This document shows, one piece after another, positions 1-64,000 of a stretch of 64,000 nucleotides of DNA. The notes below the pieces were generated by a model. The model was given only the letters and a program-made list of their open reading frames with translations. It searched no databases and was not told where the DNA came from. This DNA is from Vitrella brassicaformis CCMP3155 (Eukaryota > Protista > Chromerida), in assembly GCA_001179505.1 (NCBI GenBank), contig CDMY01000405.1, forward strand, positions 310,001-374,000. The letters are read 5' to 3'. How positions within the stretch are numbered: position 1 is the stretch's first letter; every line of letters starts with the position of its first letter. A program made the position numbers and the translations under genes.

Positions 1-500
1 CGCGACCCTCGCACAGAGACACGGCCTCTTGCCCTCTTCATGTAGTGACCCACAAGCAGTGCTCACATCGCTCTCTGAGAGGCTCATGCGGACGTCGCCT
101 GACCAACCAGCACAGCCACCACCTCCAACAGCACCACCACAGGCTGCAGCAGCAGAGGGGGAGGGGGATCATTCGGCGTGTCAGCCGTCTTGTGTCGCTG
201 AGTTGTTGCAGGAAAAGGTCAAGCGTCTCACACAGACGCTGAGGAAGGAGCGGGGTGCTGAGGCGGTGGAGGAGAGAGGGAGGGGGGCGGAGGTGTGTGG
301 TGAGGATGGGTTGACGGGGGGTGAGGCGCACCCGGGGCTGAGGCTGAAATGGGGCGATGCGTGATCGAGTTCTCGGTGTTCGTAGGTTGTTTGTGTGTTC
401 TGTTGCCAGAGATTGCTTTGGTCCAACATGTGAGTGACCTTTCGCGAATCTCAAAAAGGTATATTGATGGAATCGATGTGATTTATGTGTATGTCTGAAA
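1..500 (-). CDS. Possible partial multi-exon gene running off the left edge (unknown product)
   Basis: Short exon-like pieces after CAG acceptors (THKSHRFHQYTFLRFAK ending at a GT donor; RLCETLDLFLQQLSDTRRLTR). No recognisable domain; model incomplete. Confidence 0.3.
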
Positions 501-1073
501 GAGTGAGTGTACGTCTGTCTGGTGGGTGAGCAAAGGGTCCGATCCAGAGACCATGCATGGCACGACACGCAGGGAGGGGACGGACTCTACTTACTGTCTG
601 TCTGTCTGTCTGTCTGTCTGTGAGTATGTGTACGCAGCAATCCAACGCATAGCGAAAATGACTGATAGGAAGAAAGAACAAGGCAGATCGAAGGAATAGA
701 GATATATAAAGGGCGCCAGCTCGCGTGAGCTCAGCTTACATTGCCCTTGTACATACATACGTGCATATGAGTGGATGTATACGTACCGGCATGCATACGT
801 ACGCAGTCAGTTAGTTACTTATTCATGCAGGCAAACAAACAAACAAGCATACAAACAAACATACGAACAAACCACCACATAAAATAAGCAAATCTAGCTT
901 CTGAGAATGTCGTCACACCCATACCATCTGCTCACCCCACCCGTCCATCAATCACATCCAGCTGCATCCATGCAGCCACACCCACACCCACTAGCACGCG
1001 CGCATATATGCCACGCCCACACCCATCCTCTTGAAATCACTACCGACCATTTTTCCATCCATCCATCCATCCA

Positions 1074-2398
1074 TCACACGAGTCCCCCGTTCATCAGTGT
1101 GTCCTTGTCCCCCCCCATGTGCGCGTCAGGTGCCGTCTGTCGGCCCTCACTAGCCGTCGGCGTCTTCTTGCCGATCACCTGCCACTCACTACCCTCGCTC
1201 ACTGTGGCTGGCAGACCACCGCCACTACCGACACCACTGGCACCAACACCAACACCGGTAGACGGCGCGGCCATGTCGGCGCCGGCCGGCGGCATGGGAG
1301 AGTCCTCGTGCACCTCATACCTGAGACAGACAACACACACCACACCATCCACACCACACCATCCACACAACCGTATGTGTAGACGCATAGCTGGGGCTTC
1401 GGTAAGGTAAGCTGACTGACCCTCTGGCAACGCCGTTGTTGGAATGGTTGTGTAGGTGGTTGTTGAGCTGAGCCTGGGGGTAGTCGATGGGGTGCACCAC
1501 CGCAGGCAGTCCTAGGTACCCACTACCACTACCAGCACCGGTCCCATATTCCTCACCGCCACCGCCACTGGCACCGACGGAAGTGTGTGCGGCCATGGGC
1601 ATAGAGGAAGGCGGGAAGAGGAGGTCGCTGCCGTTGCCGTCCGCCTCCATCCCCACCTCATCCTCACGCATCATCAGCTGTGAGGACGGCCCACCCACAC
1701 CCACACCTTCGCCTACACCTAAACCCACACCCACACCCACGCCGTCCTCGGCCTCGCCCATCGCGCCCATCGCCCCTGCTGATGCTGCAGCAGCTGCCGA
1801 TGAGCCGTGATGATGCCGCTGCTGCTGGTGGTGATGTCTCATGAATGACCGGCCATTGATATGGTCGCTGTCCATCGAGGATGAGCTCCCACTGCTGCTA
1901 TCCCAGTCGATGGCTGCGTCGCGGTGGTGGTGGTCATGGTGATGGTCGTGATGGCGGTGCTGGTGCTGGTGCGGCAGCCCTCCACCAGGCAGGTTGGTGA
2001 GCCCCCCCATGGGCGGCATGGGACGGCTCTTGGCTGCGGCGGGGAGCTTGGTCTTGGCCGACTTGGGTTTCTTGCGGTCAGGCTTCTTGGACGACGTGGC
2101 GGGGCTGAGCAGCGGCACACGGACGCCCCCCACCATCTTGCTAATCCCGTCGGGACAAATGCCATCCTGCCGCCATACACACATACAGCCAGTTTATGCA
2201 GCACATCCCTCCTCCCCCTCCTTCTCGTATGTGCGTCGGTCGCTCACGGCATTGTCGAAGGGTTCGGGGTTGTCCAGTGGCACCATGTAGTCGATCTGGT
2301 TGGTGGGGTCGGCGATGGCCGCATGCATCAGCCGCAACTTGGAGGGGTCTGGAGGGAGCGAACCGGGCTCCAGTGGGGCCAGCTGATTCACGCAAACA

Positions 2399-2430
<32 letters not shown>

Positions 2431-5400
2431 ACACAGAGGGAGAGATACACAGACAGACAGACAGGCAGACAGGCAGTGGCTGTGTGTGGGAATGGCGCAT
2501 GCGTGTGTGAAGGGGGAAGAGTGTGTGAGCCGGTCCGGACGGGCGTACCTCCCATTTGTTGCCGAGGGAGATGTTGTAGGGCAGCTTGTAGCGAACCACC
2601 TGACCGAGAAGAACAGAAGCGTAGCGAAGCGTGTGTCGACAGACAGACAGACAGCCCGAAGGAGGGAGGCAGGGCAGATGTGTGCTGCTGCTGCTAGGCT
2701 TATGTTGTGTTCTGTGTGTGGGTGCGGTTTGTACCCTGGGTGTGATCCGCTCATCGATTGTCTTGTCCATAAAGTAGAAGATCTTCAACTCCTTCTGCAC
2801 ACACACACCAACCAACCGACCAACCAAGGCAACAAATGAGGTCTGGTCTGTTGTGTGGCAATGCCCTTCCTCCCTCCCTCCCCGCCTCCCTGACTCCCTG
2901 ACTCACGCCTCTGGCTCGTCTGGGCATCCACACAGCCCTGATGACGGCATCGTACAGCTCACACGGGTTCGTCTCAGTCCGGCAGCACACCACCGAACCT
3001 TTACACACACAGGCAGAGTGGTCCGTCCCGCCCGTGTGTTTCTTTCTCAGTGTGTGTGTTTGGCGGGGTGGACCTACCAACGAAGAAATCTGTGTTCATG
3101 TCGACTTCTCTGGGGCGCAGACGGAACGCACCCTCCTCCGGAGACCGCACGGGCACTGATAGATAGATGGATGGGAATCGAACCGCACACACATATGCGA
3201 TGCGATGCGATGCGATGCGAAGGCACTCCACTCCCCATCTGTGTGTTTGGGGTGGGGTGGGGGGTCGGTGGGTGGCGAGGTGAGGTACGTACCTCCGTGT
3301 CTGCAGAATTTGGAGGTGTTGACCCATATCTCGTGGGCCGTGTCGTGACGGCTTGTCTGGAAACGAACCTGGACATACATGCCACCACACCACACCATGC
3401 ACCCACAGTGGACAGACACATGAGTGACCAACCGTTGTGTAGGTTAGGGGGGCGGTATGGTGATGGTGTGTGTGAGGTGTGGTGTGGTGTGGTGTGGTGT
3501 GTGGCTTTGGACCTACCTTGGCCGCTCTATCCTGCACATTGATGATGGACCCATTCCACCAGGCGCAGCCAGCCGCACCCCACGCAGTACGCCTACACAC
3601 ACAGCACAACACAACACAACACACCTACACATTATGTATGTGTGCATGCCCCTCTCTGTGTGTGCGCGTGTGTTGTGTTGTGTGCTGAGTGAGAACTGAC
3701 CATGCCACCTGCACCTGGTCCCCCTTACGCAGCCCCAGCTCCTCACACGCAGGCGACTCATCTACCACGCCAAGCTTGTCCACACACATGCCGCCGTTCA
3801 CCCCAGCACCACCACCAGCACCACCACCAGCACCACCACCAGCACCACCACCAGCACCACCACCAGCAGAACCAGTGGGCGTGTCAGTGATTGCCACTGG
3901 CGGCTGGGGCGGCGCCTTGGGCCGCTTGGCCTTGCCCTTGCCCTCCCCGTTGGCCTGTGCGGGGGTGCGCTTGGCTTGGCTGGCCTTACGGGACGACGCC
4001 GGCGGATGCTGAGACGAGGCACGCCTGACGCGACACACACCACACAGAGGGAGGGAGAGAGGTCAGCCAGCTGGTACGGTAGGTACATGTGTGTGTTGGG
4101 GTGGTGTGGATAGGTGGTGACTGACTTTGGTTGGGCCTTTGGCTGCGGGTTGTTGGCTGCCGATGGAGTCCGCGCACTGCACCCGCAACGTGACGAGGGC
4201 AGCGGAGGGGGCAGCGACACATTCACTGGTGGGTGGGACACAGACAGCCACACAGACACACAGAGAGGGAGATGGTGCAGAACAAACACTGCTGCATCTG
4301 TCTATCTGTCTGTCTGTCTGTTTGGCGCTCACGTGAAGGGTCCCGTGAGGGCGGGACGTCGTCAAGGCACTCTATGGCGTTCCGCGTCGAGTCGCCCTTG
4401 CCACGTCTGACAACAAAACCACACACACACATTTACACCGGTTCGCATGCCTCGCCCACCTCTCCCTCCCTCCCTCCCCCCCTCCCGCCTCACATACATT
4501 TTGTCTGCTGTCGACTTCATGACCTGGCAGGCCCGGCCCTCGCCCGTCTTGCCCTTGGCCGCCGCCCCCTTCTGCACCTGGACCGGCCCCTCGCCACCCC
4601 CACCACCGTCCAGCCACAGGAAACAACACTCAACTGGGCCCGGCGCAGCGAACAGACCTACACCTACACCCGGCCCCCCTCCCACTGCCGGAGAGCCGCC
4701 CAGCCCCCCATTCACTCTGCTTCCGCTCCTTTCTGCGCCGCTCCTCGTTCTGAATGCGTAGCCGCTGGTGTCCCGGGGGGTGTCGGGATGGTGATACGCA
4801 GCCTCATTCAGATTTTTGAGGTTCTCACGCACCAGACGGCTGTTGCGGCTGCCCGCACGGCTGGGCGGCCGGTGGAGGTCCTCCGCTACCCTTTCGCCCC
4901 CACACCCTCCACAGCCTCCTCCACAGCCTCCCGCTGTGCCCTGTCTGTCGAGGCTGTCCATGTCCGTGTGGCCGTCGCAGGCCATCTCGTCGTGCTTTCG
5001 CCGCTTGGACGAGGGCGCTGGTGCCGGGGAGGGATTGGGGTTGGGATTGGGGTGCGGGGTGCTGGGCGGCGGGCGGGGGCAGCCGGCGGGCGAACGAATG
5101 ACAAATGAATGCGTGCCACCGGCTGCAATGCAAGGGTAGGGTGAGTGAGGTGACCCAGCCACAGACAGACAGACAGATGTGGTGTGTTGGCTATATGTGT
5201 GTGGGTCTGGTCTGGTCTGTGCTGTGCTGTGTCTGTGTGGGTGACCTCCGCAAGTTCGTTTCTTGACTCCGTAGACGGGATGGGCCACCACTCCGCAACG
5301 CGAACACAAAATGGTCATGTACATCCGATTCACTGACACACACACCAGATAGATAGAACACACAACACAGACAGGGACCCAGGATCAATCAATAGACACG

Positions 5401-5765
5401 ATCGTCAGGTGATGTGATGTGTGCGCGTCCATTCCATGCATACATACCGCTGAATAGAGTGTGTATGAAGGCGCCTTTGTCCTGGCATGCATTGAAGCCG
5501 ACGAACGACCCGTCCTTCTCCTTGTTGATCAGCGGCACAGCCCAGTCCATCCCGCTCTCAACGGCATACTCTCGAGCTGAAGGGAAGAAAAACACACAGC
5601 CCGCACCGCACAGGCAGCAAACACACAGCACAGGTAGGTGCACAGGCACGTGATCTGACCCTTGCACATCCTATCCCATGCATCGCTATGGGTGCTCAGC
5701 TCACCGAGTTTCTTATTTGCGGCCGGCGAGTGCTCGCCCGCAGCCCCGCCTCTGTTGTGACTCAT
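1074..5765 (-). CDS. Multi-exon low-complexity protein with tandem Tudor/Agenet-like domains
   Basis: About 14 GT-AG exons spliced in frame from ATG 5765. Contains LGLRKGDQVQVAW-RTAWGAAGCAWWNGSIINV-VRFQTSRHDTAHEIWV and a second unit FFVGSVVCCR..LYDAVIRAVW..LKIFYFMDKTIDE. Also CSRCG..TCG..GGTH and His/Gly/Ser-rich tracts. Domain call is by motif resemblance only. Confidence 0.6.
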
Positions 5766-5980
5766 CAAGGCAGCTCCGGAGGGCCTCGCTATCTATGCAG
5801 TGAGCTGATCTTCCTCCAGGTGCGGTGCACCCCTCCCCTGGAGATGAGATCGGCCGTCGCTGCGAGATGACTCGACGTCAGTGGTCGAGAGCCGGCTTGC
5901 CTAAAGGAGGTGGGGATCACTTCACTCACGAGAGCAGCGCTACACGAGGCGTTTGGTTTTTCTCCGTTTTGTCGTTTTGG

Positions 5981-6044
5981 AACCCTAAAGGGTTGGGCTC
6001 AGGGTTATAGGGTTAACGGGTTCCTGAGTATAGGGCTTAGGGTT
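5981..6044. promoter_or_regulatory. Cluster of telomere-like (telo-box-like) AGGGTT/AACCCT motifs in a divergent promoter
   Basis: AACCCT-AA-AGGGTT inverted pair at 5981-5994, further AGGGTT at 6001, 6009 and 6039, plus degenerate CGGGTT/TAGGGC. Lies between ATG 5765 (-) and ATG 6209 (+). Confidence 0.45.
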
Positions 6045-6208
6045 CCACCAGCGAAGGTCAGCGAAGATCCGTTCTGACCCGCCTCGTATCTCGTCACCAC
6101 CTGCTTTCAGAGCTTGTGGTTGCATTTCGCTTTCTGCTACCCTCTTTGCGTCCTCTTCACGTCCGCTTCGCGTCCTTCGTATAGCACTCCCTCTGTTTGT
6201 TTGACGAG

Positions 6209-6682
6209 ATGGCCTTCGTCGCTCCGATGCTCCTGTGGACGACCCACAACGTCGGCAACTTCATTCAGAACGTCCGCGGCGAGAAGACGACGGACAAGCA
6301 GAAGAAGGTGCACGAGAAGCTCGAGAAGGAGGCGTCGGGCCTGTCGGGCAAGCTGGACGGTCACACCAAACGCGCCTACTCGGTCGCTGCGCGACTGATG
6401 ACAGGGGACGGGCACCTGGAGAGGTGAGCTGGGCCATACACACATGGGATGGGACGCACTGGGTGGGAGAGGGGAGGGGCGTATTCATGTGCAATCCCGT
6501 GTCTCTGTCTGGTTTGTGACTGCAGGATGTCTGAGGCCCGGCTGCAGCGTGCGTTGAAGTACAACAGCATCTACCACTCGATGGGCCACGCCGTGGTGGC
6601 GAAGCGCGAGAAGAAGCTCAAGGACCCCAACTTCAAACCCGCCACCGGCGGCCTCTTCGGCGAGGTCCAGCGGGGCGCATAG
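6209..6682 (+). CDS. Small basic hypothetical protein (about 123 aa), 2 exons
   Basis: Exon 6209-6423, GTGAGC..TGCAG intron 6424-6525, exon 6526-6682. Phase-2 junction AG|G restores the frame (..GHLER-MSEARLQRALKYNS..). High GC3 codon use. Confidence 0.8.
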
Positions 6683-8516
6683 ACCCACGGCCTCACACCA
6701 GCGCCACCACACGCCGGTGAGACAGACCACACCACACGCACAGACAGAGGCCTGGCTGGGGGACGCAATGCACTTCACTGCTCACCTGTTATGTGTTTGG
6801 TGCGTTGTGGTGGTGTGTGGCAGGTGGTGCGGTTTTCGTTTCGTTGTGCCGATCTTTTTTCATTTTCGACCGACCAGACCAACGGGTCTTGTGCAGCTGA
6901 CTGACTGACTCGTGGGTGTGTGGCTGTCTGTGTTGATAACGACGGACGGGCGTCAATTTTGGGGACCGACCAGCTGGCAGACAGCGGCGTTTTGCCGACC
7001 AGCTCAACATACACACCATGTGGCCCTTCATGGCATGTGTGTGGGTGGTGCTGTGCACGCCCACCCACACAGGCAGTGTGCTGCACGATGCCCGTGTTTG
7101 AGAAGGTGTGTATGTGTGTCGGGGAGGGGAGGGGAGAGCAGTGGATGTGTGGTGTGAAGGTGAGGGGACGTGGTCTGGGTGCCGCGGGCGGTGGGGCTGC
7201 AAAACAGACGTTTGGACAGCCAGCGGCCTGGGTGCGCTCTTGTGACACGCCCCGGGGATCGTACAAGGACTCGGACAGACAGAAGGGAAGGGCTCGATAG
7301 AAATGTGTGAAGAGTGTGTTCACTACCCTTGAAGTGCGTCCCTCTATAGTCGGCTGTCTGACTGACTTGTCTGACTGACTTGTCTGAATGTCTGTATCTC
7401 ATGAACCACGCTTTAATGCTCATGGTGTGAACGTCTGCCTGTCTGCCTGCCTGCCTGCCTGCCTGCCTGAGGGTCTGTGGACGAGTGGGTCTGCCACGCG
7501 CCCCACGCCTTCCTACCTACTGGAACCTGCAGACACCTTTCTGATGCGTGTGTGCTGTGAGGGAGTGCAGTGCGTGTGTACGTTGACGAGCGTGAGCTCG
7601 CTGGCAGCTGCTGCTTTCATGTGTTAATATCACGGATGCGTTGGCCTTGACATGAATGTACGTTGTTTAATTCGCTCCTTGATGGAACAGCGTCACTCTC
7701 CACCCCCAACACAGATATTGTCTGAACACACGCGAAACCTGTGGCCACTGGTTCCTCCGTCGACCTACCCACACACTGTGACATAACCCGCGATACGTCT
7801 CGCAGAACTCATCTGGGTTCCGTTACAACCTGTGGGTGGATGAATGGTCAGATTAAGGCGGCACAGCTCGTTACTCAACCGATGAGACAGACGCGAACAC
7901 CCAACGACAGCGACACGTGACTCCTCGACACACGCCTGACACCTGTGAACCCCGTCTCACTGTCTGTCTGTCTGTTGGTTGGATCATGCAGTCGCAGTAG
8001 CACGCACAACTTGCCTTTGTTCGCTTCTGATGCGCTATTTCCCTTCCTCCCACCTTGGAACAAAGTCCGGGACAGAGGGATGTGAATTGAATTGTGTCAT
8101 GAACCAACGAGGGAACGGTGGTCTCATCCAATGCATTGCTGTGCCAGTCCCTTACATCAGCCTCATTCATCGCAGCGGCCATGTCTGTCACCATGTTCAA
8201 CAGCGACAAACATAACCACCACGCACCGCAAGGTAGAAGTAGAGGAGCGCCACATGACTCAGCCAGCATGACACACACACACACACACACACACAATAGT
8301 CAGGAGAAATTCACGCAGGAAGCAGCGCCCAAGCCGTCTGTCGTCGCAGCGGTTCCCCACATCTAAGCCACATCTCACAACCATCCTCTGTGGTGGATGG
8401 CGAAGAGGTCGCCCAGCTGCGGCGAAGCAGTGCAACGACCAAACGGCATACTACGCAGCATAACACAACACTCGCACAGCCTGGACCAGGCCACCTCCCT
8501 CCCTCCCTCCCTCCCT

Positions 8517-9828
8517 TCAAGAGCTCGGCGATGTGCTGCCCTGTGCTGCCGCGCCGCTGCTGCCGGCTGCCCCGCCCGTCATGGCCGCATAGTAGGCCGA
8601 CATGTCGCCGTACGCCGCCGCCATGGCGGGCATGCCGTAGGGGAACATGAAAGGCATCATGCCCGGCATCATGCCCGGCATCATCATCGACGACATCATC
8701 TCCGCCGTCGGCCACTGGGACGCACTCTCTGACGCCACGGGGGCTGCACACAGCCAGACAAACAGACAGGGAAGGAGAGCTCGGTGTGTGTCCATCCTGT
8801 GGATCGCGCGTGTGTGTGTTGGCTCACCCTCTGTTTTCGTTGCTGCCGGTGGTTTAGCACCGCCAGCAGCAGGAGAAGTAGGAGGAGCAGTAGCAGCCGC
8901 AGCTTGTGTCGGTTCCTTCTTGTCCTCTGTCTTGACCTTGGCTTCCTCAGAGACCACCTGAGGCTCCTCTTTCTTGACAGCCTCTTCCTTCGGCGCCGCT
9001 ACCGCCGCCACTGGCGCAGCAGCAGGAGCTGTATCCACCTTTTCCCCATCGATGTCCATCGCCTCGTCATCCTTCTCTCCCTTGACCGCCGCTGCCCCCA
9101 CGCCGTTCTCGGTGTGGTGCTGTTGTTGCTGCCCCTGTGTCAGCGCCTGGACCATGGCCTCAATCATCCCCGCCGCACTCTCCACCGCATCCATGGCCTC
9201 ACCCTGCACCAACACGAAAGGCGCCTCGCCGTCGCCCGGCTCGCCTGTGCGGGAGAAGCCCCTGCCGCCCACAGTGATCCTGGTGCTGGTGCGGCTCTGC
9301 AGCTCCTGGTGCATGATGCCGCGGGGGCCGGCGAGGGTAGCGACGGCCGTGTTGGTGTGTGGCGGGTTGGGGAGGGGGATCTTGCGCTGCTTCCTGGGGG
9401 GCTTGTAGTGCGGCGGGGGGGTGGTGGAGGGGTCGCGGCGGTACTGGTCCTCGAGCAGGTACTGCCGCTCCGCCAACATAGCCTGCCGAGCACGGTTCTG
9501 ACGGCTGTTGATGTGGTTGCCCTGAGACAACAAGGAACACGAGGGCATACAGAACGGCGTCCAGTGTGAACCCTGATCTGTGTGTGCAGTGAGTGCAGCG
9601 CACCTCAGCGTCATAGACGGGTTCTGGCGATGGCGGCCTGGGTATGTCTGGATCAGGCATCTCGATTTCGCCGTCCTTGAGCTTCCTCTCGAGGTCATCG
9701 AGGCGCTGCTGCTTGAGGAAGGCCTCGATATCGCCTGCACCCATGTCTGCTGGCAGGGTGGTGACGGGGAGAGGCGTCCACTGCCTGATGGGCAGTCCCC
9801 ATCGCGTCGACGGAGCGCCGAAGTACAT
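8517..9828 (-). CDS. Splicing factor 1 / branchpoint-binding-protein-like (helix-hairpin + KH)
   Basis: Exons 9828-9604, 9521-8828, 8743-8517. RLDDLERKL..RPPSPEPVYDAEGNHINSRQNRARQAMLAER..PPPHYKPP..RKIPLP..GPRG..RITVGGRG matches the SF1/BBP SPSP-helix-hairpin and KH (GxxG) region. Confidence 0.85.
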
Positions 9829-10166
9829 CTCGCGCCGCCTTCAGGCAAGGGTGCGTTGCGACTGCAGAAGATGTCAATTGATGTCCTCCACTCTGGCCAG
9901 CGCCCCAGATCAGCGTTCAAAACCCATTGGAGAAGGGCGCCGATCGTCTGCGAGCTCAGCCGTGACATCGGAGCGCGTAGCACGTGACGTGGCGGCGCGG
10001 CCAAGCTGTCCTGTAGCAAAAAGCGGCAGATCCGTCACTTTTCAGCGATTTTCAGGCTGGTTTTCGTTGACTGAGTTGGATGATCTGGTGCCTATTCTTT
10101 CCTGCCGGAAGCCGGAAGGTGTGTGCGTATTTCTTCACCTGCTGGCTCGTCAACCGCAGCCTCGAC

Positions 10167-11605
10167 ATGATCGTCACTGTCCTCTACTGCGTCGGCTTTG
10201 CCATCATTTGCGATGCCGTCAACCGCTACTGCAAGAGACGACTCGAGGAGAAGGAGTGGACCTTCACACAAAGTAAGTCAGCCACATGTGGCAGCCAGCC
10301 GAACACGCAGGCAGAATCCTCATGTGTGAGCGCTACACCACACTGCGGGGTGGGTGTGGTGTTTGAGTCAGGTGACTTTCGCGACGGCAGGGAGGCAGGA
10401 ACGAGGCAGGGCGGCAGGCGTGTGGCCATCGTGACGGGCGCCAATAGCGGCATCGGTCTGGCCCTGGTAGAGCAGCTGGTGGCGTGCGGCCTCCACGTCG
10501 TCCTTGCCTGCCGGAACGTGGCCAAGGCGCAGCGGGCCATTGACACCGTGGCTGAGAGGCTGGCTGGTAAGGACCATCACGGCAGCATGGAGATCCTGCA
10601 GGTGGACGTGTCGTCCCCCGCGTCCTGCCTCGCCGCTGCCGCTGAGGTGCGGAAGCGCCACCCCAAGATCGGCTTCCTCTTCTGCAATGCGGGCGTGGTG
10701 CAGTACGGCAGCCAGCGGCTCTCCCTGTTTCTCCAGCTGACCTCTCTCGACCGCATCCGGACCTTCTTCAATCTGTCACGCGTGACGCCCGAGGGCCCCT
10801 GCTTCATCGAAGAGCGGCCCGGCGTGGTGACGGCCGAGGGCTACGGGACGTCGTTCGCCACTCATGTGCTGGGCCACTATGTGCTGGTGCGGCAGCTGGA
10901 GCAGGCTCTCGAGGCTGGCAACGGGTGTTTGGTGTGGACGGGGAGCAGGGGCTCGAGCAACCAGTGGATTGTCAAGGGCGAGCACCTCAAGGACCCCATG
11001 TGTGTGACGGGCGACGAGCCCTACGGATACACCAAACACCTTCAAGTGAGATTGATGCTGACAAACAAACCAACACACGTGGACGCTTGTTGGGTGTGCC
11101 CCTTTGTGTGTTGTGTGTTGTGTGGACACAGGACACGTTGAGTGTGGCTCTCAACCGTGAGTGGTGTGCTCGTGGTCGGTGTGTGCGGAGCTACGTGGGC
11201 TGCCCCGGTGTGGTGCTGACGGAGCTGCCGCCGCCGGCCCTCCTGCTGCTCAAGCCCATCGTGTGGGCCATAGCCTTCGTGCTCCCCATGTGGCGCATCT
11301 CGCCGCAGAGGGGCGCGGCCGTCCTGCTGCACCTGGCATCCCTCAAGGGCACACCTACCCCTGCAGTGAGGCACCAGGTGCGGGAGGGCGATGGACGGCA
11401 GGCGGCCCTTGACAAGAAGTATGTCATGGAGTTCGCCGAGCGGGTGGGGGCGGCGGAGGTGGGCCAGGGCCACTGGGCGGCCACCGATGACGAGCAGCAG
11501 TGGCTGGTGGGGTACCTCGAGGAGCTGCTGAGCCAGAGGGGCAAGGGCGGCGCTGGTGCTGGTTCTGCTGCGGAGGGGGAGGAGGAGGAGTGGAAGCTCC
11601 TGTAG
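10167..11605 (+). CDS. 3-keto-steroid reductase, HSD17B7/ERG27-like short-chain dehydrogenase
   Basis: Exons 10167-10272, 10372-11045, 11132-11605 in frame. N-terminal hydrophobic anchor, TGANSGIG, CNAG, THVLGHY, WTGSR, EPYGYTK (YxxxK), DTLSVALNR, CPGVVLT, all paralleling HSD17B7 motifs. Confidence 0.8.
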
Positions 11606-12429
11606 CCTAGCTGTCCAGACGGAATGACCAAATGTAGCCTGCAGCAAGCTGATAGTGTGTGGCTGACTGACTGATGGACAGACCGAGCTCATCTCATTGA
11701 TGTGTGGCCGGCAGGCAGAGCAGGGAGGGGAATTACATACACATGACATGTGCCTGTCTGTCTGTCTGCCTGTCTGTCTGTACGACTTGTGCGTGTGATG
11801 CGAGTAGCCCTGTGGCCGAGGCGAGGCGAGGCGAGCCAGCCGTCCGTTTTTCGTTTTTTTGGTCCTCTTGATTGAAGTTGCCGATGAATGCGATGCGATG
11901 CATTGACTGACTGATATAATTCCTGGCTGATGGGGCGGAGGGGTGGTGGATGGTGGATGGACACATGCGTTTTTGTTTGACTTTATTTATTGTACTCCTC
12001 TCTCTATGCCTCTATCCATGATATCATGATGGATGCATCCATCGTATCAGTCAATCCAATCATGTGAGCTCATCCATCATCTCATCAGACACACGCCACG
12101 CCCACAATCGCCGGTAGGCCGGCCTGGCACACGCATCGCATGCCACAAGTAGATACATCGGTTTATTCACATGTGTCTGTCTGGGTATGAATACGATAGC
12201 TATCGATGCCAATGCACCAAAATGTCCGCAAAGCAATTTCTTGCAAGGCAGGCCCGGCCTTCTTTACACCAGCCATTTGTCAGGCATTCATTATGAGCAA
12301 CAGCAATTCGATCATCATTACACGCGCATCGATCGCATCACACGGGCACACAGACACACAGGCAGGCAGGCAGCCAGGGGTGGGCCACACACACACAGAC
12401 ACCCACAAGCATGGACAGGCACACACAGG

Positions 12430-13828
12430 TCATAATGTCGATGTCTCTCTAAGGTCTTCCCAGCACGGTGGCCGCCAGTGTGCCGGTTTGGCTGGCGGCA
12501 CCCACGCCCCCTTGGGCCGACTGCCGTCAGCCGTGTACCACTTGTACTCCTGCCGCCATCTGCCGCTGAACTGATGGATAACGAAAATCTCCGGGCTGTG
12601 GCAGTCCATCGTGGCGTGTGAGTGGCTCTGCAAAGGGGCGAACCTGTTGACCCCCAGCAGCCTCACGTCGCCTGTCTGAAAGTCTCCCCCCTCCCTGACG
12701 GCGGTGCGATCGAGCCCATACATGGCCATGTAGTCCATCACGGCCCGGGAGAAGACAGTGGGTCCGGTGAGGAAGACGCTATCGACGTTGGTGGGGGTCA
12801 CCCGGAGCTGCGCGATCTTCTGCAGGACGAGGGCGATGGTCGCATAGAGAATGGGGTGCCTGGGGGCGAATGCGAAACACCAGTTGGTGAACTGGAGGTA
12901 GTCCTCCTGGGGCTTGTTGATTTCGACGCCGATCAGGCCTGTTATGGCATGTCATGGCAGAGCAGAGAGGAGAGAACATGCCGTGCAGGTCGATGGATGG
13001 ATGGATGCCTCTCTCTTCTCTGTCTTCTCTCACCTCTGGACGAATGTCCGTATGGCTGATCCCACCTGTCGATGGGCACTCGGCAATCGATGTCGGTATC
13101 GAGGAACAAGCCCCCCTTGTCATATATGATCAAGTAAGACCACACATCCTGGTGCCATTCCCAACACACACACACACCAGACGCCAAAGCGGCCTGTGCG
13201 GCCCGAGCCCCTCCTCCCCCTGTCTGTGTGTGCGGACAAAGTCTGACCTTCTTTTCAACAGTGTTCTTCAAGAACCTCCACGTGTCGAGTATCCCCGGGA
13301 ACGTCGCCCTGACGTACTCTTCCATGTCGATGTCGTCATAGACGACAAACCTCCACCCGGGGTTCATCCTGGTGCATTTCTCAAAATTCCTCTGCTCCCA
13401 CCTCGCCATATTCTGCTTGTCGCGCGTCGTCATGAACACCTGCCGGGGAATCGCCGGCACTGACGGGGACGACTCGACCGATGATCTCACGGCCGGTCCG
13501 TCGGCTGCAGCTGCAGTGGCGGGGTCAGTGTTTGCACAGGCTGGGCAATGGCAGTCTTGTTCCTGCGATATGAGTTGATGGCCGGAGCCGCGGAGAAGAT
13601 GGGCCCGCCCGGCTGACAGGTGGTCGGTGGCGGAGGCGGCGTCGGTCCTGCTGATGCTGATGCCGCTGCTGCTGACAGCAGCAGCTGTGGCCGCAGATGC
13701 GATGGATGCCCTTGCGAAGTTGGTGAGCAGCATCGATCTGAGCCTCTGGTCGCCGACAATCAGATGACGGCCGTAATGCACAGCAGTATGATCAGGTAGA
13801 TGACCGCCGCCTTCCTCGCCTTCATCAT
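12430..13828 (-). CDS. Glycosyltransferase family 32 (OCH1-like, DxD), type II membrane; frame break after the TM anchor
   Basis: IPRQVFMT..NPGWRFVVYDD..VWSYLIIYDKGGLFLDTDIDC..QFTNWCFAFAPRHPIL..LTGPTVFS..VIHQFSGRW. Anchor MMKARKAAVIYLIILLCITAVI ends at TGA 13762-13760 and the catalytic frame is offset by one base. Confidence 0.85.
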
Positions 13829-14013
13829 GCGCCTCCCCGTTCACAGCGGCGTCACCAGCCCAAGCAACCCCGCCGCCCCATCTCAGGACAGCATCACAAC
13901 AGCGAAGAGCCAAGGCAGCGGCAGAAATAAAATAATCGACCAGAGGCGGTTGTCGTGGCGGTTGCGCGGATCCGGGCCAAAGATCTGGGCCGGCCAGTGT
14001 GGGAGATCTCCCA

Positions 14014-15060
14014 ATGGCGATTGCGCACTCCACGCCCAGCAGAGTGGCGTACGTCACGCCCATTGCGTCGCTCGGATGCCTTCTCTCCGTTGCGCTCACC
14101 ATCGGCGTCATCATCGTGCCCTTCCTCATCGCCTTCTCGTCCTACTCATTCTGGCTGCACGAGGGATCCTACACCGAGCAGCCGGAGGTCGCCTACTCAT
14201 CGGACGCCCTCGCACTCATCGAGGGCAGAAAGAACGGCCTACCGTCGACGGTCTTCTGGAGCACCGTGCAGCAACTCAACCAGCTGGCGGGGACGTCCGT
14301 CGTCACCCCCGATGTGCGCGTGAGGGCGGCAGACTTCAACCTTGACGGCAAGACGGACCGGCTGACGGTGGAGATGACCTTCCCTCTGAGCACCCAGGGC
14401 ATGGAGGAGGTGGACTCAGTCATGCTGATGCTGGGCGTGACCTACCGCCTCAACGACCGGGTCCGGATGGACATGCAGGGGCTGGCGGTGCTGGCCGCGT
14501 CCACCGCACAGGGCAGGGCCTCGCTGAGCGCTAAAGGGGCCATCCGTCTGGTGCAGCGCAACCCCCTCCCCGTCGGCTCCAAGCCTCGCCGGGTCTATGA
14601 CTCCTCCCCTCTGTCCATCAGCGCCATCTCGCCCTCCAGCAGCCAGGATGCCTACGCCGCCCCCACCCACGCCCTCCCATTTGTCGTCCGTCGGCTGCTC
14701 GACAGCTACACCAACCGCAATGAGAGCATTAGCTTCGACCTCAACAGCCCCCCATTCTGGTCGAACGAGCCGGCCACAACCAACGGAGCGGCGCCGATGG
14801 TGCGGCGCATGGACGGCCAGGCATCCGGCGGCAGCGTGTATCAGGGGTTCCAGACGAGTGGGTCGAAGAGCTTCCGTGCGACGGTGGTGATGGAGGTCCC
14901 CGAGCAGCCGGTGCGGTACCGCCCGGATGCGCTGGAGCTGCTCAAGTTCGCGTGGATACAGTGCCTGGCCTTCCTGGTGCCGCTGTGGTATATTGTGGGT
15001 AAGATCAAGGACGTGTTGTTTGGCAAGATCCTGCCTAGCCGCGCTGTGGTGATGCAGTGA
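14014..15060 (+). CDS. TMEM231: Ciliary transition-zone membrane protein TMEM231 (MKS module), intronless
   Basis: N-terminal TM then FWLHEGSYTEQPEV, WST..LNQL, DFNLDGKTD, RYRPDALELLKFAWIQ and a C-terminal TM; colinear with TMEM231. Confidence 0.88.
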   Translation: MAIAHSTPSRVAYVTPIASLGCLLSVALTIGVIIVPFLIAFSSYSFWLHEGSYTEQPEVAYSSDALALIEGRKNGLPSTVFWSTVQQLNQLAGTSVVTPDVRVRAADFNLDGKTDRLTVEMTFPLSTQGMEEVDSVMLMLGVTYRLNDRVRMDMQGLAVLAASTAQGRASLSAKGAIRLVQRNPLPVGSKPRRVYDSSPLSISAISPSSSQDAYAAPTHALPFVVRRLLDSYTNRNESISFDLNSPPFWSNEPATTNGAAPMVRRMDGQASGGSVYQGFQTSGSKSFRATVVMEVPEQPVRYRPDALELLKFAWIQCLAFLVPLWYIVGKIKDVLFGKILPSRAVVMQ

Positions 15061-15306
15061 GGGGGAGGGCTGCATGGGGGGAGGATGTGTGTGAAGAAAG
15101 CGTGTTTCATGTTCATGTGGTGTACAGGGCTTAACGCAAATACATACCTGGATCGATGGATGGATACCTCCCCCCATCCCACTTCATGTGCACAGACAAA
15201 TAAATAGTCGACTCGTGTACTGACTGTGCGTGCGAGTGTGTGAGTGTAGTGTGGTCAAACCCCGACTGACTCGTCCATCCATCGATTCGTTCAGTGCGAT
15301 CTAATA

Positions 15307-17992
15307 TCAGTCATCTGTCTTCCTTCTGGCCACGATGAACTTCTTCCGCTGCCTTGCCGGCAAACCCTCACTGACCATGACCCTCCTTGTAGCAATCCCA
15401 CCCTCACTGACCCCACAATTCACACGCCCCTCACGCACACACGGGGGCGTCACACGCGTACCCGGACGACTGATCCGCACACGCGGCAGCGTCATTGCCT
15501 CTGCCCTGGCCGTCGATGTGCCTTTGCCCTTGGCTCGTCTCGCTGCTACCTTGTCGCCCCCCCGTGTGACCATTTTTGCCGAGTCTTCTGCCGGCGGGGA
15601 AAGGCGCGCCGGTGAGTGCTCTGGGGGACTTGGCAGAGCTGTTAGCCGGAAAAATTCGTCTGTTTGATGCGTCCACCCAGAGAGGTCGCTGGGGAGCCCT
15701 TCTTGCTCTGGGGATGAGGGAGCCGCGCCTCTCCGAGGGCTGGATAACCGTCTCTTCCCGCCGCCATTTCTGTCTTCCGCCCACGCCCCTTGAGCAATGT
15801 CTGCCTTCGTCTCTTTCACTTCATGAACTGGCGCAGAGAGGGATGTGCTGTCTCCGTGTTTTGTCGGCTGTGCGGTCGCGGGTTTGGGCTTCGCCGTTTG
15901 TCTTGCGTCCTCCGGTTTCCGTCTTGGTGTTGTTGCCGAGAGGGACATGTGCCTGTGGGCTGGCGTGGCGATTTGTGACGGTCGGGAGGAGCGGGACACG
16001 GCGGACTGCAAGGCACCGAGGCACTCAAACCGATGCCAATACTGAGCGTACGACCACTGCACACACAGACACACACATGGAGAAGAACACAGATGGAGGC
16101 TGTCGCTGGGTTACTTCGCATTGTTTCGAGCAGAAGCGAGGCCTCGCGCAGCTGTGGCATGGCCGCAGTGTGGATGAGGGCGGCAGGTCCGCTTCATGGG
16201 CAAGACACATCGGGTTGGCACACGCGTCCTCCGGGCATGGCAGATAAGGCACGGCACCTGCCACACACACACACACAGACACACACAGTCCATGCATCCA
16301 TCCATTCATCCGTCCATCCATCAATGCCACCCCCGACTTTCCTCACTCACCGACCGAATTGCTGCAGTGTCATGAGCAGCTGGGTGGCGGTCTCCTTCTC
16401 CTGTGTATGTCCGTATGGCCGTGCGTCCCCGCCAGCGAACCAGTCCTCACCCAGCCACCGACGCGCACTCACCTCTGATTTCAAACCCTGAAGGAGAGGA
16501 GAGGAGTGGACGGAGCCGAGACACAACGCATAACACAACACATTCAATGGATGTGTGGATGCGAGCAGGCAGGGAGGGAGGGAGGGAGGGGAAGAAATGG
16601 CTGTGTGTCATCACCTGTGTGTACAGGTCAACGGCTGTTCTGGTGGTGGACTCATCTCGAAAACACAAAGCCCGCAAATCTGTCACATCTGAGCAGCGAG
16701 ACACACACACACACACACACCCCGACCGATGCAATCAGTATTCTGTGTCCTTGCGTGGAGGGTGTTGGTCGTTTGGCTGTTTGTTTGGGGGGCTCAACAT
16801 CTGTCACAAGGGCCAGGTTGACTTCACAGAGCAGGTAGTAGCAAGACGACAGAAATTTAGACCCACTAGACTCCTGCATGCAGCCAGACACACACAGGAG
16901 AGGAACCCGTGTCTCCCACCCCATATATATCTCCCTGTCGATTACATTACCTCCTGCAGACGGAACTCATCGAGGCTTCTCTTGGCCTGGCACATGAAGG
17001 CATACGCCTTCTGCGGACTCTCAGCGCCGCTCCGCACACAACGGTTGTACAGCGCGACACCGAGAAAGAACCTGGCCTCGGACCGCTTGATCCGCATCGC
17101 CTCCTCCTGCTCCCGCTGCGCCCTTTGCCTGTCCGTCCCCATGCACAGATATCCCAAACGACGCGCTCTCTTCTTGGTCATCGGAGCGAAAGGCTTGGTG
17201 TCTCCCCGATGGCTGTCTGACGGTGGCACATACTCGGCTGCCTGCCTGAATGCGTCCGCGGCCTCCCGGTCTCGCCCCATGTGTAGCAGCAGGCGGCCGG
17301 TCATGACGCCCAGAAGAGGCACCAGGTCACGCCGCAGATGCATGCACAGCCGCAGGTGGGAGACGGCTCTCGCCTCCATCTCCGACACACGCAAGACCAT
17401 GCCGCCCTCATCTCCTTCTTCGTCAACATCAACAGTCTCCTGGGCGATCCCTATCGCCCCCTCCGCCTCCACTTGTGCGCCGTCCATGCAGGCGGCGTAG
17501 TACAGCACAGAGGCCATAAAGATAGCCGTGAAGGTGACGTTGTACTGGTCAAGATAGTCCTCGAGCACGCCCCACAGCTGCTCCCGAACCGGCGCACTCA
17601 GCCACAGCACGTCCACATCCACCAAAGCAGCCTCCACATAGATGTCAATGGCGTCGAGGCGCTCCTCAAGGTCGCGCCGCATTGAAAGGAAGAGCGCCAG
17701 TTTGGCCAGCGCCTTTGCCCTGGCGTGCCGTTTGGCAGCGGGGGAGTGCTGCCAAGACGGGCCCTGTTGGCTGTAAGGGTCGCTGTCCGCCAACATGAGG
17801 GTGGACTGGCCGGTCGCGAAGGAGAACAGGGAGCAGCTGTGACCCTCCACACCTGCACGAGAAAGGGAGAAGGGTGGATGCTGGCACGTGTGACTCGCAT
17901 GGCGTCCATCCAGTGTTTTCTGGCTTACCTGGCAAAGTGTCGGCACGAGGGGCTTTCCCTCCACCGACTTCGTTGCTACGCTGACTCGGCAT
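15307..17992 (-). CDS. TPR-like helical protein with a MYND zinc finger
   Basis: Spliced CANPMC..PCHSCARPRFCSKQCE|WSYAQYWHRFEC (MYND ligand pattern). TPR-like GRLLLHMGRDREAADAFRQA and ARFFLGVALYN. One exon needs one extra C in the C6 run at 16787-16792 to splice in frame. Confidence 0.7.
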
Positions 17993-18232
17993 TGGTTTTG
18001 TCCACGAAGGAAGGCTCCGAGTCGGCAGTGAATCAGACAAGTGGGCTGGGGGCGCGCCCCCGCGACAGAACGTCCGCGGGGAAGCCGGGACGGTAACGTG
18101 ATGATGCACGGCAATGAGATGAGACACCCAACATGCCGGGCAGGTACGTCAGAGCTGCGAGAGGGCGAAGGAGAGCAGGAACGCGACAGAAGGCGAGGAT
18201 GCTGCCTTGACAAGTCCCTACATCCGTAGATC

Positions 18233-18304
18233 GGCCTTGTGGTCTAGGGGTATGATTTTCGCTTAGGGTGCGAAAGGTCCCGCGTTCGAATCGCGGCAAG
18301 GCCC
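18233..18304 (+). tRNA. tRNA-Pro, anticodon AGG, intronless
   Basis: 72 nt cloverleaf: acceptor GGCCTTG/CAAGGCC, anticodon arm TTCGC-TTAGGGT-GCGAA, T arm CCGCG-TTCGAAT-CGCGG. Very close to canonical eukaryotic tRNA-Pro; followed by TTTT. Confidence 0.97.
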
Positions 18305-18308
18305 TTTT
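18305..18308 (+). terminator. Pol III oligo-T terminator of tRNA-Pro
   Basis: TTTT immediately after the discriminator base. Confidence 0.6.
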
Positions 18309-18488
18309 GCGCCACTTGCAAGATCGGTGTGCCACAGGGTGTCGCTGCATCTCCTCTAGCGTTGTTTTAGTCGCGCGCAGAACAAGGTCATCTCTCCAGC
18401 CGCCGCAAGATCTTTTGGCTCGTCGAGAAAATCCGCCTCTTCTCGTCCGTCGAGAGAATCCTGTGGCGTCCACCCACGACAAACAACA

Positions 18489-21026
18489 ATGGCGCGTCCC
18501 GTAGTGGGGCGCAGTGCACCGGTCTGCCCGGGTTCGGAGGATTCGCAGGAGGCGGCGGACGTGGAGCAGCCTTCCGTGACGGTGTCGTTCCCCACGGATC
18601 AGCCGCAGGAGGCCCTCCTGCTGCACCACCCTCCGAGCGAGAAGTGGCTTCGCTACTCGGTGTACCTGAGCGGCATCGTGTGCTTCCAGACGTGTATGGC
18701 CAACCTGCTGGTGACGGCGGCGCCCTACATGGTGAAAGAGTTCGTCAAGAACGAGAACACCAGCATCGGATACTACGCGGGGTTCCTCCTGTCGGCCTTC
18801 TTCTGCGGCCGTGCCGTCACCACCACCTACCCCTGGGGCTGGGTGGCCGACACCTCGGGCAGGAAAGTCTGCCTCTTCATCGCGGTTGTTACCACTGGTC
18901 AGGCAGTGAGCCACGGGATGGAGTGGAGGGAGCATCATGAGCATGGTGGACTCGTTCATTCTGTCTGGCTGCCTTGTCTGCCTGGCTGTGTGTGTGTGTG
19001 TGTGTGTGTGTCAGGTGTGTTGACGGGTCTTGTGGGGTTGACTCGCAACTTTTGGATGGTGGTGTTCCTCCGCTTTCTGGCCGGCTGCTTCTCGCCCACT
19101 CTGTCTGTGGCTCGGGCGCTGGCCGCCGATATAGTCCCCAAACACAAACACTCGTCAACCATGGCACACATATCCGCAGGTACGAGAGAGCGAGCAGATG
19201 AGATGAGAAGGAAACTGGCACAGAGAAATGGACTGTGTGTGCCTGCCTGCCTATCAGGTCGCACAATGGGTTTCCTGATAGGCCCGACAATGGGTGGCTG
19301 GCTCGCGTATCCATGCGAGCCGGGCAAGTGGGGGTCAGAGTTTCTCAAGACCAGCTTCCCGGTCGCCTGCTCGACCGGTCTCCCCTTCGCCCCCGCCTGC
19401 ATCACGTGCGCCTTGCTGCAAGTGGTATGTCTGGTGCTGCTCGCCTACGTCCCTGAGAGCCCCGCGATTGTGGAGAAGCTCCATCGGAAACGCGACGACC
19501 GCCACCGACAGCGGGAGGAGAGGCGGCGGCAGCTGGAGCGGCAGAAGGAGGACAACGCTGCTGTCCAGAACAGCTCGCTCAAGAGCCCCCTCCTCCCCCT
19601 CCCCCTCCCCACGCACAACGCATCAACGCAGCCGGGGTCCGACCCACGCGCCGACGATGCCACCGTGAATGGGGGAGGGAGCTACCAGAGTGGTGGGCAG
19701 GGGCACGTACCCAGCCCCCCTCAGGATGCTGGGAATATCAACAACAATAACAACGAGCTGGACGAGACGCCTGTCGAGAAAGTGGTACACGCGCGAGAGC
19801 TGCGTCGGTGGGATGAGATGAGCCGAGGGTTGCCGCGGTGGTGGCGGTCGCTGAATCCGCGACGGTGGTGGCGAAGGCGGACCAGAGCGACGCCTTTAAA
19901 GATGACCCCAGGGCTGGTCGTCACCGTAAGCCCACTCTCGCTCACCGCACCAGCACATCGCAGTGGTGTGTTGTGTGTTGCCTGGCTGCCTGTGAATGTT
20001 GCAGGTGATGATCGCCTTCTTCATCAGTTTTGCGCGCATCGCAACGGACCAGACGTCGGCCCTGTTTTGCGTTCAGCCGCTGGACTTCAGGGTCGCCACC
20101 GTGGGCACCGTATTCTTCGTCTCAGGACTCATCAACTTCCCACTACAGGCACGCCATCCCCTCCCACACACATCGACACAGCATAACCCTGCTCTCTCTC
20201 TGCAGATTTTTTTAGTGCCGTGGTTGATAGACACGTTTAAGCCGCGAGTGGCGCGTGTGGTGGGGTTGCTGACGGCGGCTCTCTGCTGCCTGCTGTTCCC
20301 GTCGGTGGGTCTGCTCACGGGGTTAGTGAGCGACTGGGTGCTGGTGTGCATGGTGGCCGCCTACATCGCCGTCAAGGACCTGGCCTATGGCGGACTCGGA
20401 CACACTTCAAACTTCCTTATTGTCAACGACTGCCTCCCCACCATCAGGCACGAAGAGCACATTGGACACAGAGGGAGGGAGGGAGGGAGGGAGACTCTGA
20501 TCTCTCTCGGCTGTGTGCGTGACTGCACAGGGGTCGCGTCAACGGGATGAACATCCAGGCGCAGTCTGTCGCATCGACGTTCTCGCCCGTCATCGCATCA
20601 GTCACCTTCTCATGGGGACTGCAGGTGACCGCCTGACCACCAAATGTATCCTTCTGCTCCATGTAAATGCGTTGTGTTGTGTCTATGTCTGCGTGTCAGG
20701 CTGCGCACGGCATTCTATCTGGCGGCGATTGGCTGACCCGTGTGGTGGGCGAGGCCAGCTACGGCCTGCCCTTCTACATCTGCGGGCTGGTCACCCTCGT
20801 CAACTGCGTCCTTGCATGCCTCCCCGCCTCCCTGCGGCTGGACACCGCCCCGCCCACACCCGCCCCCCCATCCACCACCCCCCTCACACTCTCATCTGTG
20901 ACGAGCCCCGTTGTGTCGCCGGTGCAGCCGCACAGGAAGCCGTCGGACCTGTTCGCCACGCCGCCCGTCAAGAGCTGCCCTCTGCTGCAGCCACCGGCCC
21001 ACCCTAAACAGCCCAGGGGGCGATAG
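18489..21026 (+). CDS. Major facilitator superfamily transporter, ZIF1/ZIFL-like
   Basis: IGYYAGFLLSAFFCGRAV..WGWVADTSGRK (MFS motif A), LRFLAG, GFLIGPTMGGWLA, spliced RGRVNGMN. Seven exons; two introns need GC donors (20149, 20448). Confidence 0.88.
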
Positions 21027-21029
21027 GGA

Positions 21030-23460
21030 GTGTACGTAGCTTGTGGGAGGGAGGGTTAGCCGAGCGGGTTTGGCTAGGGTATTAGGTTGACTGGTTGATG
21101 AATGGATCGGATGGATGGATGGATGGGTCATGAGAGGGAGGAATCGACCGACCGTGATGGCATTTTTTTCTGTGTGTATGCGATGCGGGTCCGGGGAGGG
21201 AGTGGGGGGTGAGAGGGAGTGTCTCCGCTTGCTGTGTGGGGTGTCAGTGATCCATTGAGTGCATTTGCGTGCATACCTGTGTGTCGGGTATATGCCCTCC
21301 CTCACTCTCCCTCCCCCCCCCTGGTGAGTGTTTCGTACCAACCGTACGCAAAAGGACGATCAGCCCGTCCCTTTTGACAACTAGCGCTTGCTTGGCGTTC
21401 CCCTTCTTGTCTTTCTGTCTAGCTGTCCAGCTGCCTTTCTGTGTGCTTGTCCCTCTCTCTTTTTCTGCCTTTCCTAGTATTGCGGGTTCTTTACCCCTTC
21501 TCTCGGGCGTGCGTGTGTGTGTGTGTGTGTTGGTGGCTGGTATTTGGATGGACGGATGGTGTGGTTGGTGTGTTTTGTCGTTGCGTGGATGACCGTGTTT
21601 TTAGTCCCATGTACGTGTAGATGGATGGATGGATGGATGGCTGCATGCTCCCCTGACTGACTGACTGACTGGGCGACGCGCCCAGAAACATTGATCGACC
21701 ACCACACACACAACCCTCCCCTCTCTGAGAGAGAGAGGGAGGGACAGAGAGAGAGAGAGAGAGAGGGCACACCGGACGCTGTGGTGGTGTGGTGTGGTGT
21801 GGTGTGGTGTTGTTTGTGTGTGGGGAGGGAGGGTGCCGGCCACTGCTAGAGTTTTTCAGGCACGCCAGCACCCATTCATTCGTTCTCACACACATATATC
21901 CACACACACAGTAAGTACACGTACATCTATGTCATGATATCAGCTGATGCATTGCAATGAAGGTGTTTAATTGTGCATGTCACCCCTTTTTGGTTTTTGA
22001 TGTATCCACCTACCTAGCTTGTCTGTCTGGCTACGTGACCTTGTCTGGCTTCCTGTGTGGGTGTGTTGTAGCAAGCACGGGTGGTTGGGTGTGTGGGAGG
22101 GCGGCGAGCGGCTCGTTCTTGTTTTTCTGAGCGAGCGGTCAACGGCGTCACACCAAGCTGCCCTTCACACAACGAACGGTCCTTGACTTCACCGGATTCA
22201 TTCTTCCTGGCTGGCTGGCTGTGTGCTGCAGACGTGCACACACAGCCAGACAGAAGACAGAGAGGCTGCGTATGTATGTATCTTGAAACCCATATGGCTG
22301 GGTGCGTGTACGACCTGACGACACATGACATGCGCAAGGAGGTAAAGAGAGCAAAGGAGGCGCAGAGAGAGAGAGAGGCACGGAGAGAGTGAGAGTGTTG
22401 CTTGCGTATTGCTTGCTTGCCGGACGGCTTGGCCATTCAGCACGATGGGCGCAGTGAGAGAATGCATGCAGCACCCTGCATTCATTCCCTACCTGTGTGT
22501 GTGGTGCGCTGTGGTTGGGTCATGTCCTTGTCGATCTATCGGTCTGTCTGTCCGTCTGTCCGTCTGTCTGTCTGTCCGTCTGTCTGTCTGTCTGTTGGCT
22601 TTGGTTGTTGTGCGCTTCGTCTCGCTTTCGTCATGGCATGGCGTGCATCGGCATGGGAGGGAGAGAGGGAGGGATAAGTGTTTGCTTGTTTGTTGTGCTG
22701 CAATGACTGACTGCCTATCGTCTTGTCCTCTCGCTAGATCTCTCTCTGGTTTCTCGCCTTCCTCTCTCGCCTGCCTCCCGTCGTCCCTGTCAATCATGGC
22801 CTGGCTATGGTGGCTGTGCGTGTTTCTTGCCTGCCGGAGACTGTCTGTCGACTGACAGTGAGATTTTCACGTACGCGTTGACGGACTCACTTGAGTGCGT
22901 AAAGCTGCTTGTCAGTCAGTCGTTCCGCCTTTCATCGCACACACACGACGTGCGTCTGTTGACTCGCCAACCTTTCCTCCAATTCCAATCCAACACAAAC
23001 CGAAAACACACATTAGTGTTTGTCTGTGCGCATTGCATTCGGTTCGAGTGAAGAACGAGATGAGAGGCAGGCAAGGAGAACGAGCCACATCCATCCAGAT
23101 GTATGTATGGGCTGGCTGCACTGCACGCATGCCGCAAGAGAGAACCCTCGACCGGGCGGCACCGCATGGACAAATAAATAAAACACAAAACCCACACCTT
23201 AGTTAAACCACATACAAATATATGCATAACACACACATCGGGCGGGCACAGCAACACACTCGTCTGTCTGTTTGCGTACACAGATTGATTCTTGTTGACA
23301 CAGATAGATAGCACATAGCATAGAGCCAGCCGCACGGCACAAGGAGGTGCCCGCACGTCACGGCAACAGGCCAAAAAAGGAGTCGCTCACAGACAAACCG
23401 ACCATAGATAGAAGCAAGACACAAGCAAGACAGGCTGACCGACCGAGGCAGTGAGTCTGC
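21030..23460. repeat. Simple-sequence-repeat-rich intergenic/UTR region
   Basis: (GGAT)n, (GACT)n, (GA)n, (GTGGT)n and (GTCT)n tracts; no spliceable ORF with a recognisable product. Confidence 0.6.
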
Positions 23461-23464
23461 CTGT

Positions 23465-24478
23465 TTATTGCATCAAGATGTCCTCTTCCGGCTGCGCATC
23501 CCTGTAGATGTCGACATCGATCCACCCAATGTAGTGTCGGTCACCAAACCCCCCGATCCAATGTACAGCTGATTGCAATCAACCCCCCACACACACACGC
23601 ACGCACATATCACTTCTGAGTGTTTTGTTTCTCCGGCCTGCCCTTCCACCTTGTGGTTGGAACCGCCAGAAGGAGAACTTGTGGCTCTTGAGGTGCTCCC
23701 ACGCCTGAACGAACGAACGAAGAGTGAGTGCAGCACGATCCTCCGTTCCACCCACCCTCCCTGCCTGTGTCCCTGCCTCACGTGTGCCTCGGGGTGCTTG
23801 GCGAAGTAGCAGTCCCTTACCCCGGCCTCGGGATCTGACCGACACAACACCGACACACAACTCAAGTGTGTGTGCGAGGCACAACCATGACGTGCCATGC
23901 CATGCCATGCCATGCCTTGTGTGTGACCTGCCACAGCGGTCATGTTGCCCAGCAGAGTCACTCTGGCGTTGAAGAGCGGGTCGGGCGAGGACGTGTCGGG
24001 CGACCGGACGGCCAAGCTCACCTTGTTGTTCCCCTCGGCCATATAATTGATCACATTCATCTCCAGCTGACGCCATCGCACAAGCAAGCAGAGTGTTGTC
24101 GCTTAGCAAGTGACCTTTTGATTCCCCCGTCAGCGTGGCTTACCGGCGAGAGGAAGAACAGCAGATCTCCCCGGGAGCTGGTACAGACGTCCTCCGCGTA
24201 TATGTCCACAGAGCTGTAAGGATAGCCCTTCATGCTCCCCACGGGGATAGAAGTGCTCAGTGAACCGAACCCAACCGAGCGGACCATCCCCCTGGCCAGA
24301 GGAGCAGCCTCTTCTGAAGCAGCAAACACACAAACAGACAGACAGGCGCACACCAATCAGGCATCCTCCCACGCCACCAGGAAAGATCTGTGTGTGGGAT
24401 GCATGTCACACCTTGGGTTCGCTCGGCCGACGATGTCACCACCGACGCAAGTAGAGCGAGGACACAGGCCACGTGCAT
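23465..24478 (-). CDS. Secreted CREG-like (PNPOx-like split-barrel) protein
   Basis: Signal peptide MHVACVLALLASVVTSSA; EEAAPLARGMVR..GYPYSSV..FFLSP|LEMNV..DPLFNARVTLLG..YFAKHPEA..W..HKFSFWR..WIGGFGDRHYIGWIDVDIYRDA. Confidence 0.8.
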
Positions 24479-24560
24479 CTCTGTTTGCTTTCCGCCTTGT
24501 GAGTGAGCAGTTTCACGTCCTCACCCTCCCCGCGAGCTGTTGCGTAAACTCTCGCGTGGG

Positions 24561-26699
24561 ATGGCGCCATGTTTGTGGATGCTGTGTGCATTGCTTGCAT
24601 GCATTCAATGCGCCCGTGGGTCGGGAGGCGATGCGAAGGCGCCTATTTCCTTATTGACACAGGTACAGTCAGTACAGTTGCATGTGTCCTGGATGGCGGC
24701 CTGCTATCGTGTGTGAGCCATCAGGTGGACGGCTCCCTCACGAAGCTGGTACAAAGCTTAACAAATGAGGGGCGCAACCACGCGAAATCGGCGGGTGACC
24801 TCTAACAATGGTACAGAACGCAACGAGTGGCAGTGCGTGGAAGCTCAGGTCTCTCAACCCCCTGGATGTGTCTACAGGTGCCAGCGGCGGCAGGCCGCAC
24901 TCCAAGCCAAGATCCAGCAGCACGCCCACACTCTCGCGGCCCTCAACAAAACCCTCATTCTCCGCTCGGCAGCTGTCGACAACGCCGCGGAAGCCGCGGC
25001 TGGTATCCGCGAACAAATGGCGGCATTGAATGCTCGACTTCGTAATCTGACGGCCACGCAAGCGGCTTTATTGCAAGCCCACGATGCAGACGCCTTCAAG
25101 GTGCACCGGCAGATGGACGAGATCGCTCGGGCGGCGGAGCTTTCCGCTGGAAGGATCCTGAAGACCAATGCCTCACGCCACATCACTGCGGAAGACCCTC
25201 TCCATATCGTGGCGCTGAGCAGGCTTGAGGATAAAAAGCTGGCGGCCTTGAAGTTGACGCTCGACAAAAGCCTTAACGACTCTCAGGCCGAGCTCAACGC
25301 AACCATGAGCCTCCAGCATATGACCCTTCACGAGCTGCAGATGAACCTGACACGGCTCAATGCAAAGCTGGAGGTGGAAGCCAAGATGCTCGCTTCGAAG
25401 AAGCAGCTGGCGGCTGTCATGGAGCACCAATTTATCTGGACAAAGCGGGTGATGGACGTCGAAAAGACTCTCTTGGAGCGCATCAAACAGAGCTGCGACT
25501 TCATCACCGGTGCAGGGATGGCCCTGGCTGCACAGCGAAAAGAGGAGATCGATCAACTCCGCAGAATCAAGCGGGCGATTGCAGACGATATGACAGAGAT
25601 GAAGCCTCGGCCGGCGACGGTCAGCCTACTGCAGATCCAGCTGCACATCGAGGCCGCCAGCAAGAGCACAAGCAGCACAGCGCCTGACCACCTGACGCTC
25701 GCCAAGGCCACTCTAGAAAAGCTGATACAGAGACGCGTGTCTGATATCGGGAACGCTCAGGCTGCGACGGATGAGAGGGCGGCTTCCTGTTGGAAGGAGC
25801 GTGAGCGGTATTTGGAGGAGGCTACGCTGCTGCAGAGGGAGATGGCTCATCTAAAGGATCAGCTGATAGAGGAAACAGCCGACTTGAGAACCCTGAGGGC
25901 CGCCCTTGTCACCACCGAACAAGACCAACACGAATTGGAAAAAGAAGCCAAAGTGGACCGCAGCCACTTCTCTGGTGCCCTGTCTCGGCTCTCTCACGTG
26001 CAGAAACACCACCAGCTAGCCGCCGGGGTCCTCCAACAAATGGCCAAGTATGTCTCCAGGTCCGCATCTCTCACGGCCACTCGCCTCGACAAGAAAGCCG
26101 CCGCCTCCACTGCTCTCCGCACTCATGCCGAGGCGCGACAAAGAGCCCTCATGACGAAAGCAAAGGCCACAACTGCGCTCATCAAGTCGTCCATTTCGGC
26201 GGTCGATGCGTCGACATCCTCACTCGAGGCATCACTTGAGACGGCAGGGAGGCTCTTGGATGAGGTCTATGCTGCCGGCCATTCTGTAGTGTCTGAGCAG
26301 CGACGCATGGCTGGCCATTTGAGGGATGCTATCGGGGCTCAGAAGCTTGTCATCGAAGCGACCAAGGCGGCCATCTTGGACCGAAGCGGCCAGCTGGAGG
26401 AGTGGAAACATACATCGGCGGCCACTGAGGCAGACTGCAGCGATGCTGGCGAAGAGAAGGCAGCGAGCACTTCCCTGGCCACTCAGGAGACACAGCGACT
26501 GCGGCACGTGCTGGACATTCTCTCCGGCAAAGCAGCCACTGATGAAGCAAGCACTCAAACAAAAAGGCCACCTTCTTCGGGGAAGGCAAAGACGTCACCC
26601 ACCACGCCGCAGCAAGGTGATAGCACTTCTCCGGCACTGGCTGTCGACTCTGTTGACGACGCTCTTGCTGCCGCCGCTAGGGAGATGGATGTCTATTAA
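24561..26699 (+). CDS. Secreted long coiled-coil protein with many N-glycosylation sequons; frame break near the N terminus
   Basis: Signal exon 24561-24662 (MAPCLWMLCALLACIQCARG), acceptor 24724, stop TAA 24803-24805, then a 644-aa heptad-rich ORF in another frame. Sequons NGT, NKT, NLT, NAS, NDS, NAT, NLT in its first 200 aa. Confidence 0.7.
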
Positions 26700-27219
26700 G
26701 GGACAAACACGGAGAGAGTGTGTGGCGTGTGATCGCAGACAGACATGAAGACGAGAACGAGCGAGTGACGACGATGCAGGTGTGGTGTGGTAGTGATGTC
26801 AATGTCGGTTCTCTGCACAACTGACTGATTCTCTCAGACTCTTGCGCGTCCGTGACGCATTGCATTCACACACATAGATTACCTACATAAAAAGACACAC
26901 TCCACACATTGATTGATGCCGGCCCTTCGCACCCACAAAACATGAACGCTATCGATACCACACACCAACATCACACTATCTGCTCCTAAATGGGTCACAA
27001 AGACCGCCCAACCAACAAAAAAGACGAACCACACTAAAGAGGGCTGGCGAAGAACTGCGGTCCGACAAACCAATGACGACCGCTCGCTTCGCCAGTCAAC
27101 AACAGAGACGCACTCAACTCATCCACACGGCTTCCCCATGCCCAGGCCCCTCCCAACGCATCTCGTAGTGACAAACTCATTTGGCCCCACCCTCACTGAC
27201 ACACCCACCCACCACCCAC

Positions 27220-30200
27220 TCATGCACATGGTTTGCCGTCACAGAACCGTGCACAAATACCACTGCACCCAAGCCTATCCTCCTCTGTGTCGCACTCATC
27301 TAGCATCGACAGTGCGTCACACGTCTTGCAGTAGGCCGTCGAGTCCCTCTCACACTCCGGGCAGCCCGTGTTGGTGTGCCGCTGCTCTGAGTTTTCCTCT
27401 GAGAGGACCACAAAACTGCCAATCACCCTCGGGTTCATCAGCGTCTCCTTAGCTTTGATGCCCAACACGCGCTCTACACACACACAGAGAGAGAGAGAGA
27501 GAGAGGGAGAGAGCGAGATGGTGGCTGATGCATATAACTGGATCTGTCACGCCTCAGCAGAACTTACCACGATGGTTGTCGTCACTGTCTTGCAGAGGTC
27601 GTTGAGAGGCCCCGTCTTGGGCCTCTTCTGCCTGTCCAGCTGGCGGCCACTGCAAGACCTCGATCTTGTCCGCCTCAGGCTCAGGAACCTCAGGACCAGA
27701 TCCCCACCTGCAGCACAGCACCCACGCAAATGAGGGGCTCGTCCTCGTATGCCTGGGTGTGCACTTGAGTGTTGTGCATGTGCATCTGTCTCCCCCTCTC
27801 TCCGTCCGCCTACATGAATGCCTGACACGACGGCACGTCCGACTGGATGCTTTCCGCGTCGTCGGAGGCCATGTCATACCGACCCGACCCGTCGACCGCC
27901 GTGAGATTGACGTATGTGTGCAGCGGCTCGATCAACCCCCAGCCCCGAGGCGACACCTCTGCCACGACGCCGAAGTGATTGGCAGCGAAGAGAGACAAGC
28001 GGCTCTTGTCGGGACTCCTGACATTGTAATCAATAACCAGAGTGGCGGAGCGGGCATCCGACGCGTTGCGCATGAAGTCAGTGAAGGTGCGATGGAGACG
28101 AGCAGGGATCTGCAGGGTCCGCTGAGTGGCTCCGTAATTGTGGGGAGGCGCCAGGGCGGTCAGCCACACGCACTGGCGGGCGAAGGAGTGGCCTGCGGGC
28201 ACTGCGTCGCCAAACCCCGCAGGGCACTCTCTGAGCCATGGGAAAAAGTCGCAGCCGGGCCGGGTCATGTTGCCAGCTACTCCCTTCCATATGTTTTGGT
28301 GGAGGATCCACCCCTCGCCCTCCCACTCAGCCGTCACGCGGTCGATCACATAGTCTGCCAGCTCGTCCTTGTCGGGCGGCTCCTCCGCCGTCACCACAAA
28401 CGCCTGCTGAAACTTGCCATCTTCCTCGGCTGTGTTGGGCTTGGTCATGATCGTCTTGAGCGCCTGAACGACATCCATGAGAGGACAGATGAATCCATGG
28501 ATGCACATGAGCCAGTGTTCGACGCTGCCTCACTGACCGTGTATGACGCGGCTCCGCTGGACGTGTTTCTGAACGCCTCCACACGGTAGCGCGGCACTGC
28601 CCCAATGCTGTCGACCTCCTCGTCGGCGCTGCTGATGAGGTAGAGGGTGGTGCTCAGCATCACAAATGTGGGCTGCAACTCTGGTGGGCCCCTCCTCCCC
28701 CGACACACGGTGCGTTTGGTATCGTAGATGGGCTCGAGAAAGACCCGCAGCTCGTTCGGCGTGCCGGTGAGCTGCCACATCTCGTCTTGCGTCTGCGAAG
28801 CAAGATACACGACACAGCAATGGTCAGACGGCGCTCTCACTCTCTGTCCGGTGCATGTTCTCTTACGATGGGTGCTCCCCATTTGGCCCAATCGTCCTGC
28901 AAGTAGCGGGCACCGGATGCAGACGACTCGCTCATGGCATCCCCATCTGCCCCCAGCAAGCGGGCATTGACGTCCTCCAGAGTCAAATCAGCGTGCAACC
29001 CTGATAAACAGGAGACATGAATGACACACGATATTGCAGTTCGTCAGTAACTCAAATGAACCCACCGGTCAGGGGGATGTTGCCGAAGCTGTCAGAGCCA
29101 TTGAAGTAAAGGATGCTCTCGTTGTACCTCTTCAAAGCGTCCTCGAAGGAGAAGATCTCGAGCTCATCTGCCGGCATCACGCGCTCTACCTCGGCCTCCA
29201 GGTAACTCAGCAGATGACCTATGTCGACGGGATTGGCAATCTCTCGGCTGAAGAGCAACAGCTGCTGCCCTCGCAGGCTGTCGTCGGCCCTCTGATAAGC
29301 CGTCCGGATGCGGTCGATCTCCTTTGTCTCGACGCAATCGTGCAGTCGTTCGGTCAGCGTCTTCTGGCGTTGTGCGAAGGCCCGGCGGAACTCCAGGATC
29401 TTGGAGAGGTCGACAATGGCCAGAGTCATGAGGCGCTGGTTGCGCACGTAGTAGTCCATCGTCGCTAGAGCGATGCCTCTAGCGTGCTCGAATGGCGGGG
29501 TCGCCTTGCCATCCTGTGTTGGCCTCACGGACCTCCAGTCCCAGCCAGGGCCGCTGACAAGGGTCTCGCTGCCTACATGCAGTGGACAACGAGGATGACA
29601 AAGCCCCACACAGCCACGTGGTTCTGTCCATTACCGAGAAAGAAGTGTCCGTGGGCCGACAGTGCAGCAGTGACCCATATGAGCTCATAAGGCATGCGTC
29701 GAAAGACAGCACATCAAAAGCGGAAACCGTCGGGCATCCCCGCGTCCTGGATGCCGTTCTGACGGGAAACACGACCAGGTCACTCATTAGAAGGGCCCCC
29801 GAAGAGGTCATTTGATGGGTGCTGGTGTCACTTACTCTGATGCTTGTCTCTAAACCGAAGAGGCTCATCACAGAAGACCTGTCGCCATTGTGAACGTCGC
29901 CTCCAAAACTGCACAGACACACACACTTGCCGTCTTGAGATATCAAGAGTGCAGCCGGCTGATCTGTTATGTCACCCTTTTCGGCCGGCGCCGTGATCCC
30001 AGAAGGTGAGCGCATAGTGCTCGGCAGGGAAGTCCTTCAAGCTGTTAGAGATGAACTCCCTGAGCACTTTGCCATCGTCCATGTTGGCCTCGCCCCAGTC
30101 TTGCTTGAGCAACCAGCGGCGCCGGCTGGTGCTGTTCTCGTTCTCGTAGGGGTCACCGATCATCAGTAGCTCGTATGCCCCGGAAAACTGCTGCCTTGCC

Positions 30201-31422
30201 TGGGAATGAACCGTCGTCCGTCTGCGTGTTTGTGAGGATGGCTGTGTGTGCGTACCTCTCTAGCGTTGACCTCTGGGGTGACACTTGGACAGATGACAAG
30301 CTCGTGTACGGCTCGATGCGACGAATCGTCGATCTCAGGGTCGGCGCGATCGACGAGCACGAGCAGATTGATGTCGCCCTGGGGGATCTGGAGCATCTCC
30401 TTCAAGTCACTCATGGCATAGCTCTCCAAGTTGTTGTCCTGATGACAGCCGCACACATGCACACACAAACAGCTATGAGGGAGGGGAGAGCGAATGTCCC
30501 TATGCCATTCTCACCGCATTCATGTAGACGAGGTGCGTCCAGTGGGCCTTCCTCCTGCTCTCGAGGCGCTCAGCTACCCCCGCACAGAAGGTGGGCGGCC
30601 TCAGTTGGTACTCCCACCTGGGACTGTCGCATTCAGGCAACGTATACGGCTCGCCAGCTGTCGACTGGTCTGTACAATTCTCCCTTGGATGGATGTGGCA
30701 CGTGGGTTTGTCGTCTGATGACCGCTTGCGGCAGTCGTCGACGCACCGACAGCCGCCGTTGGTGAAGACCTGCTCCTCGCTTCCCTCGACACACGCGTCG
30801 TAGTACTGGCCAAGGGTGGGCCCCAAACACATGCATGAGCCCTTGCCGCAGTCCTCCTGCTGAACTATGCAGAACCACTCCAGGCCGGGGATGCTGAGGC
30901 CTTCCTTCTGACAGCTTCTCTCGACGCATCGACAACCGGTGAGCGAGAACAAGACAGCCTGATGGGCCAGCTCCTCTGCTTCATCCGCCGCACCGATTGA
31001 CCCGATCACAGCTGTCGAGTCGCACGCATCAATGTACTGGCCGAAGATCGGCCCCTGGCACCGGCAGCCGCCAACGTTACAGTCTTCTTTCTCGACGCGG
31101 CAGTAGAACTCCAAGCCGCAGAATCTCCTCTTCTTGGCATGTTTCGTCGATGCATCGGCAGCCACTGACCGAGAGGAGCACACTCTGCTCACCCTCAGCG
31201 CACTCGTCGTCCTCGCACTGGCCTTGAAGGGCTCTCCGCAGTGATGAAGATGTGGAGAGCGACGGATCTGAGTCAAACACAGCACAAACAAAAAACCGGA
31301 GACAATGACTGTTTGCTGATTCAAAACAATTCCTTACTCCTTGTTTGAGATGGCTCACCATGGGATCTCAAGCACAAAACGGCAGCAGCAATGAGGGAGA
31401 CCGACGCCACAAGACAAAGCAT
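27220..31422 (-). CDS. Secreted clostripain-family (MEROPS C11) cysteine peptidase with Cys-rich repeats; three apparent frameshifts
   Basis: Signal MLCLVASVSLIAAAVLC; DNNLESYAMSDLKEM..NLLVLVDR; GEANMDDGKVLREFI..FPAEHYALTFWDHGAG (catalytic His); FDVLSFDACLM (catalytic Cys); GSETLVSGPGWDW; IVDLSK; NPVDIGHL. Frame breaks at about 31118, 29716-29719 and 29664. Confidence 0.8.
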
Positions 31423-31659
31423 GAAGGATGAATCATGCCTGTCCGACTCTGCTGCCGTCCCGCGTGCTGGGCGGCCATGGCAACGAATCATGAGTTGGAG
31501 TATCAGCAGTAGCTCGGGGTAGCGAGTAGGAATGTGACGAAGGGAAGGAGCATTCAGTTGACGATGGACACGCAAGCTTGGGTCCACAAGATCGCACTCA
31601 TGTCTCGTAGATCTCGCCTGTGTACCAACGAACGTTGACCCGACTTAAGGCGCTTCTCA

Positions 31660-32090
31660 ATGGTGCTGCCGTTCGCTTCATCTCCATCTCCATCTTCTCC
31701 GCACACACCAGCCGCCGCCCGCTGCGGTCAGCCACACGGGATCCGTCAAGCAACGCCGGGGCACGATGCACCATTGCCGCACAAGCAGATTGGCATCGGC
31801 ATCATCGGATGTGGCCGCATCGGCCGTCTGCACGCTCACAACATCTCCAGACACGTCTCGAAGGCGAGGCTGGTTGGCCTCGCAGATCCCTTTATCGAAA
31901 AGGGCGATATGGAGTGGGTGAGGGAGCTGGGCAGCCCACTCACGTACACCGACTACAGGGACTTGCTCGCCCATCCAGATGTCGACGCCGTCTTCATCTG
32001 CTCGCCGACCACCACGCACGCCGAGTATCTCATTGAGGCGGCCACGCTCGGTACGTCAGGGGAAGGGGTGCGTGTCGGCATCTGCATGTG

Positions 32091-32122
<32 letters not shown>

Positions 32123-32886
32123 CAGGCAAGCATGTGTTCTGCGAGAAGCCCATCGACTTGCGAATCGAGCGCACAGAGGAGGCGCTGACTGTGGCGCGAG
32201 AGGCTGGCATCGTCCTGCAGGTGGGCTTCAACCGGCGATTCGACCCCTCATTCGCCAACGTGAGGGAGCGATGCAAAGCCGGCGAGATCGGCCAGATCGA
32301 CATCATCAAGATCACCTCGAGGGACCCCGAGCCGCCCCCCATCATGTACATCGAGCAGTCCGGCGGCATCTTCGTCGACATGAGCATCCATGACATCGAC
32401 ATGTGCAGGTACATCGCCGGCAGCGAGGTGACGGCCGTGCAAGCAGCGGGCAGCGTGCGGGCAGACGCCGCCATTGGCGAGGCGGGCGACGTCGACACGG
32501 CCGTCCTGATGCTCTTCTTCGAGAACGGCGCGATGGCTGTCATCGACAACAGCCGCCAGGCGTGCTACGGCTACGACCAGCGCATCGAGGTGTTCGGCAG
32601 GCTTGGCATGCTGCGGGCAGAGAATGACACGCCCACACGTGTCGAGAGCTTCACCGGGGCCGGGTGGCAGGCGGACAAGCCCCACTGGTACTTCCCGCAG
32701 AGGTTCGAGCGTGCCTTTGTGAGGGAGGTGGAGGCGTTCGTCGATTCGGTGGAGAGGAGGGCGGCGCCGATGGTGGGCGGCGAGGACGGCCTTGCGGCCC
32801 TACTGATAGCACAGGCCGCCAACCAGGCATTGCGGCTGCAGAGAAGGGTCGTGATTGATGAGATCATGGAGCAGAAGGCTGCGTAG
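31660..32886 (+). CDS. myo-Inositol 2-dehydrogenase (IolG-type Gfo/Idh/MocA), copy 1
   Basis: GIIGCGRIGRLH, CSPTTTH, GKHVFCEKP, VGFNRRFDP, TSRDPEPP, SGGIFVDMSIHDID, DNSRQACYGYDQRIEVFG. One intron 32051-32125. Confidence 0.9.
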
Positions 32887-33779
32887 AGAGGGAGGGGGTG
32901 GGGGGGAGGACCGGGGGAGGGAGGGAATGTATTTATGGCGTGTGTTTTGTCTGTCTAGTTGCGGTGAGGTTCGTCCATTTGACTTGCCTAGCTGATAGAA
33001 CTGTAATGGAATGGCCGCCTTCTGTGTCGAGGGGTAGTTGGCTCGCCTTCTGTCATCGGGTTCGTCTCTGCAACGCAAGGTAGGCAGCGTGGTACGATGC
33101 TGGTTGCCTGTCGTGGCGTTGACGGGGGAAATGACAGAAAGCGAGTCAGCGGAGGGGCAAGCGCCAAATGGTGTATGTATTACACAGAAGAAGAGAGATG
33201 ACGGCCGTTGGGTGTGGATTGCATTGCATTCATGGCGTGGCGTGCGTGTGTACTGTCGATACGTATGTGTGTATCTGTCTGTCTCCCATCGCATGTATAG
33301 CGACTGTTTTGGGGGGGAGTGACGACACATCTGCCCTTCCGTATTGGTTTGATGTCACTCGTTTGCAACTCTTGTCTAGATAGATGCTACTTCTCGGCTG
33401 GGAGCTGTGTTTTGTGATCACAACACACAAGATGGCAGACTGCTTCCTTGTGAAGAAATGTCTTTGGAATGCTTCCATGGTGCCGTCATTCGTCACTCAG
33501 CCAGCTATAAGCACTAGGAACAACGTCAATTCCCCACAAGAGTCCCTCACAAAATGATAGAACAGCGTCCGTACCGCGCACGCGCAGGACGAACCATCCC
33601 GGACGGGCAGCCACAAATGCGGGACACACAGATCTCTGAGCCAGTCAGCCACCAACGGGAACACACTCACTCGACTGGTCCCCCATCGTCACGCCCACTG
33701 ACGCCCACTGACAAATACACACACATTCCATCCCTCCCTCCCTCCCTGACTAGCAGCGGCTTCACCCAGATGGGCAGAC

Positions 33780-34918
33780 CTACGACGCGGCCTCCCGCGA
33801 GAGCTTGATCTCGTCCACTCTCACCACCCTCTTCTCCCTCATCGAAATGTCGGCCGCCAGCGCCACTCGCAGGGCCGTGAGGGCATCGGCACCGCTCACC
33901 AGGGGGGCGCTGCGGGTCATCACAGCATCCAGGAACGACTCGGCCTGCCGGAGCATCGACTCAGGGAAACGCTGACAGATCGACAGGGCGTATTACAGCA
34001 TGCACAGGCATATGATGAGCTATGGCGGTGGGCTGCTGTCCTGTCTTCTGTTGTGCGTACCTCTCTGAACCAGTAGTGTGGTTTGTCGGTCAGCGTGCCC
34101 TCGCTCTTGACGCTCTCGACTCGTGTGGGCGTCTCGTTGAGTGCGCGCAGCATGCCCTTCCTACCGAAGACTTCCATGCGCATGTCGTAGCCATACACCG
34201 CCTCCCTACTGTTGTCAATCGAGCACAGCGCCCCGTTCTCCAGCCACAGCGTCACCACACACGTGTCAATATCACCGGCCTGCCCGATGGCCTCATCCAC
34301 ACGGACCGCCCCGGCGGCACACACCGCCTCGATCTCGCTGCCGGCCACGTAGCGGCACATATCAAAGTCATGAGCCGTCATGTCGTGGAACAGACCGCCC
34401 GATGACTTGATCCAGTCGATAGAAGGGGGCGGCTCCGGGTCTCGCGACGTGATCCGCATGATGTCCACTGTCCCGATCTCCCCCGACCGGTACCGCTCCC
34501 TCACGTTGGCGAATGAGGGGTCGAATCGCCGGTTGAAGCCCACCTGCAGAAGGACGCCAGCCGAGCGAGCCACTTGCAAGGCCTCCTCGGCGCCCTCGAG
34601 GGTCATGTCGATGGGCTTCTCGCAGAAGATGTCCTTGCCTTCGCGGGCGGCCTCCTTGAGTAGGGGGCCGTGGGTATCGGTGGTGGTGCAGATGTAGACA
34701 GCTTTGACCTCAGGGTCAGCAATGACGTCCTTGTAGTTGCTGCTGAGCTTATGAATGCCGAGCTCCTCCAGCCACTCACGGTGCCTCTCGATGAATGGGT
34801 CGGCCACGTGGATGACTTGGCATTTGTCACGCAGCCGGCAGAGGCTGTTGAGGTGCAGTCTGCCGACTCTCCCAGTGCCCAGCAGGCCCAAACCCACACG
34901 CTGCTTCTCAGGCGGCAT
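33780..34918 (-). CDS. myo-Inositol 2-dehydrogenase (IolG-type Gfo/Idh/MocA), copy 2
   Basis: GLLGTGRVGRLH, GKDIFCEKP, VGFNRRFDP, TSRDPEPP, SGGLFHDMTAHDFD, DNSREAVYGYDMRMEVFG. One intron 34060-33972; last exon RFPESMLRQAESF..EAAS*. Confidence 0.9.
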
Positions 34919-35198
34919 GCTGAGAGGAAACCAATCCGAGAAAACAGAAAGGACTGCAAACAAACAGGCACGATGCGGGCACGACGGACTCGAAGGCTTT
35001 TGAGGAAAATGGCACGTCCACGCCGAAGCGCGAGCTTCAGCTCGCGAGGGGCCCTAAGAAGCGGAGATTGAAGTCATTGCAAACGAACCGACACGGCTAC
35101 GCAGGGACGATTTGCAAGCTGTAACGTTCATTCATGTAGATATGCCCCGTTAATCACTCGTCTGTCGGTCCCTCTCCCCCTCGCTGTCAGTGACTAGC

Positions 35199-36442
35199 TC
35201 ATGCAGGCTGAGGCTGGCCGCCTGAGAAGAGCCCCTTGACCTTCCGGCCGAACGACTTGATTTTGTGCAGCACGCCCTTCTTCTTCTCGACCTGCACCCA
35301 TCCACGCAGGCACATAAAGAGGATGGCTCCACATGTGTCGTGTGCGTGCGGCTGACCTTGGGTAGTTCGGGCATGGCGATTGGTGGCTGCGTCTGGGCCG
35401 CACGCAGCGACCTCTGACGCTCCTGCAACACCTTCAGCTCGGCACACGGCTGCATATCACACACACAGAGACAGAGACAGCCCAGCCAGCGGCTACATCA
35501 TGATGCGTGTGCCGTGTGTGTGTGTGTGTGTGTTCTACCTTGTCTTGTGTTTGAGGGTTGGCCAGCTCCTTTGCCGCCTGGTCGCTCTCGTCGGGGATTG
35601 TGTGCAGCAGGGCGGCTGGTGGGATGGCCTGCACAATCAACTGACCGTCACGCCCTTCGCTCACTGACACAAAGCACACACACACACACACACAGACACG
35701 TGGCGCGTCTCTTGCTTTCCTTCGGTCTCTGTCTGTGTGTGTAATGGATGCCTGCTTTTAGTTGGCACGAGTGAGACGACGACAGCCGATTGTTTGGTGG
35801 CAGTGATTGGGTTTGTTGCGACGAGCGCTCGGAGGTCTTGAATGTCAGCGGCCAGGTCGGTGAGCTCTCGGTCGGCCTGTGCCCTGGCGACGGTGGCGGG
35901 CGACACCTCGCCACGCAGCTCGGCCGTGCCTCGCAAAGCCTCCACCAGCTTCTCCTTCTCCTCCACCTGCATGGCATTGCATTGCATACACGTGGTGGAA
36001 GGATCGAAGACATCGTATACACACACAGAGCAGAGACGTGAAGCAAAGCAAAGCAATCAACTCTCTGTCTGTCTGTCTGTCTGTCTGTTGTGTGACCTCA
36101 GCAGCGGTCTGTGCCACCTTTTCGTGCAGTCGTCGCTCCTTCTCGTCGTAATACTCTGCACACATCGACAACCACACACACATAATCACACAAAGCAGGT
36201 GTGTTCGTCCACTCACCCTCTTCTTGTGGTGGCAGTTTGGTCTCGGCGGCAGGTGCAGTGGCGACAACAGGCACGGGCGGGGCGGAGGGGGCGCTGGGCT
36301 GCTGGGCGGGAGGGGCGAGCAGCTTCTCAACGAGACCAGGCACCAACCGATGGGAGCCACCGCACGCAGGCTGGAGACTGACGAGGAGACCAACCACCAC
36401 CGTCACTGGCCAGCCGACACGCACGGAGGCCGTCATCGTCAT
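35199..36442 (-). CDS. Secreted/membrane hypothetical protein with coiled-coil segments
   Basis: Hydrophobic leader (WPVTVVVGLLVSLQPACGG), exons EYYDEKERRLHEKVAQ, VEEKEKLVEALRG.., KKGVLHKIKSFGRKVKGLF. One junction unresolved. Confidence 0.6.
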
Positions 36443-36660
36443 CGTGTGGCAATAGACTGACTCAACGAGTCACCGAATGAGTGAGTGAGTGAGTGAGTGA
36501 CTCGCTGATCGCTGACTGTTGACACGCTGTACTGTTATAATTAGAACACACAGTCGATCATGTATGTACATGTATAGCATGTGAAGACACACGTACACGT
36601 ACGTCTGCTGACAGACGTACACGCAGAATGCAATCGTGCACGGATCCACACGACAGTTGT

Positions 36661-37280
36661 CTATGCCCTAGTGAAGTCCATCAGCAACGTGACCTTCTCC
36701 CTCTCATTGTCGCCCCACCAGTGGTTCGGCCACCGATAGAACTCAAACGCCGGCAGACAGAACGGCGGCAGGGCCAAATTCACCTCTCGCCAGCCGCCCG
36801 GCTTGCCCAGGTCCCGATTGTCCACGCACTTGCGGTGCAGCGTCGTAACATTGCATCTGTCGTTGGTCATGAGGGCATACTTGTACTTGTATCGGCCGTC
36901 GTGAGCAGTGAGGTGGTTGGCAACGAACTGGTGCACCATCGGCGTAGGTAAGTGCTGCAGCACATCCTTGGACATCAACAACTGCAACAAACAGCAGCCA
37001 GAAAGAGAGTTCGAGTGTGGAAATGGTCTCCTTTCTTTGTCGGTCAGCTCACGTCTGCAGGAGGCAGGTTGTCCTTTTCCAAGATGCTCCTCGCATGGAA
37101 AGTCCTGTTGTGCGCGGCGTGCAGCTCCTGGTTGCGAGCAATGACGGACGGCACCACGTCCACACCGGTGTATTGCTCTACTGGGCCCCAATCCACAAAC
37201 TGCGTCCACTCCCTGAAGTGCAATGTCGGTAGCAAGGTACATGGCGAGTGAGGACTCTCTCTCTCTCTCTCTGTCTGTGT

Positions 37281-37318
<38 letters not shown>

Positions 37319-37848
37319 CGTACCAGTCGCCACATCCCGCATCAACGACTGATTTGATGTCCTTTTGACGCAGAAAGTCTTCCAGCTGCAGGCGAAAGTT
37401 GTCTGTAGCTTCCTTGGTGCTGCCCGCGCCGCTGTGCCCCTTCCCGTCCTTGTTTCTTCCCCAGGCAGCCGAGCTGTAGATGAACGAGAAGGCGCCACGC
37501 AGCGCATTGGTCTCCTCCGGCTTGATGGCAGCTTGGTCCGCCCCACTCGTGCCATCAGAGGGCTGCTGGACAGGCTGACCATTCTGCTGCTGTTGCTGTT
37601 GTGGGCAGACGGGACAGGTGAACTGAGGAAAAATGACACCATCGACGATGCTCAGGAATTGTCCATAGATCTGGCCCTATTGTGCTTACGTTGTACAGGT
37701 CCTGATCATTAGCATCTACCCTCACTAAGCGGCTGCAATCGCAGTTGTAATTCAGGCCGGTCCATCCCTGCCGCAGCAAAGATGCGTCGATGAAGATCAC
37801 CAACACAACGGCCGCAAGAAACAGGAGTACGGCTGACCGCGCCTCCAT
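36661..37848 (-). CDS. Type II membrane-anchored class I SAM-dependent methyltransferase
   Basis: TM MEARSAVLLFLAAVVLVIFID; spliced FSFIYSSAAWG..SGAGST..FLRQKDIKSVVDAGCGDW (motif I), YTGVDVVPSVIARN (motif II), LLMSKDVLQHLP, YALMTND, WREVNLALPPF. Confidence 0.85.
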
Positions 37849-37938
37849 TGGATTTGCAGCGTCGAGTTTACAGAGCTCACTGTAAATTGGGGAAGGGGAA
37901 CATGAAACCAATGCAGCCGCTTGCCGTGAGTATGCAGG

Positions 37939-40242
37939 ATGCAGCCAAAAGTGAACCTGCAGCGCTTGGTGTCTGCATGTGTTGTGCCGTGTGTGTGCAG
38001 ATCTGCGTTGTCGACAACATTTTCAACGTTTGCATCGGTCACCGTGGTCACCACCATCAGCGTGCTGGTGAGAGCAACACAAGAGCCTTTTTTGCACCTT
38101 CACCTCTTTCTCCTCTCCCCCCCCTCTTGCAGCAATACGTGATCCCCGCCCGCAGCCGGAGTCCCTTCCGCATCATGTCATCGTTCGTGCGGAATGTGAC
38201 CGATTGCCCCCCACAGCAGAAGCCAGACCATCCTCATTCTCTCTCCCTGTCGTCAGCGGCAACGGTCCCATCCTCCATGTCAGCTCCATCCGTGGTGTCA
38301 GCATCATCACCTGAGCGGTTCATATACGATGAGATCCGACAGGCTGACCGGACCCTCGTCAAGGAGCCTGGCATCTGTAGATACTGGTGATTGCAGGGAA
38401 AAAGAGAAGGCAGTATGCTTGCCGTGATACGTTCGTTGCTGTGTGCGTGCAGGTTTGGCCTCCCATTTGTCGATCGCTGGCGGGGGTTCCGCGTGCAGAT
38501 ATGCCAAAGCCGACACAACAATGGCGAAAGCACACTGCAAAAGACCGGCAACTCCTCGCTGACATCCCCTGTGTCATCCATCAACTGCTTTTTGAGGAAG
38601 GGTGACTTCCCCTTCCCTCGGCTGATGTGTGACTTCGTCGGTATCAAAGTGGCCGTATGGCAGTACGCGACGGGCGGCAAGGGCTGGGGCCCGCCCGGGG
38701 AAGATGAGTGGGAGGGAATCGACACCGGCTGCAGCCCTGACTTGCAGCTGGAAGATCCATCAGATATGACACACAGCCCTCCGTCCCGGTTTCTGTCGAA
38801 GCTGCACTATCAAGGCGACCCGAACGGTCATGGCGAGGTGACGTGCAATGAGAGCGAGTGGGTGAGGCATCCGGTGCTTGTGCTGGAGAGGTACAGAGAA
38901 GGAGCCCGTTATATGCTGCAATGTGTGTGCTGTGCTGTGCTGTATTGTATTGTATTGTATTGTATGGGTGTGTGCAGGTGGGACCCGACAAACAACAACC
39001 AGTTCCATCTTGATGCGGGTATCTAGATGAGACAGTAGAAAAACTTGGTGGGACGACAAATGCCTGCATTGTGTCGGGTGCAGTTGGGTCTTTCATTGCC
39101 TTGGCTGTGGCTGGGGTGTCGCCCTTTGAGACACAATTCCTTGCAAGTAATTACATACAGCAAAGAATGGACGAGACACATCTTTGTCTTCCGCGCCTTG
39201 TGTGGGGGGGAATGCAGTCGACAAGCAGCCGCCCGGCCATTACGTCGACTTCTGGAGGAGTGTCTTCCCCTCCTACCCCCCCGTCTTCCTGGGCACCTCC
39301 CCGTCGCCAGCCACCCAGCGGTTCTACGAGGGGAAGCTGTGCTTCTCGCGTCTGGCCTTCGGCGCCCACGGAGGAGTGGGGCTGATGAACCTCGAGTGGC
39401 AGAAGCAAGCAGCAGACAAGGTGCTCCTGCGCGGCAACTCCCCTGCGACCTTCCATCCACTGGGCAAAGGACATTCCAACATCTGTGGCTCGGCCATCAT
39501 GCACGCCTTCCGCGCTCACGTGCTGACGGCCCTCAGTCTCTCCAAGGACCGAGACACTGATCAAGTGGATGGGGGAGACAGCAGCAACAGCACTGTGGAG
39601 GTGTTGGAAGAAAGGCAGCTGAGCAGCACGACCACCGTGGCAATGATGGATGAGTTTGTGCGGCACCGATGGCAGTGGCCCCCAGGCGTCAGAGGCGCAT
39701 CCTGTGGCTCAGCAGACGGCCATACCCACAACTCTTCGACAAGGCGGCGGGCCGGGTCCATAATTACAAACCAGACAGACAGGTGACCCACAAATGCTTC
39801 ACTTCAGAAGCAAATATCGTTTGTGTGTGTGTTATGATGGGGGACGGGGCAGGTGGGCAACGAGAAGGAGCTGCTGGTGTCTCTCCGGGAGTCTTTGGAC
39901 AAGGCAGCAACAACCGACAGCCGCTTCTCTGGGTGGCAGATAGACAACTTCAACCCTGGTGAGCACCGGTTCCGGGACCAAGCTTTGATGGCGGCCGCGG
40001 CTGACATCCTGGTGGGCGTGCACGGGGCGGGCCTGACTCTCTGCATATACATGCGGAACGGTTCGGCGGTGATCGAGATGTTCGGGGGCAATCGCGGGCC
40101 TGGCAACAGGCAATTCCACACGACCTGTGCGAAGGTGGGCCACCGACGGTGGGAGATGCACGAGTCGCTGCAGCATGTGGCGCCCGAGAAGGTGTGGGAG
40201 CCGGTGCGGCAGGCCATTGAGCAGCTGGATGCTCTCGAGTGA
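37939..40242 (+). CDS. Glycosyltransferase family 61 (DUF563), type II membrane
   Basis: N-terminal anchor exon; all exons splice in frame. RWDPTNNNQFH, LCFSRLAFG, NEKELL, DILVGVHGAGLTLCIYMRNGSAVIEMF (GT61 signature). Confidence 0.85.
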
Positions 40243-40760
40243 GTGGAGCGTGGGGGAGGGTGAGGTGGGGTTTCTGTGTGGCATGTGGAGATAGGCTCTG
40301 TCTTTGTGCGAGAGACGCGAGTCAGCCGACGTGCGTGTGTGCGATGGATGGATGGATGGATGCATCGATGGGTGGAGATCGATGGATGCGCCGTTTCTTC
40401 AGTTCTGAAGGCACATGCAGCATGCGAGGCATGACTATTCATCCATCTCTTTATTCACACACACACGTACACACACCGGGGGGTTTGGTTTGTCCACCCG
40501 ACATCATACCACCATATGAATGCACCGGCTGGCTGACAAATACATGCAGCCAGGGGGAGGCTGACAACCACAGGACCATGGAAGGATAAATAATACCAGA
40601 CAGGCTCACGCGAGGTCTTTGTCAGCTGCTGTGATTGACATGCTCAGCACACACAGACAGACATACAAATGCAGACAGCTACCAAAACAGCTACAAATAG
40701 ATACATAGATACATAGGCACACACACACATACGCACACGTGGTGTCTCATCCGTTCGTCG

Positions 40761-43700
40761 TCAAGATCGCCATCCCATGACTTCCTTCCACTCCGAAAGG
40801 TTGGCTACATGGATGTGCTCGCCATTGCGGTACACCCTCGGCCCCCGCCCATCGACGAAATACCGCGGGTCGGTGCCACCCAACAGCACAGGATACCTGT
40901 GTAGTGCACGACAACCAGTAGTAGTACACAGACAGACGCATTGCATTGACTGTGGTCGTCAGTCATCCTTCATCCACCGACCTGTGTGGGTTGCAGGCGA
41001 CGAACCATGGCAGCTGACGCACCTGACGGATGGTCATGGTAGGAAAGAAGCAGCAGTGTGGGCACTGCAGCGGACTGACTGACCTTCAAGATGTCGTATT
41101 CTGGCCCAAGCTGCAGGCAGTGCGGTGCGCCCACATGAAAAAAAACAGACACCACACAGACCACACAGACAGTCACCTGTGTCCCTCCTGTCCGTAGTAG
41201 GGCTGGTTGGTGGACTGACTGACTTTGGCTGACCTGATCCGGGGGCACGTATCTCGGCATGAAATCCCTGCAAGCCATCCCATCAGTAAGTACATCAGGC
41301 AACGATACATGTACACCACCACCATACTTGTCTCTCACCTGGTCCACCCCTCATGCCACAGCCGCCTCTGTGCCCACTCCACCCGCGCCTCCCACACACT
41401 CAGCGATCGATTAGTGTCACGCAGAGACGACAACACAGCGGCAGCGCTTTTGTCTGTCCCTTCCAGTAATCTCCGGCGCAGTGCACGTCTGTTCGATGAT
41501 GCGATGGGGCGGCCCCAGAGGACCCTCTGAATGGCACTGAGCAGCCGCTGGGCGGGGCCACGCTGCTCAGGCGGGATGCGATTGTATATATCTGCCGGCA
41601 TGTTGCTCAGGCCGCTGCCGAATAGTGACTCCCCGAAGGCGGGCGAGTCCTGGGCGTAGATCTGCCCAAAGCCCTCGCCATAGGAGGTGACTGAAAGAGG
41701 GGACAGCGCATGGACATGTCTCATGCGCCGGATGGATGGCGGCTGACGTGTGTGTGTCGTGACATACGTACACTTGAGGAAGAGGAAGGGCTGGAACGCG
41801 TAGTCTGTCAGATGCCAGCTGAAGGCACATGCACACATGCACACAGGCGAACACACAAAGAGGACAATACACACAGTGCCAGCGGTGTCTGTCTGTCTGT
41901 CTGTCTGTGTGTGTGTGCTGGTTGGCCAGCTGACCCGCCATACAGCATGTGCGGCCCTGACGCCCTGTACACAAAGCCCTCACTCTTCGCCACCACAAAG
42001 GGCTGCACACCACACCACACCACACCACACCACAGCACAAAACACGTTACAAGACCGTGCTCCAGCCGAGTCGAGCCGGCTGTGCATCCGTCCGCTGACT
42101 TACGACGACACTGATCCTGGGAATGGAGGCGTGGTCGAGGTTGAGCTGCATGTGGATGTCCTTGAAGCGAGAAAAAACCAGATTGAAGTGGCCCGCCCAG
42201 CTGAGGATGGCGAAGCCGCTCTTGGCCGCCGGGTCCACCCGCTCGCAGTGCCTGACCAGCTTGACCACATCGCCCGCGGGGATCTACACGGAGGCACGCA
42301 CGCAGAATGCAACCAGACAGACAGACAGGTAGAGCGACAAATGATGGCAGACAGGCAGACAGACACGCACAGACACGCAATGGGTGTCTTGTCTTGTCCG
42401 GACGGACCTCGTCGGAGTCGGACATGATGACTATGTCATGGTCGTGTCTTAGGTATCTATACCCCTCGTCCTCGTTTCTCTTGAGGAACTGCCGCATCAC
42501 CTCATCTCGCGCCCAGCTCTGCGTGGCCCAACTGAGCGCATTGGGCGCAGAACTGACCATCAGTGAAGGGAGAGCGTGCGTGTGTGTGCGATTGTGTGCT
42601 TACACACCAGCTTTGGCTTTCTTGGTGGGGGCACTTGGACGACTGGCCCTCCATCGTCGCTTTGTCGAGCTCAATGGCCATGATGCGATCCTTCAAATGG
42701 GCAAACCTGTGCAGGCCATTGAAGAGAAGGCGGCATACACCACACCAATTGCTGTATGCCACCACACACACACACACACACCGACCCACCTGGCATTCGA
42801 CTCCAGCGCCTCCTTCATGACCAGAGGCTTGGCCAAACCCGTCGTCGATATGCGACTTAACACGAACACACACACACATACACACACGCACACACCGCAG
42901 GCGGTCACGACACATACACGACGGCGATGGGTCGGTGTTTCCTCCACCGTACCTTTCGCCGACGACAAACAGATCTACGACGTGACGCAGCTCCTCAAAC
43001 CGAATCTCAGCAATGTCTGCCAGACCAACACACACACACACACACACACACACGTGCCATTAGCTGCAGGCAGGCAGGCAGGATGCCCCCCTGTTACCCA
43101 CCCAGGTCGTATCCAAAGTAGAAAACGGCTACGATTCTCCTCGGCTCTGCAAGTGCCTTGCCGGTGAACATACCCAGGTGCCGATCGTTGGCAGAGCAGT
43201 CGGCCTCTGTGAATGTGGTGTAGTTGGCGGGCGGCCCACACGTCGTGTTCAGGGGTTGCAGGGGCGGGGCCATCACATACGTCGTCATGGCGTCCAGCAC
43301 CACCTGCTGCAGCTCTGATTGCAGGAGAGGGCAAGTCAATCACTCACTGTCTGCCTGTGCACTCTGCTGTACACGGATCAAGTGCGTCGCTAGGTACGGT
43401 ACCATGTGGTGCCTTCGGCCGGTAGGCCCTCTTTGGGATGTCAGCCCAGTCGAGATGCTCCAGTGCGCCGACGTATGACGGGTAGAAAGATCCACCCGAT
43501 TCCTCAGGCTCGGCAGCACCTGCACCCATAGCCTCAGGGACAGCCGTTGACGTCTTGACATGAAGCCGCGGCGGTTCGCGAAGAGAAGAGGGAATGGTGG
43601 ACTGAACTCGGCACACAGGAAGGGAAGGAGAGCAGACAGCTAGATACCCCACACACAGCTCGCTGTTGCGGCCTTACGATTCGGTCGTAGAAGGAGGAGT

Positions 43701-44054
43701 CGAGCAGATCGGGACCGAGAGGCCCATACAGGACTCGGTGGCCGAGAATGAACAACAGAAAGGTGCCCGCAGCGATAGACAGAACCAGGTTCTGAAGGAA
43801 GCCACACAGAGGGCGCAAAACAGTGGGCAGCGTCGTGAGCGTGACGACGCTGTTGTGTACCGTACCCTCTTCTTGGCATTGTGGTCGAGCGCCTTGCCAG
43901 CGACGTGCTCTCTCTGGGGCTGAGGTGGCAGATCTGCCTGTGTGAGATCTTTTTTCCTGCTGGCCGGCTCATTAGGGTCAGGTGGTGCGAGGTAGATGAG
44001 GTCGTCAGTGCTGCTGTCAGAGTCGCTGTCCGACGTGTTGCGCCCGTCCCTCAT
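40761..44054 (-). CDS. Glycosyltransferase family 17 (MGAT3-like beta-1,4-GlcNAc transferase), type II membrane
   Basis: IVAVFYFGYDLDIAEIRFEELRHVVDLFVVGES..TTGLAKPL..RFAHLKDRI..DIVIMSDSDEIP..GWHLT..LPWFV. TM LQNLVLSIAAGTFLLFILG is offset by one base from the ATG-44054 frame near 43830. Confidence 0.85.
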
Positions 44055-44293
44055 CTCACAGGGGTGGACACATAAAATTTACATCGACAGAAATAATAGC
44101 ACCCGATGCATTTCGAAGCTCACAAACAAGTTAGGCTCTAATAGACACGGACACTGTCACTATTTGCCCCCCATAAAGTGACCACAGCCATTTATTCCTC
44201 AACGCTTCACGCCACACAGCAGCATCAACTCACTCACCGGCCTACCTTCGACCACCCACCGCCCGTTTGACATCTCGTCAGTCAGTCAGTCAG

Positions 44294-47200
44294 TCAGAAG
44301 ATGAGCTCCAGCGGCCCCTCCAGCACAATGCCTTCGTCTCTGACATCCTGCACAAACACGTCCTGCAGCCGACCCTCCACCGACATGCCGCCCACGTACC
44401 ACAGCCCCGCACCCTCACGACCATCGCCCCTCATCACACTCACGGTTGGCCCATCGGGCTGCGGCTGCTGCGTGCCGTCCATGGGCGCGGCGTTGCCTGG
44501 TGAGTCGTCGTCGATGACGACCACCTCGGGCGCTGCTGCTGCTGCTGAGGGTGGGCGGGGAGGTGCCACAAAGGGGAGGGAGGGGATGGCTGTCCATGGG
44601 CTGTCGCTGCGGGACTGGCCTTCTAACAACCTAAAGGAGAGAGGGGGAGAGGTAGATATGAATGGGCTCAGCTCAGCTCAGCTCAGCTTACTGCTGTCTG
44701 ACGGCGTCGAGCACGACGTTGGATAGCTTGGCTTTGAAGGGCGGCTTGAGCATCATGGTCACGTGCGGCACACGACCAGCCAACACGGGCAGCCCATCCA
44801 CACTCTGACCCTCACCACCACCGCCACCGCCACCTGCACCAGCCGGAGCAGCGGCAGCAGCAGCAGCAGCAGCGGCAGCAGCGGCAGGTGCCTGAGCTCC
44901 ACTGTCCCCCTCAGCGGCGTTTTGTTCGTCGACATCCATGGCGTCGTTGCCAGCCACACTCGGGGGTGGGGAGGGGGAGGGCGACCTGCGGGGGAGGGGG
45001 CCGTTGTTGTTGAATATGGGGTCGGACGGCATGCTGATGGGGTACAGGAGGCCCTCGGGCTCCACTGCCGCCACCACGAGCATGTCGGTGGCCAGGATGA
45101 GGTGCGTGACACGGAGGGGGTAGACCTGACCCTGCACACACACATAGCATACATCGAATAGAGCGAGGGAGTATTGTATTCGGTGCATCCATCTCTTGCT
45201 GTGTGTTGTCTTGTGTTGTGTGCTTGTGGGTGCTGACTGACCCTCTTGTCCTTTGCTGTCTGCAGCGCATGGCTGTCGGCGTATCGCCTCGAGCAACCGA
45301 AGAAGAATGTCGTCATGTGCAGCGACGGAACCCAGTTGAAACCCTGCAAACAAGCAAAGCAACACACGGACGGATGCATTGAGTTGAGCAGCATTACCAT
45401 TGAGAAAAACCACTTCCACATCAACCTAACCTCTCTCCCCTCTCCCAGAGGGCAGGCAGGCTACCTGCAGCATTTGGCTGCCGTCGATGGCCAAGTGTGG
45501 AAATGCCCTCTCCATCCGCCTCACGAGCGTCCGCACGGCGTTGTCCAGCACGCCGCGGCAGCCTATCAGGTCGATGCCTGCATACACCGGCACGGAGGGC
45601 GGCGGCGGGGCGGGCGCCAGGGAGGGGAAGAGGGCCCCGGAGGGGTCGGAGGCGATGGCGCGGTCGGCATCGTCATAGATGGTCCGGAGGGAGGCGACCA
45701 TCTTGCCGTAGTTGACGTCGACCTGCATGGGCGAAGGACGGAGGCAGATAGATGAGTGTAATTAAGGGGAATTAATTGAGGCAGGCTGCGTTTACTTGTG
45801 TTTTGATGAGCTCTGGGGTGTCGGGAGACCGCTGGGTGGTCAGCATGTGGTTTATCGACTCGTAAATGGTCATGTTCTGCACACACACCACACCGAACAC
45901 ACACATATGCACATTCCCACACGGCGGCTATTTCTTTCTCCGTACCTTTGGGTTGTCCTCAAAGGGTCTGAAGTCGACCAGCGCCTCCCTCACCAGCCGC
46001 CGGACATTCCCCCACCACTCATCGCCCTCACCCTCACCCTCACCCACCCCCTCGCCCACACCCACACCCACGCCACCATCGCCCCGCATCCATCGGGGCT
46101 GCGACGTGTCGACGGCCACCACCCTGTCGATGCCATCTCGCTGCATGGCCCGCTGCGACATGTCAGTGTACCCCCGGTAGAGGGAGAAGAACGACAGGAC
46201 GATGTGCACTCCCCGCGGGCCCGCCAGGGTGGGGTGGTCGGTGCGGGAGACCACACGCGCCAGGCCCTCGATGAGGGTGTCGAGGGCCCATGGGAAGGGC
46301 CAGGGGCCGTGCTGCGCCAGGAGCTGGTCGAACGAGCCAGGGGAAGGGACCCGGCAACCTGGGAAAAGAAGAGATGGATATGTGCACTACATCCTGAATG
46401 ACTCGCTTCTTCTCTTCCTCACCTGCCGGGATTTCCCCAACAGCCCCGGTCTGTGTGGCGTTCGGTGGCAGGATGAGCATGGCCACCACCAGATTGACTC
46501 GGGGCACCACCACGCCCTCACTCTCACCCTGACCCTGACCCTCACCCACCGCCCCCTCGCCATTCCTCTCCTCCTTCTCCCTTCGCCGCGCGTCGCTCTC
46601 CAGCTGCCGGTTCAGCCTGCCCACAAGAGTCCTCAGGTACGACGCCTGCCTCGCTATCGCACTGGGCGGGTGGTTCTTATCGACGATCAGCGCCACACGG
46701 CCGCCAGGGGGGAGAGTCCACGACGGCTGGCCAGGGCCGCTACTCCCCGGCCGCTGTGGCTTAGCCTCCGGCAGGTTGGGCCGCATCTTGCCGCCCTCGT
46801 ATGTGTTGGCTGCCGCTGGTAGTGGCATGGAGCCGTTTGGCTGTGGCTGCAGTGGTGGGAGGCCGATGAGCGTGCGCAGGACGTTGCTGGCCTCTACGTC
46901 GGCCTGGACCATGTCTTGCTGGATCTGCTCTGAGAGGTAGCCGTCGGGCGGGGACGGCAAGATGGCCGGCCGCAGCTGGTCGAAGAAACGCTCCACGGCA
47001 GTGTTGAGCCGCTGGGAGCCTGGAAAGACACACACACACGGAGGGAAAGGGGGGAGAGAGAGACGAGGAGAGGAGATCAGGTAGGTGATGGGAGCCACCC
47101 AGCCAGCCACCCACCTGTGGATGCTGCTTGTTTGAAGGTTGGCTGAGGCACATCGGCCATCGGGTTGTAACCACGCTCACGCAACGCCTGACACACAAGA

Positions 47201-48329
47201 ATATGCAGTGCAATTGAAGAGCCTCCCTGCCTCCCTGCCTGGCTGTATCCCTGTGTAGTACCTTGGCAGTGAACTCATCGGAGGACGCATAGAATAGACA
47301 GTCGCACAACGAGCCCTCCGGCCGCTCCCCGCCCTCCGGCGGCATCAATAGCACCTCTGAAAAGAAGACACAGAGGAGCAAAACACACACACATCCCCAC
47401 TCAGTAGCGAGATGGACAGCAGAATCCCCCCCTCTCCCTCCCCCTCCGGACCTGGCCCCCCGGTGGTATTGTCCCTCTGCAGCATGCGCGACGTTTCGTT
47501 GACCCATCTCTGCAGCAGTGTCGACTTGCCCGACCCGGGAAAGCCCACGGGAAACAGCGCCAGGACCGTCGCCGCACACTCATACTTGGCAGGGGAGGGG
47601 GCGTACGGGGCCAGTGAGGGGGGCGGGGGCGGCGCATTGCTCGCCAGCCGCTCCCGGAGGGCCGACGCGGCTCTGCTGATCACCTGCAGACACACAACAT
47701 GGGAAGGTGTTTGTTGCGGGTTGGTTCTGTCAGTCAGTCACTGCCTCACCCACCCCACCTGAATGGCGTCGTCCCCCTCTTGTCCCTCCTTGGGCACCCC
47801 CGAGAGTGCGACACAGCAAGGCCACATGCTGGCGGCCTCCTCGGCCAGCTCCCGCCACTTGTCGAGCATCACCCCCGCCATCGCCCGCTGGTTCACCACC
47901 ACGTCCGTCTCGCCGTTCCACTGCACAGGCGGCTCCACACGGCCCGCCACGTCGCCCACAGAGGGTCGGGCGGCGGTGTCCGTCATGGCCGTGGGTGATG
48001 TGGCTGTGGCTGTGGCGTGCTGCAGCCGCCTGAGGGACTCCTGCACGCCCTGTATGTCATATCCCCAGAAGACGTTGACGATGTGCCGGTCCCGGAGGGC
48101 GGCGATGCGGTCGTCGTCCTTGTTGGTTTTGCCTCTGCCGCCCCTGTTGCTGTTGACGTCGGTGTTGAGCTTGAGGGCGCTGTCGATGGTCTTGGGGATG
48201 TGATTCATGTGCAGCGCGTCCCACCCCGTGGACACACGGCTGTGCACGCCCTGCACCACACGATTGGAAAAGGGCTCCAGCGAATCTGCACACACATACA
48301 CACACACACACACACACGCACACACGCAC

Positions 48330-48361
<32 letters not shown>

Positions 48362-48784
48362 TTGTGTGCTGGTGGGTCACTTGGCTCACCGCCTCTCTGG
48401 TCGGGTGCCTTTTCATGTGGCGGAAGCGTGAGTGTCTCCTTGAGCTTGGCGACCAGCCCCACGGGCAGCAGCAGTGGCGGGCAGATGATGTTGACGCACA
48501 CGCCCCTGCCGGCCCTGGGCCCCTCCCCTCCTCGGTGCATCTGTTTGACGGCCTCTGCGTTGCCCTTGACCATCTGCATGAAGTCGAGGAACCGGTTGTC
48601 CACCTCGTCCACGTCCATCTGCCGCCAATGGCCCTCCACATGCCTGTGGAGGCGGGAAGGACAGGAGTGACAAACAAACGTGATTAACTGATCTCTCTCT
48701 CTCTCTCTCTCTTTCTCACCTGACACACATCTCATAGAGTGTCTCAAACTCCTCCCGGCTCCCCTCGCCCCCGGCACCACCCTC

Positions 48785-48820
<36 letters not shown>

Positions 48821-49497
48821 CCGTGCCCTAAGCATGGGCTCCCACTGCTGCATGTCGCCCCTGAACGAGTCCACCTCCTCAGCACACAGGTCCCGCAGCC
48901 GCCCCCCGTTGCCGGCCACGCTCTTGGCCTTTGGGATGAACCTCTTGAGCCGCTCGCGCATCCGCCGTAGAATGCGGTAGTCGACCGACTTGAACTTGCC
49001 GATGCCAAGGACAGACTGAGAGGGTTGGGGGCGGGAGGGGGGAGGGACGGCGACGAGGTAGATGACGACGCCTTCCCCGACGGAGGCCAGGGGGCTGGCC
49101 TCCACGTTGTCGCGCAGCGCCTCGATCATCGACATCAGCTGCCACGACGACCGGACGGTCTCCCCCACCTGACAAACACACACACACACACACACAGCAC
49201 CAGGTATTGTCACTCCTCGTTCGGCTCTCCCCTCCCCTCTGCATGGCATCAACGCACCCACCTGTTTGCAGCCGACTGCATTGAGTCCGTGGTTCTTGAG
49301 CATGGCCTGCGTCTTCTGCGGCGGCCAGCACTGCTCGACGCCGTCTGAGGGCACGGCAGCGTACCAGACCAGGCCGAGAGTGTCGTAGGCCACGAGATGC
49401 TGCCGCTCAGACACACCCACCAGCTCCCCTATCAATGTGGCCGACGACAGGTCGCTCTTCAGACATGACAGCTGCACAGACAGACAGAGAGGGGGCG

Positions 49498-49528
<31 letters not shown>

Positions 49529-50626
49529 GTCGCCATCAAGCATACCTGCCGTGCGTCGAGTCGTTCAATGTCTGCAAACCAGGCCTGGGCGATCTTGCGG
49601 GCGAAGCCGTAGCGCTGCTCGCTGTACTGGGGCGAGAATATGTCGGTGCGGCCCCGGGCAAGCAGCGCCACGTTCTTGGAGGCGATCACCCACGCCTCAA
49701 GCACCGTCGAATAAGACACCTGCACACACACACACACACACACACATATATGTGCTGCAGTGACTGAACCTGCGTGTGTCTTCTTGTTTCTGACCTGGGC
49801 GTTCTCTCCGTTGGCTTTGTCTAGCTGAAACAGCTGCAGTTGCCACCCCGCCCTGAGTGCCTCGGTGATCCTCACGGCCCACTGTGCTGCGATCTTCTCC
49901 GCCTGCCCCTGTGCGGGCGGCATGGCCGTCACATCGGCCATGGCGCTGCATTGGGAGAGGTAACTCGACAGCAGGGACGTGTTGACGTCGAAGAACTTCG
50001 GGAGACCTCTGTGGGCCGGGCGGCAGACAGACAGACAGACAGACAGGCAGACAAGTGCTCAGTGGTGCGATGGACGATGTGTGAGAGGATGTACACGTGT
50101 CTGGTCTCATCTCCCACATGTACCTACCTCCTGATTATCTGGGGTTCCCCGTCGGCATTCCGCAACAGCGAGCACCCACGACGCAGTACAAACTGCATGC
50201 ACACACACCACACAACCGCAGACAGTCGCATCCCTCACCGCGTTTTTGCCCATTTGCCCGTTGGTCACCCACCTGTAGTTCCTGATCTTCGGCGTAGAGG
50301 TCATTCTCGCCCGCTTTAGACTTGATGGACACGTCGCAGACCTTCCACCCCTCGCCCGCCACGGGCACGCCTCGCTGCACCACCGACACGGCACTGCCCC
50401 GACGTTGCACCCACTGCCACAGATCACGGCCCGTAGAGGCCACAGATCCAACTTGGTTGGACCGAAGGGCGGTGGTCATGACGGTGATCGGACGGCTGGT
50501 GGTCAGCAGGGTGTGGGAGCGGGAGGAGGGTGGAAATGGGGTGAGGGAGAAGGCCGATGTGAGGCTGATGGTTGATCTGCTGATGGCGAGTATCGTGACG
50601 ATGTGGATGCATGCAGGACCGCACAT
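44294..50626 (-). CDS. Trl1-type trifunctional RNA ligase: adenylyltransferase + P-loop polynucleotide kinase + 2H cyclic phosphodiesterase, with bipartite leader
   Basis: All exons splice in frame. Ligase: RRG..RRGLPKFFDVN, motif I DKANGE, TLIGE, EGVV, GKFK. Kinase: GFPGSGKST, SSDE, IVDKNH, HPTL. 2H motifs LHMTT and PHVTM; C terminus LEGPLELIF*. Confidence 0.85.
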
Positions 50627-51142
50627 CCAGCCCCTACTGATCTGAAGGGGTCAGGTTTTCCTGCTTTTCAAGCTCGCATGATCGCGGCAAACCGTTGTTG
50701 AGTGCCTTCTTGGGGCAGAGTGGGTGACGAGGTGCAGAGGATGGCTGTGCGACCGCGGGAGGAAAGACAGGCTGTTTTGTCCTTTGTGTTGTCGTGCGTG
50801 TGTGCAGTGCAGTGCAGTGAAGACAGTCACGAAATGCAGAAGAGTCGGAAACCTGGATGGATGGATGGATCAATCGGTCGATTGTGTCCGTGACACACAC
50901 ACACACTCCCTCTCCCGCTGCACTGTGGTGCGATCAGGCATCATCCATCATGCATCAGTCACAGCAGGTTGTCTCCCTCCCGTCACAGACACGCAGACAC
51001 GGCGCAGACGTGCGAACGAACGCCAATAAAACCGTTACGATGTTCTCCTCTCTCTCTGCACAACAAAGACATGGTCACTCACGGCATGCAATTGACCGAC
51101 CAGCCAGCCAACGATGCTTCTCCTCTCTGCCTGATCGATCGA

Positions 51143-54100
51143 TCATGTCAGCTGCTGCTGTTGTTGCTGTATGTGCTGGAGCAGCCTCTCCTGGAGGTCG
51201 GCCTTCTTGCCGCTCAGCCGCAGCCCCATCTCTCGGCAGCACTCCTTCAGCTCGTTCACACGCATACCAGATATCATCTCCGCCGTCAGCTCAACGACAC
51301 CACCACCCTCATCTCCCTCCCCCTCCCCCTCCCCCTCATCCACCTCGTCAATGTCAACAATCTCGTGCTCCACCATCTCCACCAGGTCGCGCATCGTCGT
51401 CTGGCCGCGGACGCCGCCGCCGTACCCGTCATATGCCATCCCGCCGGTGTCGTCATCCTGCGTCATGAGAAAACCTAAGAACTCCTTCCTCTCCATGTCG
51501 GACATGCTGTCGCCCTCCCCTGCCGACGACGGCCCCGCCACGGAAAAGCTGTCCGCGCTGTCGGTGCTCCCCATCCTCTCGCGAATGAGGTTGATGAGCA
51601 CCTCCCTTAGCAGCTCCTGCCTTGCGGCGCGGCCCCCCTCGGTGGGCATGTCGAAGTCGGAGAGGTAGGCGTCCAGCTCAGGATCGCTCAGGGCGGGCAG
51701 CGAGTCCAGCACCTCGATCGCCAAACCGACGTCGTCATCATCGCCACCGTACATGCCGCCCTCACCACCACTATCATACGCACCCTCATCGTCTGTGGCC
51801 GGTGGTGCGGGCGGTGGCGGGGCCTCCTGCGTCTGCTGTCGCTGGTGGGACATCCTGAGAGCGGACCTGGCGCGGCTGAGGAAGCGACTTTTGTGTGTGG
51901 ACAATGGGCTGGCCGGGAGGAGCGGTGAGGGGAGGGTAGGGAGGGATGGGGGCGAGGGGTCGTCATTGTCGTCCGTGAGAGGGGTGGGGGCGAAGATGGG
52001 CTTGTTGTCCGCTGTGTCCGGAGCGCTGCTGTCCAGCCAGTGCCTCAGCTCAGCCAAATCAGCCTCCCGCACTGAGTGTGCAGCACGACACACAAAGGAA
52101 TGAGTCACACGGACGTGAAAGCGTCCACCGGGCTCTTCCGTGTACCTGCTCCACTGTCTCCCTCCAAGTCCTCCTCGTCGATAAAGAATCTGGCCTGTCC
52201 GTCTGTCGTCGCACCCCTCCTGCTGAACGGGGCGCTGAAGCCCATCTCATCCTCGAGCGATGCCGGGAAGGGGCTGTCGGTGGAACCACCGAACGGGGCA
52301 GGATCGACATACCTTGGCTCCTCGGAATCATCTTCCTTCTCGGCACCTCGCACCTCTGAGCGGCAAAAGGCAAAACATTCATCCGTTCTGTTGCAGTATA
52401 GATGCGTGTGTGCCTGCCTGGACTGACCGTATTGCGTGTCGTCCGATGAAGGTGCCGGTGGGTGAGGCTCCCAGCCGTTGACAACGGGGCCACTACTCCG
52501 TCCCGTCTGCAGTGCGCTAATATCGGTGTCTGAGCCAAAGGGGCTGCTGTCATCCCTTTCTCCCTCGCCCCCGCCCCCCAGTTCCCACTGCAGCTTGGCC
52601 TGGAAGCCGCCCCTGCCCGCGTCGATGCGGCCGACGCCCAGCTTGCTGGCGCCGATGTTGCCTGACAGCTCGGCGTAGTGTATCGCCTCGTCCAGGTTGG
52701 TGATGGGGCGGAAGGTGCGCCAGTCGACCACCAAACCTTCGTGCTTGCACCACTGATAAACGCACCACGGCGCGGCACACACATGTCCAGGAAGGGGGAG
52801 TGGTATGGTCAATGGTCATGTGGCTGTGCTGTGGCTCACTTGGATGTAGCTGTCATAGTGCGGGTCGGCGGTAAGCGTGCGGGGGTCCCCAAACACTACC
52901 AGACCCCTGACAAAGATGTCCACACAGAGCAGAGGAGGTTGGGTGGCCCGTGGTTCCCCTGCTACTGGTGCGCCCTGCCTGAGTGGCTGGCTGACCTTCT
53001 GGCTCGTGTGACGGCGACGTTGAGTCTCCGCCAGTCGCGCAGGAAGCCCACACTGCCGGTGGGGTTCGACCTCACGGCCGAGAACAGGATCACCTCCTTC
53101 TCGCGACCCTGGTAACCGTCAACCGACTTCACCTGAATGCGGCCATCCATCCCCACATCAAGACATGACACACACAGCCCGTGTGCCTCTGCCCGCAGTG
53201 GTGCGTTGGTGTGTGGCGAGATAGGTGTAGGTACCTACCTCTATCAGCGCGGCTGTGTCTCTGCCCAGCTCAGTGCGGAGGGTGTCCTGCAGGAACCGCA
53301 CCTGCACCAAATTGATGCAGACGTCCATCCACACACACACATCGAGACGATGCACAGGCAGGCCGGCAGAGAGGCATGGTTGGCCAGCTTAGGGGCTGAG
53401 TTGAGGCCGTCACCTGACCTGAGCTGCGTATGGGGTGACGACGCCGATGTCAGTGTACGACACATCGCCATGCGACACCAGCTCTGGACACACACAGAGA
53501 GAGACGGAGAGAGGGAGAGAGAGAAAGATGTATGTACATCACGTGCAGGTGTGTGGTGTGGTGTGGTGTGGTGTGTGGCCCCGGGCCGCCCCCCACTGGT
53601 GCACCTTTGAGCACTTTGACGAGGCACAGTGCCTCCTCCCGGTTGTATTTGCTGGTGGTGCTGCCGCCCCACTTGGTGGTCTCGTCAGGCCTGCTCTCAG
53701 AATAACCCGCCGGCTCCATCACCGACACAAACGCAACCGGCTTCACACTACACACACACACACACAAGACACACACAGACACGAGACAGATCAAGGGAGC
53801 CACATCATGATCATCGTTCCGTTGTGTGGTGCCTGCCTGCCTCACTCACTCGTCGGGCCATGGGAATCCCCCGGGTGTGGGTCTCTCCTCCGGTTTGGGT
53901 ATGGAGATGAGTCGGTCGTCGTAGAACTCAAAGGATGGGAACATGGCGATGGCGGGGTGCATGCGGTACTGGGCCGCCAGCATCACCGGAACCACACCCG
54001 CCAGCACCAAACGGGAAAACAGAGACAAATTCAGACCCTCAGCCTTAGCCTGCAGACAGAAAGGGGTGAAAGAACAAACAGGTCTCTCTCTCTGTGTGTG

Positions 54101-54401
54101 TGTAGGTGGGTACCTTGTCGCTGACGACGGTTGCGGGCAGTTGGTTCTGGTCGCCGACGAGAATGAGCTGCTCGCAGCCCTTGACCATCGGCACCGACGC
54201 CGCCGGCTCCGTCACCTGGGACGCCTCGTCTATCAGCACTGTCGAGAACTTGACTGGCACCCTGCAAACAACACAACACGACACACCACACAGCGGTCCC
54301 TAGAGGCGCTTGTGTGTGGAGTGAGTGGTGGGTGAGTGACCTTTGTGTGTCCCATTCGGGCACTTGGGTGGTGGATGTCAGGCCTGGCTGACCCGCACCT
54401 G

Positions 54402-54435
<34 letters not shown>

Positions 54436-54805
54436 CACGTGGCTGTCCTCTGTGTAGGCCGGCACAATGGTGTGTAGGCGTCTGGGTGGCTCACTGATGG
54501 CAGAAGTGACGACCACATCGGCTTTGGTGACGATGTCGTATATCGCCCGCTGCTCAGCCACCTTGACGTCCTCCTCTGCCAGGCGCAACAGACGGTTCGC
54601 CTCGTCCAGCTGCACACATGTACCCACACATCGACGGCCGACCAATAGATGACACACCCAAGCAGATGCACACATGTGGTGGTGTACCTTGGCCTGGCTG
54701 GCAGCCTTGTCCTCGTCACTGGTGTCGTCCTGGTGGGCCCTGTAGAGCTGCTGCCGCCTCTGCCTGGCCTCCCTCTCATGCGCCAGCGCAGCACGGTACT
54801 GACAC

Positions 54806-54836
<31 letters not shown>

Positions 54837-57800
54837 AGTGCACCTGTGTGTGGTGGGGCGTGTGCACTGCATCTGTGGACTCACCTCTGGGTGCTGGTCG
54901 ACCATAGCGTCCACAGTGTAGTTCTTGAGTGCGGGGTTGACCACGAGCGCACGGCCAGAGCGGACCGCCTTGACGCCCATCTTAATGAGGCCCTCCAGCA
55001 GGTTGTCAGCAGCCACGTTCGAGAAGGCAGCGGCAAGCACCTTCTCGATCCGAGGAGGGGGCCCCGTGGCACTTAGAGCGGCGGGGAGGTCGCCGCAGGG
55101 CTGGATGCCCTGCGCACGGGCGGCCTTCATGAGGGCTACGATGGAGCCGAGGAGCAGGCATGAGGTCCGCGTCTTGCCGGTCCCTGGGGGGCCTTGGATC
55201 AACGTCACACGCTGGGTCAGCGACTGAACGCCACACATACACACAGGGAGAGGTACACATGATGGTCATGTGTGATGTGCATCAGCCATAGCCATCCCCA
55301 ACCCCTCGTCTGTGTGTGGTATCTGTGGGGAGCGTACGCGTCGGACGGCTTCTTCTTGTGACTGGTCGACCAGCCCCTGCCGCTTGGCCATGTCCAGGAT
55401 GGCGTCCAGCCGCTCGGCCGAATACCACCACCTGTTGGCAGGCTGGCTGAACCACTCGTTCCACGGGGCAGGATCGTCTCCCCGCCGGAATACCGCGTAG
55501 AAATCCGTGCTCGCATCCTCACCTGAACGGCACACACACACGTGCTGTGTCTGTGTTCGTGTGGTGGGCGGGGTGGTGGGTATGCTGGCGAGTGCACTTA
55601 CCGACTCCCATTTTGTGTTTGATGACGGTTTGGATGAAGCTGTAGACGAGTGCGTCGCGGAGGTCGGGGGCCATCTTGTCGCTCACGTTGGGCGCCGTCA
55701 GCTCCGCCAGCGCCGTGATCATCCGGTCGTGAGAGACGCGGTTCTCGAACATGTCGAGCCGCCATGACACCGTCCTGTTGTTGTTGTTGTTGTTGTCGTC
55801 AATGTCCTCCTGTCCTTGTGTATCATCATCCTGGCCGAGCTCATCTTCCTCGACTGTGTCTGCAGTGTCTGCGTCGGCAGGTCTGAAGAGTTTCCTCTCC
55901 GCCGGGTCTTGGTCGTCTGGATCCTGCTGCTGCTGCTGCTTGTTGGGGATGCGGTTCTTCTTCCAGAGCTCTGGGGGCAGGTCCATCACAGCCTGAAAGA
56001 GGAGAGAGAAAGATGTCGGTGGTCGGTGAGTGAGTGGGCGATAGATCGGTGGCGCCCGCCTCCTTACGATGTCGATGTACTTGGGGTGCTTCTCGTGCAC
56101 GACGCCCTCGTAACGGTCCATCCTGCAGCGCAGCCACAAGGACACAGACACACCGCACATCCATGCAGCTCTCGGCCATCGATCCAGCTGCTTGCTTACG
56201 CGTCTAGAGGGTTCTGCTCGCCCAGTGTGAGAGTCACGGCATCCCCCCTGCTGAACTGGTGGAAGGGCAGATAAGGCCGCCGATACACCAACCTCGACTC
56301 AACCTGCTGACCGTCACCCTCCTCGCCATCAACATCACCATCCTTATCGCCGCCGGCGTCAGTGCTGTTCCTCCTGACGGTCTCAATGGGCAGCTGCAGC
56401 CTCACGATTTTTTCCTTGAGAATGCGATGTGTGTGTTTGGCCTCCAGGCCCCTGATGAGGATGCCCTCCGACTCCAGCCGGGCGTTGGTCCAGTTGCGCA
56501 GCCGCTCCACCGCCATCTCGTCCTTGACCAGCACCTCCTCTTCAAGCAGAGACGAGAAGTGGTCGGAATAATCCACCAGATGCGGGTAAGCCGCGGGATC
56601 CACGCCCTCGACTGAGTGGGCCCGCTGCGCACACACACACACGCGCACAGACACACGTGTGTCAGCCACCTTTGCTCATCTGTATCTGTTGTGTGTGTGT
56701 GGTGGCTGACCATCCAGAAGGTGGTGTTAGTGTCCTGGAGCATGTTTGGAACATTGCCTTTGATGCGCTCGAGTCCGCTCTCCCTGGCGAGGACGTCGCT
56801 GAGGGCGGCGAACCGCCGCTCCCACTGGGCCGAGCTGAGACCCATCTCCTTGCGACGCTTCTGCCGAAGCTCCTGCCACCGATCCCTGATCGAACAATCA
56901 AACACACACTTGGTGCATTCATTCATCAGGTCAGGTCGTCTACTTGTTTCCCACTCGTCCGTCCACGCTCACCAGGCTTCCATTTCGAGAAGTTCGCTCT
57001 TCTTTGCGTCTTCGAGCGCCTGCACGTCGATGCGATTGAAATCTGAGCCCTTTTTGAACTGGCTCATGACTGCCTGCAGGTAGGTCTGCGGCCTGGCCTC
57101 CCGGGGAGCGCTCCTGTCCCTCTTGGACTTAGACTTCCGCCGCCAGCCGTACTTGGACTCGAGGATCTCCTCTCCCCGCCGGCCCCACCGCCGATCCAGG
57201 CGAACCTGTACCATACAAGCGCATGGATGCACTCAATGCGGGTGTCTTCGTGCTGTGTGTCTAGCATCCATGTACCTGTTCCCACTTGGTGTGGTTCCTC
57301 TCCATCTCAAAGTACTTCTCCAGCCGCCGCCGCTCCCTCTCAAAGGCGCGCCGCTCGTCTGGCGACACATCATCCACCTCTGGCTCATAGTCACTCATGG
57401 CACGGTCAACGGGGTCAGTCAACAACCTCTCACGATCTGCACACACAGCCAGACAGCCAGACAGCCAGACAGCCACAACAATACGACTTGATGCGCCGGG
57501 CTGTGCTGGACGTGGCCTCGGTCACTCACCTTCTGGTGTGATGGTTTCGAGGAGTGCGTCGCGTTGCCTCTGTCTGAACTCCCTCTTGTCGCGCCGCCTC
57601 CTGTCCAGCATGGCGGCGTGCTCCTCCTCCAGCCTGGGCAGGATCGACGATGCTGACCCAACACGCACACGCACACGACGGGACGCTGGCTGCCGATGCC
57701 GCACAGACACAGACGCAGGCACAGACAGAGATGAAGGCGACAAAGGGCCTGACACACACAGAGAGGGGCAATGAGTGGCAATCAGGCCAGCGCGTCACCG

Positions 57801-57979
57801 ATGGATGGATCAATCAAGGATCTTCGTCAACACACACCTCACCTACCGGGCAGCACAGGTGACCCAGTAAAGCCGCTCCTCCTCAGCAACAGCCGATGAG
57901 CGTCCGCAACTCGCGCAAAGATGGCAAACACGGCAAGCGAGATGAGGTTGACCAGAGCGGTTCTCCGCCACCGCCACAT
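51143..57979 (-). CDS. Upf1/DNA2-NAM7-like superfamily 1 helicase with C-terminal SAP domain and bipartite leader
   Basis: About 20 exons in frame. [81 protein letters not shown]; [31 protein letters not shown]. No Upf1 CH zinc domain seen. Confidence 0.9.
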
Positions 57980-58451
57980 CGCCAGGGACCGACGGCGATG
58001 TGAATGCAGCTTCTTCATTGACAGATGAGGGTGACTCCACGCCTGCTTGGGTCGAATCGGTAGATCGCGGCATTGGCAGGGTGGGGGAGGGATGCAGGAG
58101 TGCGTTGGCATTGGAAACGGGGCAAAGAGGTAAGTTGGAGGTTCAGCTTAGCTCGCAGACGAAAAGGAACTGTTTCTTGGCGAGAATTCGCGACGAGACG
58201 TGAGTTTTTTTTTTCCTTCGCTGTCGCATCTCATTCCCGCTGCGTGGCTTGCTAGGGAAGGAGGCAGCTGAAGTGTTGAAGCTGAAGTGCGGTGTCACTT
58301 GAGTGCCGCTCCGCCGATGGAGTTCTAGAACTCAAAGAAACGACTGTCAGCCCATATATCAGTCGTGGACCACTGGTCCGCCGTCACGAGGCAGCTCTGA
58401 AGTGTTGATTGGGAGGCAGTGTCACGTGAGGTGACCTACGGTGTCCCTCCG

Positions 58452-60112
58452 ATGGAGTTTCAGACGCCTCAAGGGACGCCGCAGAGGCCGCCCCGAGGTG
58501 GTGGCTTGACCCTCCAGGTGAGCATCCCATGCATGCCGCGCACGCACGCGATGTGTACCATCTGTGCCTCATGCAGGGATGATCCAGATTCTGTCCCAGG
58601 CTCCCAGCTGCCGTCCCCCCCCGCCACCCGGTGCTCGAGATTACCCGAACCCTGGGCCAGAACTCAACCTCACACACGGTGGGCGAGGCGCATGCACACA
58701 ACCTCCATGCACACATACATACCAGCCTGTCTGTGTCTGTGTGTGTGTTTGGTGCGATGCGGTTCGGTGTTGCCTGGTGTGCGCATTCACTGAACTCAGA
58801 CTCGATAGAATCCCTCAAGCCTTAAGGCCATCTGCCGTGCGTCGCTGCAAGACCATGTGATTCGTGACGCCCATATCGTGTTGCTCGACGGGTACAGGAG
58901 GGAGTATTCGCTGTGGTTCCAGGAGCAGCGCCTCAAGGAGGGCGGCTCACTCAAGGAGGGCGGCTGGTACGACCTGTCATGTGGCTTCAAGGCCACCAAC
59001 ATGGTCCTGGGGCGCATGGCGGTGCCCAACCCGGGCTTCCACGTCGAGGGCAGGGGGCATGACCCGGCGGACCACATGCGGGGGCCGGTGGCCGTGGGCG
59101 ACTGCTCCGACTACCTGAATAGGGAGACCGACTTCCACGTCATCCGCCTGGATGAGGTATGTCTGTGAGCAGGGCAGGCAGGCGGGCAGGCAGACAGGTG
59201 TTTGAATGAACCCACCCACCATGTGCCTTGTGTTGTGCTGTGCTGTGCTGTGCTGTGTGTCAGGTACACGGTGACACGCTGGAGCAGCGCCTCGTTCACC
59301 TCTCGCGCCTCCCGTCCTCGCAGTTTGACGACCTCATCCTCAGCGTGGAGGCCGACCTAAACAAGACGGGACGGCCCCTCGACAAAACGACGCACATCAT
59401 CTCGACGAAGCACCTGGGGGAGGGGCTCTTCGTCAATATGGACTCAATAGTGTCCGAGGCCGAGGAGACGCGACTGACGCTGACGGAGGGCATCACACAT
59501 CGCATCCGCAGCGAGGAGGACGGCCGCAGGCTGAAGATGCACGGCTACCACAACTTCGGATACACACATACATGGCTCCTCTCTTTTGTGGGTGCGTGCG
59601 AGCGTTTCATTCATTCAGGTGTTGCCGATGAGGAGTTGGCCGGTGGCGCATATACACATCGGTGAAGAAGCTGCGAATGCTGTTCTCACCTCCCCCACAT
59701 ATCAAGGACAAGGGTGAGGAGGGCGACGGTGAGGCCCCCAGCCAGCCATGCCCGCCAGCCAAGAAGGTCCCCAAGGCCCCCACCACCCACAAGAAGACCA
59801 CCAAGGCCACCAAAGCCACCAAGCCCAACCACACAGCCCGACCGGTCGGTCCTCATACACCTGGTTGTCGATGACTGGTTGGTTGGTTACTCATTCAGGT
59901 CGCGTCTCAGGGCCAAGAGGAAGAACAAGAGGAAGGCCGCCGAGGGAGTCGAAGGAGAGCGCCAGGAGCCCACCCCGCCGGCCAAGCGGTCACGCCTGCT
60001 GCAGGAGCTGGCCGACACAGAGAGCTGGCAGGTCAAGAAGGGGCGCATCGACTTTGATGGCGGATACCCACTCCGCCGCACCAGAGTGCGCGTCGCACGC
60101 CGACGCAACTGA
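58452..60112 (+). CDS. Hypothetical multi-exon protein with several frame disruptions and a basic C terminus
   Basis: Coding-like exons (HVIRDAHIVLLDGYRREYSLWF.., VHGDTLEQRL..HIISTKHLGEGLF) with GT-AG borders. Frame problems near 58580, 58820 and 59640; KRKNKRK NLS-like tail. No family recognised. Confidence 0.5.
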
Positions 60113-60199
60113 CACACATCCCCCACACAAGTGCTGCGGGTGCCTGCGGGGCCAGGAGGAGAACTGACGAGATAGACAGACAAGAGAGAGAGAGCAGGG

Positions 60200-62290
60200 G
60201 GCGAGCTAGAGTAGCGGCACGCTGCTCACCATAGCGTTGCTGATGTGCTGTGTTTTCTTTCGTCTGGCCTCTGTTTGCTGAACAGCGGATCGTCTCTACC
60301 AACCGCAGCCACTTTCACGGCACCACCCACCGGTGTCTATCACACCGACCTGACTGCCCCAGCGGTGGATGGATGGATGCTGTGGGCCCCTCTGCATGCA
60401 GCATCTATACATCAATCGCTGTCTACGTTTTATATCCTGATGTTCCTGTGCCACCCTTGCGCATGTTAAGGCTGTGGAGGGAAATTGACACGCCTTTCTG
60501 TACGCCTCCACTCCAGCTGGGTCATCCTACTTACTGCTTGCACGCCTGTCTGTGCGTTGCGTGGGTGGCAGCTTGGTTGTTGAACTGGGACAGATTCAAT
60601 GAATGTCCATTCATCGGCTGATTAAGTGAGTGAAGGCATCCAAACTTAGAACATTGAATGTGTAACAAATACACGTACCGGTCAGTCAGTCAACCACACA
60701 CGCGCAAGAGGCAGGCAGGCAGGCATCACGCAATACGCTGTCATCAGGGGGAGGGAGGGAGGGAGGGAGGGAGGAAGCGCTATTAATAACACTTAGTGAT
60801 TGACCGAGAGAGACCTCTCCCTCCCTTTGGCTCATGGATGCACCCCAGTCAGTCAGTTATTCAAAAACCCACCACAGACACACACAGGGCGCATCGAAAA
60901 TCGATTGAGGACCCCACTGCAGGCCAGGCAGGCAGCCAGGCTGATTGATGCGATGCGAGGATTTAGATAGATCATCCATCGTCAGTCAGTCAGTCAGTCA
61001 AAGCAGGTAAGCCAGCCCACACCACGAGGAAGGAAAAGCAAAGCATGCATGAAAAATCCACTCACAAAACACATGCAGCCAGCCCCACAGCCCTCAGTAA
61101 GCAGCCTGCCTGCCTGCCTGCCTGCCTGAGTGCACGATTTCGTGACACTCATCTCTCATCCCTCACCCCCTGTTGATTGACGCATTCACTCACACTGGAC
61201 CTGTCTTGAAATGTAAAAAACACTTGCCGGCCGGCCGGCCGGCCGCATCACAGGCAGGTGGGCACGGCACCGCACGGCACCGCACGGCAGAGGTAGATGA
61301 AGGGTGTGGTGTGGGTGAAGCTCAAGGGGGCTGTCTGTCTGCACACTGATTGAAATGAATGGTCTGTCTGGGCTTCGGTGGGTGGGGGGATAGATAGTAC
61401 GTGACTGGCTCCTTTTGGGAGACGCATCTAGAGTCGTACACAAGATACAGACGCGAAGGCAGCCCACCCAACAAGCACAGTCAGTGGTCGGCTGCCTGTC
61501 TCTCTCTCTCTCTGTCTGTCTGTCTGTCTGTCTCTGTCCGTCTGTAGGGCGAGATGGCCACTCGCTCACCCATCAGTCAGTCTCGGTGGACCGCTACACC
61601 CATCGGATGATTCACATTCCCCTGTGCTCCCCCCGTGCCACCCATCCATCGCCCACACATGGTTGCATCACCATGCAAGCAAGGAGTGAGTGACACACGG
61701 TCACTACAGGAGTTTGCTACCCACGCAGATGCATAAAGCCCACCCAACATCACATCCATCCACACTCGCCGGCCAATGCCCACCATATATCGTCTGTCGT
61801 ATCGCTTTACCACACGACTTCTCGGCTTCCTTGTCGTCGCTTTGACGCCTGACACGCAGGGCTGCAGCAACTCGCTTCGCTACCGAGTTGCTGAATGCCT
61901 GGCCGACAGGCATCGCAGCGCCGACAAGGTGGGAGAATCGCATTCATCAGCAACAGACCCAAACAACGCACACAGCTAAAGCCTGGCTGTCCCCTATTGA
62001 CGCCCATCGATCGACACATCCACCATCCATCCATCCCTCCATCCATCCGTCGCACATGTGCACACACCAACACACGCCACACGCCACACAGACGTAAAAC
62101 CGCACCACCGACAGACACACCACCGACACGACACGCGAAGGAAGCGCCACGCCCCAGGGGGCAAAATCTCCGCTCACTCACATCAGTGGGTGAGCGGGGG
62201 AGTCAATGAAAGGAGCTGGCCGGTCGGCCATTCCCATTGCCGTCCATCACATCAATCCTTCATGGGCAGCTAGCCATCATGGCCACCCGT
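60200..62290. repeat. SSR-rich convergent intergenic/3' UTR region
   Basis: (CAGT)n, (GGGA)n, (GCCT)n, (TCTG)n, (CCAT)n; no spliceable coding model. Confidence 0.55.
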
Positions 62291-62309
62291 CATTCATGAA
62301 TGGATATCG

Positions 62310-64000
62310 TCATGGGTACACCGAGTTGGAGACGCCCGAGACCTCCACGCCGTTGCGCACGCCCACGAAGTACACACAGTGGTATTGAACCTGATGGATC
62401 AATGGAGGACAGATGGAGCATCACATCAACACACACGCGACGGCAACAGACACCCAATGGCGGGGTGACGGGTGTGTGTGCCAGGCGTCGTATCGTACCT
62501 GCATCATGGATTTCTGGTTGGTGGTGTAGTAGGCGTCCCGCCGCTCCTCCTTGCGAATCTCAAAATACCGCTCAATCACTGTTTAAACCACACACACCAC
62601 ACACAGCAATGAATGCGCCGACCAACCCGAGACATCCACACACACACACACATACCGGGTCTAATTTCCTCCCAGCTGAGTTCGACGGAGACCTCGTGCG
62701 GCATCTCGGCAAAATGATAGAGCAATGGTCCGAGGTTGGCCCACACGCCGCCCTCCCTGATGGCGTTGGCGATGGTCTTGATGTACAGCAGGATGTTCTT
62801 GGCCGTGTCGATGAAGAAACACGTCAAGATGCTGTCCCACTGAGCCTTCTGAGGACTGTACACCTGCACACACACACACACACACATGCATTCTGCTGTC
62901 TGTCCTGTGTGTGTGTGTGTGCGGATGGATGGACGGAAGGGTGGGTGTGTGGATGGATGGCTGGGTGGCTGGGGGGTGGTTGGGGGCGGTGTGGTGTGCT
63001 GTGCTGACCTCGACGAACTCTCCAGCGCACATTGAGAAGTCCTGTCCCGCCTGGATGTAGTGCGAGGGGTACAGGTCGGGCACCAGTATCATCCGCAGAT
63101 GGTCGTCATGACCAAACCTGATCCATCAAATTGATTGGGAGGGAGGGAGAGTACAACACAACACACGACACACACGCTCAGATGAGAGAGAGGTGTGTCG
63201 TGTCGCTACCCGCCTGGCTTGGCTTGCATCATTCGTTCATGCCACACACCTACGCTACGTACCTGTTGCAGGTGGACAGGCAGTAGGGCTGAATGGCGCA
63301 CGACCGGGGCGCCACGCTGTAGTTGAGGATGAAATTCGATCCTATCACACACATACACAGACAGACAGACAGACAGACAGAGATAGATAGATAGACAACC
63401 GGAACAATTGTCTCTGTCTCTGTGTGGTGTGTGTGGGCGGCTACCGACCGAGCAGCATGAAGTACGAGAACTCGTTGCCCTGGCAGGCATACCCCTTGCG
63501 GATCACCTCGAAGGGCAACCGACCCAAACCAGACCCGGGACACAACACCCTACACACACAACACACACCACACCACACCACACCACACAATGGGCAGGCC
63601 GTCGTCTTTGTCTCCCGCCGTCCGTTTCTCGTGTGCCGCCAAGACCTGGGTGCTTTGCCGTGTTTGGCCACGAACTCCTGCAGTGGTAGGAATTCGTCCA
63701 GTGCGTCCAGCAGCGGGCCGTAGGCGGCGTCGCGTTCAGCCTTGCCCTCGTCGCTCCAGTCGCGCACAAACTGACGCAGAGTACTCCGCACCTGATTGAG
63801 CGACCGACCCGACCACACACATACATACAAACCACACAGATCAACAAGCGTGCACCGACCCACCACACGACCCACCTTGGTCATGTTCCTGGCCATGACG
63901 AGTGGCGACGGCCTCGGCCGCACACTGCGGTCCAGCCGGTCGAGCGGCGACACGTGCTGGCCATGGCCGTCCTGGGGCGGGCAGCACTCACACGCCTCGC
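62310..64000 (-). CDS. CARNMT1: Carnosine N-methyltransferase (N2227/CARNMT1-like), 5' end outside the window
   Basis: KVRSTLRQFVRDWSDEGKAERDAAYGP, VLCPGSGLGRLPFE, GYACQGNEFSYFML, FSMCAGEFVEVY, WDSILTCFFIDTAKNI, GGVWANLGPLLYHF, ELSWEEI, YYTTNQKSMMQ; stop at 62310-62312. Confidence 0.92.

What the first reader, a model, noticed from the sequence alone, without database searches (positions are those of the whole stretch)
44294..50626. Complete fungal/plant-style Trl1 heal-and-seal RNA ligase with a plastid-type bipartite leader
Seen: ligase (KxNG, GE, EGxV, KxK), P-loop kinase and two-HxT phosphodiesterase in one intact ORF. The leader MCGPACIHIVTILAISRSTISLTSA|FSLTPFPPSSRSHTLLTTSRP has a hydrophobic segment, Phe at +1 after TSA and a Ser/Thr/Arg-rich acid-free stretch, then a second Met (MTTALR). 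Established: Trl1 joins 2',3'-cyclic-phosphate and 5'-OH RNA ends in fungi, plants and trypanosomes, whereas many eukaryotes use RtcB; signal peptide + Phe-initiated transit peptide targets complex red plastids; chromerid plastid mRNAs are heavily processed and poly(U)-tailed. Inference: a dual-start enzyme supplying RNA repair or ligation inside a secondary plastid, which as far as I know is not characterised.
Basis: partly seen in the sequence, partly recalled or inferred. Interest (0 to 1): 0.78.

Follow-up and report, generated by a model that had tools for sequence, protein, structure and literature searches.

The report
Trl1-like RNA repair ligase, plastid-style leader
An alga related to malaria parasites (Vitrella brassicaformis) expresses a single 18-exon gene for a three-in-one RNA "heal-and-seal" ligase of the yeast Trl1 type, and only in this species does it carry a front end that resembles the address label of its chloroplast proteins, though that targeting is untested.

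Summary
The gene is real, but it is not one intact ORF. It is an expressed 18-exon gene on the minus strand (44294-50626) with 17 GT..AG introns and a 1,624-aa product. Most introns are supported by spliced RNA contigs.

The product aligns end to end with an uncharacterised family found in alveolates: ciliates, dinoflagellates, Chromera and coccidia. The catalytic motifs are kept in all three modules: ligase, P-loop kinase and two-HxT phosphodiesterase.

Pfam's Trl1 models do not detect the window's exons. Predicted structures of two relatives do match fungal Trl1. The Chromera ligase domain matches Trl1-LIG, including its special C-domain (Z 22). A ciliate kinase-CPD region matches Trl1 KIN-CPD (E 6e-13).

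The gene is single-copy. The genome also has three RtcB loci and two Tpt1 loci.

The 49-residue leader is inside the mRNA contigs, is coding-like, and is absent from every homologue with a complete N-terminus except one unnamed transcript with a different hydrophobic extension. It closely resembles four LHC presequences of the same genome (hydrophobic segment, Ala at -1, Phe at +1, acid-free Ser/Thr/Pro/Arg stretch). Its signal-peptide part is weaker, and no dedicated predictor or experiment was available.

A chloroplast isoform of tRNA ligase is already known in plants.

Identity: about 0.9. Plastid targeting: about 0.5. The scan noted this same stretch before (s1-218567).

The parts
44294..50626 (-). 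Whole coding region: 18 exons, 4,875 nt CDS, 1,624 aa plus stop
   Evidence: Model built from RNA joints and GT..AG sites; one frame, a single terminal stop
50273..50626 (-). Exon 1 (aa 1-118): leader plus the start of the conserved N-terminal region
   Evidence: Spliced RNA contig X5 rec18 covers 50273-50655 and X6 rec21 covers 50430-50744. Homology to Chromera begins at 50443
50480..50626 (-). Vitrella-specific 49-codon leader (aa 1-49): hydrophobic segment, TSA|F, acid-free Ser/Thr/Pro/Arg stretch
   Evidence: Absent from all homologues aligned. In-frame GC3 is 0.78. Codon score is +12.7 bits against a maximum of 5.4 in 371 intron/intergenic windows. Resembles four LHC leaders
50477..50479 (-). 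Second in-frame ATG (Met50), at about the point where homologues start
   Evidence: Context is G at -3 and A at +4, against T at -3 and T at +4 for ATG1
50668..50679 (-). Three-codon upstream ORF (ATG CGA GCT TGA) 53 nt before ATG1. It lies inside RNA contig X6 rec21 but outside X5 rec18
50128..50192 (-). Exon 2 (aa 119-140)
   Evidence: Intron 1 joint in X5 and X6; the 65 nt fit X5 rec18
49795..50008 (-). Exon 3 (aa 140-211): RRGLPKFF and KANGEN (motif I; Lys204 is the predicted AMP acceptor)
   Evidence: X5 rec18 piece 49793-50008. Family profile hit E 5e-9. Motif coordinates
49546..49719 (-). Exon 4 (aa 212-269): SKNV (motif Ia)
   Evidence: The 174 nt fit X5 rec18. Profile hit E 2.1e-17
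49262..49471 (-). Exon 5 (aa 270-339): IGELVG (motif III) and QHLVAY (candidate motif IIIa His)
   Evidence: X5 rec18 piece 49257-49471. Profile hit E 2.8e-20
48720..49168 (-). Exon 6 (aa 340-489): EGVVIY (motif IV), GKFK (motif V), YRILRRMRE, then a poly-Gln tract
   Evidence: Profile hit E 1.1e-16
48390..48643 (-). Exon 7 (aa 489-574)
   Evidence: tblastn to Chromera
47759..48285 (-). Exon 8 (aa 574-749): linker region
   Evidence: Intron 8 joint in X5 and X6. Acceptor taken from the sequence
47452..47683 (-). Exon 9 (aa 750-827): P-loop GFPGSGKST
   Evidence: Joints on both sides in X5 and X6. P-loop Pfam hits
47262..47356 (-). Exon 10 (aa 827-858): the SSD motif with the family-invariant Asp
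   Evidence: Joints in X5 and X6
47115..47187 (-). Exon 11 (aa 859-883)
   Evidence: Joints in X5 and X6
46423..47019 (-). Exon 12 (aa 883-1082): DKNHPP kinase motif plus long insertions
   Evidence: Joints in X5 and X6
45946..46358 (-). Exon 13 (aa 1082-1219): RVVSRTDH kinase motif
   Evidence: Joints. tblastn to Chromera E 1e-14
45796..45876 (-). Exon 14 (aa 1220-1246)
   Evidence: Joints in X5 and X6
45465..45722 (-). Exon 15 (aa 1247-1332)
   Evidence: Joints in X1, X5 and X6
45242..45343 (-). Exon 16 (aa 1333-1366): first HxT (LHMTT)
   Evidence: Joints. tblastn to Chromera, 50% identity
44692..45131 (-). Exon 17 (aa 1367-1513): low-complexity insert, then the second HxT (PHVTMM)
   Evidence: Intron 16 joint in X6. 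tblastn to dinoflagellate P0021 at 44691-44783
44294..44630 (-). Exon 18 (aa 1513-1624): C-terminal strands of the phosphodiesterase domain, then the stop
   Evidence: GTAAGC..TTTAG intron 17 keeps the frame. The C-terminus aligns with dinoflagellate and ciliate C-termini. Not covered by the laid RNA stretch

Best explanation
This is the single Vitrella brassicaformis gene for a Trl1-like tripartite RNA repair ligase.

Inferred mechanism, by analogy with fungal Trl1:
1. The C-terminal 2H phosphodiesterase (His1341, His1489) opens a 2',3'-cyclic phosphate to give a 3'-OH and 2'-phosphate end.
2. The central P-loop kinase phosphorylates the 5'-OH.
3. The N-terminal ligase is adenylylated on Lys204, activates the 5'-phosphate and seals the break.
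4. The junction keeps a 2'-phosphate, which one of the two Tpt1 enzymes encoded elsewhere in the genome can remove.

The family is old in alveolates and is also present in plastid-less ciliates. Vitrella has added 49 codons in front of the ancestral start. That extension is transcribed, shows coding-type codon periodicity, and has the layout of this alga's plastid presequences: a hydrophobic signal-like segment, Ala at -1, Phe at +1, and an acid-free hydroxylated and basic stretch.

The most likely reading is that translation from ATG 50626 sends the enzyme through the ER into the complex plastid. Initiation at Met50 could also give a leaderless nucleo-cytosolic form, because ATG1 has a weak context and Met50 a better one.

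Shown: gene structure, expression, family membership, motif conservation, fold matches of relatives, and leader features. Inferred: enzyme activity, plastid import, use of both starts, and the substrate.
For: Gene model and expression.

Family and motif conservation.

Fold of the Chromera ligase domain (pLDDT 85):
- Fungal Trl1-LIG is the best match, with Foldseek E 6e-9 to 4e-7.
- VIA Z is 22.0 over 300 residues, reaching residue 407 of 6n67 and so covering the Rnl6 C-domain.
- T4 Rnl1 scores Z 19.5 over the adenylyltransferase part only.

Fold of a ciliate member's kinase-CPD region (pLDDT 88.5):
- Trl1 KIN-CPD 6u05 matches at E 6.3e-13.
- CNPase 2H domains come next.

Pfam on 36 family members: RNA_lig_T4_1 in 5, tRNA_lig_CPD in 3, AAA_33 in 7.

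Motif equivalences come from the published Trl1-LIG structure (PMC6379707): RGxxKFF, KxNG, SKxx, E, H, EGxV, KxK.

Genome context: single copy and two Tpt1 loci.

Leader:
- It lies inside the mRNA contigs.
- An in-frame stop sits 8 codons upstream of ATG1.
- It is coding-like.
- It is absent from the homologues aligned.
- It matches four LHC leaders of the same genome in Ala at -1, Phe at +1, Ser/Thr/Pro/Arg content and lack of acidic residues.
- Chromerid plastid leaders are signal peptide plus transit peptide (PMC6668581).

Plant precedent for a chloroplast isoform: PMC5895719.
Against: - No Pfam Trl1 model reaches threshold on the window's exons or anywhere in the genome. PDB sequence searches with exon pieces found nothing relevant.
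- Both structure predictions were made on relatives (Chromera and a ciliate), not on the window's own protein.
- The leader's hydrophobic core is the weakest of the five compared (KD 2.56 against 2.64-3.46). It has no basic residue before it, and it is separated from the proposed cleavage site by 10 residues that include an Arg.
- No SignalP or ASAFind run was possible.
- The leader is not conserved in Chromera or the named dinoflagellates.
- Phe at +1 is less diagnostic in Vitrella than in Chromera (PMC6668581).
- The same first-stage reading called bipartite leaders on several unrelated genes of this genome, which suggests over-calling.
- Contigs cannot show where transcripts start or which ATG is used.
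Confidence: 0.5

Rival explanations
1. The enzyme is the same Trl1-like heal-and-seal ligase, but it works only in the nucleus and cytosol, as it presumably does in ciliates. The 49 upstream codons are then a little-used or non-targeting extension. Met50 is the main start, and the resemblance to a plastid presequence is coincidental.
For: - Homologues, including plastid-less ciliates, start at about residue 50-68 of the model.
- Met50 has the better initiation context.
- A small uORF precedes ATG1.
- The signal-peptide features are sub-optimal.
- The leader is not conserved.
- The shuffle test for coding periodicity is only p about 0.03-0.05.
Against: - ATG1 is the first in-frame ATG after a stop and lies in spliced mRNA contigs.
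- No intron or intergenic window reaches the leader's codon score.
- The combination of Ala at -1, Phe at +1 and 42 acid-free residues matches the real plastid leaders of this genome.
Confidence: 0.3
2. The leader is translated and does target the protein, but to another compartment: the mitochondrion, the ER or secretory pathway, or a plastid-periphery compartment. It does not reach the plastid stroma.
For: - Acid-free, hydroxylated and Arg-containing N-termini are also typical of mitochondrial presequences.
- The n-region has no charge and the c-region is long.
- According to the title of Englert et al. 2007, as listed in PMC5895719, plant pre-tRNA splicing enzymes go to multiple compartments.
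Against: - The hydrophobic start followed by A|F and a Pro-rich stretch fits the plastid pattern seen in four LHC leaders.
- That shape does not look like an amphipathic mitochondrial helix.
- An RNA ligase has no obvious substrate in the ER lumen.
Confidence: 0.12
3. The protein keeps the three folds but is not a heal-and-seal ligase. One or more modules would then be inactive or repurposed, for example in a small-RNA pathway, as hinted by a ciliate member fused to an RNA-dependent RNA polymerase.
For: - The sequence is very divergent, with several hundred residues of low-complexity insertions.
- The Arg of Trl1 motif IV (EGFVIR) is Tyr in this family.
- A Pseudocohnilembus homologue carries an RdRP core domain.
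- Three RtcB genes could cover tRNA splicing.
Against: All residues that the Trl1 structure paper lists as contacting ATP, metal or the adenylate in motifs I, Ia, III, IV (Glu) and V have counterparts. So do the P-loop Lys, the invariant Asp and both HxT pairs.
Confidence: 0.06

Closest known systems
Fungal tRNA ligase Trl1 (ligase clade Rnl6 + GTP-dependent kinase + 2H cyclic phosphodiesterase)
   Same: - Same domain order: LIG, KIN, CPD.
- Counterparts of RGxxKFF, KxNG, SKxx, motif III Glu, EGxV and KxK, followed by an R..RE stretch.
- Predicted folds of family members match Trl1-LIG, including its C-domain, and Trl1 KIN-CPD best.
   Different: - About twice as long: 1,624 aa here, while the solved fungal pieces are 372-395 residues (LIG) and 413 (KIN-CPD).
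- About 15% identity in the structural alignments.
- Not detected by Pfam's Trl1 models at threshold.
- Motif IV ends in Tyr, not Arg.
- Long low-complexity inserts.
- Phosphate-donor preference of the kinase is unknown.
- Vitrella-specific N-terminal leader.
Plant tRNA ligase (RNL) with its chloroplast isoform
   Same: A tripartite heal-and-seal ligase that is also found in a plastid, besides the nucleus and cytoplasm (PMC5895719 citing Englert et al. 2007 and Nohales et al. 2012). This is the direct precedent for the proposed biology.
   Different: - The plant plastid is primary and needs only a transit peptide. Here a signal-peptide-like segment plus a Phe-initiated transit-like stretch would be needed for a four-membrane red-derived plastid.
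- No plant sequence was retrieved by my searches. The relationship was not tested directly.
Phage T4 Rnl1 with T4 polynucleotide kinase-phosphatase
   Same: The Rnl1-type adenylyltransferase fold is shared (Z about 19.5 over about 252 residues). Both are RNA break repair systems that heal the ends and then seal them.
   Different: T4 uses separate proteins, a 3'-phosphatase instead of a 2H phosphodiesterase, and a different ligase C-domain. The T4 Rnl1 structural match stops at the adenylyltransferase part.
RtcB (3'-phosphate RNA ligase)
   Same: It joins the same kind of broken ends in tRNA splicing and RNA repair. It is present in this genome as three multi-exon loci.
   Different: RtcB is unrelated in fold and chemistry: direct ligation that leaves no 2'-phosphate. 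It is named in the literature as the ligase of Plasmodium (bioRxiv 10.64898/2026.08.16.745097).
Pfam DUF7920 / PF09414 'RNA ligase domain-containing' proteins of ciliates, dinoflagellates, Chromera and coccidia
   Same: This is the actual family of the window's protein. Alignment is full-length, and 62 of 76 strongly conserved columns are identical.
   Different: Those proteins are uncharacterised. With the possible exception of one unnamed transcript (P0153), they lack the hydrophobic N-terminal leader.

Membership tests
Trl1-type tripartite RNA ligase | Covalent nucleotidyltransferase motifs in order: I (KxNG, Lys nucleophile), Ia (SKxx), III (Glu), IIIa (aromatic or His), IV (EGxV), V (KxK) | tested here: met
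   The window has KANGEN 204-209, SKNV 225-228, IGELVG 283-288, QHLVAY 293-298, EGVVIY 371-376 and GKFK 396-399. All are invariant or nearly so in the family. Equivalents are taken from PMC6379707. The motif IV Arg of EGFVIR is Tyr here.
Trl1-type tripartite RNA ligase | [quoted passage not shown] | tested here: met
   RRGLPKFF at aa 139-146 is conserved family-wide. HMMER aligned the family's RRGlpKFFD to ARGYDKFFN of Candida glabrata Trl1 (9qw7).
Trl1-type tripartite RNA ligase | Distinctive all-helical C-domain of the ligase (Rnl6 clade) with the proposed 2'-phosphate-binding R..R-E | tested here: inconclusive
   Tested on the Chromera orthologue only. Its AF2 model aligns to 6n67 up to residue 407 at Z 22.0, whereas T4 Rnl1 aligns only through its adenylyltransferase part. 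In the window, R407, R410 and E411 lie +8, +11 and +12 from Lys399. In Chaetomium Trl1 the offsets are +9, +12 and +13. That is a one-residue shift, inferred from spacing and not from a structure of this protein.
Trl1-type tripartite RNA ligase | Central P-loop polynucleotide 5'-kinase domain | tested here: met
   The window has the P-loop GFPGSGKST plus the family-invariant SSD, DKNHPP and R..R..H motifs. The AF2 model of a ciliate member matches Trl1 KIN-CPD 6u05 (E 6.3e-13) and KIN 6tzo/6tzx. Pfam AAA_33 is found in 7 and tRNA_lig_kinase in 1 of 36 members. The fold was tested by proxy only.
Trl1-type tripartite RNA ligase | C-terminal 2H phosphoesterase with two HxT motifs | tested here: met
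   The window has LHMTT (His1341) and PHVTM (His1489). They align with LHxT and PHxT of the family. The ciliate model matches CNPase catalytic domains (E about 5e-7) and 6u05. The family profile hits goldfish RICH (2i3e, E 0.024). Pfam tRNA_lig_CPD is found in 3 of 36 members.
Trl1-type tripartite RNA ligase | Recognition by the curated Pfam models PF09511, PF08303 and PF08302 at their gathering scores | tested here: not met
   No hit on any exon piece and none in six-frame scans of the whole genome. The controls of those scans did not ring, so they are weak negatives. The joined protein was not scanned. Among relatives, matches were listed at E<=0.01 and only in a minority; the best shown tRNA_lig_CPD match is 22.3 bits against a cut-off of 23.
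Trl1-type tripartite RNA ligase | ATP-dependent sealing that requires a 2'-phosphate, and in vivo function in tRNA or HAC1-type splicing | not testable with these tools
   Needs biochemistry or yeast trl1 complementation.
Bipartite plastid-targeting signal of red-derived complex plastids | Cleavable ER signal peptide at the extreme N-terminus | tested here: inconclusive
   The hydrophobic core is ACIHIVTILAI (KD over 11 residues 2.56, against 2.64-3.46 in four LHC leaders). No basic n-region. Ten residues lie between the core and the proposed cut. No SignalP was available.
Bipartite plastid-targeting signal of red-derived complex plastids | Small residue at -1 and Phe at +1 of the signal cleavage site | tested here: met
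   The window has TSA|FSLTP. Four LHC genes of this genome have A|FVP(S/P/N). Phe is less strictly kept in Vitrella (PMC6668581). The cleavage site itself is assumed, not predicted.
Bipartite plastid-targeting signal of red-derived complex plastids | Transit-peptide-like stretch: hydroxylated, basic, few or no acidic residues | tested here: met
   In the 25 residues after Phe26: Ser+Thr 10, Pro 4, Arg 2, Asp+Glu 0. The first acidic residue is at +43. The LHC controls have Ser+Thr 5-9, Pro 3-4, Arg+Lys 3-4 and Asp+Glu 0-1.
Bipartite plastid-targeting signal of red-derived complex plastids | Leader is part of the mature mRNA and in frame with the enzyme | tested here: met
   Spliced contig X5 rec18 runs from 50655 through exons 1-6, and X6 rec21 reaches 50744. 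There is no stop between ATG1 and Met50. The codon signal is coding-like.
Bipartite plastid-targeting signal of red-derived complex plastids | Leader shared by orthologues of other plastid-bearing relatives | tested here: not met
   Chromera Cvel_23737 and the dinoflagellate homologues start at about model residue 50-68 without a hydrophobic segment. Chromera genomic DNA upstream could not be fetched. One unnamed transcript, P0153, has a hydrophobic extension plus a second Met.
Bipartite plastid-targeting signal of red-derived complex plastids | Demonstrated import into the plastid | not testable with these tools
   Needs reporter fusions or organelle proteomics.

The most novel reading that the evidence does not exclude
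Vitrella has re-addressed its only Trl1-like heal-and-seal RNA ligase to its four-membrane, red-derived plastid by adding a lineage-specific bipartite leader. A second start at Met50 keeps a nucleo-cytosolic form. This would be the first RNA break-repair or RNA-joining system inside a complex plastid. It would also parallel the unexplained chloroplast isoform of plant tRNA ligase. Independently, the family would be a previously undescribed Trl1-like ligase clade in ciliates, dinoflagellates, chromerids and coccidian parasites.
Probability: 0.35. Interest if true: 0.65.

Novelty: new variant of a known kind. Interest (0 to 1): 0.5.

Why it matters
Heal-and-seal (Trl1-type) ligases are usually described as enzymes of fungi, plants and kinetoplastids. 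A recent preprint names RtcB as the tRNA ligase of Plasmodium. This gene belongs to a divergent Trl1-like clade that I found in ciliates, dinoflagellates, chromerids and coccidia (Eimeria, Cyclospora). I found no paper that describes it.

That widens the known distribution of the pathway. It also raises the question of what these cells do with it alongside RtcB.

If the Vitrella leader really is a plastid address, an RNA-joining enzyme works inside a secondary plastid. That would give a second, independent case next to the plant chloroplast isoform. To my knowledge the native role of that isoform is unknown; the papers read here give it only a role in viroid circularisation. It would also make the question testable in an alga related to organisms where transfection tools exist.

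If the leader is not functional, the finding reduces to an ordinary, though unannotated, RNA repair gene.

Tried and rejected
- **Pfam on ten stop-bounded exon pieces.** Only generic P-loop hits.
- **Six-frame genome scans with PF09511, PF08302 and PF08303.** Nothing found, but the control genomes were silent too, so these are uninformative.
- **PDB sequence search with two ligase exon pieces.** Nothing relevant.
- **Family profile against PDB by sequence.** Only a marginal Trl1 hit (9qw7, E 0.0096). For the C-terminal half, mostly generic P-loop proteins.
- **Looking for Vitrella's own annotated protein, to obtain a reference.** It is not in the representative library or the 5.8-billion-protein set.
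- Pfam, PDB, AlphaFold and atlas searches of the joined 1,624-aa model were left out. The joined model was used only inside local scripts for alignment. All tool searches used window references exon by exon, or homologues' ids.
- **Profile search for named fungal or plant relatives.** Returned only ciliate and unnamed proteins.
- **Supplements of Fussy et al. 2019.** No RNA ligase or RtcB entry.
- **Chromera genomic DNA upstream of Cvel_23737.** Not on record.
- **High-depth 'joints' 48016/50853 and 45224/50798.** Rejected as artefacts of a (TGTGGC)n repeat in exon 8 and a (GGAT)n repeat at 50854-50870.

Full report
**Organism and locus.** The window is G000:C405:310001-374000 of a genome of 72,700,666 bases in 1,064 contigs. 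Those figures are exactly the ones published for Vitrella brassicaformis CCMP3155 (PMC4501334). The region is about 60% G+C.

**Observation.** The interval 44294-50626 on the minus strand is not an open reading frame. All three frames are interrupted, and the gaps are rich in (CA)n-type repeats.

I laid four public runs on 44900-50899, which is 6,000 letters as the operators prescribe.
- Run X2 gave unspliced contigs and so is DNA.
- Runs X5, X6 and partly X1 gave contigs that skip short segments ending CT..AC on the plus strand, which is GT..AG for a minus-strand gene.
- The joints define introns 1 and 8-16 directly.
- The piece lengths of contig X5 rec18 fit introns 2-5.
That is what flanking exon sequence across introns 6 and 7 would give.
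- Intron 17 (GTAAGC..TTTAG) lies outside the laid stretch. It is inferred from frame and from homology of the last exon.

The result is an 18-exon CDS of 4,875 nt with one terminal stop, giving 1,624 aa.

**A note on method.** The spliced protein has no reference. Searches were made exon by exon by window reference, or with homologues' ids. The joined model was used only in local scripts for alignment and statistics.

**What the protein is.**
- Pfam sees only a P-loop in the exon pieces. PDB sequence searches see nothing relevant.
- Exon 5, intron 5 and exon 6 form one open frame. An exhaustive phmmer search with that piece found 153 proteins at E<=1e-3, each matching in two stretches that correspond to the two exons.
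- Named members are Chromera velia Cvel_23737 (1,648 aa, 46% identity in this part), Symbiodinium, Prorocentrum/Polarella, Blepharisma, Euplotes, Tetrahymena, Pseudocohnilembus, Stylonychia, Fabrea, Cyclospora and Eimeria. The named hosts therefore span ciliates, dinoflagellates, chromerids and coccidia. All entries are annotated as hypothetical, 'RNA ligase domain-containing' or DUF7920.
- tblastn of the Chromera protein against the window gives colinear hits from 50443 down to 45251. A dinoflagellate protein reaches 44691.
- A profile of the family's ligase region hits four colinear exons here (E 2.8e-20 to 5e-9) and nowhere else in the genome, so the gene is single-copy.
- In a local alignment the model matches the family from about residue 62 to the C-terminus. 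It is identical at 62 of 76 columns that are at least 80% conserved, and the remaining differences are mostly conservative.

**Relation to Trl1.**
- Of 36 long family members, 5 match Pfam RNA_lig_T4_1 (best E 1e-6), 10 match PF09414, 11 match DUF7920, 7 match AAA_33, 3 match tRNA_lig_CPD and 1 matches tRNA_lig_kinase.
- An AlphaFold2 model of the Chromera ligase region (pLDDT 85) finds fungal Trl1 ligase domains first. These are 9qw7, 8rbj, 9r3w, 6n0t and 6n67, with E 6e-9 to 4e-7.
- With VIA-align the Trl1 matches score Z 20-22 over about 300 residues and extend to the end of the Trl1-specific C-domain. T4 Rnl1 scores about 19.5 over about 252 residues confined to the adenylyltransferase part. 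Archaeal Rnl3 scores 16-18.
- A model of a ciliate member's C-terminal half (pLDDT 88.5) finds the Trl1 kinase-phosphodiesterase structure 6u05 first (E 6.3e-13). CNPase 2H domains and Trl1 kinase structures follow.
- The Trl1-LIG structure paper (PMC6379707) lists the residues that contact ATP, metal and adenylate: R..RGxxKFF, motif I Lys, motif Ia SKHS Lys, motif III Glu, motif IIIa His, motif IV EGFVIR and motif V KxK. The window has RRGLPKFF, KANGEN, SKNV, IGELVG, QHLVAY, EGVVIY and GKFK in that order. The one difference is Tyr for the last Arg of motif IV.
- After motif V the window has R407, R410 and E411. This is one residue closer than the R334, R337 and E338 of Chaetomium Trl1 that are proposed to bind the 2'-phosphate. 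That equivalence is an inference from spacing.
- The kinase P-loop, the invariant Asp of SSD, DKNHPP, R..R..H and both HxT pairs are kept.

I conclude with high confidence that this is a divergent Trl1-like heal-and-seal ligase. It fails the curated Pfam thresholds, and the fold tests were made on relatives, not on this protein.

**Pathway context.** The genome has three multi-exon RtcB loci and two Tpt1 (2'-phosphotransferase) loci. The enzyme needed to remove the junction 2'-phosphate therefore exists. An alternative ligase for tRNA splicing exists too. I could not resolve the N-termini of those genes.

**The leader.**
- ATG 50626 is the first in-frame ATG after a stop eight codons upstream.
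- It lies inside a properly spliced RNA contig that starts at 50655, and inside a second contig that reaches 50744. Contigs cannot exclude additional, shorter transcripts.
- Every homologue in the first alignment begins at about model residue 50-68. Homology to Chromera begins at residue 62. The 49 codons are thus an addition in front of the ancestral start, and Met50 sits where the other proteins start.
- The extension has in-frame GC3 of 0.78, against 0.80 for the rest of the CDS. Its codon log-odds are +12.7 bits in frame and negative in both other frames. Shuffles reach the in-frame value in 3-5% of trials. None of 371 windows from this gene's introns and 5' intergenic region reaches it (maximum 5.4). 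It is therefore probably translated sequence, not UTR.

For an internal standard I extracted four light-harvesting-complex genes of the same genome whose N-termini lie in one open frame with the domain. All four show a hydrophobic signal segment, Ala at -1, Phe at +1 (A|FVP...) and 19-31 residues before the first acidic residue.

| Feature | Ligase leader | Four LHC leaders |
|---|---|---|
| Site | TSA\|FSLTP | A\|FVP(S/P/N) |
| Ser+Thr in first 25 after Phe | 10 | 5-9 |
| Pro in first 25 | 4 | 3-4 |
| Arg+Lys in first 25 | 2 | 3-4 |
| Asp+Glu in first 25 | 0 | 0-1 |
| Hydrophobic core (KD, 11 residues) | 2.56 | 2.64-3.46 |
| Residues from core to cut | 10 (includes an Arg) | 2-9 |
| Basic residue before the core | none | present |

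The transit-like part fits well. The signal-like part is the weakest of the five.

The literature confirms that chromerid plastid proteins use signal peptide plus transit peptide, and that Phe is less strict in Vitrella (PMC6668581). ATG1 has T at -3 and T at +4. Met50 has G at -3 and A at +4. A three-codon uORF lies 53 nt upstream. Leaky scanning to Met50 is plausible but untested.

One unnamed dinoflagellate-like transcript of the family (P0153) also has a hydrophobic extension followed by a second Met at the conserved start. Chromera and the named dinoflagellates do not have one.

The first-stage reading has called similar leaders on several unrelated genes of this genome, so I treat the pattern with some caution.

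**Comparison with what is known.** Plants already have a chloroplast isoform of their tRNA ligase, besides the nuclear and cytoplasmic enzyme. It is the enzyme that circularises chloroplast viroids (PMC5895719 citing Englert et al. 2007 and Nohales et al. 2012). The statement that a plastid heal-and-seal ligase is uncharacterised is therefore too strong. What would be new is such an enzyme behind four membranes in a red-derived plastid, and the alveolate clade itself. I found no paper linking Trl1 to ciliates, dinoflagellates, chromerids or coccidia. A recent preprint names RtcB as the ligase of Plasmodium.

**Verdict.**
- The gene is a real, expressed, single-copy, divergent Trl1-like RNA repair ligase (about 0.9).
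- Its Vitrella-specific leader is probably translated and is a credible, but not proven, plastid presequence (about 0.5).
- A nucleo-cytosolic-only enzyme (about 0.3) and another destination (about 0.1) are the main alternatives.
- I class it as a new variant of a known kind and score interest 0.5.

Noticed in passing
G000:C309:99175-101071, C176:151646-153389, C362:32781-35035: Three separate multi-exon RtcB loci in the genome. Their N-termini and compartments were not examined.
   Followed up: partly
L011 (G000:C240:1-2325) and L012 (G000:C369:45482-48739): Two Tpt1 (RNA 2'-phosphotransferase) loci. The C240 copy sits in an ORF with about 100 residues in front of the domain (MRSFPCVFLHLF...). 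Whether either copy carries an organelle leader is unresolved.
   Followed up: partly
L013, L016, L018, L019 (LHC genes on C311, C619, C303, C887): Four light-harvesting genes have single-frame N-termini with signal segment + A|FVP(S/P/N) + acid-poor Ser/Thr/Arg/Pro stretch. They are a useful internal reference set for judging plastid leaders in this genome.
   Followed up: yes
P0153 (EukProt Trinity transcript, organism not given): A dinoflagellate-like family member starts MRRCLSSVCLVSSCCVSFLTFF..., followed by a second Met directly before the conserved start. This is a parallel to the Vitrella two-start layout.
   Followed up: no
P0179 (Pseudocohnilembus persalinus, 2,692 aa): A homologue found with the full-length family profile that carries an RNA-dependent RNA polymerase core domain (PF05183). 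This hints at small-RNA-related roles in ciliates.
   Followed up: no
P0155-P0157 (Cyclospora cayetanensis, Eimeria maxima, E. brunetti): Coccidian parasites have 2.2-2.3 kaa homologues of this Trl1-like ligase. A recent preprint names RtcB as the tRNA ligase of Plasmodium. No KxNG-type motif I (K-[A/S]-[N/D]-G) was found in them by a simple pattern, so they may be divergent or mis-modelled.
   Followed up: partly
window 45099-45264: One RNA contig of run X5 skips 164 nt with GT..AG on the plus strand, which is antisense to the gene. It would shift the frame if it were sense. This is either an antisense spliced transcript or an assembly artefact.
   Followed up: no
window 47999-48016 and 50854-50870: A (TGTGGC)n repeat inside exon 8 and a (GGAT)n repeat upstream of the gene attract many unrelated contigs. 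They create false long-range 'joints' and depth peaks in all runs.
   Followed up: yes
window 51143-57979, minus strand: The co-oriented upstream neighbour ends about 500 nt before this gene's ATG. Other first-stage notes describe it as a UPF1-like helicase with a similar leader. I did not examine it.
   Followed up: no
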